Assembly: GCA_964016885.1 (NCBI GenBank)
Contig: OZ024741.1
Location: 183,272,001-183,336,000 of the forward strand
Direction of reading: 5' to 3'
Length of the DNA: 64,000 bases
DNA from: Eledone cirrhosa
Lineage: Eukaryota
The first letter of the stretch is position 1, and every line of letters begins with the position of its first letter. Positions 1 through 64,000 of the stretch are shown piece by piece. Position numbers and translations under genes: made by a program. A model generated the notes under the pieces. The model saw nothing but the letters and a program-made list of their open reading frames with translations, made no database searches and was not told where the DNA came from.

Positions 1-25
1 ATATATATATATATTATATATATAA

Positions 26-86
<61 letters not shown>

Positions 87-139
87 TATATATATATAGA
101 TATATATAAATATGTATATATATATAAATATGTATATAT

Positions 140-174
<35 letters not shown>

Positions 175-899
175 AATATGTATATATATATATATATATA
201 TAAATATGTATATATATATATAAATATGTATATATATATATATATAAATATGTATATATATATATATATAAATATGTATATATATATATATATATAAATA
301 TGTATATATATATAAATATGTATATATATATATAAATATGTATATATATATATATAAATATGTATATATATATATATAAATATGTATATATATATATATA
401 AATATGTATATATATATATATAAATATGTATATATATATATATAAATATGTATATATATATATATAAATATGTATATATATATATATAAATATGTATATA
501 TACTGCTAGCGTAAACCTCTTCAAATGAAGTTGATGTTTATTACGGTATGTCGAATATATTTATCTATAAAACTGTTTATATTGTATTTTGTCTGATGAA
601 GGCATAGCATATTGTTAATATGATATCCCCGAAATATATATAATGAAATAGATATGGTTTTATAAATATAGTTTTCCATTTATTTAATATTGTAAATATA
701 CTCCAAATATTTGTTGAGTGCTTTTATATCAGTTATAAATATTTACTAGTTGTAACCCAACAATTTTAAATATAACTTTACATATATATAAATATGTATA
801 TATATATATATAAATATGTATATATATATATATAAATATGTATATATATATATATAAATATGTGTATATATATATAAATATGTATATATATATATATAA

Positions 900-940
<41 letters not shown>

Positions 941-1100
941 TATATATATATAAATATGTATATATATATAAATATGTATATATATATATATATAAATATG
1001 TATATATATATATATAAATATGTATATATATATATATAAATATGTATATATATATATATATATATAAATATAAATATGTATATATATATATATAAATATG

Positions 1101-1133
<33 letters not shown>

Positions 1134-1150
1134 ATATATATATATATATA
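1..1150. repeat. (TA)n-AATATG compound microsatellite with a unique island at ~503-780
   Basis: Direct inspection. Confidence 0.95.
585..650 (+). ncRNA. Type I hammerhead ribozyme (degenerate stem II)
   Basis: Stem I UAUUUUGU/AUGAAAUA. CUGAUGA at 593-599. Long imperfect stem II with core CAUAUU-GUU-AAUAUG. GAAA at 631-634. Palindromic stem III AUAUAUAU with cleavage predicted after 642. Lies in an island between (TA)n arrays. Confidence 0.7.
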
Positions 1151-1457
1151 TGTGAAAAAATGGGGAGAAGAATACTGCTGGTTGCACATGGATAACATGT
1201 AATAAAATAAGTCCCTCATCAGTGATTTGCCGACGATCATAGATATTTCATTGCATTAAAAATCATATACCTCACGTCGGTGCAATAATAACTAAATTAA
1301 GTTATTAGGACAATTAAAACGCGTAAAGCGAGTGAAACAAGATAACAACAAAGAGGATAGCTAACCGTAGAAGGAAGGGAACAAGCTTCATAGTTATTCT
1401 GTTAGCATAAGCTAGGTGAATATATGAGTGATATATATATATATATAAATATGTATA

Positions 1458-2315
1458 TCATCATCATCATCATTTTACGTCTGCTCTTCCCTGCTTGCAA
1501 GGGTGGGATGGGTCTTATTCAGCACAACATCTCTCCACTTGTCACAGTCCTTCGTCATCTCCACCGTGAGCTTCAGCGATCTGAGGTCTGTTCTCACCAC
1601 CTCCGCCCATGTTTTTCGTGGTCTACCTCTACCACGTCTTCCTTCAACTGGCATTTCCTGGCACTTCTTCACCCATCGGTCATCCTCCATGTGCATCACA
1701 TGTCCATACCACCTCAGTCTCCTCTCCCGTACACTACATTCTATCCCTCTCAGACACAGTTTCTCTCTCAACACATTCATGCTGGGTCGTTCACGCATAT
1801 TTACACTGCACATCTAACGGAGCATGCTTGCCTCATTTCTCTCCAGCCGTCGCATATCCTCTGCAGTTGCTGTCCATGACTCACTACCTTGCAACATCGC
1901 GCTCCTCACACAGGCATCATATAACCGGCCTTTCGTACGCAGGGAGAAACCCTTCTTCGTCAGCAGAGGAAGCAGCTTCCTAAACTTCTTCCAACCCGAC
2001 CTTATTCTAGATACTATGGCCTCGGACCCCCCCCCCCTCCCCTCCCATGCTAATCTGATCTCCTAGGTACCAGAAGCTATCCACCACTTCTATAGCACCC
2101 GCCTGCAGTTGAAAAATGTGTCTATCAATGCGACTTCTACTGTCTAATTTCCCTGTACATCTACTGCATACATATTTCTCCCTACCTGTTAGTTTGCCTG
2201 CTATCCCGTTACATCTCTTGTGTACCCAGGATCTGCATTGTGTGCATTTTATAGAATTTATGCCAGTTCCTTTTCTGCATATCGAACATGGCCATTTCCC
2301 TGACGTAATCAGAGT

Positions 2316-2317
<2 letters not shown>
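1458..2317 (-). mobile_element. RTE LINE family A, 3' fragment
   Basis: ORF remnants WPCSICRK...WVHKRC and [12 protein letters not shown]...GRPRKTW; (ATG)n tail; ends at (TA)n. Confidence 0.9.
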
Positions 2318-2371
<54 letters not shown>

Positions 2372-2858
2372 TGTATATATATATATATATAGACTCCGAG
2401 CAAGATGGTTGGATAATATCCATGAGTTCGACTGATCTTGCTTGTGGATCCAGCCAGATCAATTGGAGATGGTTGCTTCTGACAGGACTCACTGGAAGGA
2501 GTGTTTAGGACTCTTCCCCCATGATCCTCCCAGGAATAAGTGAACAAAGAAGAAGTTCATGGCATGTAATTTGTGGAAAATCCACCTCAGAAATCTTACT
2601 TATGAATATATACTTCATAAAACACTCACCCACAGACCATTCATATACATACACTCACACATATATAATGTATAGGCACTCCAGTTTTGGGAATAGGTAC
2701 ATCATATCCCCATGTGCCATTAAAAGTAACAAACTATTCAGTCTAACACAAACTTGCATAGATAAGCAGATGTAAAAAACAAAGATGGCAGTGATATATA
2801 TATTTATGGAGAAAGAGAGAGAAAGAGGGGGGGGGGAGAAGGAGCGAGAGAGAGAGAG

Positions 2859-2964
2859 ATGACTTCTACAGGACTAACATTGTTTTAGTCATATGAAATC
2901 ATCAAGAAAGTCTTTTCTGATGAATTCATACGAATAAAACAGTTCTAGTCATGTAGAAGTCATT
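2859..2964. ncRNA. Degenerate inverted pair of hammerhead ribozymes (same family as 7277-7385)
   Basis: + copy: CUGAUGA(2917-2923)-AUUC AUAC GAAU-AAAAC(G12 changed to A)-AGUUCUAGUCAUGUA-GAAGUC. A mirrored, more decayed copy lies on the - strand. Confidence 0.65.
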
Positions 2965-3504
2965 TCTATCTATATTAATAAAGCTGACGGCCGTATGTAT
3001 GTAACAAACTTTTGGCAAAATGGCTGGACCAAACAACACCAAATTTGCACCATAGATGTAACTTTTTCCAAGGAAGAAAGTGAGGGTATTTTTGTCTACT
3101 AAATTTCGTTATTATTGATTAAAGATATTTTGTTTATCTAAAGATTCACTTCTTTAAAATGTTCAAATGTCAACACTTCCGGGTAGCGATCACTTAAATA
3201 AACATTAATATATTTTGCAGTTTATATATAATATCGTCTTTTTTTTGTAAGGTATCATGGATTACATTTCTGTGTATATTGTCAATCTCTATCTATATTA
3301 ATAAAGCTGACTACATTACTGGTACTTTATTATATATAATATATATAATACGACATTCTTACTCTCTTTCTTACTCTGTCTTTTTAGATAGATACATAGC
3401 TATAACGTTGCATGCTTATAATATCTGTCTGTATGTCTGCCTGTCTGCATTGACTTTGCTTCTAACCAACTTTTAATTAATTATATATATATATAATTAT
3501 ATAT

Positions 3505-3853
3505 TCGTGTACATATTTTCAACAGTAATACTATACTATATATTTTCAACAGTAATACTATACTATACTATATATTTTCAACAGTAATAATATACTATAC
3601 ATTTTCAACAGTAATAATATACTATATATTTTCAACAGTAATAATATACTATACATTTTCAACAGAAATACTATACTATATATTTTCAACAGTAATACTA
3701 TAATATACTATATATTTTCAACAGTTATACTATACTATATATTTTCAACAGTAATACTATACTACACTATATATTTTCAACAGTCATACTATACTATACT
3801 ATATATTTTCAACAGAAATACTATACTATACTATATATTTTCAACAGTAATAT
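3505..3853. repeat. ~27-32 bp minisatellite
   Basis: About 12 copies of ctatactatatattttcaacagtaata. Confidence 0.9.
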
Positions 3854-4760
3854 GCCTCTTGTACCCTATATTCGTCAATCTCAATAGCTGGTCCCTCTGT
3901 TGGGTCTACTGGGGATAAGTTCTCTCTGTCCTATTCATTCTCCACATTCATCAGTCTCTCATAGTGACATTTCCAGGCCTCCTTTTTTTGATCATTTGTG
4001 ACACTAAGTACACCAGCATCATTCCAGACACACTTATCTCCAACAACATCCTGATTTGCACTGGCACATTGCCTTGCAATGCGGAACACCGCACGTCTCT
4101 GATCTTCCCGTCGCAGAACATTGACAAACCTCCTACTCTCAGCCTCCTTGCGTGCTAAGTACACCTGACGTCTAGCTTCTCTCTTAGCGGCTGTGTATCC
4201 TTCTCTACTCCCACCATTTCCCCAAGCCTTCCATGCCAGTCTTTTATCTGTAATGGCCCTATCTACTGTGTTGTTCCACCACTGGGTCACTCTCTGTCTG
4301 GTTGAAGCTCTGCCCCAACCACAAGTTTCTTCAGTAGCCTGCAGTAAGTTGTCACACAAGAAATTCCAGTTATCATCTATGTCATACAACTCTAAATCGT
4401 CTTATTTTTCGCCGTACACGTCTTGAAGGGCTTTGCTAAATTTATATTTTAATGAAGGGTCTTTTAGCTTCCAGACCTTTCTTTTCCACACCTTCCTGTA
4501 TGTCTCATTCTTTCTCATGCTTACTGAGATGTCACTAACGACTAACCTATGCTGTGGGGTACATTCTTCCCCAGGGTATGCCTTAGTATATGACACCATC
4601 TGTCTGTCTCGCTATTTAACTAGCAGGAAGTCAATCTGGCTTATGTGCTTGCCCGATTTGTAGGTTATTAGGTGGTTGGTACGTTTCTGGAAGTTAGTGT
4701 TGCAAATGGTTAGTGCATTTGCATCACAAAATTCAAGAAGCCTCACTCCTTCCTCTGTCA
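3850..4760 (-). mobile_element. RTE LINE family A, endonuclease and linker fragment
   Basis: QIDFLLV, QHRLVVSD, WWNNTVDRAI; closely similar to 29850-30575. Confidence 0.88.
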
Positions 4761-4806
4761 TTGTGGTTTAAGTGATTTTTTATGTGGTTGATTTATTTGA
4801 TATATT

Positions 4807-4870
4807 TAAAATATATACAGTATTTCCTCTCCCAATCAGTATTGGGAGAGGAAATACTGTATATATTTTA
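4807..4870. repeat. Perfect 30-bp-arm hairpin
   Basis: taaaatatatacagtatttcctctcccaat-cagt-reverse complement. Confidence 0.9.
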
Positions 4871-7160
4871 TCTAATGATTCTTTGGACTTACTTTTTTAT
4901 ATATTGCTCTGATTATTAATTATTTAATTAATTCTGGGTTTCCTGCTGGTCAGTTTTGTCCATAAAATCTGTCCAGCAATTCTTTCCTAAGACTACATGT
5001 CCATATATTTTGGTTGACTTGTGTGTGTTGGTGTCCTGGATCTTTAGAAAGACACCTAAGCAATGGTAATTGGGAGTAATAATCCCAATTTTCAAAGAGA
5101 GATTGCTCAAATAATAGAGGGATCTTCTTGTTAAGCGTCCCTGGTAAAATTTATGCTACGTGTCCAGCAAAGAGATGTAGGGATATTGTTGAGTCCAAGC
5201 TAGCTGATGAACAGTGTGGTTTTCACCCCTGATGCAGCACAGCCAACCAAATATATGCCATGGGCTAATTGGAAAAATCAACATCCTATTCTATAAACTT
5301 TATGAACGGCCAAAATGCATTTAACTCTGTAGAAATACCAGCATTGATGATAGTTATAACAAACCAAAATATAGAACCAGCATATATCAATGTCGTAAAA
5401 TTTATCTACTACCATGTGAAGATTTTCTTCAGATTAAACAAACTTTCAAACAAATTATTATTCAAAACGGGGTGTAAGACAAGGAGATTATCCTTCTAAA
5501 TTATTTACAACCTGCTCAGAAGAAATGATTTGAGAATTGCATTCGGTGGAATAAGAAATGTGAATTAAAATTGATAGTAAATTTCTTACATAGCATTGAT
5601 TTGCAGATGACATAATTATCATGTCAGGAAACTTGTCCAAATTTCAAACTATGTTTAAACAATTGAATAAAGAAGGCAAGGTAATACGATAAAGAAGGAA
5701 TTGTCTTAAAAAAATGATCAGGAGCATTCTGAAATACCAACTGAAATATGCTTGTGCTTTTCAACCTTTGCTGTGAGCCAAAAATTGATAAGAAGAGCCT
5801 TGGCCAACTGATAACAACACAACCAGGATACGAAATATAAATAAAATGGAATTATCTTAGGTTGGTATGTTCCATTTTTAAAAACAAAACGATCACTACA
5901 ATCCTCACAAGCTTTAACCCTATATATACTATTGGATTTTCACATTATTATTACATCATTATTTCACATAATATTGAATCTATGAGATTTCGATATTATT
6001 TAGTTTGAGAACAATACCTTAATATGAGGGGATGGTTACAGCCAGTTTAAACAGAAAGAGGTGAGGGAATTCTGGCCGGATATGGCTGCTTTAAATGCTA
6101 AAGGGTTAAAAGACAAATGTACAACAAATGTGTCATTACCATAATAATTTCTACTGGGTTGAAAAATGACCTAACAAACAAGCTTAGAATAGTTCAATAT
6201 ATACACAAATATGTTTTACTTGAAATAACAGGAAACAACCCTAAAACATTAACATGGATCCAAAAGCAAATGAATGTTAAATGATAATAATTATGAAAAT
6301 TATTGTGTGCAGTGCTCAGGTGCACTACAACTCATCAAAGGTGCATGTAAAGTACATGGAATAATGTACAAATGTCAGGAAAGTGAACAGTGTATGAGTC
6401 ATGATACACAGATACATGCGTACATGTTTATGGAAGGGAATATCAGGTGTAATGTTGGCAAATTTTCAACTTCAAAACATCTTGCAATTGGAGTTAAACT
6501 AGATACATCCAAAGGATGTGTGACAACAGGTAGATGAAAAAAGCTGACAGACTGGATTCTGAGAGACCACAAAAGAAATACAAGACAGCAATAAACAAAA
6601 TGGAGGGATGAGCTTCATAGATTTGACCAAGAACCAAATGATCGAGAACCAAAAACTGAAAGTTATGGAGAAATAAGGTGAAGGTTTTTTTATCCAGCTG
6701 TGGGAGAGCAATAGATGATTTGATTGATTGATATTTATATAAATATACATATATATATATATGTCAAAACATTCTGTTACATAATATAAACATGCCATCT
6801 CAGTATGTTTGTTGTCAAAATATTATTGAAAACTTCCTTTCTTCTTTTCCTCTTATTATTCATCTCCTCTCAACCCCAAGACACTTCTGTTTCCCATTAC
6901 TTCTTAATCAAGGACACAGAAAAAAATTATACCAACATACATACAGATGTATATAGCCAGTAAATTGGTTGCTTACATACTTAACCCTTTTGATATCAAT
7001 CCACTCAAAACTAAATCTTCTATGAAAATAAAACCACCCATTTCAAAGGGTTCTTATTTAAATTTAGATTTTCCAACATAATTTTATACAAGACAAGGTC
7101 ACCCAACCTAACATTGCCCACAACAGGACAACCCATCTAACCCATGCTAGCGGTGATATA

Positions 7161-7198
<38 letters not shown>

Positions 7199-7280
7199 AG
7201 TTATTCTGGGTTGAATCGGAGGTAACCACAGTAAGTAAGGTACTCAATACATAGTAGAGTATAAATGTTTTAATATAGAA

Positions 7281-7334
7281 GAGCTTCTACAGGACTAGAA
7301 CTGTTTCATTCATGATAAATCATCAGGAGAGCTT
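7281..7334 (-). ncRNA. Type I hammerhead ribozyme, inverted partner of 7327-7383
   Basis: Reverse complement reads AAGCUCUC CUGAUGA UUUAUCAUGAAU GAA ACAG UUCUAGUC CUGU A|GAAGCUC. Stem I has a 1-nt bulge. Confidence 0.72.
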
Positions 7335-7383
7335 CCTGATGATTTCTCATGAATGAAACAGTTCTAGTCTTGTAGAAGCTCTT
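7327..7383 (+). ncRNA. Type I hammerhead ribozyme
   Basis: Stem I GAGAGCUUC/GAAGCUCUU. CUGAUGA at 7336-7342. Stem II U-UUC-UCAU-GAA-U. GAAA at 7355-7358. Stem III ACAG/UUGU. GUA cleavage triplet ends at 7374. Confidence 0.8.
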
Positions 7384-8170
7384 CTATATATATATATATA
7401 TATATAATATGTGTGTATCTGTTTGTGTGTGCATGTATGTATATTTATGTGCTTGTTTGTCTCATCTCTTCGCATTTAACATTGCAGGCATAATGTTTTA
7501 ATATTCCACACAAAGAACCCACTGTTCAGCTGTTAGATAGGCAAAGATATATTGTCCGGCCCATGCCAACGGAAAAATGGACATAAAACTGCTGGTAATG
7601 ATGGCATATATCAGTAGATGGTATAGGCTGGCAGCAAGAACTGGGAAAAGACATTGCCTTTTGTATGTCAAGGACATTTTAAGTTATATTTGGGTCTCCC
7701 AAATAACCCTATGTGTTTTCTCACTCTTTAAATTGTTGGCCTTGTGCCTAAAATCGGAAACAATTATTAGGGCAGTAAATTAGCAGAATCATTAGAGCTT
7801 CAGTCAAATTACTTTATGGTATTTGTTTTGGCTCTATATGTTCTGATTTCAAATCCTACTAAGGCCAAATTTACCTCTTATCATTCCAGAGGTAATAACA
7901 TAAAGCACATGTCAAGTACTGGATTTAATATAATCGATCACCTCTGTTGATTTAAATTCATGTTAGAAACAATTATTATTTTTATTGTTACTGTTGTTCT
8001 GTTTTCTTATTCTCGTATTTTTCTCATTTGTCATTCAATCAAAAGATTTGATTAATTCTTATCTATAACCCTTATAATCTCAAACAACCAAATACTTTTA
8101 TCCAGTCTGACTTGTACTAACATTGCTGTTGGTGAGATATCTCATTTGTATTAATTTATTTACATATCTA

Positions 8171-8240
<70 letters not shown>

Positions 8241-11200
8241 TCCTCTCTCTACACACATGCACATATATCCTCATCACCATTTTCCGCTATTTTCCATGCT
8301 TGCATGCATTAGACAGGTTGTCACATTCTCTGGCTAGACAGGTCAAATGACTGATAATGTATGTGTATATGTGTATGTATGTATGTATGTATATTTGTGT
8401 GAATGAATGTATGTATGAACTATATATATATATATTATAAATATAATATATATATATAATGTATATATATATATATATATATATAAAGTGCTTGTGTAGG
8501 TGTCATGACAAAAATGCACCCAGCCCGCACTGTGAAGTGGCTGTATAGGTGTCACAACAAAAAGTACCCAGTATTTGCTGTAAATGTGGTTGGCATCAGG
8601 AAGGGCATCCAGCAGTAGACCTGAAGCCAACATCAGTTCTGTATGAGCAAGACATAGTCACCTAATCTGGCCTATCTCACAACAGGACAACTCGTCTAAC
8701 CCATGCTGACATTGAAAAATAGATGTTAAACAGTGATGATGATGTTGATAGTGTGTGTGTATAAATTAGGTTATGCATCTGAAATTTGGTTATATATCTG
8801 AAATACATAAGTATTTGCACATATTTTGAATCATCTATCCTGATTTTTAATTCTATTATCTCTATATCTCATCAAGTTGGCAGAATTGTTAGTGTCAGAT
8901 AAAATTATTTGTACTGTTCATTCTTACTCTCTCTCTGCACTTTGAGTTCAAATCCCACCAAAGTCAGCTATGACATTTGTTCTTTCAGAGTTGATAAATA
9001 AAGTACCAGTCCAGTATTAAAGTTGATTCTGTTTTAAGTGGTGAATTAGAAAAAATTAGGAAAGCATCAGACAAACTTTCTTGTGGTATTTGTTCTGGTT
9101 CTTTATATTTTGAGTTTAAATCCAGTTGAGCTCAGATTTCCATTTCATCCTCCCAGATGTCAATAAAATAAAGTGGTAGTCAATTGAATCTTCCCTTTCC
9201 ATCAGATTATTATTGTTATTGTTAGTGGTGAATTTGCAGTATCAGTAGAGAGTCAGACACCCTGCTTCGCCCTTTGCATTCTGAGTTCAAATCCCACCAA
9301 GGTTAGCTTTGCCGTTCATCCTTATAAAATAAAGCACTAATAATACACTGGGGTCAATTTAATCAACTTTCTCCTCTCCAAATATTGTTGGACTTGTGCC
9401 TAAATCAGAAACCATTATTATTTTTATTGATAGATTGGCAGAATCATTAGAGCATCAAACATAATGTCTCGCTGGATTGGCAGTATCGGTCGAGGGTCGG
9501 GCGCCATGCTTTCCAGCATAGTTACGTCCCTTTACGATCTGAGTTCAAATCCCGCCGAGGTTGACTTTGCCTTTCATCCTTACGGGGTCGATAAAATAAA
9601 GTACCAGTAATGCACTGGGTAATTGCTGGCCTTGTGCCTAAAGTAGAAACAATTATTTAATTATGGATCTTTATGTTCTGAGTTCAAATCTTGCTGTGAT
9701 CAACATTGCTTTTCATGCTTTTGGAGTTGATTAAATAAACTACCAAGATTGGAAGTTCAATATGTGATTAAAGGTCTACCAAATATAAACAAAATCTTTG
9801 AGTACATAGAAGCTACGAAAAAATTCAACAATAGAAACTTCTAGTTGTTTTACAACATCCCTTGTTTTCTATTTTCCTTTTCTTATGCATAATCTACCTT
9901 CCATTGGCTTTCAATATTTGAAATTTTTATTTTTATTTTTATTTTTATTTTTATTTTTATTTTTATTTTTACTTTTATTTTTATTTTTATTTTTATTTTT
10001 ATTTATTCAAAGTAATCCAACTTATTTTACAAACGGGATAAAAAAATATATTCTAGATACAGTCCCGCACTCCTTTATTATAGTTAAGATAGTGCTACTT
10101 AATTTGTGAATATTCAGTTGTTCTATAGCACAATCCAACCAGATGCCCCTGTTGTCAGACAAGTAACAGATATAAGGTCAATAGGCTCTTTTCTGTTACA
10201 AATTGCTGTCTATAAAGACTTATATAGATGAGTTTGAAACAGAAAAGAATTGTAAGCTCTATGACAGCAATTGAACCATGTATTTATTGCTTGCCAGACA
10301 ACTGTCTTACTGATTAGACTACAGAATTTCTGCTATTTTAATTTTTTTAATTTAAATTTCTTTTTTAATCATTTAGTCGGAGGAAGATGAACAGTACTCT
10401 TTACATTTTTAAGGACGATTGGAAGGAGAGATGTGTGTTGGACCTCCGTTGGTTGCAATGATGAGTGTTCCAGTTTTTTTTATTAACAAAACAGCCTGCT
10501 TGTGAAATTAACATGCAAGTGTATCCTTAAAGTAGTTCTCAGACACAAGATCTGACAAGGCTGGCCTCTTTGAATTGCAGGTACAACTCATATTTTCCAT
10601 CTAAGTTGACCGGAGCAATGTGAAATAGTATCTTGCTTAAGGACACAACAGCATGCCAGGAATTGAATTTACGACTTTATAATCATAAGCTGAACACCCT
10701 AACCACTAAGCTACATGGCTTCACAGAGGGAGAAAGCCAGGAAGTTAACCTGGCTAGAGACCTGATCCAAATGTTTCTCTAAAGGTGCACATGGACCAGG
10801 TGTTGACTCTGTTAAATGGAGTGATAGACTAAGTCTACCATTCAAAAATAAGAACACATCCTACAAATAATTTTCATACAGATTCCAGCCACCAAGTTTC
10901 ATTCACAAGACTTTGACTGACCCAAGGTGCTGTTCAGTGCGATTGAACCTATAACTATGCAGTCATATCTGACATTATATGATCTTCTGTTATGACAACC
11001 ACTCACCGTCGCCATCAGATTCTTTGTTAAGAATCTTCATTGCATCGTCAAAAATAATCCTCTAGACATTCTCTAACAGCTTTTGTCCAAGGCAAATACT
11101 ATCAGTTGTCTAATTCAAGATTCTATATCCTAATTACTTTTCTTCTATTTCTAATTATTCTCATTAATCCACTTATTATCCTGATGATTACCTTAATAAT

Positions 11201-11639
11201 TGCAGCTTAATACTTTCATAGCTAATGTATTAATGCTGCTAAATTTGTTGTTTGCATTGTCTTTTCTTCAGATTTAATCCATCTATTATACTTAAATATT
11301 TCATATTGAATTCTGTTTTCTTTTAATATCTAATCAACTTGTTATATCATATTATAACTAGTAGTAGTAGTACCTGACAGTGTTCAGGAAAGAGATGACT
11401 CAGCCAGTGAACATTTTCTTGGAAAATAATATTTGCAACTGCATAATTATATTATTTGAAACACAATGGTTATATTCAGGATGTCTATGATATGATCACT
11501 GAAACTCTTTAAGATATTGCCCCAGTATGTTCTTAGACCAACTGAAATACTGAAACCAAATCTGAAAGATCTGATTCATTCTTATCGTTATTGTCCTTGT
11601 TTTATTGATTATATATGTATGGAACTAAAACACCACTGC

Positions 11640-13030
11640 TCTTCACCACCCTTAAACTGAACAGCATGTAATTAAAGTCCTAATTTTCATTCCAAATGCT
11701 TGACCCTGCTCTCATTGAGGATTTCTCATGGCAAACGTGCATCCTAACCATAGCTAGAACTGCACCTAAAAGACTGGCCCTTCTCTTCAGAGTCAGAAAA
11801 TACTTCAGCTTCAAAACAACTTCTGACCCTGTAAAAAGCTCAGGTAAGACCCATAATGGAGTACTGCTCATACATCTTGGAGAGTGTTGCTGCAACACAT
11901 ACAACTATCCTAAACCACATCTAGAAAAAGGCCATTCTTCTGATTGGCATTAAGTCACTGACAAACTCTGGCCTAAATTTCTACCATTACTACAGGGTGG
12001 TCCAAAAGTCTTGTCAGTCACCACCTACCAAAAAATAACAAGAAACAGTTTATGTTCTCATCGCAGTATCATCCTCTTCAGAGGAGCTGGTTTGCCGAAT
12101 CTTGCAGTGAAGTGATGTCACACATCCTCCATGCTCTTGCCAGAATGCACACGATCATGTGTCCATACACTTGCAAGCAGCTTCTCATCCAAACTGTAGG
12201 AGCTCTGAAATATAAAATTATATTATTATTACTGAGTTCAAATCCCGCCGAGGTTGACTTTGCCTTTCATCCTTACGGGGTCGATAAAATAAAGTACCAG
12301 TAATGCACTGGGGTAATTGCTGGCCTTGTGCCAAAAGTAGAAACAATTATTATTATATATTATAGAGTTCAAATCCCGCCGAGGTTAACTTTGCCTTTCA
12401 TCCTTACAGGGTCAATAAAATAAAGTACCAGTAATGCACTGGGGTAATTGCTGGCCTTGTGCCAAAAGTAGAAACAATTATTATATATTATAATTAATGA
12501 TATTATATATTATATCATTAAAACAAAAAATAATTGTTTCTACTTTTGGCACAAGACCAGCAATTACCCAGTACATTACTGGTACTTTATTTTATTGACC
12601 CCGTAAGGATGAAAGGCAAAGTTAACCTCGGCGGGATTTGAACTCAGACGTAACTATGCTAGAAAACATGGCGTCCAATCCTCTACCGATACTGCCAATT
12701 CACCGCCCTAAAAACATTAAAACAAAAATAATGAAAGTTAAAACAATATGTGACAAGACTTTCAGACTACCCTGTACAATGATATTTGCTTCTTGAATCT
12801 GGCTGACCTCATTCCACCTTCACTCAAGTGCTCCCACCTCACTTGTCTCTCCTTCTCTCATCATACATATTGTGTCTAACACTTCAGGTTCTGCACTAAC
12901 CATTATGCCTAATCCTTAGAATATTGTCCCTCTGAAATTCTTTCCCTTCACATATATTTTATACAGGAGTTGATCTGCAACAATTTAAATTGAACATCAA
13001 CAGTTTCAATTTCATCTGTCTTAGAGGGCT
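11640..13030 (+). mobile_element. Decayed L2/Jockey/CR1-group LINE 3' region, interrupted by a Tc1-type element
   Basis: Remnants SWQTCILTIARTAPKRLALLFRVRKYF and FYHYY|NDIC, which is continuous across the insertion. Confidence 0.55.
11993..12774 (-). mobile_element. Internally deleted Tc1/mariner-superfamily element containing three SINEs
   Basis: 24-bp TIRs cagggtggtccaaaagtcttgtca / tgacaagactttcagactaccctg, TA on both sides. The - strand carries an N-terminal HTH-like remnant YSLDEKLL...FTARFGKPAPLKRMILR*EHKLF. Confidence 0.8.
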
Positions 13031-13337
13031 TGCAAAGGTCCTTAGCAATTTATTAGTCATCACATTTTTGGATTAACTATCCATTATCAAATGGCGGTCT
13101 ATAGGGAGGGGCTTCGTAGAACTCAGAGTTTTATTTCCTGGTAGCTGTTTATTTTAAACGTTTCAGTTATGTTAGGGTTAAATGTATGCATGCATGTAAA
13201 AAGTATATGTTGTGCTGTTAATGTATATATCTATTGATGTATGTGTGTATGCAAGAACGTGTGTGTATGTGTAAGCATGTATATGATGTATTGATGTATG
13301 TGTGTACATAAATGTAAGTGCATATATGTGTAAATAT

Positions 13338-13680
13338 GGAGGCACATGGCTTAGTGATTAGAGCATTGGCCTTGCAATCAAAAGGTTGTGAGTTCAATTC
13401 TCAGACCGGGTGATGTGTTGTTTCCTTGAGCAAGAGACTTTATTTCACATTGCTCCAGTTTACTCAGCTGTAGAAATGAGATGATAGGGACTGGGGTCCA
13501 TATCATTTCACTGCAAAGTGGTCGTGGGGGTGCCACGGCAAAAAAGCACCCAGCACTCACTGTAAAATGAGGTTGGTGTTAGGAAGGGCATCCAGCTGTA
13601 GAAATCAAGCCAGAATCAGTTCCCGTCCCACCCTAGCAAGCAGGGAAAAGTGGACGTAAAATGATGATGATGATGGTGAT
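13338..13680 (+). mobile_element. tRNA-derived SINE with RTE-derived tail (representative copy). Others: 19105-19445-, 21070-21420+, 28430-28605+, 32995-33302-, 33356-33652+, older copy 10430-10725-
   Basis: A-box tggcttagtg, B-box gagttcaattc, core ccttgagcaagacactttatttcacattgctccag, and a 3' end nearly identical to the RTE family A terminus with (ATG)n. Confidence 0.9.
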
Positions 13681-13779
13681 GTGTGTAGATATGTAAGTGC
13701 ATATGTAAGTGTGTAAATGTAAAGATATATGCATGTGTATGCAAATGCATTCATAGGTCTGCAGATATATGTGCTGCTA

Positions 13780-13822
<43 letters not shown>

Positions 13823-14519
13823 TATGTAAGAACATGCATGTGTGTGTGTGAGTATATATATATGACGTATGTGTGTGTATGTAAATGTAGTTATAGGTGT
13901 GTGTACATAAATGTACCCGTAGGTGTGTATACATGTGTAAATGTGTTTAAATATGTGTGTATGTAGGTGTGTAAATGAAATGATGTGTGTACCTAAATGT
14001 ATCTGTAGGTGTGCATATGATATGCAAATATGAGTGTAAATATATAAATATGCATGTGTGTTTGATGTGTGCATGTATGCAAGAATGTGTGTGTTAACAC
14101 ACATATGATGAATGTGTGAGTACGTAAATATATCCAAAGGTTTGTATATCATCATCATCATCATCATCATCGTTTAACGTCCATCTTCCACGCTTGCATG
14201 GGTTTGGACGGGAGTTTTCCCACTTGAGGCAAGAGTGGTTGTCTTGCTCGCATAGGACTGTCTGGCGGGTTTTCTACGGCTGGATGCCCTTCCTAACACC
14301 ATCCACATTTACAGTGTGTAACTGGGAGGTTTTTACCGTGTTTCCTACACGGCCACATTACAGTGTGGACTGTGTGTTTTTTTGTCGTGACACCTACACG
14401 ACCTCATTTGTTTCGGACTGGATGTTGTGGTACCAACATGTATATATGTGTATAAATATGTAAATGTGTATTTGTGTACATATGTATGTAAATATCTATG
14501 TGCATATGTATGACTTGCA

Positions 14520-15250
14520 CTTGATAGTTTTGATGTCAAGTGCTGCATGGCTGGAATGAAAATCAGTGCAGCAAAGACTGAGACACTTGTCCTCTCAAGA
14601 AAGCCTCCGCAGTACATTCTACATGTGAATGGAGTTCCCCTGAAGCAGGTGGAGAAGTTCAAGTATTTTAGGGCCGTGTTCACAAGTGATGGAAAGCAGG
14701 AGGCTGAATTAATTACAAGATTTGCAAAAGCTGGTGCAGCAATTTGCCAGTTTCAGCATTCGCTAATCAGAAGGGAGGTAGGTATAAAAGCCAAACTTGC
14801 TATCTTCAATTTGGTATTTGTGCCAACTCTTACCTATGCTCATGAATCTTGGGTAATGACCGAAAGAATATGATCACAAATACAAGCAGCTGAAATGAGA
14901 CTCTGTCAAAGGGTCTTTGGAGTAATGTTACTTAATAGAGTATGTAGCTTGGAGATTAGAGTCACTTCAGGTAGAGCCACTACTTCTCCAAATTGAGAGA
15001 TCACAGCTCCAATACTACAGACATATTAGAATGTCTCAGGAAAGAATCACTGGACAGATTTTACAGGCAAAACCAACTGGCAGGAGACTCAGGGGTAGAC
15101 CCTGAGCAAGATGGTTGCATAATATCCATGAGCTTGGCTGGTCTCACTTGGGGATCTAACTGGATCAGTTGGAAACAGTTGCTTCTGACATGACTCGCTG
15201 GAAGAAGTGTTTGAGGACTCTACCCCACCCTCCTCTCAGGAATAAGTGGG
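14520..15250 (+). mobile_element. RTE LINE 3' part of a different lineage (no Cys-rich insert); second 3' piece at 2391-2545
   Basis: GMKISAAKTETLV...LKQVEKFKY...PTLTYAHESW. Confidence 0.8.
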
Positions 15251-15729
15251 TCAAGAAGTATTTATGTGTGTAAATTTAATGACATATGTGTGTGTATGTA
15301 AATGTATCTGTAGGTGTGCATATATGATATGTGAATGTGAGTGTAAATATATGTGTGTGTATGTAAATATGCTTGCATGTATAAAAGATCATGCCAGCAA
15401 TCATATGTTTGTTTTCTGTGTGTTTGTGTCTGGACGATGGACTATGCTCAATCAGACACTGTGCCTTGTTTATTTCTATTCCATTATTAAAGGGAGGCTT
15501 TAGTCCCTTAATCAGAAGGGATTCCATGATACTCAGGGTGCCTATACTGCATTCAGTAGCAAAGATGCTGGTTGTTATTTTCTTGTCCTTGTTCTCTTCA
15601 TTGAGGGGCTGACTTTTGGATAGACATCTCTGCAGGAAAGGTCCCGAGTCAACTAGTTGGCTGTCAAGGTTTTCCCTCCAGATGGCCCTTTTTCTTGTTT
15701 TCTTGCTGAGTTGTGGAATCCTGAAGAAG

Positions 15730-16240
15730 TAAGTGTTGTAGCTAGAGTGAGAATGGGTTGGAAAAAAGTTCAGGGCATTGTTACCTCTGCTGGCAACAAA
15801 GAGCTTCTCTCTCAGAGTGGTGGCCAGAGTGTATGCTGCATATGTTTTAACTGAAATACTGTATCACAGTGAGATGTGAGCCTTGTGTGCAGAAACTTTG
15901 CAGCAACCAAAAAGAAGTGAAGCAAGTTGAAGTGAAACATTGGGTGCATAATATTACTGTGCACGAGTAACAGAGGATAAGGGAACTGAGTGAAAACTTG
16001 AGTATAAAAGGAATTGAATGTAGCATGCAAAGGGTATCATGTGATGTGTAAGGTGAAGCTATATAAAAAGTATTGAGTACTTAAAGTGGAAGGAATTATT
16101 GAAGCGGGAGACCATGGAAGGCATGGGAGAAGTTTGTGAGGAATGACCTAAAAAGAAAATGAACTCCACAAAAGAGATGACACAGGACTAACAAGACAAG
16201 CGTTATCTCTTAATACAAAAGACCTACCTATCGACCAGTA
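15730..16240 (+). mobile_element. Old decayed RTE 3' fragment
   Basis: VVARVRMGWKK and downstream similarity to RTE C-terminal coding sequence. Confidence 0.6.
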
Positions 16241-16790
16241 GAAGCATTGTAAAAAATGTGGGTCCAGACCAGCAGCAACAACATCTGGCAATTGAACAGA
16301 GACAATATAGGGTGCAAGAGGAAACATCAGTTTGGATGATCATGTGACCATCTCTCTAATGTTGGTACCGTAATAAAACATACCCAATCAATCCTGTAGA
16401 GTGGTAGTGCTCATGGCATGATAAAATGCCTCCAGTGTACTCTGTAAAATGGTCATGCTGGTGCAATGACAAATCGCACTAAGTGTACACCTTGAAAGGT
16501 GGCTGGCATCAAATCCCCAAAACCATGCCAAATATGGAATATATGAGCAAGGCATGGTCAATTAACTAGCTTCAGAATGTGACAGCTCATTCAACTCCCA
16601 TGCCAGCATATGGTAAGTGGATGTAAAAAACGCTAATGATGATATATATGTGTGTATATATACATATACATATACACAAACAATTATATATATATGAAAA
16701 AAATTCAGCACCCCGATGGCTGAACTCCGGCTGTTTCAAGTATTAAGTACTCTGGTGAGTAATGGTCTAACTGGTTTTTACTGTCTCCAA

Positions 16791-16834
<44 letters not shown>

Positions 16835-17447
16835 TGCAAGGTCATCTGCATACAGGAATTCCCATGGGCATCCGGTCTTAAACTCCTCTGTTATTGCCTG
16901 CAATACTATAATGAACAGAAGAGAGTTAAGAACAGAGCCCAGAAAAATGTATATATATATATGGTATATGGGCTCTGTTCTTAACTCTCTTCTGTTCATT
17001 ATAGTATTGCAGGCAATAACAGAGGAGTTTAAGACTGGATGCCCATGGGAACTCCTGTATGCAGATGACCTTGCACTTATAGCTGAATCTATGGTAGAAC
17101 TAGAGAAGAAATTCCAAACTTGGAAGCAGGGACTAGAAAGAAAGGGTCTCAAAGTCAACCTGACAAAGACTAAGGTCCTTGTAAGTAGACGAGAAAACAG
17201 ATTCCCTCAGGGAAATGGCTTTGCTCAGTATATAGGAAAGGTGTAGGTAGGAACTCCATCCTCTTCCCCAAATGCAAACAATGGGTACACAAGAGATGTA
17301 GTGGGATCTCAGTAAGCTTAATTAAGAATGTAGGCTTCACATGTAGCAACTGTGCTGGGACAGCAAGCAGCAAACAGCCACAGGAAACAAGCACCTCCAA
17401 ACTCTGGGAGGGCTCTGCAGAAACAGTAAACAGTTTCTGCTACCTAT
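16835..17447 (+). mobile_element. RTE family B RT fragment with 107-bp fold-back duplication
   Basis: GSVLNSLLF...LLYADDL; 16835-16941 is the reverse complement of 16969-17075; bounded by (TA)n. Confidence 0.9.
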
Positions 17448-18109
17448 TTATATATATATATATATATATGCATTTATGTATGTTTGTATGGGCACTTGTA
17501 AGTATATAGATGTATGCAGGTATGACTCGTGTGTGTATATATATGTGTGTATGTGCATATGCATACATTTATATGTATGAGTATATAAATATAAATGCGC
17601 AAACACAGACACACTTACAAAAATACACACTCACAGACATACATTCCTACAAACACACACATACATTCAAACATTCACACAAACACACACATGCACATAC
17701 ACTCAGACACAGGATAGTTTTTTCACCATCCCCTTGCTTCCTTTTACACACACATACATTCATGCAGACAGCAGTTATAAAGAGAGAGGAGTAATAAGAG
17801 GTAATCAAACTACTCCTCTCTCTTTACATGTTGTGACAGAATCACAGAAATTTATATATAGATGTACCAGCACTTTTACTTTTCTGAGTAGGCTGGGTTT
17901 GTTTTATTGCCTTTTATCCTTTTAGAGTTGATAAAATAAATACCAGTCAAGTATTGTGATTAATATAATCGATTATATCCTCTACAAAAATGTATGGCCA
18001 TGTGCCTATGTTACAACTAAATGATTAGATAAGAGATCATACTGTATAAGAATACATGAATTATTATGTACAGTCTATTGTAATTTTGAAATGTGAGTGT
18101 CTTTTTCAG

Positions 18110-18224
18110 AATACCGTGTTCTTGGTATCAAAGGGGAAGGTACATTCTCAGAGGTGTTGAAATGTGAGAGGGTAAAGGATGGTACCCTGTGGGCATGTAA
18201 GAAGATGAAGCAATCTTTTGACAG
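18110..18224 (+). CDS. MOK: MOK-like CMGC kinase, internal exon (Gly-rich loop and catalytic Lys)
   Basis: Acceptor tttttcag and donor AG|gttagt flank 115 nt reading (x)YRVLGIKGEGTFSEVLKCERVKDGTLWACKKMKQSFD(S). This matches the MOK pattern GEGTFSEV...ACKxMKQ as I recall it. A tiny upstream start exon was not identified. Confidence 0.93.
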
Positions 18225-18694
18225 GTTAGTACTTATCTTTGTCATTACATGAGGCCCAGTGTATGTTTGTGTGTGTACCATGAGGATGCAGGCATGGCTA
18301 CTCAGCCATGCCTGCATCCTCATGGCTAAGAAGTTTGTTTCTCAACTATGAAAGCCCAGGTTCGATCTCACTAGATTACATTTTAGGCAAGTGTTTTTAC
18401 CATAGCTTTGCATTTACTCAAGTCTTAAGAGTGAAATTGGGTTGACAGTGGAGGGATGCTGTGCTGGAAAAGACCCATGCAAGCATAGAAAAGCAGACAT
18501 AAAATGGTGATGATGTCTGACATTCTCAAAATTGTGTTATATTTATTCATAGAGGAAAATAGAAGAAAATAAGAAAATAAGATTTTCTTTCGTTTTCTTT
18601 CATTAAGAAAAAATATTTTTGTTCAGCCTGTGAGGCTACCCATATGTTTATTATATCATACCTCTTTCTCTCTCTCTCCCTCTCTCTCTCTCTC

Positions 18695-18793
<99 letters not shown>

Positions 18794-21444
18794 TTTCTCT
18801 CTCTCTCTCTCTATATATATATAAAAGATAACAAGGACGATTGGTTACTCCTTCATTACATTTATTGGTAGGTGACGTGCGTTTCGCCACTGATCAGCTT
18901 ATTGTGCCACAATAAAATGCTCTTGGTAGAATGTGAACTGCATGTAAGCAAGATGTGAATCACAGGCCTGTCTGGGAAGACAGTAGACCTGTTTCAGTAC
19001 TGACTTGGTCTGTGAAGACCTGTCCAATGCTTGCTATCAGGGAAATTGGACGTTAAATGATGATGATGATGATGATATATATATATATATCAAAAACAAT
19101 CATCATTTCATCATCATTTCATTTTACGTCCACTTTTCTCTGCTTGCAAGGGTGGGACGGGAACTGATTCTGGCTTGATTTCTACAGCTGGATGGCCTTC
19201 CTAACACCAACCTCATTTACAGTGAGTGCTGGGTACTTTTTTGCCATGGCACCTCCACGACCACTTTGCAGTGGAATGATAGGGACCCCAGTCCCTATCA
19301 TCTCATTTCTACAGCTGAGTAAACTGGAGCAATGTGAAATAAAGTGCCTTGCTCAAGGAAACAACACATCACCCGGTCTGAGAATTGAACTCACAACCTT
19401 TCGATTGCAAGGCCAATGCTCTAACCACTAAGCAATGTGCCTCCGTTTATATCAAAGCAAAACTAACAAGAGCATACAGGGGGGGGGGGGGTAGTTTACA
19501 TATCTTTGAAACATTCTTTTTCTTACTTATAGACAAGTTACAGCTTGATTGTGTATGTGTCTATATATATAAATATATATATCCATGTACACATTCATAT
19601 GTATGTACGTAGGCAACTTATTGAAAGAAAAGGATGGGAGCTGCATGCGTCATGGGTGATATTGTATTAATGGCAACAAATACAAAGTCTGTGGACATTG
19701 GCTATGGTCACACACAGCTTTGACCCACACTGATAGCAACACAGGTAAATCTGAGGTCAGAGTGTCTGACAAATCAGACAAAATTTGCTTTTGGAGTATT
19801 AAGATGAAAACTAAACAAAACTTATGCATAATAAAATTAAATGTACAACATTTAAGTCATATAATATGTGACGAGAAGCATCTGTTAGACCTGGAAACAA
19901 AGACATACACAGAGAATGTAACACATAGAAAAGAATATTTTTGACTGGTTTTAACTGCGAAAACAAGTTGATGTGAAGGATGCAACAATAGTCACATGAT
20001 AGGAAAGGAAATATGTCACAGTAATATAGGCAATTTAAGAAAAAAAGAGGAGGGAAGCCACATGTGTTATGAGTAATATTGTAATATTGGCAACAGTATG
20101 AACTCCGTGGTCTTTGGCTGTCAACTCAGCTTTGGCCCCAACTGACAAGACCTCAGGCCCATCTGGAGTCACAGTGTCTGACAAATTAGTCAATCATCGT
20201 CCTTGGAGTGTCAAGTTGAAAACAAAACAAAATTTATTTATATCATCATCATCATCACCATTTTACGTCCATTCTTCCACGCTGGTATGGGTTAGACGAG
20301 TTGAGTTCAAATCCCGCTGAGGTTAACTTTGCCTTTCATCCTTATGGGGTCGATAAAATAAAGTACCAGTAATGCACTGGGTAATTGCTGGCCTTGTGCC
20401 TAAAGTAGAAACAATTATTTATTCATGGATTGGCAGTATCGGTAGAGGGTCGGACACCATGCTTTGCAGCATAGAGTTACGGCCCTTGCCATTCTGAGTT
20501 CAAATCCCGCTGAGGTTAACTTTGCCTTTCATCCTTACGGGGTCGATAAAATAAAGTACCAGTAATGTACTGGATAATTGCTGGCCTTGTGCCAAAAGTA
20601 GAAACAATTATTTATTCAAAGTAATCCAACTTATTTTACTAATGGGTTAAAAAATAATTGTTTCTACTTTTGGCACAAGGCCAGCAATTACCCAGTGTAT
20701 TACTGGTATTTTATTTTATCGACCCCGTAAGGATGAAAGGCAAAGTTAACCTCGGCGGGATTTGAGGTTAACTTTGGGTTAAAAACTAATAAACCGTACT
20801 CAGTCCCGTGCTCCTTACTTTATTATAGTTTAGATATATATGTGTGTTAGGCAAGCCATTCAGCTGTAGAAACCAAGCCAAAATACAGATCTGTATGAGC
20901 AAGATGTGTTCTCCTGACCTGACTTATTTCATAATGGGACAACCTGTCTAACCCATATTAGTGTGGAAAGTGGACGTTAAACGATGACATATATATAACT
21001 TGTTTTGAAATTTGAAATTTACTTTTTCAAACATTTAAAATATATATATATACTTATATACATACATGTGGAGGCACATGGTTTAGTGGTTAGAGCTTAC
21101 AACTGAAAGGTTGTGAGTTCAATTCTCAGACCGGGTGATGTGTTGTTTCCTTGAGCAAGGCACTTTATTTCACATTGCTCCAGTTTACTCAGTTTACTCC
21201 ACTGCAAAAGTGGTTGTGGAGGTGCCACGGCAAAAAAGCACCCAGCCCACACTGAAAAGTGGACGTGTAGGCACCACGGAAAAAAAGCACCCAGCACTCA
21301 CTGTAAATGAGGTTGGTGTTAGGAAGGGCATCCAGCTGTAGAAATCAAGCCAGAATCAGTTCCCGTTCCACCCTTGCAAGCAGGGAAAAGCGGACGTAAA
21401 ATGATGATGATGATGATGATATATATATATATACATATATATAT

Positions 21445-23514
21445 CATCATCATCATCATCATCACCGTTTTACGTCCGTTCTTCCACGCTAGCATGGGTT
21501 AGTCGGGTTGTCCTGTTGTGGGCAGTGTCCTGTCGGCTGACATTGTCTTGTTCATACGGGAACTGATTCTAGCTTGATTTCTACAGCTGGATGCCCTTCC
21601 TAACACCAACCTCATTTACAGTGAGTGCTGGGTGCTTTTTTGCCGTGGCACCTCCACAACCACTTTGCAATGGGAGGGTGTGGGGGCATATTGTCTATAT
21701 GCTTCTGTTTCGGCTTGTACCCATGGGGAGTCGGGTCTTCTGTATTACTGTGTGATGCCAGAGGTCTTTGAGAGGTGTAATTGGGTAAGGTCGGCTTTTA
21801 TCACCTTATCCCAGGTCTTCTTGGGTCTCCCCACTCTGCGGTTTCTATCGACTTCTAGTGCTCTGCACCTTTTTATGCAGCTGTCATCCTTCATACGCAT
21901 CACATGTCCATACCAACGCAACCGCCTCTCCTGCACACAGCATTTGATTCCTCTTATGCTCAGTCTCTCTCTCAATTCATTTATGCTTTGCCATTCGCAT
22001 ATATTACTATTACACATCCATCGGAGCATGCAGGCTTCATTTCTTTCTAATCTATGCAAGTCTTCCACAGACAGCATCCAGGTCTCACTACCATACAGTC
22101 TACCTTTCATTTTGAGGGAAAAGCCTTTTGCAGCTAGCAGTGGCAGTAGCTCCCTGAACTTCTTCCATCCCGTTCTTACCCTAGTTATTGCACTTTCCGA
22201 ACACCCACCTCCGCTGCTAATTCGGTCACTTAGGTAGCAGAAGCTGTCTACTGTTTCTACAGAGCCCTCCCAGAGTTTGGTGGTACTTGTTTCCTGTGGC
22301 TGTTTGCTGCTTGCTGTCCCAGCACAGCTGCTACATGTGAAGGCTACATTCTTAGTTAAGCTTCCTGAGATCCTGCTACATCTCTTGTGTACCCATTGTT
22401 TGCATTTGGGGCAAAGAATGGAGTTCCTACCTACACCTTTCCTACATAGTGAGCAAGGCCATTTCCCTGAGGGGATCTGGGTTCTGTTTTCTCGTCAACT
22501 TACAAGGACCTTAGTCTTTGACAGGTTGACTTTGAGACCCTTTCTTTCTAGTCCCTGCTTCCATGTTTGGAATTTCTTCTCTAGTTCTACCATAGATTCA
22601 GCTATACGTGTGAGATCATCTGCATACAGGAGTTCCCATGGGCATCCAGTCTTAAACTCCTCCGTTATTGCCTGCAGGACTATGATGAACAGGAGAGGGC
22701 TAAGAACAGAGCCCTGGTGGACACCAACCTGTACGCTAAATTCCTCGCTATACTCATTGCTAATCCTAACTTTGCTGACTGCTCCCCTATACATGGCTTG
22801 TACAGCTTTCACAAGCCATTCATCTACTCCTAGTTTTCTAAGAGCCCACCAGATTATAGCACAGGGAACTCTGTCAAAGGCTTTTTGGAGATCGACGAAT
22901 GCCAGGTAGAGTGGGTTACTTTTAGCTAGGTACTTTTCCTGTAACTGCCTCACAAGGAAGAGGGCATCAGTGGTGCCTCTTCCTGGCATAAACCCAAATT
23001 GCATCTCATCAAGTTTCACCCGGTCCCTAATCAACTGTGCTATAACTCTTTCTGTTACTTTCATGACCTGGTCCATCAGCTTTATACCTCTATAGTTTCC
23101 TCTATCTAGTGCATCACTTTTACCTTTGTAGCAGTTGACAATGATGCTACTGCACCAATCCTTTGGTATGACACCTTCTAGTATTACCTGGTTAACAATA
23201 CGTGTGGTTATGGTGTGACCTACCGACCCAGATGCCTTCATCATCTCGGCAGCTATACCCGATGGACCGGTTGCCTTCCCCGTCTTCATATCTTTGATTG
23301 CCTTACTTACTACGCTGCTGCTGACTTGTACTGCTGGCCCCTCTATAGGGTCTACTTGGGGTAGGGTCTCTTCTTCACATGCATTCTCCTCATTTAGTAA
23401 TCTATCATAATGGCTCATCCATGCATCTTTCTTCTCAGCACTTGTGAGGGCAAGCTCACCTTTATCATTCCGGATACACTTCTCTCCAATGACATCACAA
23501 TTCTCTCTAACACA
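21445..23514 (-). mobile_element. RTE LINE family B (RT, PHD-like finger, 3' UTR); resumes at ~26810-26860
   Basis: 307-aa RT ORF with GVHQGSVLSP and YADD; (ATG)n tail; near-identical to 35210-38464. Confidence 0.93.
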
Positions 23515-26500
23515 TCATCATCATCATCATCGTTTAATGTCCATCTTCCACGCTTGCATGGGTTTGGACGGGAATTTTCTCACTTGAGGCAAGATTGGTT
23601 GACTTGCTCGTATAGGACTGTCTGGCGGGTTTTCTACAGCTGGATGCCCTTCCTAACACCAACCACGTTTACAGTGTGGACTGGGAGGTTTTACCGTGTT
23701 ACCTACACGGCCACATTACAGCGTGGACTGTGTGTTTTTTGTCGTGATCCCTACGCGACCTCATTTGTTTCGGCCTGGATGTTGTGGTACCAACATAACT
23801 TTACATTGAAAGGGGTGGTGTGGATGGGGTGGGGGTAGTGGGACGGGGTGTATTTTTGTTAGAGGTGCCTACTGACTAGGTTTTGCTTTGTACTTAGGCA
23901 AGGCGGGTCTTCTGTATTACTGTGTAGCGCCAAAGATCTCGGTCCAGTGACATTGCGTGAGGTCGGAATTTATGAAGTCGTCCCAGGTTTTTCTGGGTCT
24001 GCCTACTCCGTGGCTACCGTCTATTTTTATTGGCCTGCACTTTTTTATACAGCTGTCGTCTTTCATGCGCATCACGTGACCGTACCAACGTAGTCTTCTC
24101 TCGAGTAAACAGCATCTGATCCCTCTTATTCCTAATTTCTCTCTTAGTTCGTTTATGCTTTGCCGTTCACGTATATTACTATTACACATCCAGCGGAGCA
24201 TGCAAGCTTCGTTCCTCTCCAGTCTGCGTATATCCTCTGCACACAATGCCCAAGTCTCACTGCCATGTAACATTGCTGTTCGTATGCAGGCATCATACAG
24301 CCTGCCTTTCATTTTTAGAGAGAACCCTTTAGCGGCCAATAGTGGTATAAGCTCTCTGAACTTTTTCCATCCCGTTCTGACTCTAGCTACTGTACTTTCA
24401 GAGCACCCTCCACCACTGCTGATTTTGTCACCCAGGTAACGGAAGGTGTCCACTATTTCTATAGAACCATCTGTGCAATGGAATGAGCTAGTATTCTGTG
24501 GGCACTTGCTGCTACTTATTGCACCTGAGCACCGGCCACATATAAAATCTATATTCTTAGTTAGCTTACCTGTGATCCCACTACATCTTTTATGTACCCA
24601 TACTTTGCATTTTGGACATAAAATGGAGTTTCTGCCTACTTCTTTCCTACAAACTGAGCATGGCCATTTCCCAGATGGGACCGGTGCCCTATTTTCCTTC
24701 CTACAAACTAGAACTTGAGTCTTAGACAGGTTAATTTTAAGGCCTTTTGATTCTAGGCTATGCGTCCATGTTTGGAATTTCTTCTCTAGTTCAGCCATTG
24801 ATTCAGCTATGAGCATTAGATCATCTGCGTATAGGAGATCCCATGGGCAGCCGGTCTTGAACTCCTCTGTTATAGCCTGAATAATAAATAGTAGGGGGCT
24901 AAGAACGGAGCCTTGATGAACACCAACTTTTACGCTAAACTCTTCACTATATTCGTTGTTAATTCTAACCTTGCTGACTGTTTCTTGATACATGGCTTGT
25001 ATAGCTCTCACAAGCCATTCATCAACATCTAGTTTTCTAAGAGCCCACCAGATAATGTAGCGGGGGACTCTGTCAAAGGCTTTCTCCAAGTCAACAAAAG
25101 CTAAGTATAGGGGTTTACTTTTAGCTAGATACTTCTCCTGTAGTTGTCGTACAATGAAAAGAACGTCTGTGGTACTTTTACCTGACACAAACCCGAACTG
25201 CATTTCATCTAGATCAATTCTCTCTCTGATTAGTTGCACTATTACTTTTTCTGTGACCTTCATGACCTGGTCGATTAATTTAATGCCTATATAGTTTCCC
25301 CTATCTAGGGCGTCTCCTTTACCCTTGTAGCAGTTAATGATGCTGCTGCTACGCCAGACCTTCGGAACGACCCCATTCTGTATGACTTGGTTTACTATCC
25401 GAGTGACCATAGTGTGTCCCACCGTTCCAGATGCTTTCAGCATTTCAGCAACTATTTCCAAAGGCCCAGCTGCCCTACCCGTCTTCATATCTTTGATTGC
25501 CTTACTTATTATACTACCTTCAACTTGCACTGCTGGTCCCTCTATTGGATCAATGTGGGGGAGACTGTCTTTCTCCCATTTATTCTCCTCATTTAGTAGC
25601 CTTTCGTAGTGACACTTCCAAGCTACCTTCTTATCAGCGTCAGTGATGGCAAGTACACCATCATCATCAAGACACACTTCTCTCCGACAATATCACGGTT
25701 TTCCTTGACACATTGCCTAGCAATCCTGAACACCTCACGTTTTTGGTCCTCACGTTGTAGAACATGCTTGAACTTTCTTTCCTCTGTTTCCCTCCTTGCG
25801 AAGTACACTTGTCTCCTGGCCACTTGATAGTCTTCTCTACTTTCCCCATCCTGCCATATTTTCCAAGCCTGCTTTTTGGCCTTAATTGACTCCTCCACCT
25901 TACTGTTCCACCACCACGTTACTCTCCTCCTGCCTATAGGCCTGCTCCAGCCACAGACTTCATCTGCCGCCTTCAACAGGTTAGCTTTCAGGAATTCCCA
26001 CTGTTCCTCTATATTGTACGACTCTAATTGCTCTTCCTTACTGTCAAAAGCATCAAGTAATATGCTTTTAAATTTATTACTGGCTGTGAGGTCCTTTAGC
26101 TTCCATATTTTTCTCCTAAGGATAGTCCTCCTCTGTTGTCGAGTACGTCTTGTCCTGACTATGAGTCTATGTTGGGAGGTGCATTCTTCATGGGGGAGTG
26201 ATTTAGTACCAAACCCATAGCCTCCATGGATTCTGTCATAGCCGTCACAATGTTGTCCAACGTGACCATTTAGGTCACCAGCAATAATTATGTAGTCACT
26301 GTCGGTTATTTGGGAGGTAGTGAGCATCAATGTCTCATAGAATCTGTCTTTTATAGCGTCAGGCAGTCCGGATTGGGGTGTGTACGCAGATATCACTCTA
26401 TTTACGTCTATTATCTTATCTACCCACTTTTTTGCTAACATGATTCCTACCTCACCCAGCCCATTGTCATTTCCCACCCAGAAAAGCTAATAGCAGCGTT

Positions 26501-26808
26501 TTTTACCCACAATGAATCTAGCAGACCCATCCCTCCACCTGGTCTCTTGGATACAGCAAACATCAACCTCCTTACGTTCAAGCATTTCTACAACATCGTT
26601 AGAGCGACCTTTTAAGGTGCCTACATTCATGGTACCAACTCTGAAGTTTTGGATTGCGTTTGGTGGGTGGGAACGGTGGGGCGCGGGGAGGGGTGAGGGG
26701 GATGGGATTGGGGTTATGTTGGCCATCCACGGCCGAAATAAAGAGGAGGAGTCCTTGCCTTTTCGTCCGGCAGCATTGGGTGAATTTGTCTTTATCTTTG
26801 GCATTGTC
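23515..26808 (-). mobile_element. RTE LINE family C, near full length, frameshifted, nested in family B
   Basis: AP-endonuclease motifs (TMNVGTL, CCIQET, AGDLNGH), a 586-aa RT-PHD-C-terminal ORF, 3' UTR and (ATG)n tail. Confidence 0.95.
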
Positions 26809-27199
26809 ACTGCAATCTTGAACACCTCCTGTTTCTGGTCCTCACGTTGCAAAACATGCTTATATATATACATATATCATCATCATCATCATCATCATTG
26901 TTTAACATCTATCTTCCAAACTAGCATGGGTTAGACGGGTTTGTCCCATTTGAGGCAAGTTGAGTCGGGTGACCGTGTCTCGCTCGTATAGGACTATACA
27001 TATACTACGTTTTTGAATTTGTTTTGTAAGATTTCTCATCTAAAAACGTGTGTTGAAACAGATATTGTTATACTTTTTTTGGGGGGGGGGGGGATCATGT
27101 TGCCAATAAAAACACATGCAACTGTTGGTTTTCACTTCAATTTATTATAAATTTCTGGTTAGTTGGTTGGTTCAATAACCGGATGGTTGTTTATATATT

Positions 27200-27242
27200 G
27201 TCAAAGCTCTTTCATCACACATTCTGTGACCTCTTCAGTGAC
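27200..27242 (-). ncRNA. Minimal hammerhead ribozyme (family of the 52 kb palindrome)
   Basis: Reverse complement reads GUCA CUGAAGA G GUCACA GAAUG UGUGAU GAAA GAGC UU|UGAC. Confidence 0.7.
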
Positions 27243-28310
27243 TAGTTTTTTTTATTTTGTGTCCCTCCTTTGTTCTGTCCTACACCAAGATGGCATAGGA
27301 CAGAACATCGTGCACCCCCAACGACGTAACCAGAGATCCCTTCGTCGGCAGGCTTTGTTACTTATATCCAAAGTTGTATCCAAAGTTCAGTCTGACATTC
27401 TAGCCGTAGTAGTAATCCTGCCTGTGTTGATCTATTTCAAAAGAGGAAGGTCCCGCTGGCCGATGTTTGGCAGTTGTTTACAGTGTATGAAAACAAAGGT
27501 ATTTTTCACTGCCTCATTACAAAAGCTCTCAAATAGTGTATTTAGCAAAGAAAAACTGAACCATTATCGATCACATATATGAAACTAGGAGAATAATATA
27601 TTAAGTATAAATCGATGTTGTAGTTACCATATAGCATGTGTGAGTATGTGTGTGTGTATATATATGTATATATGAATGTATGTATGCATGTATATCATGA
27701 TGATGATGATAGGCATATATCATCATTATCATCACAGTTTAATGCCCATTTTTCCACGCTAGCATGGGTTACATGATATATATATATATATACACACACA
27801 TATCTAATGATGGCGGCATTTATTCTGATGTTGAGGCTAAGGAATATGATTAAAAATGGGTGGGGGGGGGGGGGGGAACCATAATGATGATGATGATGAT
27901 GATAATGATGATAATAATGATAACGATGATGATGGTAATTATAATCAGTGTTAATATATCATATTTTCAATAGACATATAATGGTTCAGTGCTAGTATTT
28001 ATTTCTGAATCACCTTTTTCCTTCCGTTAAGCTAAACTGGATCATGTTGCTGTGTTTATCCAGCGTTGTTTAAAAAGTGGTGAATTAGCTGAGTTGTTAG
28101 AGTGTAGGACGAAATACCTTGCAGGATCTTTATCCTCTGAACTGAAACCCCACCAAGGTCAACTTTGCCTTTCATATATACTTAACATTCTGGGAATGAG
28201 TGGCATGGGGAGTGAAGATGTAAGGAGATAGATTGGAAGGGTAGATAGAAGAAGAGAGAGAGAGGAATAGAGTGTATATATTTCTCTCCTCTCTCTCTTT
28301 CCATCTCTCT

Positions 28311-28422
<112 letters not shown>

Positions 28423-28602
28423 CTCTGTATAGTGGTCTGCAAAGTGGTCGTGGAGGTGCCACGGCAAAAAAGCACCCAGCACTCACTGTAAATGAGGTTG
28501 GTGTTAGGAAGGGCATCCAGCTGTAGAAATCAAGCCAGAATCAGTTCCCGCCCCACCCTTGCAAGCAGGGAAAAGTGGACGTAAAATGAAATGATGAAAT
28601 GA

Positions 28603-28661
<59 letters not shown>

Positions 28662-28832
28662 CAATATCGGAGAAAGCTTTTTAGCGATACTCCGGCCAAA
28701 TTCCAACTCACTCAACAAACATTAGGAAATAAGTGATTATATTCCCAATTATGTGTTCGGGGTGCTAACTAAAAGTATTGCGTGGAAAGTTGGCTGTATT
28801 ATTTCAAATGAGATATATCTAATATATCTCTT

Positions 28833-28959
28833 CCCAGACGGACGTCTCGTTTCATTATAGGATTCCTACAATTTGGGTGAAATTATACCAATTTATGCAG
28901 GAGCTTGTATACCATCAATAGATATATATTCAAGTGGGCTCCTATAATTCATCAGTGGG
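28833..28959 (-). ncRNA. Hammerhead ribozyme with 77-nt insert in stem II
   Basis: Reverse complement reads CCCA CUGAUGA AUUAUAGGA-[77 nt]-UCCUAUAAU GAA ACG AGACGUC CGU C|UGGG. All three stems close and the cleavage triplet is the canonical GUC. Confidence 0.78.
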
Positions 28960-28989
28960 TGCCCCAATAATACTAATATATATATGTAA

Positions 28990-31900
28990 GCAGTAGCGTA
29001 GGCAACCCGTCTAGGAGAGCTACCACTCTGAATAAATTGGTGCAGGGTAGAGAAGTCCCCTAAGTCAGTAAGTCAACTTCCCTAGTGCTGGTGGCATGAA
29101 TAAAAGCACCCAGTCCATACTGTAAAATGGTGCTGGTGTTAGGAAGGGCATCCAACCAGTATATATACTACTGCCAAAAACTATGAGCACAACAAATGAG
29201 AATTGCAACAACTGCGTAAACAGCAATAACACTAACCATGTTAGGGCTGCGCATGGTAGTGGGGTGGCTGGTGCAGCCATGTGCAAGATCCCCTCGACCG
29301 TCATCAAGCAATCGCACAGCAGGAACAAGAACAAGAATATGAAGACGTCGCATCTCAGAGTTGCCACACTCTAACAGGTAGATCTGATGAGATAGTGGAG
29401 ATGCTGGAGAGAAGGTATGTGGATGTGTGCTGCATGCAAGAGGTGAGATTGAGAGGTGCCTCTGCAAGACTAATCGCAGGCAAACATCTTAGTTATAAGC
29501 TTTTCTGGGTGGATAATGATGATGGGTTAGGTGGGGTGGGCATTTTACTAGCTGAGAGATGGATCGATAAGACAATAGAGGTAGTTCGAGTTAGTAATAG
29601 AATAAATAAGCTTAGATTAGTTGTAGGCAAGAGACTGCTGACAATCATCTCTACCTATGCTCCCCAGGTGGGCCTAGGTAAAGAAGAGAGAGACTGCTTT
29701 TACGAGCAACTTTTATAGACAGCCACAATGACAGAGGACAGAGACACTGTTATGCTAGCAGGGGACTTCAATGGTCATGTTGGACAGCTCCAGGATAGAT
29801 ACACTGGGGTACATGGTGGGCACGGTTATGGCTCAAGAAAGGAAGAAGGAGTGAGGCTTCTTGAATTTTGTGATGCAAGTGCACTAACCATTTGCAACGC
29901 TAACTTCCAGAAACCTGTCAATCACCTAATAACCTACAAATCAGGCGAGCACATAAGCCAGATTGAGTTTCTGTTAGTTAGACAGTGAGACAGACAGATG
30001 ATGTCAAATACTAAGGCATACCTGGGGAAGAATGTACACCACAGCATAGGTTAGTCATTAGTGACATTTCAGTAAGCAAGAGACAGTATGAGACATAAAG
30101 GAAGGTGTGGAAAAGAAAGGTCTGGAAGCTAAAAGACCTTTCACTAAAATATAAATTTAGGAAAGCTCTTCAAGATGTGTATGGTGAAGAAGAAGACAAT
30201 TTAGAGTCGTATGACATAGATGATAACTGGAATTTCTTACGTGACAACTTACTACAGGCTACTAATGAAATTTGTGGGTGGGGCAGAGCTCCTACCAGAC
30301 AGAGAGTGACCTGGTGGTGGAACAGTATGGTAGATAGGGCCATTAGAGACAAAAGATTAGCAGGGAACGCTTGGAAAAATGGTAGGAGCAGAGACCGATA
30401 CACAGCCACTAAGACAGAAGCTAGACATCAGGTGTATTTAGCACACAGGGAGGCTGAGAGTAGGAGATTTGCCAATGTTCTGCGATGGGAAGATCAGAGA
30501 CATGCGGTGTTCCGTATTGCAAGGCAATGTGTCAGTGTAAATCAGGATGTTGTTGGAGATAAATGTGTCCGGAATATATGGTGGTGTCATACCCAAAGAC
30601 TGGTGCAGCAGTATTCTCATAAATTTCTACAAAGGTAAAGGGGATGCTCTGGAGAGGAGCAATTATAGGGGCATAAAGCTGATGGATCAGGTTATGAAAG
30701 TGGCAGAGAGAATATTAACGCAACTGATTAGAGAAAGGGTCAAATTAGATGAGATGTAGTTTGGTTTTGTGCCTGGGAAAAGTACAACAGATGCCCTATT
30801 CTTAGTGAGACAACTACAAGAGGTTCTTAGAGAAGAATAAAGCACTATACTTAGCTTTTGTTGACCTAGAGAAGGCCTTTGATAGAGTACCCCGATCTGT
30901 CATCTGGGGGTCCCTAAGGAAACTAGGTGTAGAGGAATGGCTTGTGAGGACAGTGCAAGCTATGTACAGAGGTGCTGTCAGTAAAGTGAAAATAGGAATG
31001 GAGTTTAGTGAGGAATTCCAGATACAAGTAGGAGTATATCAAGGTTCGGTCCTCAGCCCGCTCTTGTTCATTATAGTCCTCCAAGCCATAACAGAGGAGT
31101 TAAGACTGGCTGCCCATGGGAACTTCTCTATGCTGACGATCTATCTGGTTCTTAAAGCAGAATCAGTAGAGGAGCTAGAGAAGAAATTCTGGCTATGGAA
31201 ACAGCAGTTGGAATCAAGAGGACTGAGAGTGAACATAGCTAAGACAAAATTGTTGATGAGTAGAAAAGAGGACAAAACTCTGATTCCATCAGGGAAATGG
31301 CCATGTTCGATATATAGAAAAGGAACTGGCATAAATTCTATAAAATGTACGCAATGCAGATGTAGTAGGATAGCAGGCAAACTAACAGGTAGGGAAAACT
31401 ACGTATGCAGTAGATGTACAAGGAAAGTTGACAGTAGTAATCACAGTGATAGACACATTTTTCAAATGTAGGTGGGTTCTATAGAAGTGGTTGATAGTTT
31501 CCGGTACCTAGGTGATCAGATTAGCATGGGAGGGGGGGGGGGTGTTCCGAGGCCATAGTTTCTAGAATAAGGACGCTTTGGAAGAAGTTTAGGGAGCTGC
31601 TTCCTCTGTTGACAAAGAAGGGTTTCTCCCTACGTACGAAAGGCCGGTTATATGATGCCTGTGTGAAATGCGTGATGTTGCATGGTAGTGAGACATGGGC
31701 AGCAACTGCAGAGGATATGCGATGACTGGAGAGAAATGAAGCAAGCATGCTCCGTTGGATGTGCAATGGCAATGTGTGTGAACGACCAAGTATAGATGAG
31801 TTGAGAGAGAAACTGGGTATAAGAGGGATAAGTTGTGGTGTGCAGGAGAGAAGACTGAGATGGTATGGACATATGATGCGCATGGAGGATGACCGGTGGG

Positions 31901-32105
31901 TAAAGAAGTGCCAAGAAATCCCAGTAGAAGGAAAACGCAGTAGAGGAAGACCATGAAAAACATGGGCGGAGTTGGTGAGAGCAGACCTCAGATCGCTGAC
32001 ACTCACAGAGGAGATGATGAAGGACTGTGACAAGTGTAGAGATGCTGTGCTGAATAGGACTGGTTCCACCTTTGCAAGCAGGGAAAAGCGGACGTAAAAT
32101 GATGT
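28990..32105 (+). mobile_element. RTE LINE family A, near full length, inactive
   Basis: 5' UTR, endonuclease (CCMQEV, AGDFNGH), RT (QGSVLSP), stops and frameshifts, an internal deletion near 30575, and the 3' end gcaagcagggaaaagcggacgtaaaatgatg. Confidence 0.93.
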
Positions 32106-32176
32106 GGATGAATATATATTATATATCTATATATATAAATTATATATATATATATAGATATATATATATATATATA

Positions 32177-32990
32177 CAGGGTGCGGACGATATTTGTTCG
32201 CAAGATTACTGTCTAGGAAAAAATAACACTAGTTTTATTTTTAAGATATATTTATCAAACTTGGGTCAGTTTGTCTTCATGACTTGTTCTTTCGATCTCA
32301 CTCGATATACCCACCATTGGCTTTGATGATGGCCTCAAGGTGGCCTCGGAACTAGCTACAGGCCTTCGTCACTGTCCCCCGACTTAGGCCCCTAAAGGCA
32401 CTTGTGATCCTGGCCTTCAGATCGTCTTTTGTATTGCAGCTAGATCTGTCCATGTCTCGTTCCACTGCGCCCCACACAAAGAAGTCGAGGGGGTTGCAGT
32501 CAGGCGAGCTGGGAGGCCAGATGTCATGTGAAGTGTGGCCAACGAAGTTCTCTGACAGCCAGGTTTGGGTCTTTCGGCTGGTATGGCAGGGCGCTGAGTT
32601 TTGCTGCCACACATACGGCCTACCTGCAGCTACCTGGTCGATTCAGGGCTTCACTACCTCGCTCAGATCGCGGATGTAGCCATCGGTGTTCAGCTTGAGG
32701 CCCTAAGATTGACGACACCTAAGACCAATGTTGTCGCTGGAAACTTTGTCTGCATGACTCTGAGAAAGTCTGAAATTTCCTTATTTGTCCTCCCGGCGCA
32801 GATTCCAAGAAGAACTCCGTGTCTCTTCCACAAATTTGGAGGTTCAAAATTATTCATAATCAATTATTCTGAAAATAAATAATGGAAATATAGTCACTGT
32901 TTTTATGAAGACAAGAGTGACAACGGAAGTAAAAAAAATTTGTATAAAATTAGCAGTTGAAAATTGTGAACAAATATCGTCCACAGCCTG
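32177..32990 (-). mobile_element. Internally deleted maT (DD37D) Tc1/mariner element
   Basis: ~27-bp TIRs cagggtgcggacgatatttgttcgcaa with TA flanks. In WQQ(N)SAPCH...WPPSSPDCNPLD, 37 residues separate the second and third catalytic positions. Confidence 0.85.
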
Positions 32991-33308
32991 TATTTCATTT
33001 CATTCATTTTACGTCCACTTTTTCCCTGCTTGCAAGGGTGGGACGGGAACTGATTCTGGCTTGATTTCTACAGCTGGATGCCCTTCCTAACACCAACGTC
33101 ATTTACAGTGAGTGGTGGGTGCGTTTTTGCCGTGGCACCTCCACGTCCACTTTGCAGTGGAATGATATGGACCCCTGTCCCTATCATCTCATTTCTACAG
33201 CTGAGTAAACTGGAGCAATGTGAAATAAAGTGTCTTGCTCAAGGAAACAACACATCACCCAGTCTGAGAATTGAACTCACAACCTTTTGATTGCAAGGCC
33301 AATGTATG

Positions 33309-33359
<51 letters not shown>

Positions 33360-33660
33360 TCCTTGAGCCAGACACTTTATTTCACATTGCTCCAGTTCAC
33401 TCAGCTGTAGAAATGAGATGATAGGGACTGGGGTTCCTATCATTCCACTGCAAAGTGGTCGTGGATGTGCCACGGCAAAAAAGCACCCAGCCCACACCGA
33501 CGTGTAGGCGCCACAGAAAAAGACCACCCAGCACTCACTGTAAATGACGTTGGTGTTAGGAAGGGCATCCAGCTGTAGAAATCAAGCCAGAATCAGTTCC
33601 TGTCCCACCCTTGCAAGCAGGGAAAAGTGGACGTAAAATGAAATGAAAATGAAAAAATTA

Positions 33661-34335
33661 TATCTATAAAGATAAAGTTGTAGTGTATTTATATAGATAA
33701 AGTTGTACTTCCTGTCTATTTGTTTGTTTGTTCAGTAACTCCTCCTCTGGTTTTGGAGATAGACCTCCATAACCATATATATTCTGAAACTACATTGCCC
33801 AGGGTACTTGGATAAGTATATTTCATTTTAATCAAAGTGTTCCTCGGGGACACAAACTCCTGCTGAAAGTTTTTTCCCTTCGATTGATATGAAATTTAAA
33901 CCATAGGTAAATGACAAGATATGATGCCTATTCACAAATTTGATGCCTATTCAGCAAATTTCAATAATATTAAGACACCCTAATAGGGGTTAAGCCCCCT
34001 ATAGGGAATATTTTGGAAGCCCATAACTTGAGTATTAGAACTTGAATTTCTAATTTGAAAATAATGTTTTACACAAAACTGAAATGATCAAGCTTTTAAT
34101 TGATATTTAAAAAAAAAATGATTTACAAGAAACAAAATAAGAATAAGATTTAAGAATGTAATTTTGATTTGATATATTACAAAAAATAATGTTTTCCAAT
34201 ATTTCATGCATTACATTTTACATTGAGTAATATTGAAATGCAGAGTTTTTCTCCATAAATTATATCACTGATTTAAAATCAATCATCATTTTCTTACGAA
34301 AAGAATGTGTGAAACGCATGGGTAATTCGGCTATA
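33661..34335 (+). mobile_element. Possible non-autonomous Helitron-like element
   Basis: Begins a|tctataaagataaag and ends with a short GC hairpin gtgtgaaacgcat followed by ggcta. A similar start motif (tctatattaataaagctgac) occurs near 2966 and 3288. Confidence 0.4.
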
Positions 34336-34649
34336 ATATATATATAATATATATATATATATAATATATATATATATATAATATATAATATATAATATAT
34401 ATATATATAATATATATATATATATATTATATATATATATCTGGGCGATTCATACAGGCTGTCAAAATACTCGATAAATATTCCGTTGCAACTGACGCGA
34501 AGGGCTGCTTTCGGTTATTTGTCGGAGATTTCCCCATAGAAGCCTTTATTCTTATAGCTTGGTCTAATCGATTTTTTATATGGTTAATTATGCTAATTGG
34601 GAGAGGAAATGGTATATATTTTATCTGGTGATTCTATAGACATGTTTTA

Positions 34650-34773
<124 letters not shown>

Positions 34774-35155
34774 TATAATATATATATATAATATATATAT
34801 CATCATCATCATCATCATCATCAGGTTTAGCGTCCGTGTTCCACGCTTGCATGGGTTTGGACGGGGGTTTTCCCACTTGAGGCAAGAGTGGTTGTCTTGC
34901 TCACATAGGACTGTCTGGCGGGTTTTCTACAGCTGGATGCCCTTCCTAACACCAACCACATTTACAGTGTGGGGCTGGGAGGTTTTTACCGTGTTGCCTA
35001 CACGGCCACATTACAGCGTGGACTGTCTGGCGGGTTTTCTACAGCTGGATGCCCTTCCTAACACCAACCACATTTACAGTGTGGGGCTGGGAGGTTTTTA
35101 CCGTGTTGCCTACACGGCCACAATTACAGCGTGGATATATATATATATATATAAT

Positions 35156-35188
<33 letters not shown>

Positions 35189-35209
35189 TTAATATATATA
35201 TATATATAT

Positions 35210-38200
35210 CATCATCATCATCACCGTTTTACGTCCGTTCTTCTATGCTAGCATGGGTTAGACGGGTTGTCCTGTTGTGGGCAGTGTCTGGTTGGCTGAC
35301 CATGCCTTGCTCATACAGGAACTGATTTTGGCTTGATTTCTACAGCTGGATGCCCTTCCTAACACCAACCTCATTTACAGTGAGTGCTGGGTGCTTTTTT
35401 CCATGGCGCTTACACGTCCACTTTACAGTGTGGGCTGGGTGCTTTTTTGCCGTGGCACCTCCACGACCACTTTGCAGTGGGAGGGTTTGGGGGCATATTG
35501 TCTATATGCTTCAGCTTGTACCCATCGGAGATCAGAGAACTCTGTATTACTGTGTGACGCCACAGGTCACGGTCGTGTGTCATCGCCTTTGAGAGGTGTA
35601 ATTGGGTAAGGTCGGCTTTTGTCACCTCATACCAGGTCTTCTTGGGACTCCCCACTCCGCGGTTTCCATTGACTTCTAGTGCTCTGCACCTTTTTATGCA
35701 GCTGTCATCCTTCATATGCATCACATGTCCATACCAACGCAACCGCCTCTCCTGCACACAGCATTTGATTCCTCTTATGCTCAGTCTCTCTCTCAATTCA
35801 TTTATGCTTTGCTGTTCGCATATATTACTATTACACATCCATCGGAGCATGCAGGCTTCGTTTCTTTCTAATCTATGTAAGTCTTCCACAGACAGCGCCC
35901 AGGTCTCACTACCATGTAACATTGCTGTTCGGATATACACATCATACAGTCTGCCTTTCATTTTGAGGGAGAAGCCTTTTGCAGCTAGCAGTGGCAGTAG
36001 TTCCCTGAACTTCTTCCATCCTGTTCTTACCCTAGTTATTGTACTTTCTGAACACCCACCTCCGCTGCTAATTCGGTCACCTAGGTAGCAGAAGCTGTCT
36101 GCTGTTTCTACAGAACCCTCCCAGAGATTGGTGGTACTTGTTTCCTGTGGCTGTTTGCTGCTTGTTGTCTCAGCACAGCTGCTACATGTGAAGCCTACAT
36201 TCTTAATTAAGCTTCCTGAGATCCCGCTGCATCTCTTGTGTACCCATTGTTTGCATTTGGGGCGAGAATGGAGTTCCTACCTACACCTTTCCTACATACT
36301 GAGCAAGGCCATTTCCCTGAGGGGATCTGGGTTCTGTTTTCTTGTCTACTTACAAGGACCTTAGTCTTTGTCATGTTGACGTTGAGACCCTTTCTTTCTA
36401 GTCCTTGCTTCCAAGTTTAGAATTTCTTCTCTAGTTCTACCATAGATTCAGCTATAAGTGCGAGGTCATCTGCATACAGGAGTTCCCATGGGCATCCGGT
36501 CTTAAACTCCTCCGTTATTGCCTGCAGGACTATCATGAACAGGAGAGGGCTAAGAACAGAGCCCTGGTGGACACCAACCTGTACGCTAAATTCCTCGCTA
36601 TACTACTCATTGCTAATCCTAACTTTGCTGACTGCTCCCCTATACATGGCTAGTACAGCTTTCACAAGCCATTCATCTACTCCTAGTTTTCTAAGAGCCC
36701 ACCAGATTATAGCCCGTGGAACTCTGTCAAAGGCTTTCTCGAGATTGCTGAATGCCAGGTAGAGTGGCTTACTTTTAGCTAGGTACTTTTCCTGTAACTG
36801 CCTCACAAGGAAGAGAGCATCAGTGGTGCCTCTTCCTGGTACAAACCCTAATTGCATCTCATCTAGTTTCACCCGGTCCCTAATCAACTGTCCTATAACT
36901 CTTTCTGTTACTTTCATGATCTGGTCCATCAGCTATATACAACTATAATTTCCTCTATCTAGTGCATCACCTTTACCTTTGTAGCAGTTGACAATGATGC
37001 TACTGCACCAATCTTTTGGTATGACACCTTCTAGTATTACCTGGTTAACAATACGTGTGGTTATAGTGTGACCTACAGACCCAGATGCCTTCAGCATCTC
37101 GTCAGCTATACCCGATGGACCGGTTGCCTTCCCCATCTTCATATCTTTGATTGCCTTACTTACTACGCTGCTGCTGACTTGTACTGCTGGCTCCTCTATA
37201 GCGTCTACTTGGGGTAGGGTCTCTTCTTCCCATGCATTCATTTAGTAATCTATCATAATGGCTCTGCCATGCATCTTTCTTCTCAGCACTTGAGAGGGCA
37301 AGCTCACCTTTATCATTCCGGATACACTTCTATCCAATGACATCACAATTCTCTCTGACACACTGCCTCGCAATCTTGAACACCTCCTGTTTCTGGTCCT
37401 CACGTTGCAAAAATGCTTGAATTTTCTATGCTCTTCTTCCCTCCTAGCTAAGTATACTTGTCGCCTAGCTTCCCTCTTGGTCTCTATGTAATGTACCCTG
37501 CTTCCCCCATTCTTCCATTCTTTCCATGCCTGTCTCTTGGCCTTAACTGCCTCATCTACCTTATTGTTCCACCACCAAGTCACTCTCCTCCTGCTTGTGG
37601 TCTTACTCCAGCCACAGATCTCATCCGTCGCCTTTAGTAAGTTATTTTTTAGGAACTCCCAGTGCTCTTCTACACTGAATGTCTCTATCTGTTCTTTTTT
37701 ACTGTCGTAGGCGTTGAGTAAAATATCTTTAAATCTGTTACTGGCCGAGGGGTCTTTCAGCTTCCAGATCTTTCTTCTCCAGGTTGGCCTCTGTTTCCAG
37801 GTTCGTCTAGTTCTGACCATGAGGTTGCTGACAACTAAGCTATGTTGGGAGGTACATTCCTCACTAGGGAAGGCTTTTGTATTTACGACCGTCCATCTGT
37901 CATGTCCTCTGATGAGGATAAAATCTATCTGACTAGAATGCTCCCTTGATCTATAGGTGATCAGATCTTTGTCAGGTTTTTTGAACTTTGTGTTACATAT
38001 CGACATGTCATTGGCGTTGCAGAATTCTAGAAGTCTGAATCCTTCTTCATTTCTTGTGCCAACCCTATGGCCTCCATGGACTCTATTGAAGCCGTCACAG
38101 TGTTTACCTACGTGTCCGTTAAAATCTCCTGCGATGATTAAGAAGTCATTGTCGTTTGTTAGAGCAGTAGTGTGCATTAGGGACTCGTAAAACCTATCCT

Positions 38201-38464
38201 TAAGTTCGTCTGGCAACCCCGACTGGGGTGCGTAAGCTGATATTATTGTGGTAATTGTTTTATTCAGGACTAGTCTGAGTTTAGTGATTCTTGCATTTAC
38301 CCTGTACACTGAGATTACTTTATCTACCCACTTGTCAGCTAGTAGTATACCTACACCACCCATCCCATTCCCCACCCAGAAAAATTTGTAGCACTGACTT
38401 TTTTCCTACAAGGACTCTAGCAGACTCTCCTCTCCATCTAGTCTCTTGCACACAGCATACATCA
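35210..38464 (-). mobile_element. RTE LINE family B, 5'-truncated within the endonuclease
   Basis: 377-aa endonuclease ORF (AYAPQ, AGDFNGH, SQIDFIL), RT fragments, 3' UTR and (ATG)n tail. Confidence 0.95.
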
Positions 38465-38556
38465 AAATAATGTGGAAAGTGATATAAGGCTAAACAATGC
38501 AAAATGGACAGTAAGTTAGTTACCTGGTAATCTTTGTTTTGTTGCTGTTGTTTCTT

Positions 38557-38602
38557 TCATCCCGATATTTCGGGGCTTAAAATTCCCTTCTTCAGAGTAT
38601 AA
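38557..38602 (-). ncRNA. Minimal hammerhead ribozyme (degenerate)
   Basis: Reverse complement reads UUAUACU CUGAAGA AGGG AAUUUUAAG CCCC GAAA UA UC|GGGAUGA. One mismatch each in stems I and II. Lies just before (TA)n at 38611. Confidence 0.6.
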
Positions 38603-38609
38603 GGAACTC

Positions 38610-38683
<74 letters not shown>

Positions 38684-39558
38684 AACAACATAAACCGAAC
38701 TTCATGTAAGAGATGAAGGAGTTTAGAGTGTACAACAAAATGCCTTACAGTATTCGTTCAGGGTCTCTGTCTTTTGGACAGAAATTCTGCCATGGTCAAG
38801 CTTGACTATCATTCTTTCAGGAGTGTGCAGGGTGGCCAGTGTGTGGACCCCCATTTGCTTATAATAATGAAAGATGGGGAGATCAGGAGAGGCAGAGGCA
38901 GTGACAGTGGGAGTTTGGTTCCATTGTGTTTGGACATGGTATATATTTATATATTTATTTACCCCACCACATACTTATAGTTGTTAATAACTACTAGGAA
39001 ATCCAAGGAATAGCACAATAGTAACCTCAACTAAACACTTATTTTTTCTACCTAAGTTTGACTCATAATTAGATTAAATACCAATCTATGGTGGTGGGTT
39101 GGCAGAATTGTTAGAGTGTTTGATAAGATGTCTTGTGGTATTTGTTCTCACTCTTTGCAATCTGTGTTTGAATCTTACTGTGACCTGCTGAGGTGGTAGA
39201 CGTAATCCATCACCTAGTTTAACATCATCATCTGACCTTTGAGCACATAGAAGAGTCTAGTCTGTTGTAAGCATTCAGATCAGTTCACCAGTTTCAGGTT
39301 ATTTTCCTCCCCTCTAAAACTTTTGGAGGCCCAGAAACGTGTCATGGGCAATGCTTATTCCTTTCCTGACTAAACAGTAAAAAAAAAACTCCATAAAATC
39401 TATGAGTCTCTTATAATAATCTATAGATATGCAAGCCAAAGAGAGAGGCATCTATGTGGGAGGTCAGTCATCCTGCTTGAGTATGTACAACCCTTGCTAG
39501 CAAAGAAAATGGACATTAAATGATGATGATTTCATATATATATATGTGTGTGTGTATG

Positions 39559-39590
<32 letters not shown>

Positions 39591-39626
39591 CAGACACACA
39601 CACATATATATATCTAAAAAAAGAAG

Positions 39627-40040
39627 TCTAAAGTCTGTCTTAAGCCAGAAGGCTCATTTGGCTAGTGCTTATCCTGATTTCATGGCGTGAAGCAGCTGAG
39701 AGTACAAGACTTTCCCCTCTGCGATGGACTGGCGTCCTGTTCAGGGGGGAGTCGTGTACTCTCAGTTGTTTCATGCCATGAAACTGGAATAAGCACCAGC
39801 CAAATGAGCCTTTGGGTTCAATTCCTGGGTTGTGTATTGTGTTCTTGAGTAAAACACTTCATTTCATGTAGCTCCAGTATACTCAGCTGAAAATGAGTAC
39901 CAGCAATAGCTGGGGTTTTAACCCTGTGATGGACTGGCGTCCAGTTAAGGGAGTAGTCTTGTACGCTCAGTCACTTCTTGCCATGAAACTGGGATAAGCA
40001 CCGGTCAAATGAGCCTTCTGGCTTAAGACAGACTTTAGAA
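39627..40040. mobile_element. Rearranged core-type SINE copies forming an inverted repeat
   Basis: 39627-39718 is an inverted match to ~39948-40040; internal gggttcaattcc B-box and a tgcgatggactggcgtcc core motif. Confidence 0.6.
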
Positions 40041-40124
40041 TTTAGACATGTTATAATATTGCCAGAAATATATAATAAAACACACTCATTGTTTGTTTTG
40101 GGTTGGTTTTCACTTCTGTATATT

Positions 40125-41680
40125 TTAGGCCTCTACTGTTTATTATCGTCCTCCAGGTTATAACAAAAGACCTTAAAACAGAACTAGAGAAAAAAATCCT
40201 GACCTGGAAGCACAACCTGGAATCAAAAGGTCTTGAAGTCAACCTGGCAAAGACTAAAGTCCTAGTAAATAGAAAGGAAAACAAGGCCCAGACTCCCTCA
40301 GGGAATTGGCAATGCTCAGTGTGTAGGAAAGGGTGGGTAGAAATTCCATCATCTGTCCAAAATGTGAAAATTATGGGTACACAAGTGATGTAGTAGGATC
40401 TCAGGTAGGTTAGTTAAGAACATAGGTTTTACATGTGACACAGGAGCAGTAAGTAACAAGTGCTATCAAATTCTTGGAAGGTTCTGTAAAATCAGTTGAC
40501 AGTTTCTGTTACAGTAGGTGACCGAATTAGCAGTTGCGGTGGATGTTCTAAAAGTACAGTAGCCAGAGTGAGAATGGAATGGAAAAAGTTCAGGGAGCTA
40601 CTACTGCTGCTAGCTTCAATGAGTTTTTCCCTTAAAATGAAGGGAAGATTGTATGGTGCATGTATACAAACAACAATGCTGCATGGTAGTAAGATCTGGG
40701 CACTGTGTACAGAGAACCTGCAAAGATTGGAAAGAAATGAAGCTGGCATCTTTCAATGGATGTGTAATAGTAATATGCATGAATGGCAAAGGATAAATGA
40801 ACAGAGCATAAGGGGGATCAGATTCAGTGTGCAGGAGAGGAGATTATACTGGTATAAACATGTGATGTGCATGAAGGATGACAGTTGTATAAAAAGATGT
40901 AGGGCACTCAAAGTTGATGGAAGCTATGGAATAGGAAGACTTGAGATGAGATGATAAAAGCTGACGTTGCATGATTGAACCTCTTAAAGGTGATAAAACA
41001 GGATCAACACCTTTGGGGTTATGCAGTAATACAGAAGACCCGCCTTCCCATGTGCATAGGTTGAAGCATACATCTAGTATGCACAACCTTCCCCTACGTT
41101 CCCTTTCCTGCAGCTCTCATACATGTCCCACATCATAACACTACACCCTAGATCCACCTCTCCAATCCCCATACACCTCCTCCCACCCAGTCCCCAGTCC
41201 ACACTGTACAGTGGTTATGTTGGTGACACAAAAATCACCCAGTCCACACTGTAAAGTGATCGTGTTGGTGACACAATAAAAAGTACCTAGTCCACACTGT
41301 AAAGTGGTCATGTAGTGCCATGACAAAAAGCGTCCAGCCCACACTGTAAAGTGGTCGTGATGGCAACACAGCAAAAAGCACCCAGCCCACACTGTAAAGT
41401 GGTTGTGTAGATGTCACAACAAAAAGCACCCAGCCCACACTGTAAAGTGGTCGTATAGATGTCACAACAAAAAACACCCAGACCATACTGTAAATGAGGT
41501 TGGCGTTAGGAAGGACATCCAGCTGTAGAAACCAAGCCAGAATCAGTTCTGTATGAGCAAGACAAGGTCACTTGACTTGGCATTGCTCACAACAGAATAA
41601 CTTGTCTAACCCATGCTAGCGTGGAAAAATTGGCGTTAAACGGTGGTGATGATGATGATGATAATGATGATGATGATGAT
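40125..41680 (+). mobile_element. Older RTE (family B-like) 3' part with ~47-bp tandem units in the 3' UTR
   Basis: RPLLFIIVLQ...WQCSVCRKG...WKKFRELL; units cacccagcccacactgtaaagtggtcgt at ~41190-41500; (GAT)n tail. Confidence 0.85.
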
Positions 41681-41859
41681 TAGAAGACAGCAGACAATAT
41701 GCAGTAGTGCATGTTGTTAAAAGGTCTTATATATAAGATTAATCAGAGGAGGAGATTAATAATTAGCCAGAGATAAAGGACTGATTGGTTATAGTTTATG
41801 TTTGTCTTTATCTTGATTAGGTATCACATTGATAATGAACTGGTTGCTATTATTGTAAG

Positions 41860-43480
41860 GTGATGATGGTAGTGGTGGTGGTGGTGGTGAGGTGGTGGTG
41901 GTGATGATGGTTCTGGTGAGGTTGGTGGTGGTGATGGTGATGATGGTACTGGTGAGGTTGGTGGTGGAGATGATGGTACTGGTGAGGTTGGTGGTGGTGA
42001 TGGTAGTAGTCGTGGTGGTGGTGGTGGTGGTGGTGGTGGTGATGATGGTTCTGGTGAGGTTGGTGGTGGTGATGATGGTACTGGTGAGGTTGGTAGTGGT
42101 GGTGGTGGTGGTGATGATGATGATGATGGTGGTGGTGATGATGATGGTACTGGTGAGGTTGGTGGAGGTGGTGGTAGTAGTGGTGGTGGTGATGATGATG
42201 GTACTGGTGAGGTTGGTGGTGGTGGTGGTGGTGGTGGTGATGATGGTACTGGTGAGGTTGGTGGTGGTAGTAGTGGTGGTAGTGGTGGTGGTGATGACGA
42301 TGGTACTGGTGAGGTTGGTGGTGGTGGTGGTAGTAGTGGTGGTAGTGGTGGTGGTGATGGTACTAGTGTGGTTGGTGGAGGTGGTGGTAGTAGTTATGTG
42401 GCTAGTGGTAGTTATAATGTTAGTTGTGGTGTCAATGGTGGTGGTTGAAGGTGGTAGTGGTAATTATGGTGGTGGTGGTGGTGGTGATGGTACTAGTGTG
42501 ATTAGTGGAGGTGGTGGTAGTGGTGGTAGTGGTTATGATGGTGGTGGTGGTGGTGGTGATGGTACTAGTGTGGTTAGTGGAGGTGGTGGTAGTGGTGGTA
42601 GTGGTTATGATGGTGGTGGTGGTGATGGTACTAGTGTGGTTGGTGGAGGTGGTGGTAGTAGTTATGTGGCTAGTGGTAGTTATAATGTTAGTTGTGGTGG
42701 TGGTGGTGGTTGTAGGCGGTAGTGGTGGTAGTGGTAATGATGGTGGTGATGGTGGTGGTTATATGGCTAGTAGTAATATAATGCTAGTTGTGCTGGCAAT
42801 GATGGTGATGGTGGTTGTGGTGGTGATGGTGGCAGTGGTAATGATGATGGTGGTAGTGGTAGTAGTTATATGGCTAGTGGTGGTTATAATGTTAGTTGTG
42901 GTGGCAATGATGGTGGTGGTAGTGGTGGTGGTAGTGGTGGTGGTAGTAGTTATATGGCTAGTGGTGGTTATAATGTTAGTTGTGGTGGCAATGATGGTGG
43001 TGGTAGTGGTGGTTGTAGTGGTGGTGGTAGTAGTTATATGGCTAGTGGTGGTTATAATGTTAGTTGTGGTGGCAATGATGGTGGTGGTGGTTGTGGTGGT
43101 GATGGTGGCAGTGGTAATGATGATGGTGGTGGTGGTAGTGGTAGTAGTTATATGGCTAGTGGTGGTTATAATGTTAGTTGTGGTAGCTATAATGGTGGTG
43201 GTGGTTATAGCGATTGCAGTAGAGGTGATGGTGGTGCTGTTTTGGAGGGTTATGGTGATGCTGATGGTATGGTAGCCATTATGGTGGTGGTAGTGATGGT
43301 CGAGGTAGTGATATTGATCATAATGTTAATGGTAGTGATGGTTGTGATGCTAGTTATGTTGATGGTCGTAGTGAGGGTAGCGGTAGTGATGATGACCGTA
43401 GTGCTTGTGGTTGTGATGGTAGTTGTTATAGTGGTAGTACTGATGATAATCGTTGTGTTAGTAGTAGTGGTGGTAGTAAT
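41860..43480. repeat. (GGT/GAT/AGT)n low-complexity tract with higher-order units
   Basis: Triplet repeat with recurring units gatgatggtactggtgaggtt and gtagttatatggctagtggtggttataatgttagttgtggtggcaatgat. Confidence 0.9.
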
Positions 43481-43489
43481 GGTTTTGAT

Positions 43490-43733
43490 CAACAACAACC
43501 CTGAGCACCTTTTTCAATTCCATATGTCTAACACCCACGGAGATGCTTACAAAATCAGATAGTAGTACCACTCCCATGACTTTTGGAAACATTTTTTCAC
43601 ACTCAGAGTTGTTGAAGCATGGAACAAACTACCTGCATAAGTTGTTAGCTGTCAGGACACTGCATCCTTCAAAACTTCCATGCTTCCCAAAGTTCGTCAA
43701 CACTACACCTGATACTCCCTTCCAGATACACAC

Positions 43734-43779
<46 letters not shown>

Positions 43780-44085
43780 CATGACTCATACACTGTTCAC
43801 TTTCCTGACATTTGTACATTATTCTATGTGCGGTGGATTGGCAGTATCGGTAGAGGGTCAGACGCCATGCTTTGCAGCACAGTTATGTCCCTTTATGGAC
43901 TGAGTTCAAATCGAGGCGAGGTTAACTTTGCCTTTCATCCTTACAGGGTCGATAAAATAAAGTACCAGTAATACACTGGGATAATTGCTGGCCTTGTGCC
44001 AAAAGTAGAAACAATTATTCTATGCACTATACATGCACCTTTGATGAGTTGTAGTGCACCTGAGCACTGTACACAATAATTTTTA
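43490..44085 (+). mobile_element. CR1/L2-type LINE 3' end interrupted by a SINE; related - strand copy at ~6290-6540
   Basis: tttttcacactcagagttgttgaagcatggaacaaactacct reads FFTLRVVEAWNKLP; shared 3' sequence gttgtagtgcacctgagcactg. Confidence 0.7.
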
Positions 44086-44986
44086 TTATTATTATCAGAT
44101 GAATTGGCAGTATTGGTAGAGAGTCAGATGCCATGCTTTGCAGCAAAGAGTTACGGCCCTTTACGGATTGAGTTAAAATCCTGCCGAGGTTAGCTTTGCC
44201 TTTCCTCCTTACAGGGTCGATAAAATAAAGTACCAGTAATGTACTGGGATAATTGCTGGCCTTGTGCCAAAAGCAGAAACAATTATTATTATCAGATTCT
44301 ATCTATCAAATTCCAATTACAAGGCAATGGTCAACATTAGGATTGTGGACACGATAGAAGACGCTTGCCCATGGTATTGCACAGTGGGATTAATCCCAGA
44401 ATCAAGTTGTTGCAAATTAAACTTCTAAACCACCATCAACTGCTACTTTATTTTATCACCTTTGTAAATAAGAATGGTAAAGTTGACTTTGGAAGGATTT
44501 GAACTTGGAACTTAACCCTTTCAATATCAAACCTTCTGAGACCAGCTCTAGTTCTACTTTACAAAACTATTCATTTTAAATGTTATCATCATCATCATTT
44601 TCATCTACTTTTACATACTTGCATAGGTTGGACATGCCCAAATCTTTTTTCGTTTTCCTCTACTTCAGCTTCCTTCCACTTCACCCAGTAATCATTTATA
44701 TTTTTCTAAAAACTTTCTACCTTAATTTTATATTAGAAACTTTGTTACATTTTGCTTCAAACACCAACTAGATAATGAAAAGGTTATTTATATTACTAAA
44801 TCCCTCCAAATTCTTAATTATTTTCAAAATTATTTGAAAATAATAGGCAGTGTCTTTCATTAGAAATATGGTAACGAATAGTTTAAAGCAATGCAACCTT
44901 ATACTTCAATTCATTTTCTCTGACACTTTACTGATCTCTACCAAATCAAACACCCCTAATCTTCTACAACTTCATTCATATTTCAG

Positions 44987-45076
44987 TTATAACCAAGTGA
45001 ACAACTTAAGAGAAATCCAAGCTATGCGACATTTGAATCCCCATCGCAATATTTTAGACCTTCAGGAAGTAATATT
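44987..45076 (+). CDS. MOK: MOK-like kinase exon (alphaC helix)
   Basis: tttcag|...|gtaagt; 90 nt; (S)YNQVNNLREIQAMRHLNPHRNILDLQEVI(F); phase matches the previous exon. Confidence 0.95.
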
Positions 45077-46207
45077 GTAAGTTAAGCCTACATTAATTAC
45101 TGTCTTACTCTAGATTGGTTATGAGGTTACATTTAAAAAAAAAAATCATATGCTAAACAAAGTGTCAGGAAGACCTTTCACCTGTGTCAAAAAACATAAC
45201 AACCTCCCTAGTGTTAGTATCATAAAATGCACTCAGCAAAATGTGGAACTATATGTAAGTAAGATACAATGTTTCCAGCCTCTCTGAGAGGTCAGTAGCC
45301 CCGATTGAGCACTGAGTTGGTCTGTAAAGACCCATCCAAACCCTTACAAGCAGGGAAAAGGGATATTGAATAATGATGATGATGATGTGAAAGATATCTG
45401 GTTTAGAATAGGCATACTGTATCTCTGCATATCGTAAGGAGTGACTAAATGGGTCAGTGTCAGGAGGGGCATCCAGCTGTAAAACAGTGCCTCAAAAATT
45501 CCCATATAACCCATGCCAGCATGGAAAAGTTGACATAAAAATGATAATGATGATGATGATGAAGATAATCATAGTTTGAGAACAATAGCATTATTTGTTA
45601 CAGGTTTTCTAATAGGCCAATCATTGGCATTTACAAATGTGAGAGTGACAACAAAGAAGTGCCTGAGCACTTTGGACAGATTTTCATTTGGAAGCATCGA
45701 CTTATCTGTCTCTATTCATTATTTACATCTTTTATCAATATATGGCTAAAAGAAAGATATACACAAGCTTGATATTTACATTAGGATTTATTTTAATTTG
45801 CATCTTGGATATATACCATTATCTGTAACAAGAAGGCGGTGGATTGGCAGTATCGGTAGAGTGTCGGACGTCATGCTTTGACGCATAATGTTACGGCCTT
45901 TGCCATTCTCAGTTCAAATCCCGCCGAGGTCAACTTTGCCTTTCATCCTTATGGGGTCGATAAAATGAAGTACCAGTAATGTACTGGGTATTTGCTGGCC
46001 TTGTGCCAAAAGTAGAAACAATTATCTGTAAAAAGCACCTAGAAAATCTTTTCTTGTTGTACACTCTGGCTTATGTATGATGGCAATATACCATGCTTAT
46101 TATTAATGTTGTTGTTAATAGCTTATTGGAAGATTGAATGAATCAATGCCCTGATTTATATCTACCTAATACAGAGATTAGTGGATGCAATATGGCTGAT
46201 TGGTTAA

Positions 46208-46405
46208 CCCTTTAGCACTTACATTACTCTATATATACTATTGTATTTTTGCAATAAAGGCTTTATCTCACATAATATCGTATCTATGAGATTTTGTTAT
46301 TATTTATTTTGAGAACAATACCTTAACATCAGTATGAGTGGCCAGTTTGAACAGAAAGAGGTGAGAGAATTCTTGCCGGATACAACCAGTTTAAATGTTA
46401 AAGTG
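46208..46405. mobile_element. ~200-bp piggyBac-type MITE (other copies 5918-6105 and ~55209-55419)
   Basis: TTAA|CCCTTTAGCA...TG(C/T)TAAAG(G/T)G|TTAA ends with shared internal sequence in three copies. Confidence 0.75.
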
Positions 46406-48755
46406 TTAAGAAGCTGGCTTCACAATCCTTAGATCTTGGGTTCAATCCTACCGCATGGCATCTTGGGCAAGTGTTATTTATTATAGCTTCACATTGACCC
46501 ATGCTTTGTAAATGAAATTGGGTTGACTGAAACTGTTCCAAAGCTTATTGGATTCACTGTATATGTTATTCAAAGGATCAGCCTTATTGTATACACTGTC
46601 ATGTTGAATCTCTCTGAGAATTATGTTATGGGCATACTTGTCTGTGGAATGTTCAGCCATTTATGTGTTAATTTCACAAGCAGACAGCTCCATTGATCAA
46701 ACAACTGGAGTACTCATCATCGAAACTGATGGAGGTCCATTCCACAAGAGTAATAGCTGATGCTGTGCCCTAACTCTACCTATGTAATCTCTGTTTTGGT
46801 GAAAGAATATTTTTTCCGTGCATGAGCTGATGATTTTTTGTGTCATAGTATCAGGTTTATATAAGGAAGCTGAGTTTTTTAATAAGTAATAAGTATCAGG
46901 AGAAGTTGAGAGAGAGAGAGTTTTGCCCACTTTGGGTGGATGTTCTGTCAGAATAACAAAGCCAAAGACAATCAAATTTGCCCACTTTAGGTGCATGCCC
47001 TGCCAGAATAACATAACCAAAGACATTGGCCAGATTGAAGAGGCAGAACATTCAACTAGGTTAAAGGAGCCAATGCTGGAGACAGCTGAGCAAAAAATCT
47101 CTTGTGGAACATATAGAAATGGAATCAACCAAGTTGTGATTGTACCTAAGAGCAATGTATGATTTGCTTTTATCCCCAGCTAATATTAGACAGTAGGGCT
47201 GGAGTGACATTTGATTGTTCTGGAGGCTATGCATTGTTAGAACGTATGCATGTTGCATGTTAATTATCAGTTGCAAAATATCCCTGGTGGCATAGCCAAA
47301 TCTTAAATATCCTTGCTGGTGCACTATAACAGCAATGTAGCATTATCAATGTAATGAGAATCAACACCAAATTGCACCCTGTTGGTTTTTTACCTGGAGG
47401 GTGAGAAAGAACAGCACAGGTGCATCAACAAGACCCTGACTTTTGAATGATGCCAATGACTGGAAGGTACAATTAGATTTGAAGGTAAGTTCATGTTCCC
47501 ATTCCATATTTCACTCACAAAGCAATACCCTGATCCTATGACATGGTCTGACTTGATGCAGTAAGTCCTGCTTGTGAAGTTAACATGCATGTGATTGAGC
47601 ATTCCACAGACATATGTATCCTTAATGTAGGCTCTTAGGGAAATTTAGTGGGACACAGTGCCTGACAAGGCTGGCCCTTTGAATCACTGGTGCAGTTAAT
47701 CTGACAGGCTTCTAAGCAGTTTTCATCTCCCCAGTTTTATTCACAAGGCATGGGTCAACCTCACCTAAGATGCCAATCAGTGGGATCAAATCAGAGACCC
47801 AATTATTGTGAAGTGAAATTATTAACTATTCGGCCATACCATGTGTATTGTCTGAAATATGAAGACTTAGGGAATACTCATGAAAAACAATAGGTAAATT
47901 AGTGTTAGCATAATAAATACAGGGAGCACTAAAATGTTATCTATAAATAAGTATGTGGCAAGGATAAATAAAATTATAATAAATATTATAAGAAATGCAG
48001 CATATTTGATTATTGCTGTCATCACCCTCAGCATTTTCATGTTGGCATGAGTTGGATGTGGCTTTTTGAGGCAGCTTTTCTATAACCACACGCCCTTCCT
48101 GACACAAACCCATAATTTATTTTTAAGTATGGTTTATACTACTAACCTTTGTTGAATTTTTATGCTGTGGAATGTATTGTTTATGCAGGACATAATCAAA
48201 TACCACTGCTTGCTTTAAATAGTATTGTTAGGAAGATTCACTTGGAAACAGATACACAGACACACAAACACATGTGCACACACATGCACATATAATCACA
48301 CATACACTTGATGGCTTTCCTCACAATCCCACCCCCCTACCAAATTCACTCAAAAAGCATTGGTTATCCCAAGTAATTCAAATGCTTAATAAATTTGGGA
48401 GCAGCTATTACAGTTAGTTACATACTATGTTGTTGCAACTCTCTGAGCTATGAGTTCAAATTTCACCAAGGTCAATTTTGCCTTTCTTACTTTTAAGGTC
48501 AAGAAATAAAGTACCAGTCCAGTACTAGAGTTGATTCTTCTTCCCTTTCTTTGTCTTTCTCTGGAAGAAATTGACTGTGTGCTGACCTGGAAAGAGTTAG
48601 GTACTGCCTGGTTTAAAAATGTCCAAGACAAGGCATGTGTCAGAATGGTGCTCCTATGACTCCATCAGGAATTGAAGACTCTTTATTTTTTCACCTTTAC
48701 AGACTCTGTAAGAGGACTATCTATGGTAGCCGTGTATTATTTCATAACTTAAAAG

Positions 48756-48945
48756 GGCGGTGGATTGGCAGTATCGGTAGAGGGTCGGACGCCATGCTTT
48801 CCAGCATAGTTACGTCCCTTTACGATCTGAGTTCAAATTCCGCCGAGGTTGACTTTGCCTTTCATCCTTACGGGGTCGATAAAATAAAGTACCAGTAATG
48901 CACTGGATAATTGCTGGCCTTGTGCCTAAAGTAGAAACAATTATT
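48756..48945 (+). mobile_element. tRNA-derived SINE with Nin/Deu-like core (representative copy). Others: 9473-9657+, 12232-12482+ (2), 12530-12708-, 20300-20612+ (2), 20654-20765-, 43832-44018+, 44098-44290+, 45835-46025+, 56165-56670- (2), 59925-60330- (2), plus decayed copies at 7680-9750
   Basis: A-box tggcagtatcgg, B-box gagttcaaat, core gcctttcatccttacggggtcgataaaataaagtacc, tail acaattatt, TSD tttcataacttaaa. Confidence 0.9.
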
Positions 48946-49400
48946 TCATAACTTAAATGAATCTAATTGACATTGAATATTTGCGGCACAGTATCAAAGA
49001 GATTGTGTAGGTGTCACGACAAAAAACCCCCCAAAACACACAGTCCATGCTGTGTAGGAAACACGGTAAAAAGGCTCCCAGTCTACACTGTAACTGTGGT
49101 TGGTGCTAGGAAGGGCATCCAGCCATAGAAAACCTGCCAGATAGAGACACTGTCACCTGACCAATCTTGCCTCAAGTGGGACAATTCCTGTCTAACCCAT
49201 GCTAGCGTGGAAGATAGATGTTAAACGATGATGATGATGATGATGATGATGATGAAAGCAAGTTTGTAAAAGCCTCCAAAATCTGATTTTTTTTTATAAT
49301 AAAGAAAACCAATTATGCTGTCAATGTTATGATAAATTTTCAAATGTATCATTGCTATTCTTAAAAATATCTTCTCCTCTTCCCCTATTCATTTTTCCAG

Positions 49401-49471
49401 TGACAAGAAATCTGGGGTTTTAGTTTTGATCTGTGAACTGATGGACATGAATATCTATGAATATATTCGAG
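49401..49471 (+). CDS. MOK: MOK-like kinase exon (hinge)
   Basis: tttttccag|...|gttggt; 71 nt; (F)DKKSGVLVLICELMDMNIYEYIR(D); in phase. Confidence 0.95.
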
Positions 49472-50124
49472 GTTGGTAAACAACGTTTGACTAAAATTGA
49501 ACTCTTTAATATATTTGGGAAGGAATATCTTATATATAAATGGAAATTCTTGATTCTATGTGTCTGCTTAAAACTAAAGAATTAGCAAATGGACATCAAC
49601 AAAATTACATAAATATATTTACTACATCATGGGACAAGTACTGTAAGAATTGTTTTGCTTTACAAAGCAAGCAATCCATTTAAATTCAATCCTCCATATT
49701 CCCATATGCATATTGAAAAACCTGGCCATTTTGTTTTATCTTTCTCCATTCTGTAGAGAAAGAGTGAACGAATGAGAGAGTGAAAGAAAGAGAAGATGGG
49801 AGAAATAAAGAAAGAGAGAATTGATGAAAGAGAGAAAGGGAATGGGAGAGAGAATGAGAGGAGATAGGAGGGGGAAAGAGAGAAAGGATCAGAGAAAAAA
49901 AGAAAGAAAGAAAAGAGAAATAAATGGGGGGGGGATGCATTCGATAAAATTGAGAGAAAGTGGTAATGGGAAAGTAAACAAACAACTCACTTTTTTTTGT
50001 TTTTACTCACTCTCTCCTTTCTTCTCTTCCTCACATTACTCTTCTCTTTCTTTTTGTCACATTCATCTCTCATGTATATATCTATATACAATTAAAGTAG
50101 GTATGGGAGAGTAAAGCAGACATA

Positions 50125-50994
50125 CGAGGTATGTCAGAAAAGTTCCAGGACTGATGTCACAAAAGATTTATTTCAAACCCAAACTTCACACTAACCGTTT
50201 TTCTCCTTCAAAGTAATCCCCCTGGAGTATGTAACTGTAATCTTAGCTCTCTACAGCGATCAAACATTTTTCTTCATAATTTTATATACATGTCCTCTGT
50301 TTCAGGTCGTCAAGCAATGAGCACAGAGCAACGAATAAACTTGAAGTTTCTGGTACGGTTGGGGAAAACTCTATCAGAAGCACTGGGATTGCTGCAGCAA
50401 GTGTATGGAGATGAGATGATGTCACGCTCACGTGTTTTTGAGTGGTGCAGAAGGCCCTCAACAACCAGGACTGAGGTCAACGTTGAGCGCGTCAGGCAGA
50501 TGGTGCGTAGCGATCGTCGGCTGACTGTTTGACTGATGGCAAATGAGCTGGGCATGAATCGGGACAGCGTCTGGAAGATTCTCACTGAAGATTTGGACAT
50601 GTGGAAAGTCTGCGCAAAGATGGTGCCAAAACTGCTGAACGATGACCAGAAGGGTCGACGCATGTAGGTGTGCCAGGACATCCTCGAACGTCTTGAAACC
50701 GAACCAGACTTGCTAGGGACAGTCATCACCGGTGATGAGTCATGGATCTTCGAGTACGACCCAGAGGGGACCCGTTTTGAAGATGTGGACGACATCAAAA
50801 AGGCCGTGACGACGGAACTGCAGAGGATCCCGGAAGAATCCTTCCAGGAGTGCATGCAAGCATGGCAGAAAAGGATGGAAAAGTGCATTAGACTCCAGGG
50901 GGATTACTTTGAAGGAGAAAACTCTTAGTGTGAAGTTTGGGTTTGAAATAAATCTTTTGTGACATCAGTCCTGGAACTTTTCTGACACACCTCG
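50125..50994 (+). mobile_element. Internally deleted mariner element
   Basis: 70-bp TIRs (extendable to ~104 bp) with TA flanks. HTH EQRINLKFLVRLGKT and ITGDESWIFEYDPE fused directly to GTRFEDVDDIKK, so the catalytic core is deleted. Confidence 0.92.
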
Positions 50995-51229
50995 TATATA
51001 TTCATATATATATATATGGGGGGGGGGGGTTGTGTGCGTGCATGCACGAGTCTGTGTGTGTTTGCATTCTTTAACCTTCAGCGCACTCTAGGCGCCTTAT
51101 GTCACCAATAGAGTAAGCTCCCCTTAATACATAATGCAGTGTCAAGAGAAACAATTCATTAAAAAATCCACCATGCTAAAGGTTAACTCTCTCAAGTTAA
51201 ATAAAGCAGATGGTGTATATCTTATTACA

Positions 51230-51907
51230 GTCAGCTTTATGTTGGTTCTACAAGAGGATCTTTGGATCTTTGTATTTGATATCCACCAGCACCATCCAAC
51301 AATGATCAGCCTAGCAGTCCATCTGGAAAATAGACAGAGAGTGTGTTTCACTGAGACCACTTCACATCAGTTAGCACAAGCACCGCCTGACACTACTCTA
51401 ACTGCTTTTTTTAAACTCTGCCAGAATGATGTATTTGCTTGATAGTAATCGTAATAATAATCTTAATACAAGGTTGGGCAAAAGAGAACATCAATTTCTT
51501 TCTAAAAATTTACACAATCCGACACTGATGCTTTTCATATCAGTGTGTCTCAATGTAAACAGGGTCATTTAGTGGAAGTTTATGATGTCAAGGCAAGTGA
51601 TGTTATTGGGCGTGTTTACAATGTCCACCTAAACAACAGAGAGTTCTTTTATCTGCGGCTACTTCTGTATACTGTTTGAGGTCCAATGTCATTGGAGGAT
51701 CTCAGGTGCTTCAAGGGAGGGTGTAGGCAACATGTCAAGAAGCATGTAAACAGCATGGGCTCCAGTATGACAATGGACATTGGAAGATGACCCTAGAAGA
51801 AGCAGCAGTCACTCTAGTAGCCAGTTGTTTGCTATTATGTTCACAACATGTGGAATTTATGAAGCTCAGCTACTCTGGGAGGAATACTAAGACAATATGT
51901 TGGAAGA

Positions 51908-51910
<3 letters not shown>
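51230..51910 (+). mobile_element. Helitron Rep-helicase fragment
   Basis: WIFVFDIHQHHPTMISLAVHLENRQRVCF...TTLTAFFKLCQND and IGRVYNVHLNNREFFYLRLLL, motifs typical of the Helitron RepHel linker. Confidence 0.8.
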
Positions 51911-52003
<93 letters not shown>

Positions 52004-52227
52004 CGTTTCTGAATTTGTTTAGCAAGATTCTTTATCTGAAATCGTGTGTTGAAACCGATATTGTTATACTTTGGGAGGGTCATGTTGCCAATAAGAAACA
52101 CATGCACCAGTTGCTTTCACTTCAATTTATTATATATTTATAAATTTATAAATTTACAAATCTACAAATTTATAAATTTCTGGTTGGTTGGTTGGTTGGT
52201 TCCACAACCAGATAGTTGTTTATATAT

Positions 52228-52272
52228 AGTCATAGTCCTTTCGTCACACACTCTGTGACCTCTTCAGTGACT
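52228..52272 (-). ncRNA. Minimal hammerhead ribozyme, left arm of palindrome
   Basis: Reverse complement reads AGUCA CUGAAGA G GUCACA GAGUG UGUGAC GAAA GGAC UA|UGACU. Confidence 0.75.
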
Positions 52273-52690
52273 GGGGATTCCTTTCTTTGTTTCTGTGCCT
52301 TTCCTTTCTTCTGTCCTACGCCATTTTGTTTATGTGTGTGTGTTATGTGCTCAGTTTGCGCATGCGCCACATCCGGGTGTCTGTGTGTGTTTGTGTTCAT
52401 TTATCTATTTGTTTATTTATTTACATGTTATTGGTTGGTTGTTTGTTCTATGTGTGTGTTTTCATTTTGTCCTTAATTGTAATTAAGGACAAAATGAAAA
52501 CACACACACACATAGAACAAACAACCAACCAATAACATGTAAATAAATAAACAAATAGATAAATGAACACAAACACACACAGACACCCGGATGTGGCGCA
52601 TGCGCAAACTGAGCACACAACACACACACAGAAACAAAATGGCGTAGGACAGAAGAAAGGAAAGGCACAGAAACAAAGAAAGGAATCCCC

Positions 52691-52735
52691 AGTCACTGAA
52701 GAGGTCACAGAGTGTATGACGAAAGGACTATGACT
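52691..52735 (+). ncRNA. Minimal hammerhead ribozyme, right arm of palindrome
   Basis: AGUCA CUGAAGA G GUCACA GAGUG UAUGAC GAAA GGAC UA|UGACU, with one stem II mismatch. Confidence 0.72.
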
Positions 52736-52915
52736 ATATATAAACAACTATCTGGTTGTGGAACCAACCAACCAACCAACCAGAAATTTATAAATCTGTA
52801 GATTTGTAAATTTATAAATTTATAAATATAATAAATTGAAGTGAAAGCAACTGGTGCGTGTGTTTCTTATTGGCAACATGACCCTCCCAAAGTATAACAA
52901 TATATATATATATAT

Positions 52916-53458
52916 ATAAAAACAAATAACGAAACGAAATTAAATTTCGTTTCGTTTGTAACTCACTTTTGTATGACTGACGCTTAAACAATTAAGTTAA
53001 AAATGTACATCCACATATGTATACTGAAATACTAGTATGCATATGAATACACACATGTGTACATATGTAGATGTACCGAGTTTTTCACTGGACACTTTAC
53101 TGTGAGTGTCCAGCTATTCTGTATGTAAACACACAGACAAACCGGTTTTTAGAGTCATACTGGTTTTCGAGGAAACACCTTTCCTCTATTCTCCAGAAAG
53201 CCAGACAAGGAATATTGGACAAGTTTCGATGTTGTTACATCTCATCAGCAATATTTACCTATCTTCCGGCCCCTCTAGAGAATCGTAAAAGCACATATCG
53301 TTATATGCTTTTTCTATGAAAATTAGTAGTGGGCAGACTAATTTGCATAGAGCGTGAGTATGTACCGGTTCAGCGGAGACGATAAAAACAAATAACGAAA
53401 CGAAATTAAATTTCGTTTCGTTTGTAACTCACTTTTGTATGACTGACGCTTAAACAAT
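52916..53458 (-). mobile_element. Non-coding hammerhead-bearing element with 77-bp terminal direct repeat (retrozyme-like or non-autonomous Penelope-like)
   Basis: 52916-52992 is repeated exactly at 53382-53458 (period 466). One intact internal hammerhead. Both ends abut (TA)n. Confidence 0.7.
53211..53255 (-). ncRNA. Minimal type I hammerhead ribozyme, intact
   Basis: Reverse complement reads AAUAUUG CUGAUGA GAUGU AACA ACAUC GAAAC UU GUC|CAAUAUU. Perfect 7-bp stem I, 5-bp stem II, 2-bp stem III and a GUC triplet. Confidence 0.88.
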
Positions 53459-53509
53459 ATATTTATTTATATATATATATATATTTATTTATATATATAT
53501 ATATTTATT

Positions 53510-53757
<248 letters not shown>

Positions 53758-53795
53758 TTCATCAAATTATGTTTCATATAATTTTTGTTTTATAG

Positions 53796-53874
53796 ACAAA
53801 AGAAATTATTTATCTGAAAGGACAGTAAAAAATTATATGTATCAACTTTGCAAATCGATAGACCATATACACAG
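53796..53874 (+). CDS. MOK: MOK-like kinase exon (alphaE helix)
   Basis: ttttatag|...|gtaaga; 79 nt; (D)KRNYLSERTVKNYMYQLCKSIDHIH(R); in phase. Confidence 0.95.
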
Positions 53875-53939
53875 GTAAGACTACATGATCAGTTGATCAT
53901 ATATACTTAGGTAAGGCTATATATATATATATATTTGTA

Positions 53940-53999
<60 letters not shown>

Positions 54000-54039
54000 T
54001 ACAAATATTAATAAAATAGATGTTCTTATGATCAATTAA

Positions 54040-54092
54040 ATTTTATTATACATATTTCAGAGGTACAACAGTACGTCCTCATCAGACAAAAT
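54040..54092 (-). ncRNA. Type I hammerhead ribozyme (related to 585-650)
   Basis: Reverse complement reads AUUUUGU CUGAUGA GGAC GUAC UGUU GUAC CUCU GAA AUAUGUAU A|AUAAAAU. Confidence 0.78.
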
Positions 54093-54909
54093 ATAATGAT
54101 ACATGACATACCCTGAGATGTTAAATGGTTAAGATTTAATCGAGGTAGTGATTAACCTATGAGAAAACTCAACATTTATACCCTAATAATGAGAAAATGC
54201 GATAACGTAATAAATTCAATAGAGAAGGTATGAGTAAGAAAAACGTTGCTTTAATGTAACAGTTATAGAGTTTTTAAAATGTGGGATACTACAAATTATG
54301 ATTATCGAGGAAGACGTCTCTGGAATTATAATTTTATTACAGTTTAAGAAGGCAACAGATAGAGATTAAAGAGAGGGAGAGATAAAGGGGAGTAATTTAT
54401 GCAGAAAAATTTTTTTTCCCCTTAAGGACTAAGCGGTTAAGTTTCAAAATATTTAATTTATGTTATTTTAGGGTGAAGAATCAAATTTTAAGTTTTTAAA
54501 AGTTGATGGTTATTTATATTTATTAATTTTATAAATTTTATAAATTTTTTAAATGTGTTACATTTCTAAAATTCTGAATTTTATGAAAACAAAATTAAAG
54601 GATTTACTAGGCCCGCGAAAGAAAAATATACACTGTTGAATATTCCTTAAATGTAATCTTCAACAAAAATTACCTATAACAGTGTCAACATTTTCGGTAT
54701 GTAAAATTTATGAAGTACTTATTGTTAGAAATATCGAAAAATTTATTGTCAAGTAAATAGATTGTCTAGAGTATAATGATTAACGCATGATTACAAATAG
54801 ATTACAAATGATTCATGCATGATTACAAATGGAAAGATGCTGTGCTGAAGAGGACCTGTCCTGCCCTTGCCAGCAGGGAAAAGTGGATGTAAAATGATAA
54901 TGATGGTGA

Positions 54910-54970
<61 letters not shown>

Positions 54971-55598
54971 GATGATACTATGTAATTATGTAAGGCTGTA
55001 TACACAGGCGAGACAATATAACTAGGCAAGGCTATATTATATTCCCAAATAAGGCTATATAATCAATTGACCATATTCATAGGTAAGGCTATATAATTGG
55101 TAGACCAACTATCCTCCTCCTCCTCTTCATCATCATCATTAGTAGTAGTAGTAGTAGTAGTAGTAGCATACTTTCTACATCCTCTCCTTCATACTGGTAT
55201 GGGTTGGACCTTTTAGCATGCACATTACTCTATATTTACAATTATATTTTCACAGAAAAGGCTTTATCTCTCATAATTATCTCACATAATATCGAATCTA
55301 TGAGATTTTAATATTATTTATTTTGAGAACAATACCTTGACATCAGTATGAGTGGCTGGTTATAGCCGGTTTGAACAGGAAGAGGTGAGAACATTCTGAC
55401 CGTTTTAGATGCTAAAGGGTTAAGGCAGTTTTTCTACAGCCAGATGCTTTTCCTAACACTAACTCCTATGCTTTTTCTTTCAAAATGGTATATACTGCTG
55501 ACATTCATCAAACTGTTTAGATGTGAGATGTATTGTTTATGACAAAAATAAATGTCACCAATTACTTTTAACATATCAACATGAAGATGTACCTGGAA

Positions 55599-55630
<32 letters not shown>

Positions 55631-57685
55631 GTACACTGTGTGTATCTACTTTATAGGTACACTGTATCCCTGCATACCATAAGAAGTAACAAAATGGTTA
55701 TGTGTGAGGAAGGGCATTCAGCTGTAAAACATTACCTCAGAAAATCCCATTCAAAACAAACGAGCATGGTAAAGTTGACACAAAAATGATGATAATGACA
55801 ATGACAACATGCATAAAATAATGCCATATACACAAATATTATATAATTAGGGATTTGGGTCCCTGCAAAATTTTACCTGTACAAATTGACCAAGACATGT
55901 CAGTTTAGGTAACCTAAATAACAAAAGATATAGGTTCCTGAATAAATTAATGTTTTAGCCTAAAAGATAGAAGTTTTCATACATCTTCTTAGGATTAACA
56001 GTAATCTCAGAATGGTTATGGCTTGAACTCTTTTGATCATTGGTTTGCATGATTAGAGCTGAACCTTGGGTTAAACAGCTACAGCAACAACAACTTTTTT
56101 GATCTTGAGCCAATAATGGTTTCTGATTTAGGCTCAAAGTCAACAATTTTGGTGGGCAAGTCAATTAAGTTGACCCAGTATGTTACTGGTGCTTTATTTT
56201 ATTGACCCTGTAAGAATGAAAGGTGAAGCTAACCATGGCGGGATTTGAACTCAGAACGTTAAGGGCCGTAACTCTATGCTGCAAAGCATGGTTTCTGACG
56301 CTCTACTGATAATGGTTTCTGATTTAGGCACAAGGCCAATAAACGCTCTACCAATAATGATTTCTATTATAGGCACAAGGCCAGCAATTTGGGGGAGAGG
56401 AAAGTTGATTAAATCGACCCCAGTGCATTACTGGTGCTTTATTTTATTGATCCCGTAAGGATGAAAGGCAAAGCTCTACTAATAATTGTTTCTACTTTAG
56501 GCACAAGGCCGGCAATTACCCAGTGCATTACTGGTACTTTATTTTATCGACCCCGTAAGGATGAAAGGCAAAGTAAACCTCGGCGGGATTTGAACTCAGA
56601 CCGTAAAGGGACGTAACTATGCTGGAAAGCATGGCGTCCGACTCTCTACCGATACTGCCAATCCACCACCCTCTACTAATAATGAAATCACTTTATAGTT
56701 ATTTGACCTTCTAAAGAATAATGGCTGAATCACCCTCAGTTCTCAACTTGCAATCTTAAAAAAAAGGAAGAACACATTGGATAACAATCTTAAAAACACT
56801 ATTTCTGAAGAAAAGACGGTATGATCATGACTGGAACACTTTTGATTATAATCTGCTGGATCAGAATCAACTAAACAAGGGGCTAAACAACCTAGGCTGA
56901 TCCTAGATTATATTCACACCACAAACACATGATCCATCAAGAGATCCTCAATCTATTATAATTACTAACCAAATTTCCCTCAAAATGGCAAGTTGTATGC
57001 TTTAAGGTGATTTTTTAAAAAAAATGTATAATCTTATATGTATTTTTCTATTATATAATCAACAAAAAAACAACAAAATACAAGGAAACAAACGAAATAA
57101 AAAAAGCATAGAAGCAAACTCAACACCTACAATATTCAACAAATTTCATCTGTACCCCATGTACAAGAAGGTAAATGTATTGCCACAAACCACCAGTGAT
57201 ATCTACTGCATTGACCATTTCACCTCATGGGGATTGTTCCTCAGGTGTGATGCCCTCATCCTAGTTTGGCAGAGAGCAGCTATCTGGAGACCAAGGACAC
57301 TGGAGGTCACAACAACAACCAGTGTGAAATAGTATCTGCCTGTTAATGTCTTTTATTTTCATCTTCTGCATAGTGAGTGGCATCTCCTGGGTTTATGAAT
57401 GTTTCAGAACACGTATTGTCCCAGATGAGTGATTTAGCTGCCTCAAACAGGGGAAAGGTTTATTTATTTGGGTGCCCACTATTACTGCAGTCAATGCCAA
57501 CAAACTGCAGTTTGTGATTGAAAATCATCAGTGTTATACTTTTCATGTATAATGTATAAAAAACAATAATTAATTCAGCATATCTATACATATTTATATA
57601 TTTAATTTTAAAACATCTTTCAGATTTACTTGTCTTCTAACAAAACTTTAAAAATCTTTGTTTGTTTTCCATCTATGATATAAAG

Positions 57686-57740
57686 GCTTGGAATATTCCA
57701 TCGAGATGTGAAACCAGAAAATATTTTACTTAAACTTCAC
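57686..57740 (+). CDS. MOK: MOK-like kinase exon (catalytic loop HRDVKPEN)
   Basis: taaag|...|gtaagt; 55 nt; (R)LGIFHRDVKPENILLKLH. No DFG exon was seen in the window, so the gene probably continues past 64000. Confidence 0.93.
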
Positions 57741-59189
57741 GTAAGTACTAAACATATTTTGTTTCAGTTATTAATATACCAAGTAGTTTAGTCTGCCAGG
57801 TGTTATGTTTCAGGCATGTTTAGTTATAAGTTTCGGCTTTACTTTAGTTCCAATACGAAGAGCTTAACTCATCTCACAGTGTAGCCACAGTTTTGGGGCC
57901 CGGTACTGGGTGGCACTACTGTGAGGAGGGACAGGTGCAGAACCACAGTTTGGGATGTAAGTGACTCACCTATGTTGGCAGTACCGAGCCCATCTCACAG
58001 TGGAACCATGGTTTCAGAGCCCGGCACTGGTGACACCGCTATGAGAAAGAACAGGCCAGTTGGCTGCGCCGAACCCCTCTCAGTGGTACACCAGTTTCGG
58101 AGCCAGGCCCTCTCCATGCTATGGACACTTCTCAATATGAAACTGGATAACCACATGTGACTCCATCACACGTTGAACCTTCTCAGTACCACTTTTTGGG
58201 GGTGCCTGGCATTGGATGGCACCACTATGCGAAGAGGCCAGTTGGAACCCAGTACTGGATGGCACCGATACGAGGAGCCTAACCCATCTCACAGTGTAGC
58301 CATAGCTTTGTGGCCCAGTATTGGATGGCACAAGCATGAGGAGGCACAGGCCAGCTAGCCGCGCCGAATCCACCACACAGCGTAACAATAGTTGAGGGGT
58401 CTGATACTGGATGATGTTGCTTTGAGGAAGGATAGGTGTGGGACAGTAATATGGGAGCCTGGCCCACAGCAGAAACACGTTTTTTTGGGGGGGTTTTTTA
58501 AGCCCAGCACTGGATGATACCACAAAGGGAAGGGACTGGTCGATTTGGCCATGCCAAACCCCTCCCATTGCGGCACCCCAGTTTTGGGGCCTTGTACTTT
58601 CCATGCCACGAACCCATCTCAGTATGAAACCACCTTTGGGGGGGTTGGCGTTAGATGGCACCACTATGCGAAGAGGCCAGTTGGTTTGGTGTTTGCATCG
58701 TGACCTTATTCATTGTTGACATTAGTTACTGGTCAACACTATTTACACGTGTTAGTAGTTGCTAAATTAGCAATACGGTTCTTTTTGGGAGCGGGGGTTA
58801 TTAGGATTAGAAGATGGTTGCCTTCATGGATGTGGAGGTGTGTGCGTAATGTGGTTAAGTTTATATGGGTTTCTTGTTTTTGATTGGAGGAGGGCAGAGG
58901 GGAAAAGTGTCTATGATAATTGAGCTGCTTTTTTTGGCTATTGACTACACATGTTATGATTAAAATATTCTAAATAACTATTTACTTAAGCAATACGACA
59001 AAGATAATATAACAAAATATACATTCAAAAGAAATTGATCAGTATTGACAAAATGAATGTATAAATCATCATCATCATCATTGTTTAACGTCCATCTTCC
59101 ACGCTAGCATGGGTTAGACGATGTATATATATATATATATATACACATATAAATATGTATATATATATTTGTATATATATATATATATC

Positions 59190-59609
59190 ATCATCATCAT
59201 CATCATTTTACGTCCGCTTTTCCCTGCCTGCAAGGGTGGGACGGGTCCTATTCAGCACAGCATCTCTCCACTTCTCATGGTCCTTCGTCATCTCCACTGT
59301 GAGCTTCAGCGATCTGAGGTCTGCTCTCACCACCTCCACCCATGTTTTTCGTGGTCTACCTCTACCACGTCTTCCTTCAACTGGCATTTCCTGGCACTTC
59401 TTCTTCACCCATCGGTCATCCTCCATATGCATCACATGTCCATACCATCGCAGTCTCCTCTCTCGCACACTACATTCTATCCCTCTCAGACACAGTTTCT
59501 CTCTCAACTCATCCATGCTCGGTCGTTCACGCACATTGACATTGCACATCCAACGGAGCATGTTTGCCTCATTTCTCTCCAGCCATCGCATATCCTCTGC
59601 TGTTGCTGC

Positions 59610-59611
<2 letters not shown>
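59190..59611 (-). mobile_element. RTE family A 3' fragment
   Basis: Near-identical to 1472-1876; ends at (TA)n. Confidence 0.9.
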
Positions 59612-59660
<49 letters not shown>

Positions 59661-60374
59661 TGTATATATATATACATACATACGTATGTATGTATATATA
59701 TATATATATATATACATACATGTGTGTATGTATATGTGTGCATGTACACACACATACACGCATATTACCATCCAGGATTTCAAAAAGCTTTCACACACAT
59801 ATTCTTACCATTTCCTTTTTTATAAAGACTTGTTACAACACTCTCTCATGTAGACACTGTTACCATCCCCTTTCCATAAAAAACTTCTTACTGCTATCTC
59901 ACCTATAAATATTAGGACAAAATAATAATTGTTTCTACATTTGGCACAAGCCCAGCAATTACCCAGTATATTACTGGTACTTTATTTTATCGACCCCATC
60001 AGGATGAAAGGGAAAGTTAACCTCGGCGGGATTTGAACTCAGTCTGTAAAGGGACGTAACTATGTTGGAAAGCATGGCGTCCGACTCTCTACCAAGACTG
60101 CCAATCCACCAAATGGTTTCTTATATAGGCACAAGGCCAGCAATTTTGGGGGAAGGGGAAAGTTAATTAAATTGGCCCGAGTGTGGGACTGGTACTTTAT
60201 TTTATCGACCCCGTAAGGATGAAAGGTAAAGTTAACCTCGGCGGGATTTGAAATTAAGCTGTAAAGGGCCATAACTATATGCTGTAAAGAATGGTGTATG
60301 ATGCTCTACTAATACTGTCAATCACCACCCCAGAACTGATGTTGTTTAGCCCCAGGACTGATGTTGTTTAACAT

Positions 60375-63300
60375 TAGGAGTACACCTATGGACCGCCACA
60401 AGGTGCCCCATATTTAGCTGCTATTTCTAGCACACCTATAGACCACCAACAGGTTCGCGCTGTTTAGCTGATGTAGCTGCTACTTCTAACAGACCTATGG
60501 ACCACATTGAGGCTCCCCCTATTTAGCTGCTTTAGTTGATATTTCTAGCACACATGGACCACTATAAAGTTGCGCCTGTTCAGCTGATGTAGCTGCTATT
60601 TCTAGCAAACCTATAAACCACCATAGGGTTCCCCCTATTTAGCTGATATTTCTAGCAAACCAATGGACCACCACGAAGTTCCCCTGTTTAGATGATATAG
60701 ATGCTATTTCCAGCACACCTATGGACCACCATAATGTTCCTCCTATTTAGCTGCTATTTCTAGCAAACCTATGAACCACCATGATGTCCCTCTGTTTAGA
60801 TTATGTAGCTCAGACATGTCAAACATGCGGCCCATGGGCCACATGTGTCTCTTTACAAGCACACTTGCAGCCCACACAAAGGGTTTTACAAGACGGGCAT
60901 GTTTCATTTTCGTAATATAAAATTTAAAAAATTTTCGATACGATTATTTGTTTTTGTGCGATTTTTATCGACTACTTTTAACTTCCAACTCCGAAAAATC
61001 ACGCACAGCTCATTAACAGTTGTAAACAGAAAACTTTCTTCCAAAATTTCAAAAGATTTTGCCTTTAAAATGGCTAGTGCTCCTCCAGCTAAGAGGAAAA
61101 GGAAATTGAATGAAGAATGGCGAGTGTTTCAAGAAAAGTGGGAATTACAGTATTTTTGCCCAACGGTGAATGGAAAAATAGACTGTTTAATTTGCAACAA
61201 CTGCATCACCACACCAAAAGAGTACATTTTGAAAAGACATTATGAAACGAACCATCGATCTTACTATAAATATGAAGGCCCATTGCGTGTTTCAAGACTC
61301 AAGGAATTGAAGGCTAACTTGACAGCAACAGACCTGTTTTATGTAAATTTCAGGAAGAGAAAGTCGCTTCCATTACTGCAAACTATGAACTCAACCAAAT
61401 AATCGCCATGAGTGGGAAATTTTACAGTGAAGGAGATTTTGTAAAGCAATGCCTTGTAAAAACAGTTGAAATTGTATGTCCAGAGAAAGCAGAGTTATTG
61501 AAAGACATTTCATTAACCAGGAACACTGTTGCTGAGCGGATTGATGAAATGTCAGGTGATCTGAAACAACAGTTGAAGACTGTATCATCAAGGTTTGAAC
61601 ATTTTTCTATTGTTATTGATGAGACCATTGACATCACTGGAATAACATAACTTGCATTCTTCATCAGGGCCTGTGACAGTGAATTTAATATTTATGAAGA
61701 ACTGATTGAACTGGTCCCCATGCATGACACTATAACAAGCCAGGTCATCTTTGGAAAGGTCGAGCAGGTTCTGCATGACTATGGTTTTCTTTAGTAAACT
61801 AGCATGCTTATCTACTGACGGTGCTGCGAATATGGTTGGCAGATATAATGGTGTTGCTGCCAAGTTACGAACAAAAATAGAAAACTCACATCCAGATTCA
61901 TCATTTCCACATTTTCACTGTATTATTCATCAGCAAAATTTGTGTTCAAAGATTTTAAAATTGCATCATGTGCTTAGCTTGGTCACAAAAACAGTGAACT
62001 ATATCAGAGGCTGTGCTCTCAACCACTGTCAATTCAGCCAGTTGTTGGAAGATATGGATAATCAGTTCACCAATGTTCCATTCTACACAGAAGTCCGCTG
62101 GTTGTCATGTCACAAAGTGCTGAAAAGATTCTATGTTGAGACAAGAAATAATTATGTTTTTGGAGACAAAGGGTCAAAACACAGATGAAATAAAAGATGA
62201 AAGTTGGCTCCAAGATCTGGCTTTTGCTGTGGATATTACTGCACAATTAACTGATCTTAATTTGAAATTACAAGGTAAAAACAAACTCATCACTCACTTG
62301 TATGATGACATCAAGTACTTCATTAGAAAACTAAGCTTATGGAAGTTACAGTTGTCAAATGAAAATTTAATTCATTTTCCTATGTGCAAAAAGTTGAAAA
62401 ACACTGCCAATACTGAGTCTGTACTTAGCTTTGCTAAGTATGACAGTCACCTGGAATTGTTGTCAAAGGAATTTCAGGAAAGATTTTGTGATTTCTCATC
62501 TTTTCAACATCAGTTTGCATTATTCTCAGCACCATTCACCTTTGATGCTGCCAGGCAGAAGAAAGCCTGCAGATGGAGCTATTGGAAATGCAGTCAGATT
62601 CTACACACAGAGCAAAGTATCTTGAAGTGGAGATATCTGGTTTCTTTTTATACCTTCCTCAAAAGTTAAAAAACTTCAGAAAGTTTGCCACAAAGATTAT
62701 GGCAATGTTTGGTTCTACCTATGTGTGTGAACATTTATTTTCCTTCATGAAATTAACAAAAACTTCTCAGAGAACAAGGCTGACTGATCAACACTTGTCA
62801 TCTCTAATCAAATTTGGAACTGTACAGACACTTCAGTCAGACAATTGTCAACAAAAAGAAGTGTCAAGCCTCAGGACAAAACACTAAAAATAGTTGAACA
62901 GTAGCAAATAAATGTTCAGTTTTGAACTGTTGTAATTTTTCTACAATGTATTTGTTACTGTTGCAAGCTGCAAGTATATGTTGTCATTTCAAATTTTAGT
63001 TTTTTGTCAAACCACTTCCTCCCTTAGTATACATGAATGCTGCTAAAACATTTGTATGTTTCTAAATTTAAGTAACACATTTTTCTGCAATAAATTTTAT
63101 TAAATTACTTTAATTAGTTGTCATGTGCGGCCTTCAGACAACACATATGTGACCCATGCGGCCCTTGGGGGACCCTCAGTTTGACATGCCTGATGTAGAT
63201 GCTATTTCCAGCAAACTTATAGACCACCATGATGTTCCCCCTGTTTAGCTCGTGTAGCTGCTATTTCTAGCACTCCTATTAACCACTATCCGGTTACCCC

Positions 63301-63840
63301 TATTTAACTGCTATTTCTAGCAAACCTATGGACCATCATGAGGTTCCTCCTATTCAGGTGCTATTCAGGTGCTATTTCTAGCACACCTATGTACCGGGGT
63401 TCCCCTGTTTAGCTGATCTAGCTGTTATTTCTAGAACGCCTCACAATCAACTCACCCCTATTTAGCTGCTATTTCTAGCACACCTATGAACCAAAATGAG
63501 GTTCGCCCTATTTAGTTGCTATTTCTCGCACATTTATTGGACCACATGAGGTTCTTCCTGTTTATCTAATATAGCTGCTATTTCTAGCACATCGATAGAC
63601 CACCTTGAGCCCCTCCCCCCTGTTTAGCTAATGTAGCTGCTATTTCTAGCACACCTATGGACCACTTTGCGGTTTCCCTTATTTAGCTGCAATTTCTGAC
63701 ACACCTATGGATCACCATATGGTTCCCCCTGTTTAGATGCTATTTCCAGGATACGTGTGGACCACCAGGAGGTTCCTCCTGTTTAGCTGATGTAGCTGCT
63801 ATTTCTAGCACACCTTTGGACCACTTTGAGGTTCCCCCTT
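60375..63840. repeat. ~50-59 bp satellite, interrupted by the hAT element
   Basis: Unit tttagctg(atgtagctg)ctatttctagcacacctatggaccaccatgaggttcccc at 60375-60810 and 63193-63840. Confidence 0.9.
60811..63192 (+). mobile_element. Full-length but inactivated hAT transposon (Charlie/Buster/SPIN, GTF2IRD2-like)
   Basis: 14-bp TIRs cagacatgtcaaac/gtttgacatgcctg. 8-bp TSD atgtagct/atgtagat. Transposase from ATG 61070 to ~62887 with a Zn-finger CLICN...KRHY, IDETIDIT, TDGAANM, HCIIHQ, VRWLS and FGSTYVCE, broken by frameshifts and stops. Confidence 0.95.
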
Positions 63841-64000
63841 ATGTTATGTTGTATACACAATAAAAAAAAGTCATTTGTAGGTAAATAGTTAGTTCATTGT
63901 TTTTTTATTGTTCTATGCACAAACACTTATATGTCAATGACTGTAACCCGGATGGATTTTCTTTGAGGATACCTTAGGCTGTGATCACCTACTACTAAAA

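Follow-up and report, generated by a model that had tools for sequence, protein, structure and literature searches.

The locus studied here raises the question of how a short repeat, carrying one hammerhead ribozyme and ending in a partial second copy of itself, came to be written into a (TA)n tract. It lies in the window, that is, the whole stretch of 64,000 nucleotides of the Eledone cirrhosa genome analysed here, and was taken in a first-pass annotation for a candidate retrozyme copied from a circular RNA, with a partial tandem Penelope pseudo-LTR (pLTR) as the alternative. On the whole, we hold with good confidence that the 466-nt repeat is a non-LTR retrozyme, likely inserted by a Penelope-like reverse transcriptase (RT)-endonuclease whose template was probably an RNA circle formed by self-cleavage and religation. 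The class itself, that of metazoan non-LTR retrozymes, is already known, and the useful part is the anatomy of the insertions.

The window copy and its family

The features of the window copy are collected in Table 1. The basic description of the locus stands: the terminal repeat is exact over its 77 bp and extendable on neither side, the hairpin is part of it, (TA)n adjoins both ends of the copy, and no credible ORF is seen, the longest ATG ORF in a natural arm of three units having 50 aa.

Table 1. Features of the 466-nt repeat copy, in window positions
Feature	Position	Strand	Remark
Single-arm insertion, 1.17 units of the 466-nt repeat	52916..53458	- (hammerhead/RNA-sense strand)	RNA 3' end at 52916
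77-bp repeat, copy 1	52916..52992		Starts at family initiation site 1 (unit position 1)
77-bp repeat, copy 2	53382..53458		Second-round start; stop at unit position 77, AT microhomology with the TA tract
"Tail" between the two initiation sites, 69-74 nt	52916..52990	-	Site 2 = unit positions 70 and 75 (window 52985, 52990)
13-bp hairpin within the tail, between the two sites	52928..52956		Seen in the sequence and in fold predictions
(TA)n target tract, site-1 end	52900..52915		Sequence reading
TA-rich target tract, inner end	53459..53609		Sequence reading
Type I hammerhead, short stem/loop III	53211..53255	-	Predicted cut between 53218 and 53217
Rare variant base disrupting the palindromic stem/loop III of other copies	53221..53221	-	Alignment and duplex prediction

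The repeat was then sought in the genome assembly, which is 3.0 Gb in size, AT-rich and microsatellite-rich. A DNA search with the unit, in which 40 of 489 candidates were scored, gave 174 matches, and among the 150 listed the identity to the window is 96-100%, mostly in tandem with a 466-nt period and on many chromosomes. The ORF-less hammerhead repeat of retrozyme type in dispersed tandem arrays, which the annotation had led one to expect, is thus seen. Counts by exact motif, all being lower bounds and all with none in the reversed control, give at least 6,322 unit-to-unit junctions genome-wide, at least 2,045 (TA)n junctions at unit position 1 and at least 1,061 at unit position 70, the last figure covering the position-70 form of site 2 without the position-75 form. 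In addition, a 32-nt hammerhead motif of one variant occurs 1,627 times in the genome while its reversed control occurs 0 times, showing that the hammerhead is not a chance match. The 466-nt repeat is a large young non-coding family, present at more than 2,000 genomic places. The unit is also present in all four of four sequencing runs (of unspecified kind), and in one run with another organism label it appears as a closed contig of 496 nt, a form in which a tandem array would look identical.

Below we report on 157 loci, sampled by DNA match, hammerhead match, site-1 end and the site-70 and junction lists, plus the window. They include the 31 best DNA matches, 28 of the 29 loci among the first 100 hammerhead matches on C1 (the 29th being already in the sample), 80 consecutive new site-1 ends on C1, with one dropped as overlapping a sampled locus, and 18 extra loci taken from the lists of site-70 ends and unit junctions. 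For the subfamilies, identity to the window unit is 89-100%. A sister family, with a length of about 480-510 nt, has 62% identity to the unit over 418 aligned bases and is likewise tandem and ORF-less, with the same hammerhead plan; it is found at L133:7679-10000, L059:3405-4561, L106 and L041:4278-5511. Its cleavage triplet is GUA, and it contains an internal (TA)n whose length varies. In an alignment of about 90 loci, the window copy differs from most loci in five columns, two of them CpG-type, which places it outside the youngest group. Its identical terminal repeats had been read as the sign of a recent insertion; at about 1% divergence, 77 matching bases are hardly informative on age. Taken alone, the window copy is an ordinary and slightly decayed family member.

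As for its surroundings, the copy sits in the TA tract at the end of a head-to-head palindrome (52058-52903) of a second hammerhead-bearing repeat of 420 nt, with hammerhead motifs at 52696-52730 (+), 52233-52267 (-) and also 27204-27238 (-). This repeat has matches in 29 of 230 stretches compared, often single or palindromic, and no tandem arrays of it were seen there. Another hammerhead family, the third, lies at 54047-54085 (-); its loop III is palindromic and it has relatives at five other compared loci, and several further hammerhead families occur in the flanks of the loci examined. The short palindrome centred on the TA tract at 53609-53755, unique among the compared loci, may have arisen as a side effect of this Penelope-type insertion or of another one, a reading that follows from one locus (L163) where a retrozyme arm is followed by an inverted copy of its own target flank. 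Elsewhere in the window, broken reading frames are found at 50155-50928, which we take to resemble a mariner-type transposase, and a weak tRNA-like Rfam match of 34.4 bits at 10262-10323 (-) is probably a SINE head; the repeat at 12216-12488 is presumably an octopus SINE.

Anatomy of the insertions

The outer ends of the arms are fixed. They meet (TA)n either at unit position 1 (site 1) or within positions 69-78, nearly always 70 or 75 (site 2), with 30 ends at position 70, 29 at 75 and 5 elsewhere in this range. Among the first 99 loci, all 71 two-armed ones are head-to-head and none is tail-to-tail. Where both ends are canonical, site 1 is paired with site 2 in 63, 27 and 11 loci across three locus sets, which is 101 of 102; one event, present in duplicate as L161 and L162, is counted twice among the 63, and 8 and 2 two-armed loci of the first two sets are excluded for a cut-off or non-canonical end. 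The same pairing holds in 41 of 41 two-ended loci not selected by an end motif. The sole exception is a site2+site2 insertion (L240), chosen from a list because it resembled that type, and no site1+site1 locus is found in the sample. At one locus (L243:8268-8773) the site-2 end adjoins (ATG)n instead of (TA)n, showing that other microsatellites are occasionally targeted.

The inner ends behave differently from the outer ones. In 224 arms they are spread across the whole unit (KS p = 0.064), with a mild excess at unit 33-99, a range that includes the end of the window copy itself and in which alignments can be blurred by the hairpin. The arms have a median length of 651 nt, 151 of the 224 exceed one unit, and the longest reaches 30.7 units; one locus (L251) has no arm above threshold. 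The circularly permuted start points proposed as a check on the circular-RNA model are therefore not the pattern observed, near-random positions being seen for the inner ends alone. With fixed outer ends and near-random inner ends, the 77-bp redundancy is no special terminal structure, as it had been thought to be, and 77 is merely where this arm stopped: the window copy is the one-armed case, started at site 1 and halted 77 bases into round two. The 13-bp hairpin of the tail is likely part of the signal recognised by the inserting protein.

This anatomy bears on the possibility that the repeat is a satellite spread by a DNA route, such as extrachromosomal circles or Helitron-like rolling circles, with the hammerhead as a passenger. 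Higher-order periods do show DNA-level recombination in older arrays, yet two fixed start sites used one each, together with random inner ends, are hard to place in such a scheme, the anatomy equals that of a co-resident RT element (family D, below), and the RNA structure is strand-specific with covariation. We regard spread by DNA as very improbable.

The anatomy bears equally on whether the unit is the pLTR of an unfound autonomous Penelope, the window copy being a 5'-truncated partial tandem. Such pLTRs, too, have a tail, arms placed head-to-head, a TA target and a hammerhead with a short stem III, according to the available text of PMC8557442, PMC3846280 and PMC4209133. Copies with fixed ends attached to a long Penelope ORF had been named as what a plain pLTR fragment would look like; the outer ends are indeed fixed, but in none of the 80 loci chosen by their site-1 end does a Penelope ORF follow the arm in its own direction, all 80 being unit-on-unit arrays or stopping inside the unit. 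No parent pLTR was matched in 30 GIY-YIG loci (3.3 kb), 12 long-ORF loci and 20 family D loci, and the unit matches in these 62 GIY-YIG/family D loci are separate insertions only. The search covered five Penelope families, with 150 scored of 10,596 GIY-YIG candidates, a scope that leaves this reading some room. Against it stand also the arms of up to the length given above and the sister family, which at 62% identity is ORF-less and tandem too. We consider it improbable that the unit is such a pLTR; it may have descended from one. One candidate, a 5.9-kb copy pair enclosing an RT ORF (L119), was rejected, as the ORF scores LINE-type, has no GIY-YIG match and lies inside a larger inverted duplication.

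The hammerhead and the template

The annotation had described a perfect minimal hammerhead on the minus strand. The type I hammerhead is confirmed, with a stem I of 7 bp (53249-53255 with 53211-53217), a CUGAUGA core, a 5-bp stem II, GAAA, a 4-nt stem/loop III and GUC, but it is atypical of the family: loop III reads CUUG in the window and palindromic CUAG in 90 of 90 other loci, and the exact 45-mer of the window is found at just one other genomic place. This hammerhead has no Rfam match at the gathering threshold. The catalytic core is nearly invariant in about 90 loci. Across seven natural variants, taken from the subfamilies and the 62% sister family, both partners have changed in 6 of the 14 hammerhead pairs, and the pairing cells amount to 95.9%, far above slid controls; the seven are mutually related, and the covariation is to be read as support and not as a probability. 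Such compensatory changes support the ribozyme fold.

In fold predictions the 466-nt unit has z = -10.7. When eight natural monomers are folded as circles, the hammerhead strand is stabler than its complement by 14-40 kcal/mol in all eight, stem II is predicted to form at 0.86-1.0, and stem I is predicted to be strong in five, middling in one and weak in two. The common stem/loop III is a 6-nt palindrome with a predicted duplex of -4.8 kcal/mol, whereas in the window variant the palindrome is lost and the predicted duplex is +0.3. Hammerheads with a palindromic stem/loop III are of a type reported to cleave as dimers, as far as the consulted parts of PMC4209133 and PMC7229834 go. With this palindrome lost and a single cleavage site, the window copy is probably a dead end, and would be unable to free a unit-length RNA alone.

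Which RNA was copied can be approached from the arrays. The 224 arms pass the cleavage site 459 times, no indel occurs at unit 301-307 in 549 units, inner ends near the cleavage site number 6 against 7.7 expected, and one insertion carries 7+13 identical units. The seamless passage, the lack of stops at this site and the 20 identical units favour the circle, and we think it rather probable, judging from the arrays, that a ligated circle would be the main template. Linear cleaved monomers joined by end-to-end jumps are disfavoured, as neither indels nor stops mark the cleavage site. In addition, 23 fixed haplotypes are found among 35 long arrays, and 8 of them have fixed variants that no other array of the sample shares, which speaks for a passage by way of a single unit and renewed expansion; the perfectly uniform arrays may partly be an effect of assembly polishing.

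Penelope-driven insertion could instead have had as its template the transcript of an array already in place, a multimer left linear and uncut, with no circle, the uniform arrays then coming from uniform sources or from DNA-level expansion. Some arrays have unit variants common to both arms or recurring with a period of 2-7, the shared variants being in register at 8 loci and off register at 7, with one locus showing both, a split from which it does not follow that the two arms were read from a single molecule. These variants suggest oligomeric templates or later DNA recombination, a pure monomer circle being insufficient, and they suit the linear multimer. So do the short median arm and three loci (L102, L111 and L159) where the shared variant is confined to the outermost unit; priming on the last unit at the 3' end of a read-through transcript would give this pattern. 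Moreover, in the accessible text of PMC11167929, Poseidon inserts in vitro without hammerhead cleavage and uncut RNA is its main substrate, and in that of bioRxiv 10.64898/2026.07.22.740005, 8 of 9 Xenopus dimers are without cleavage and 1 of 9 is cleaved in vitro. However, a linear multimer can neither lengthen arrays nor fix a variant in every unit, yet the haplotypes are fixed across the long arrays and one insertion repeats a single unit throughout. The core and stems are conserved with covariation, so that cleavage seems important to the lineage, and no run-off pile-up is seen at any unit position save for the mild excess described above. On this balance insertion from an uncut multimer appears rather unlikely to us. 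Long arms with higher-order periods of 2-7 units occur at L241 and L138 (G000:C1:5737300-5753251), L112, L104 and L032, and may represent the start of satellite-like evolution from single insertions.

The inserting enzyme and related systems

A one-ended tail on head-to-head arms is the signature of endonuclease-bearing Penelope-like elements in the text seen of PMC8557442 and PMC3846280. For Poseidon of Anolis, the portion of PMC11167929 at hand describes the tail as the stretch between two internal RT start sites, and the protein, a predicted dimer, as nicking and extending both strands of AT-rich DNA. The insertions of the unit match this Penelope-mobilised pattern, with two start sites bounding a tail, a one-ended tail and an AT-rich target (101/102). 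We are thus highly confident that the unit is inserted by a Penelope-like RT-endonuclease, being a Penelope-mobilised retrozyme, and Penelope, which had been put forward as an alternative explanation, is better seen as the probable source of the enzyme than as a competing reading.

At least five Penelope families with RT and GIY-YIG are present in the genome. Among them, family D is autonomous, with RT and GIY-YIG and many loci of equal protein score, and young, with a median nucleotide divergence of 0.33% and 22 of 253 pairs identical over 1.5 kb. It inserts head-to-head in (TA)n and has two sites of its own; among 20 loci, 13 have both ends visible, and in all 13 each of the two sites is used once. 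A Cx4CxxC motif lies ahead of its GIY-YIG domain, as is described for Neptune and Nematis in the consulted text of PMC8557442. Seamless joins, without a TA gap, of the retrozyme into the 3' part of family D are found at L152 (95% to D) and L173 (99%), and at L059 the retrozyme stands head-to-head with the sister family, also in a seamless join. All three fit template switching within one insertion, while the joins to family D may also have arisen when the retrozyme inserted into or beside an older copy of D, with deletion; they occur in 2 of 157 loci and in none of the last 58. No sequence is shared by the unit with family D or with four other Penelope families examined. Family D as the partner enzyme is therefore a lead that we hold tentatively.

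The coding structure of family D is an observation in its own right. In L180 (G000:C18:6374500-6384499, minus strand) and L181-L198, a first ORF of 436 aa overlaps the RT-endonuclease frame of 784 aa, which lies in the -1 frame relative to it. A U-UUU-UUA heptamer stands in the first-ORF frame in 17 of the 18 copies covering the region, and no structure is predicted downstream of the heptamer. A programmed -1 frameshift and a splice acceptor are candidate readings of the overlap. Canonical Penelope elements are described as single-ORF.

The proposed course of events would be as follows. Arrays would be transcribed, adjacent hammerheads would cut as dimers through the palindromic loop III, and a host ligase would close monomers and some oligomers. 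A dimeric Penelope protein would then nick both strands of (TA)n and begin synthesis around the 13-bp hairpin, with site 1 serving one strand and site 2 the other. Synthesis of a cDNA would go on for 0.1 to more than 10 rounds, and the two inner ends would be joined through microhomology. The window copy would be a one-armed outcome, with 1.17 rounds from site 1 rejoined to the TA tract. A bolder version, doubtful as a whole, is that the ribozyme circle hijacks an active Penelope enzyme by shape alone, both RTs circling one ring: the dimer would bind a single ring at the 13-bp hairpin, prime the two cut (TA)n strands to the left and right of this hairpin and write head-to-head arms of up to tens of units. 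On this reading the more than 2,000 genomic places would be such events, and family D would be a helper still active and twice captured together with the retrozyme in one insertion.

Compared with known systems, the family agrees with the sequence-level definition of metazoan non-LTR retrozymes in the parts consulted of PMC7229834 and bioRxiv 10.64898/2026.07.22.740005. It has a type I hammerhead per unit, tandem arrays and neither coding capacity nor an LTR-bounded internal region, and its RNA is predicted to be highly self-paired and able to form the hammerhead. The window 1.17-mer with its one hammerhead is not "active" under the two-hammerhead criterion of Li et al. (bioRxiv 10.64898/2026.07.22.740005, text available). 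The retrozymes of this Xenopus study have units of 51-972 bp with a proposed origin from pLTRs, and in its accessible text they often match pLTRs (21 Repbase matches), whereas no pLTR homologue is found here in five families; pLTR homology is a proposed origin of retrozymes and lies outside their original definition. For described metazoan retrozymes circular RNA has been shown, as stated in the sources seen, while the present family is known from DNA sequence alone. Two-armed head-to-head arrays with two fixed sites and a (TA)n target are observed here and are not described in the text consulted of these retrozyme papers. The literature searched, with subscription papers mostly outside it, contains neither the 466-nt family nor two-site, two-armed retrozyme arrays; figure S9 of PMC7229834 and the preprint supplements may bear on this. 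The plant LTR retrozymes carry type III hammerheads in two LTRs, unlike the type I topology here.

With EN+ Penelope-like elements, going by the consulted text of PMC8557442, PMC3846280 and PMC11167929, the unit has in common the AT-rich/(TA)n target, head-to-head arms, one-ended tail, two start sites and variable 5' truncation. It differs from them in having no RT/GIY-YIG ORF, and hence not the RT and GIY-YIG ORF between pLTRs of an autonomous Penelope, in a tail of 69-74 nt against 30-40, and in arms made of many 466-nt units. The non-autonomous Chlamys elements such as MRC1 share the Penelope dependence and the multicopy head-to-tail insertions; unlike the unit, they have a 3' end similar to that of their autonomous partner and belong to a clade without canonical hammerheads (PMC8557442, in the part available). 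The very short stem III and palindromic loop are shared with the minimal hammerheads of amphibian satellite-2 type and of Penelope, which work as dimers in the text at hand of PMC4209133 and PMC7229834; here as there, a single motif would be weak and tandem motifs would pair. The schistosome minimal hammerheads, as far as these sources describe them, have an extra unpaired base and a long stem II, while the main family here is without both.

The movement of animal retrozymes through Penelope enzymes that copy RNA circles is a standing hypothesis, based on co-occurrence and pLTR likeness in the text seen of PMC7229834 and bioRxiv 10.64898/2026.07.22.740005, the latter listing the mobilisation mechanism as open. 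In the present family the footprint of insertion can be read directly. It is left by thousands of very young events, for which the start sites are exact and for which there is a candidate hairpin for recognition and, as candidate helper, a young Penelope family. The formation of Penelope tails and inverted arms is concerned as well, as a short non-coding template shows the rule of one site per end cleanly. If the reading by shape alone is true, rolling-circle target-primed reverse transcription could be rebuilt in vitro.
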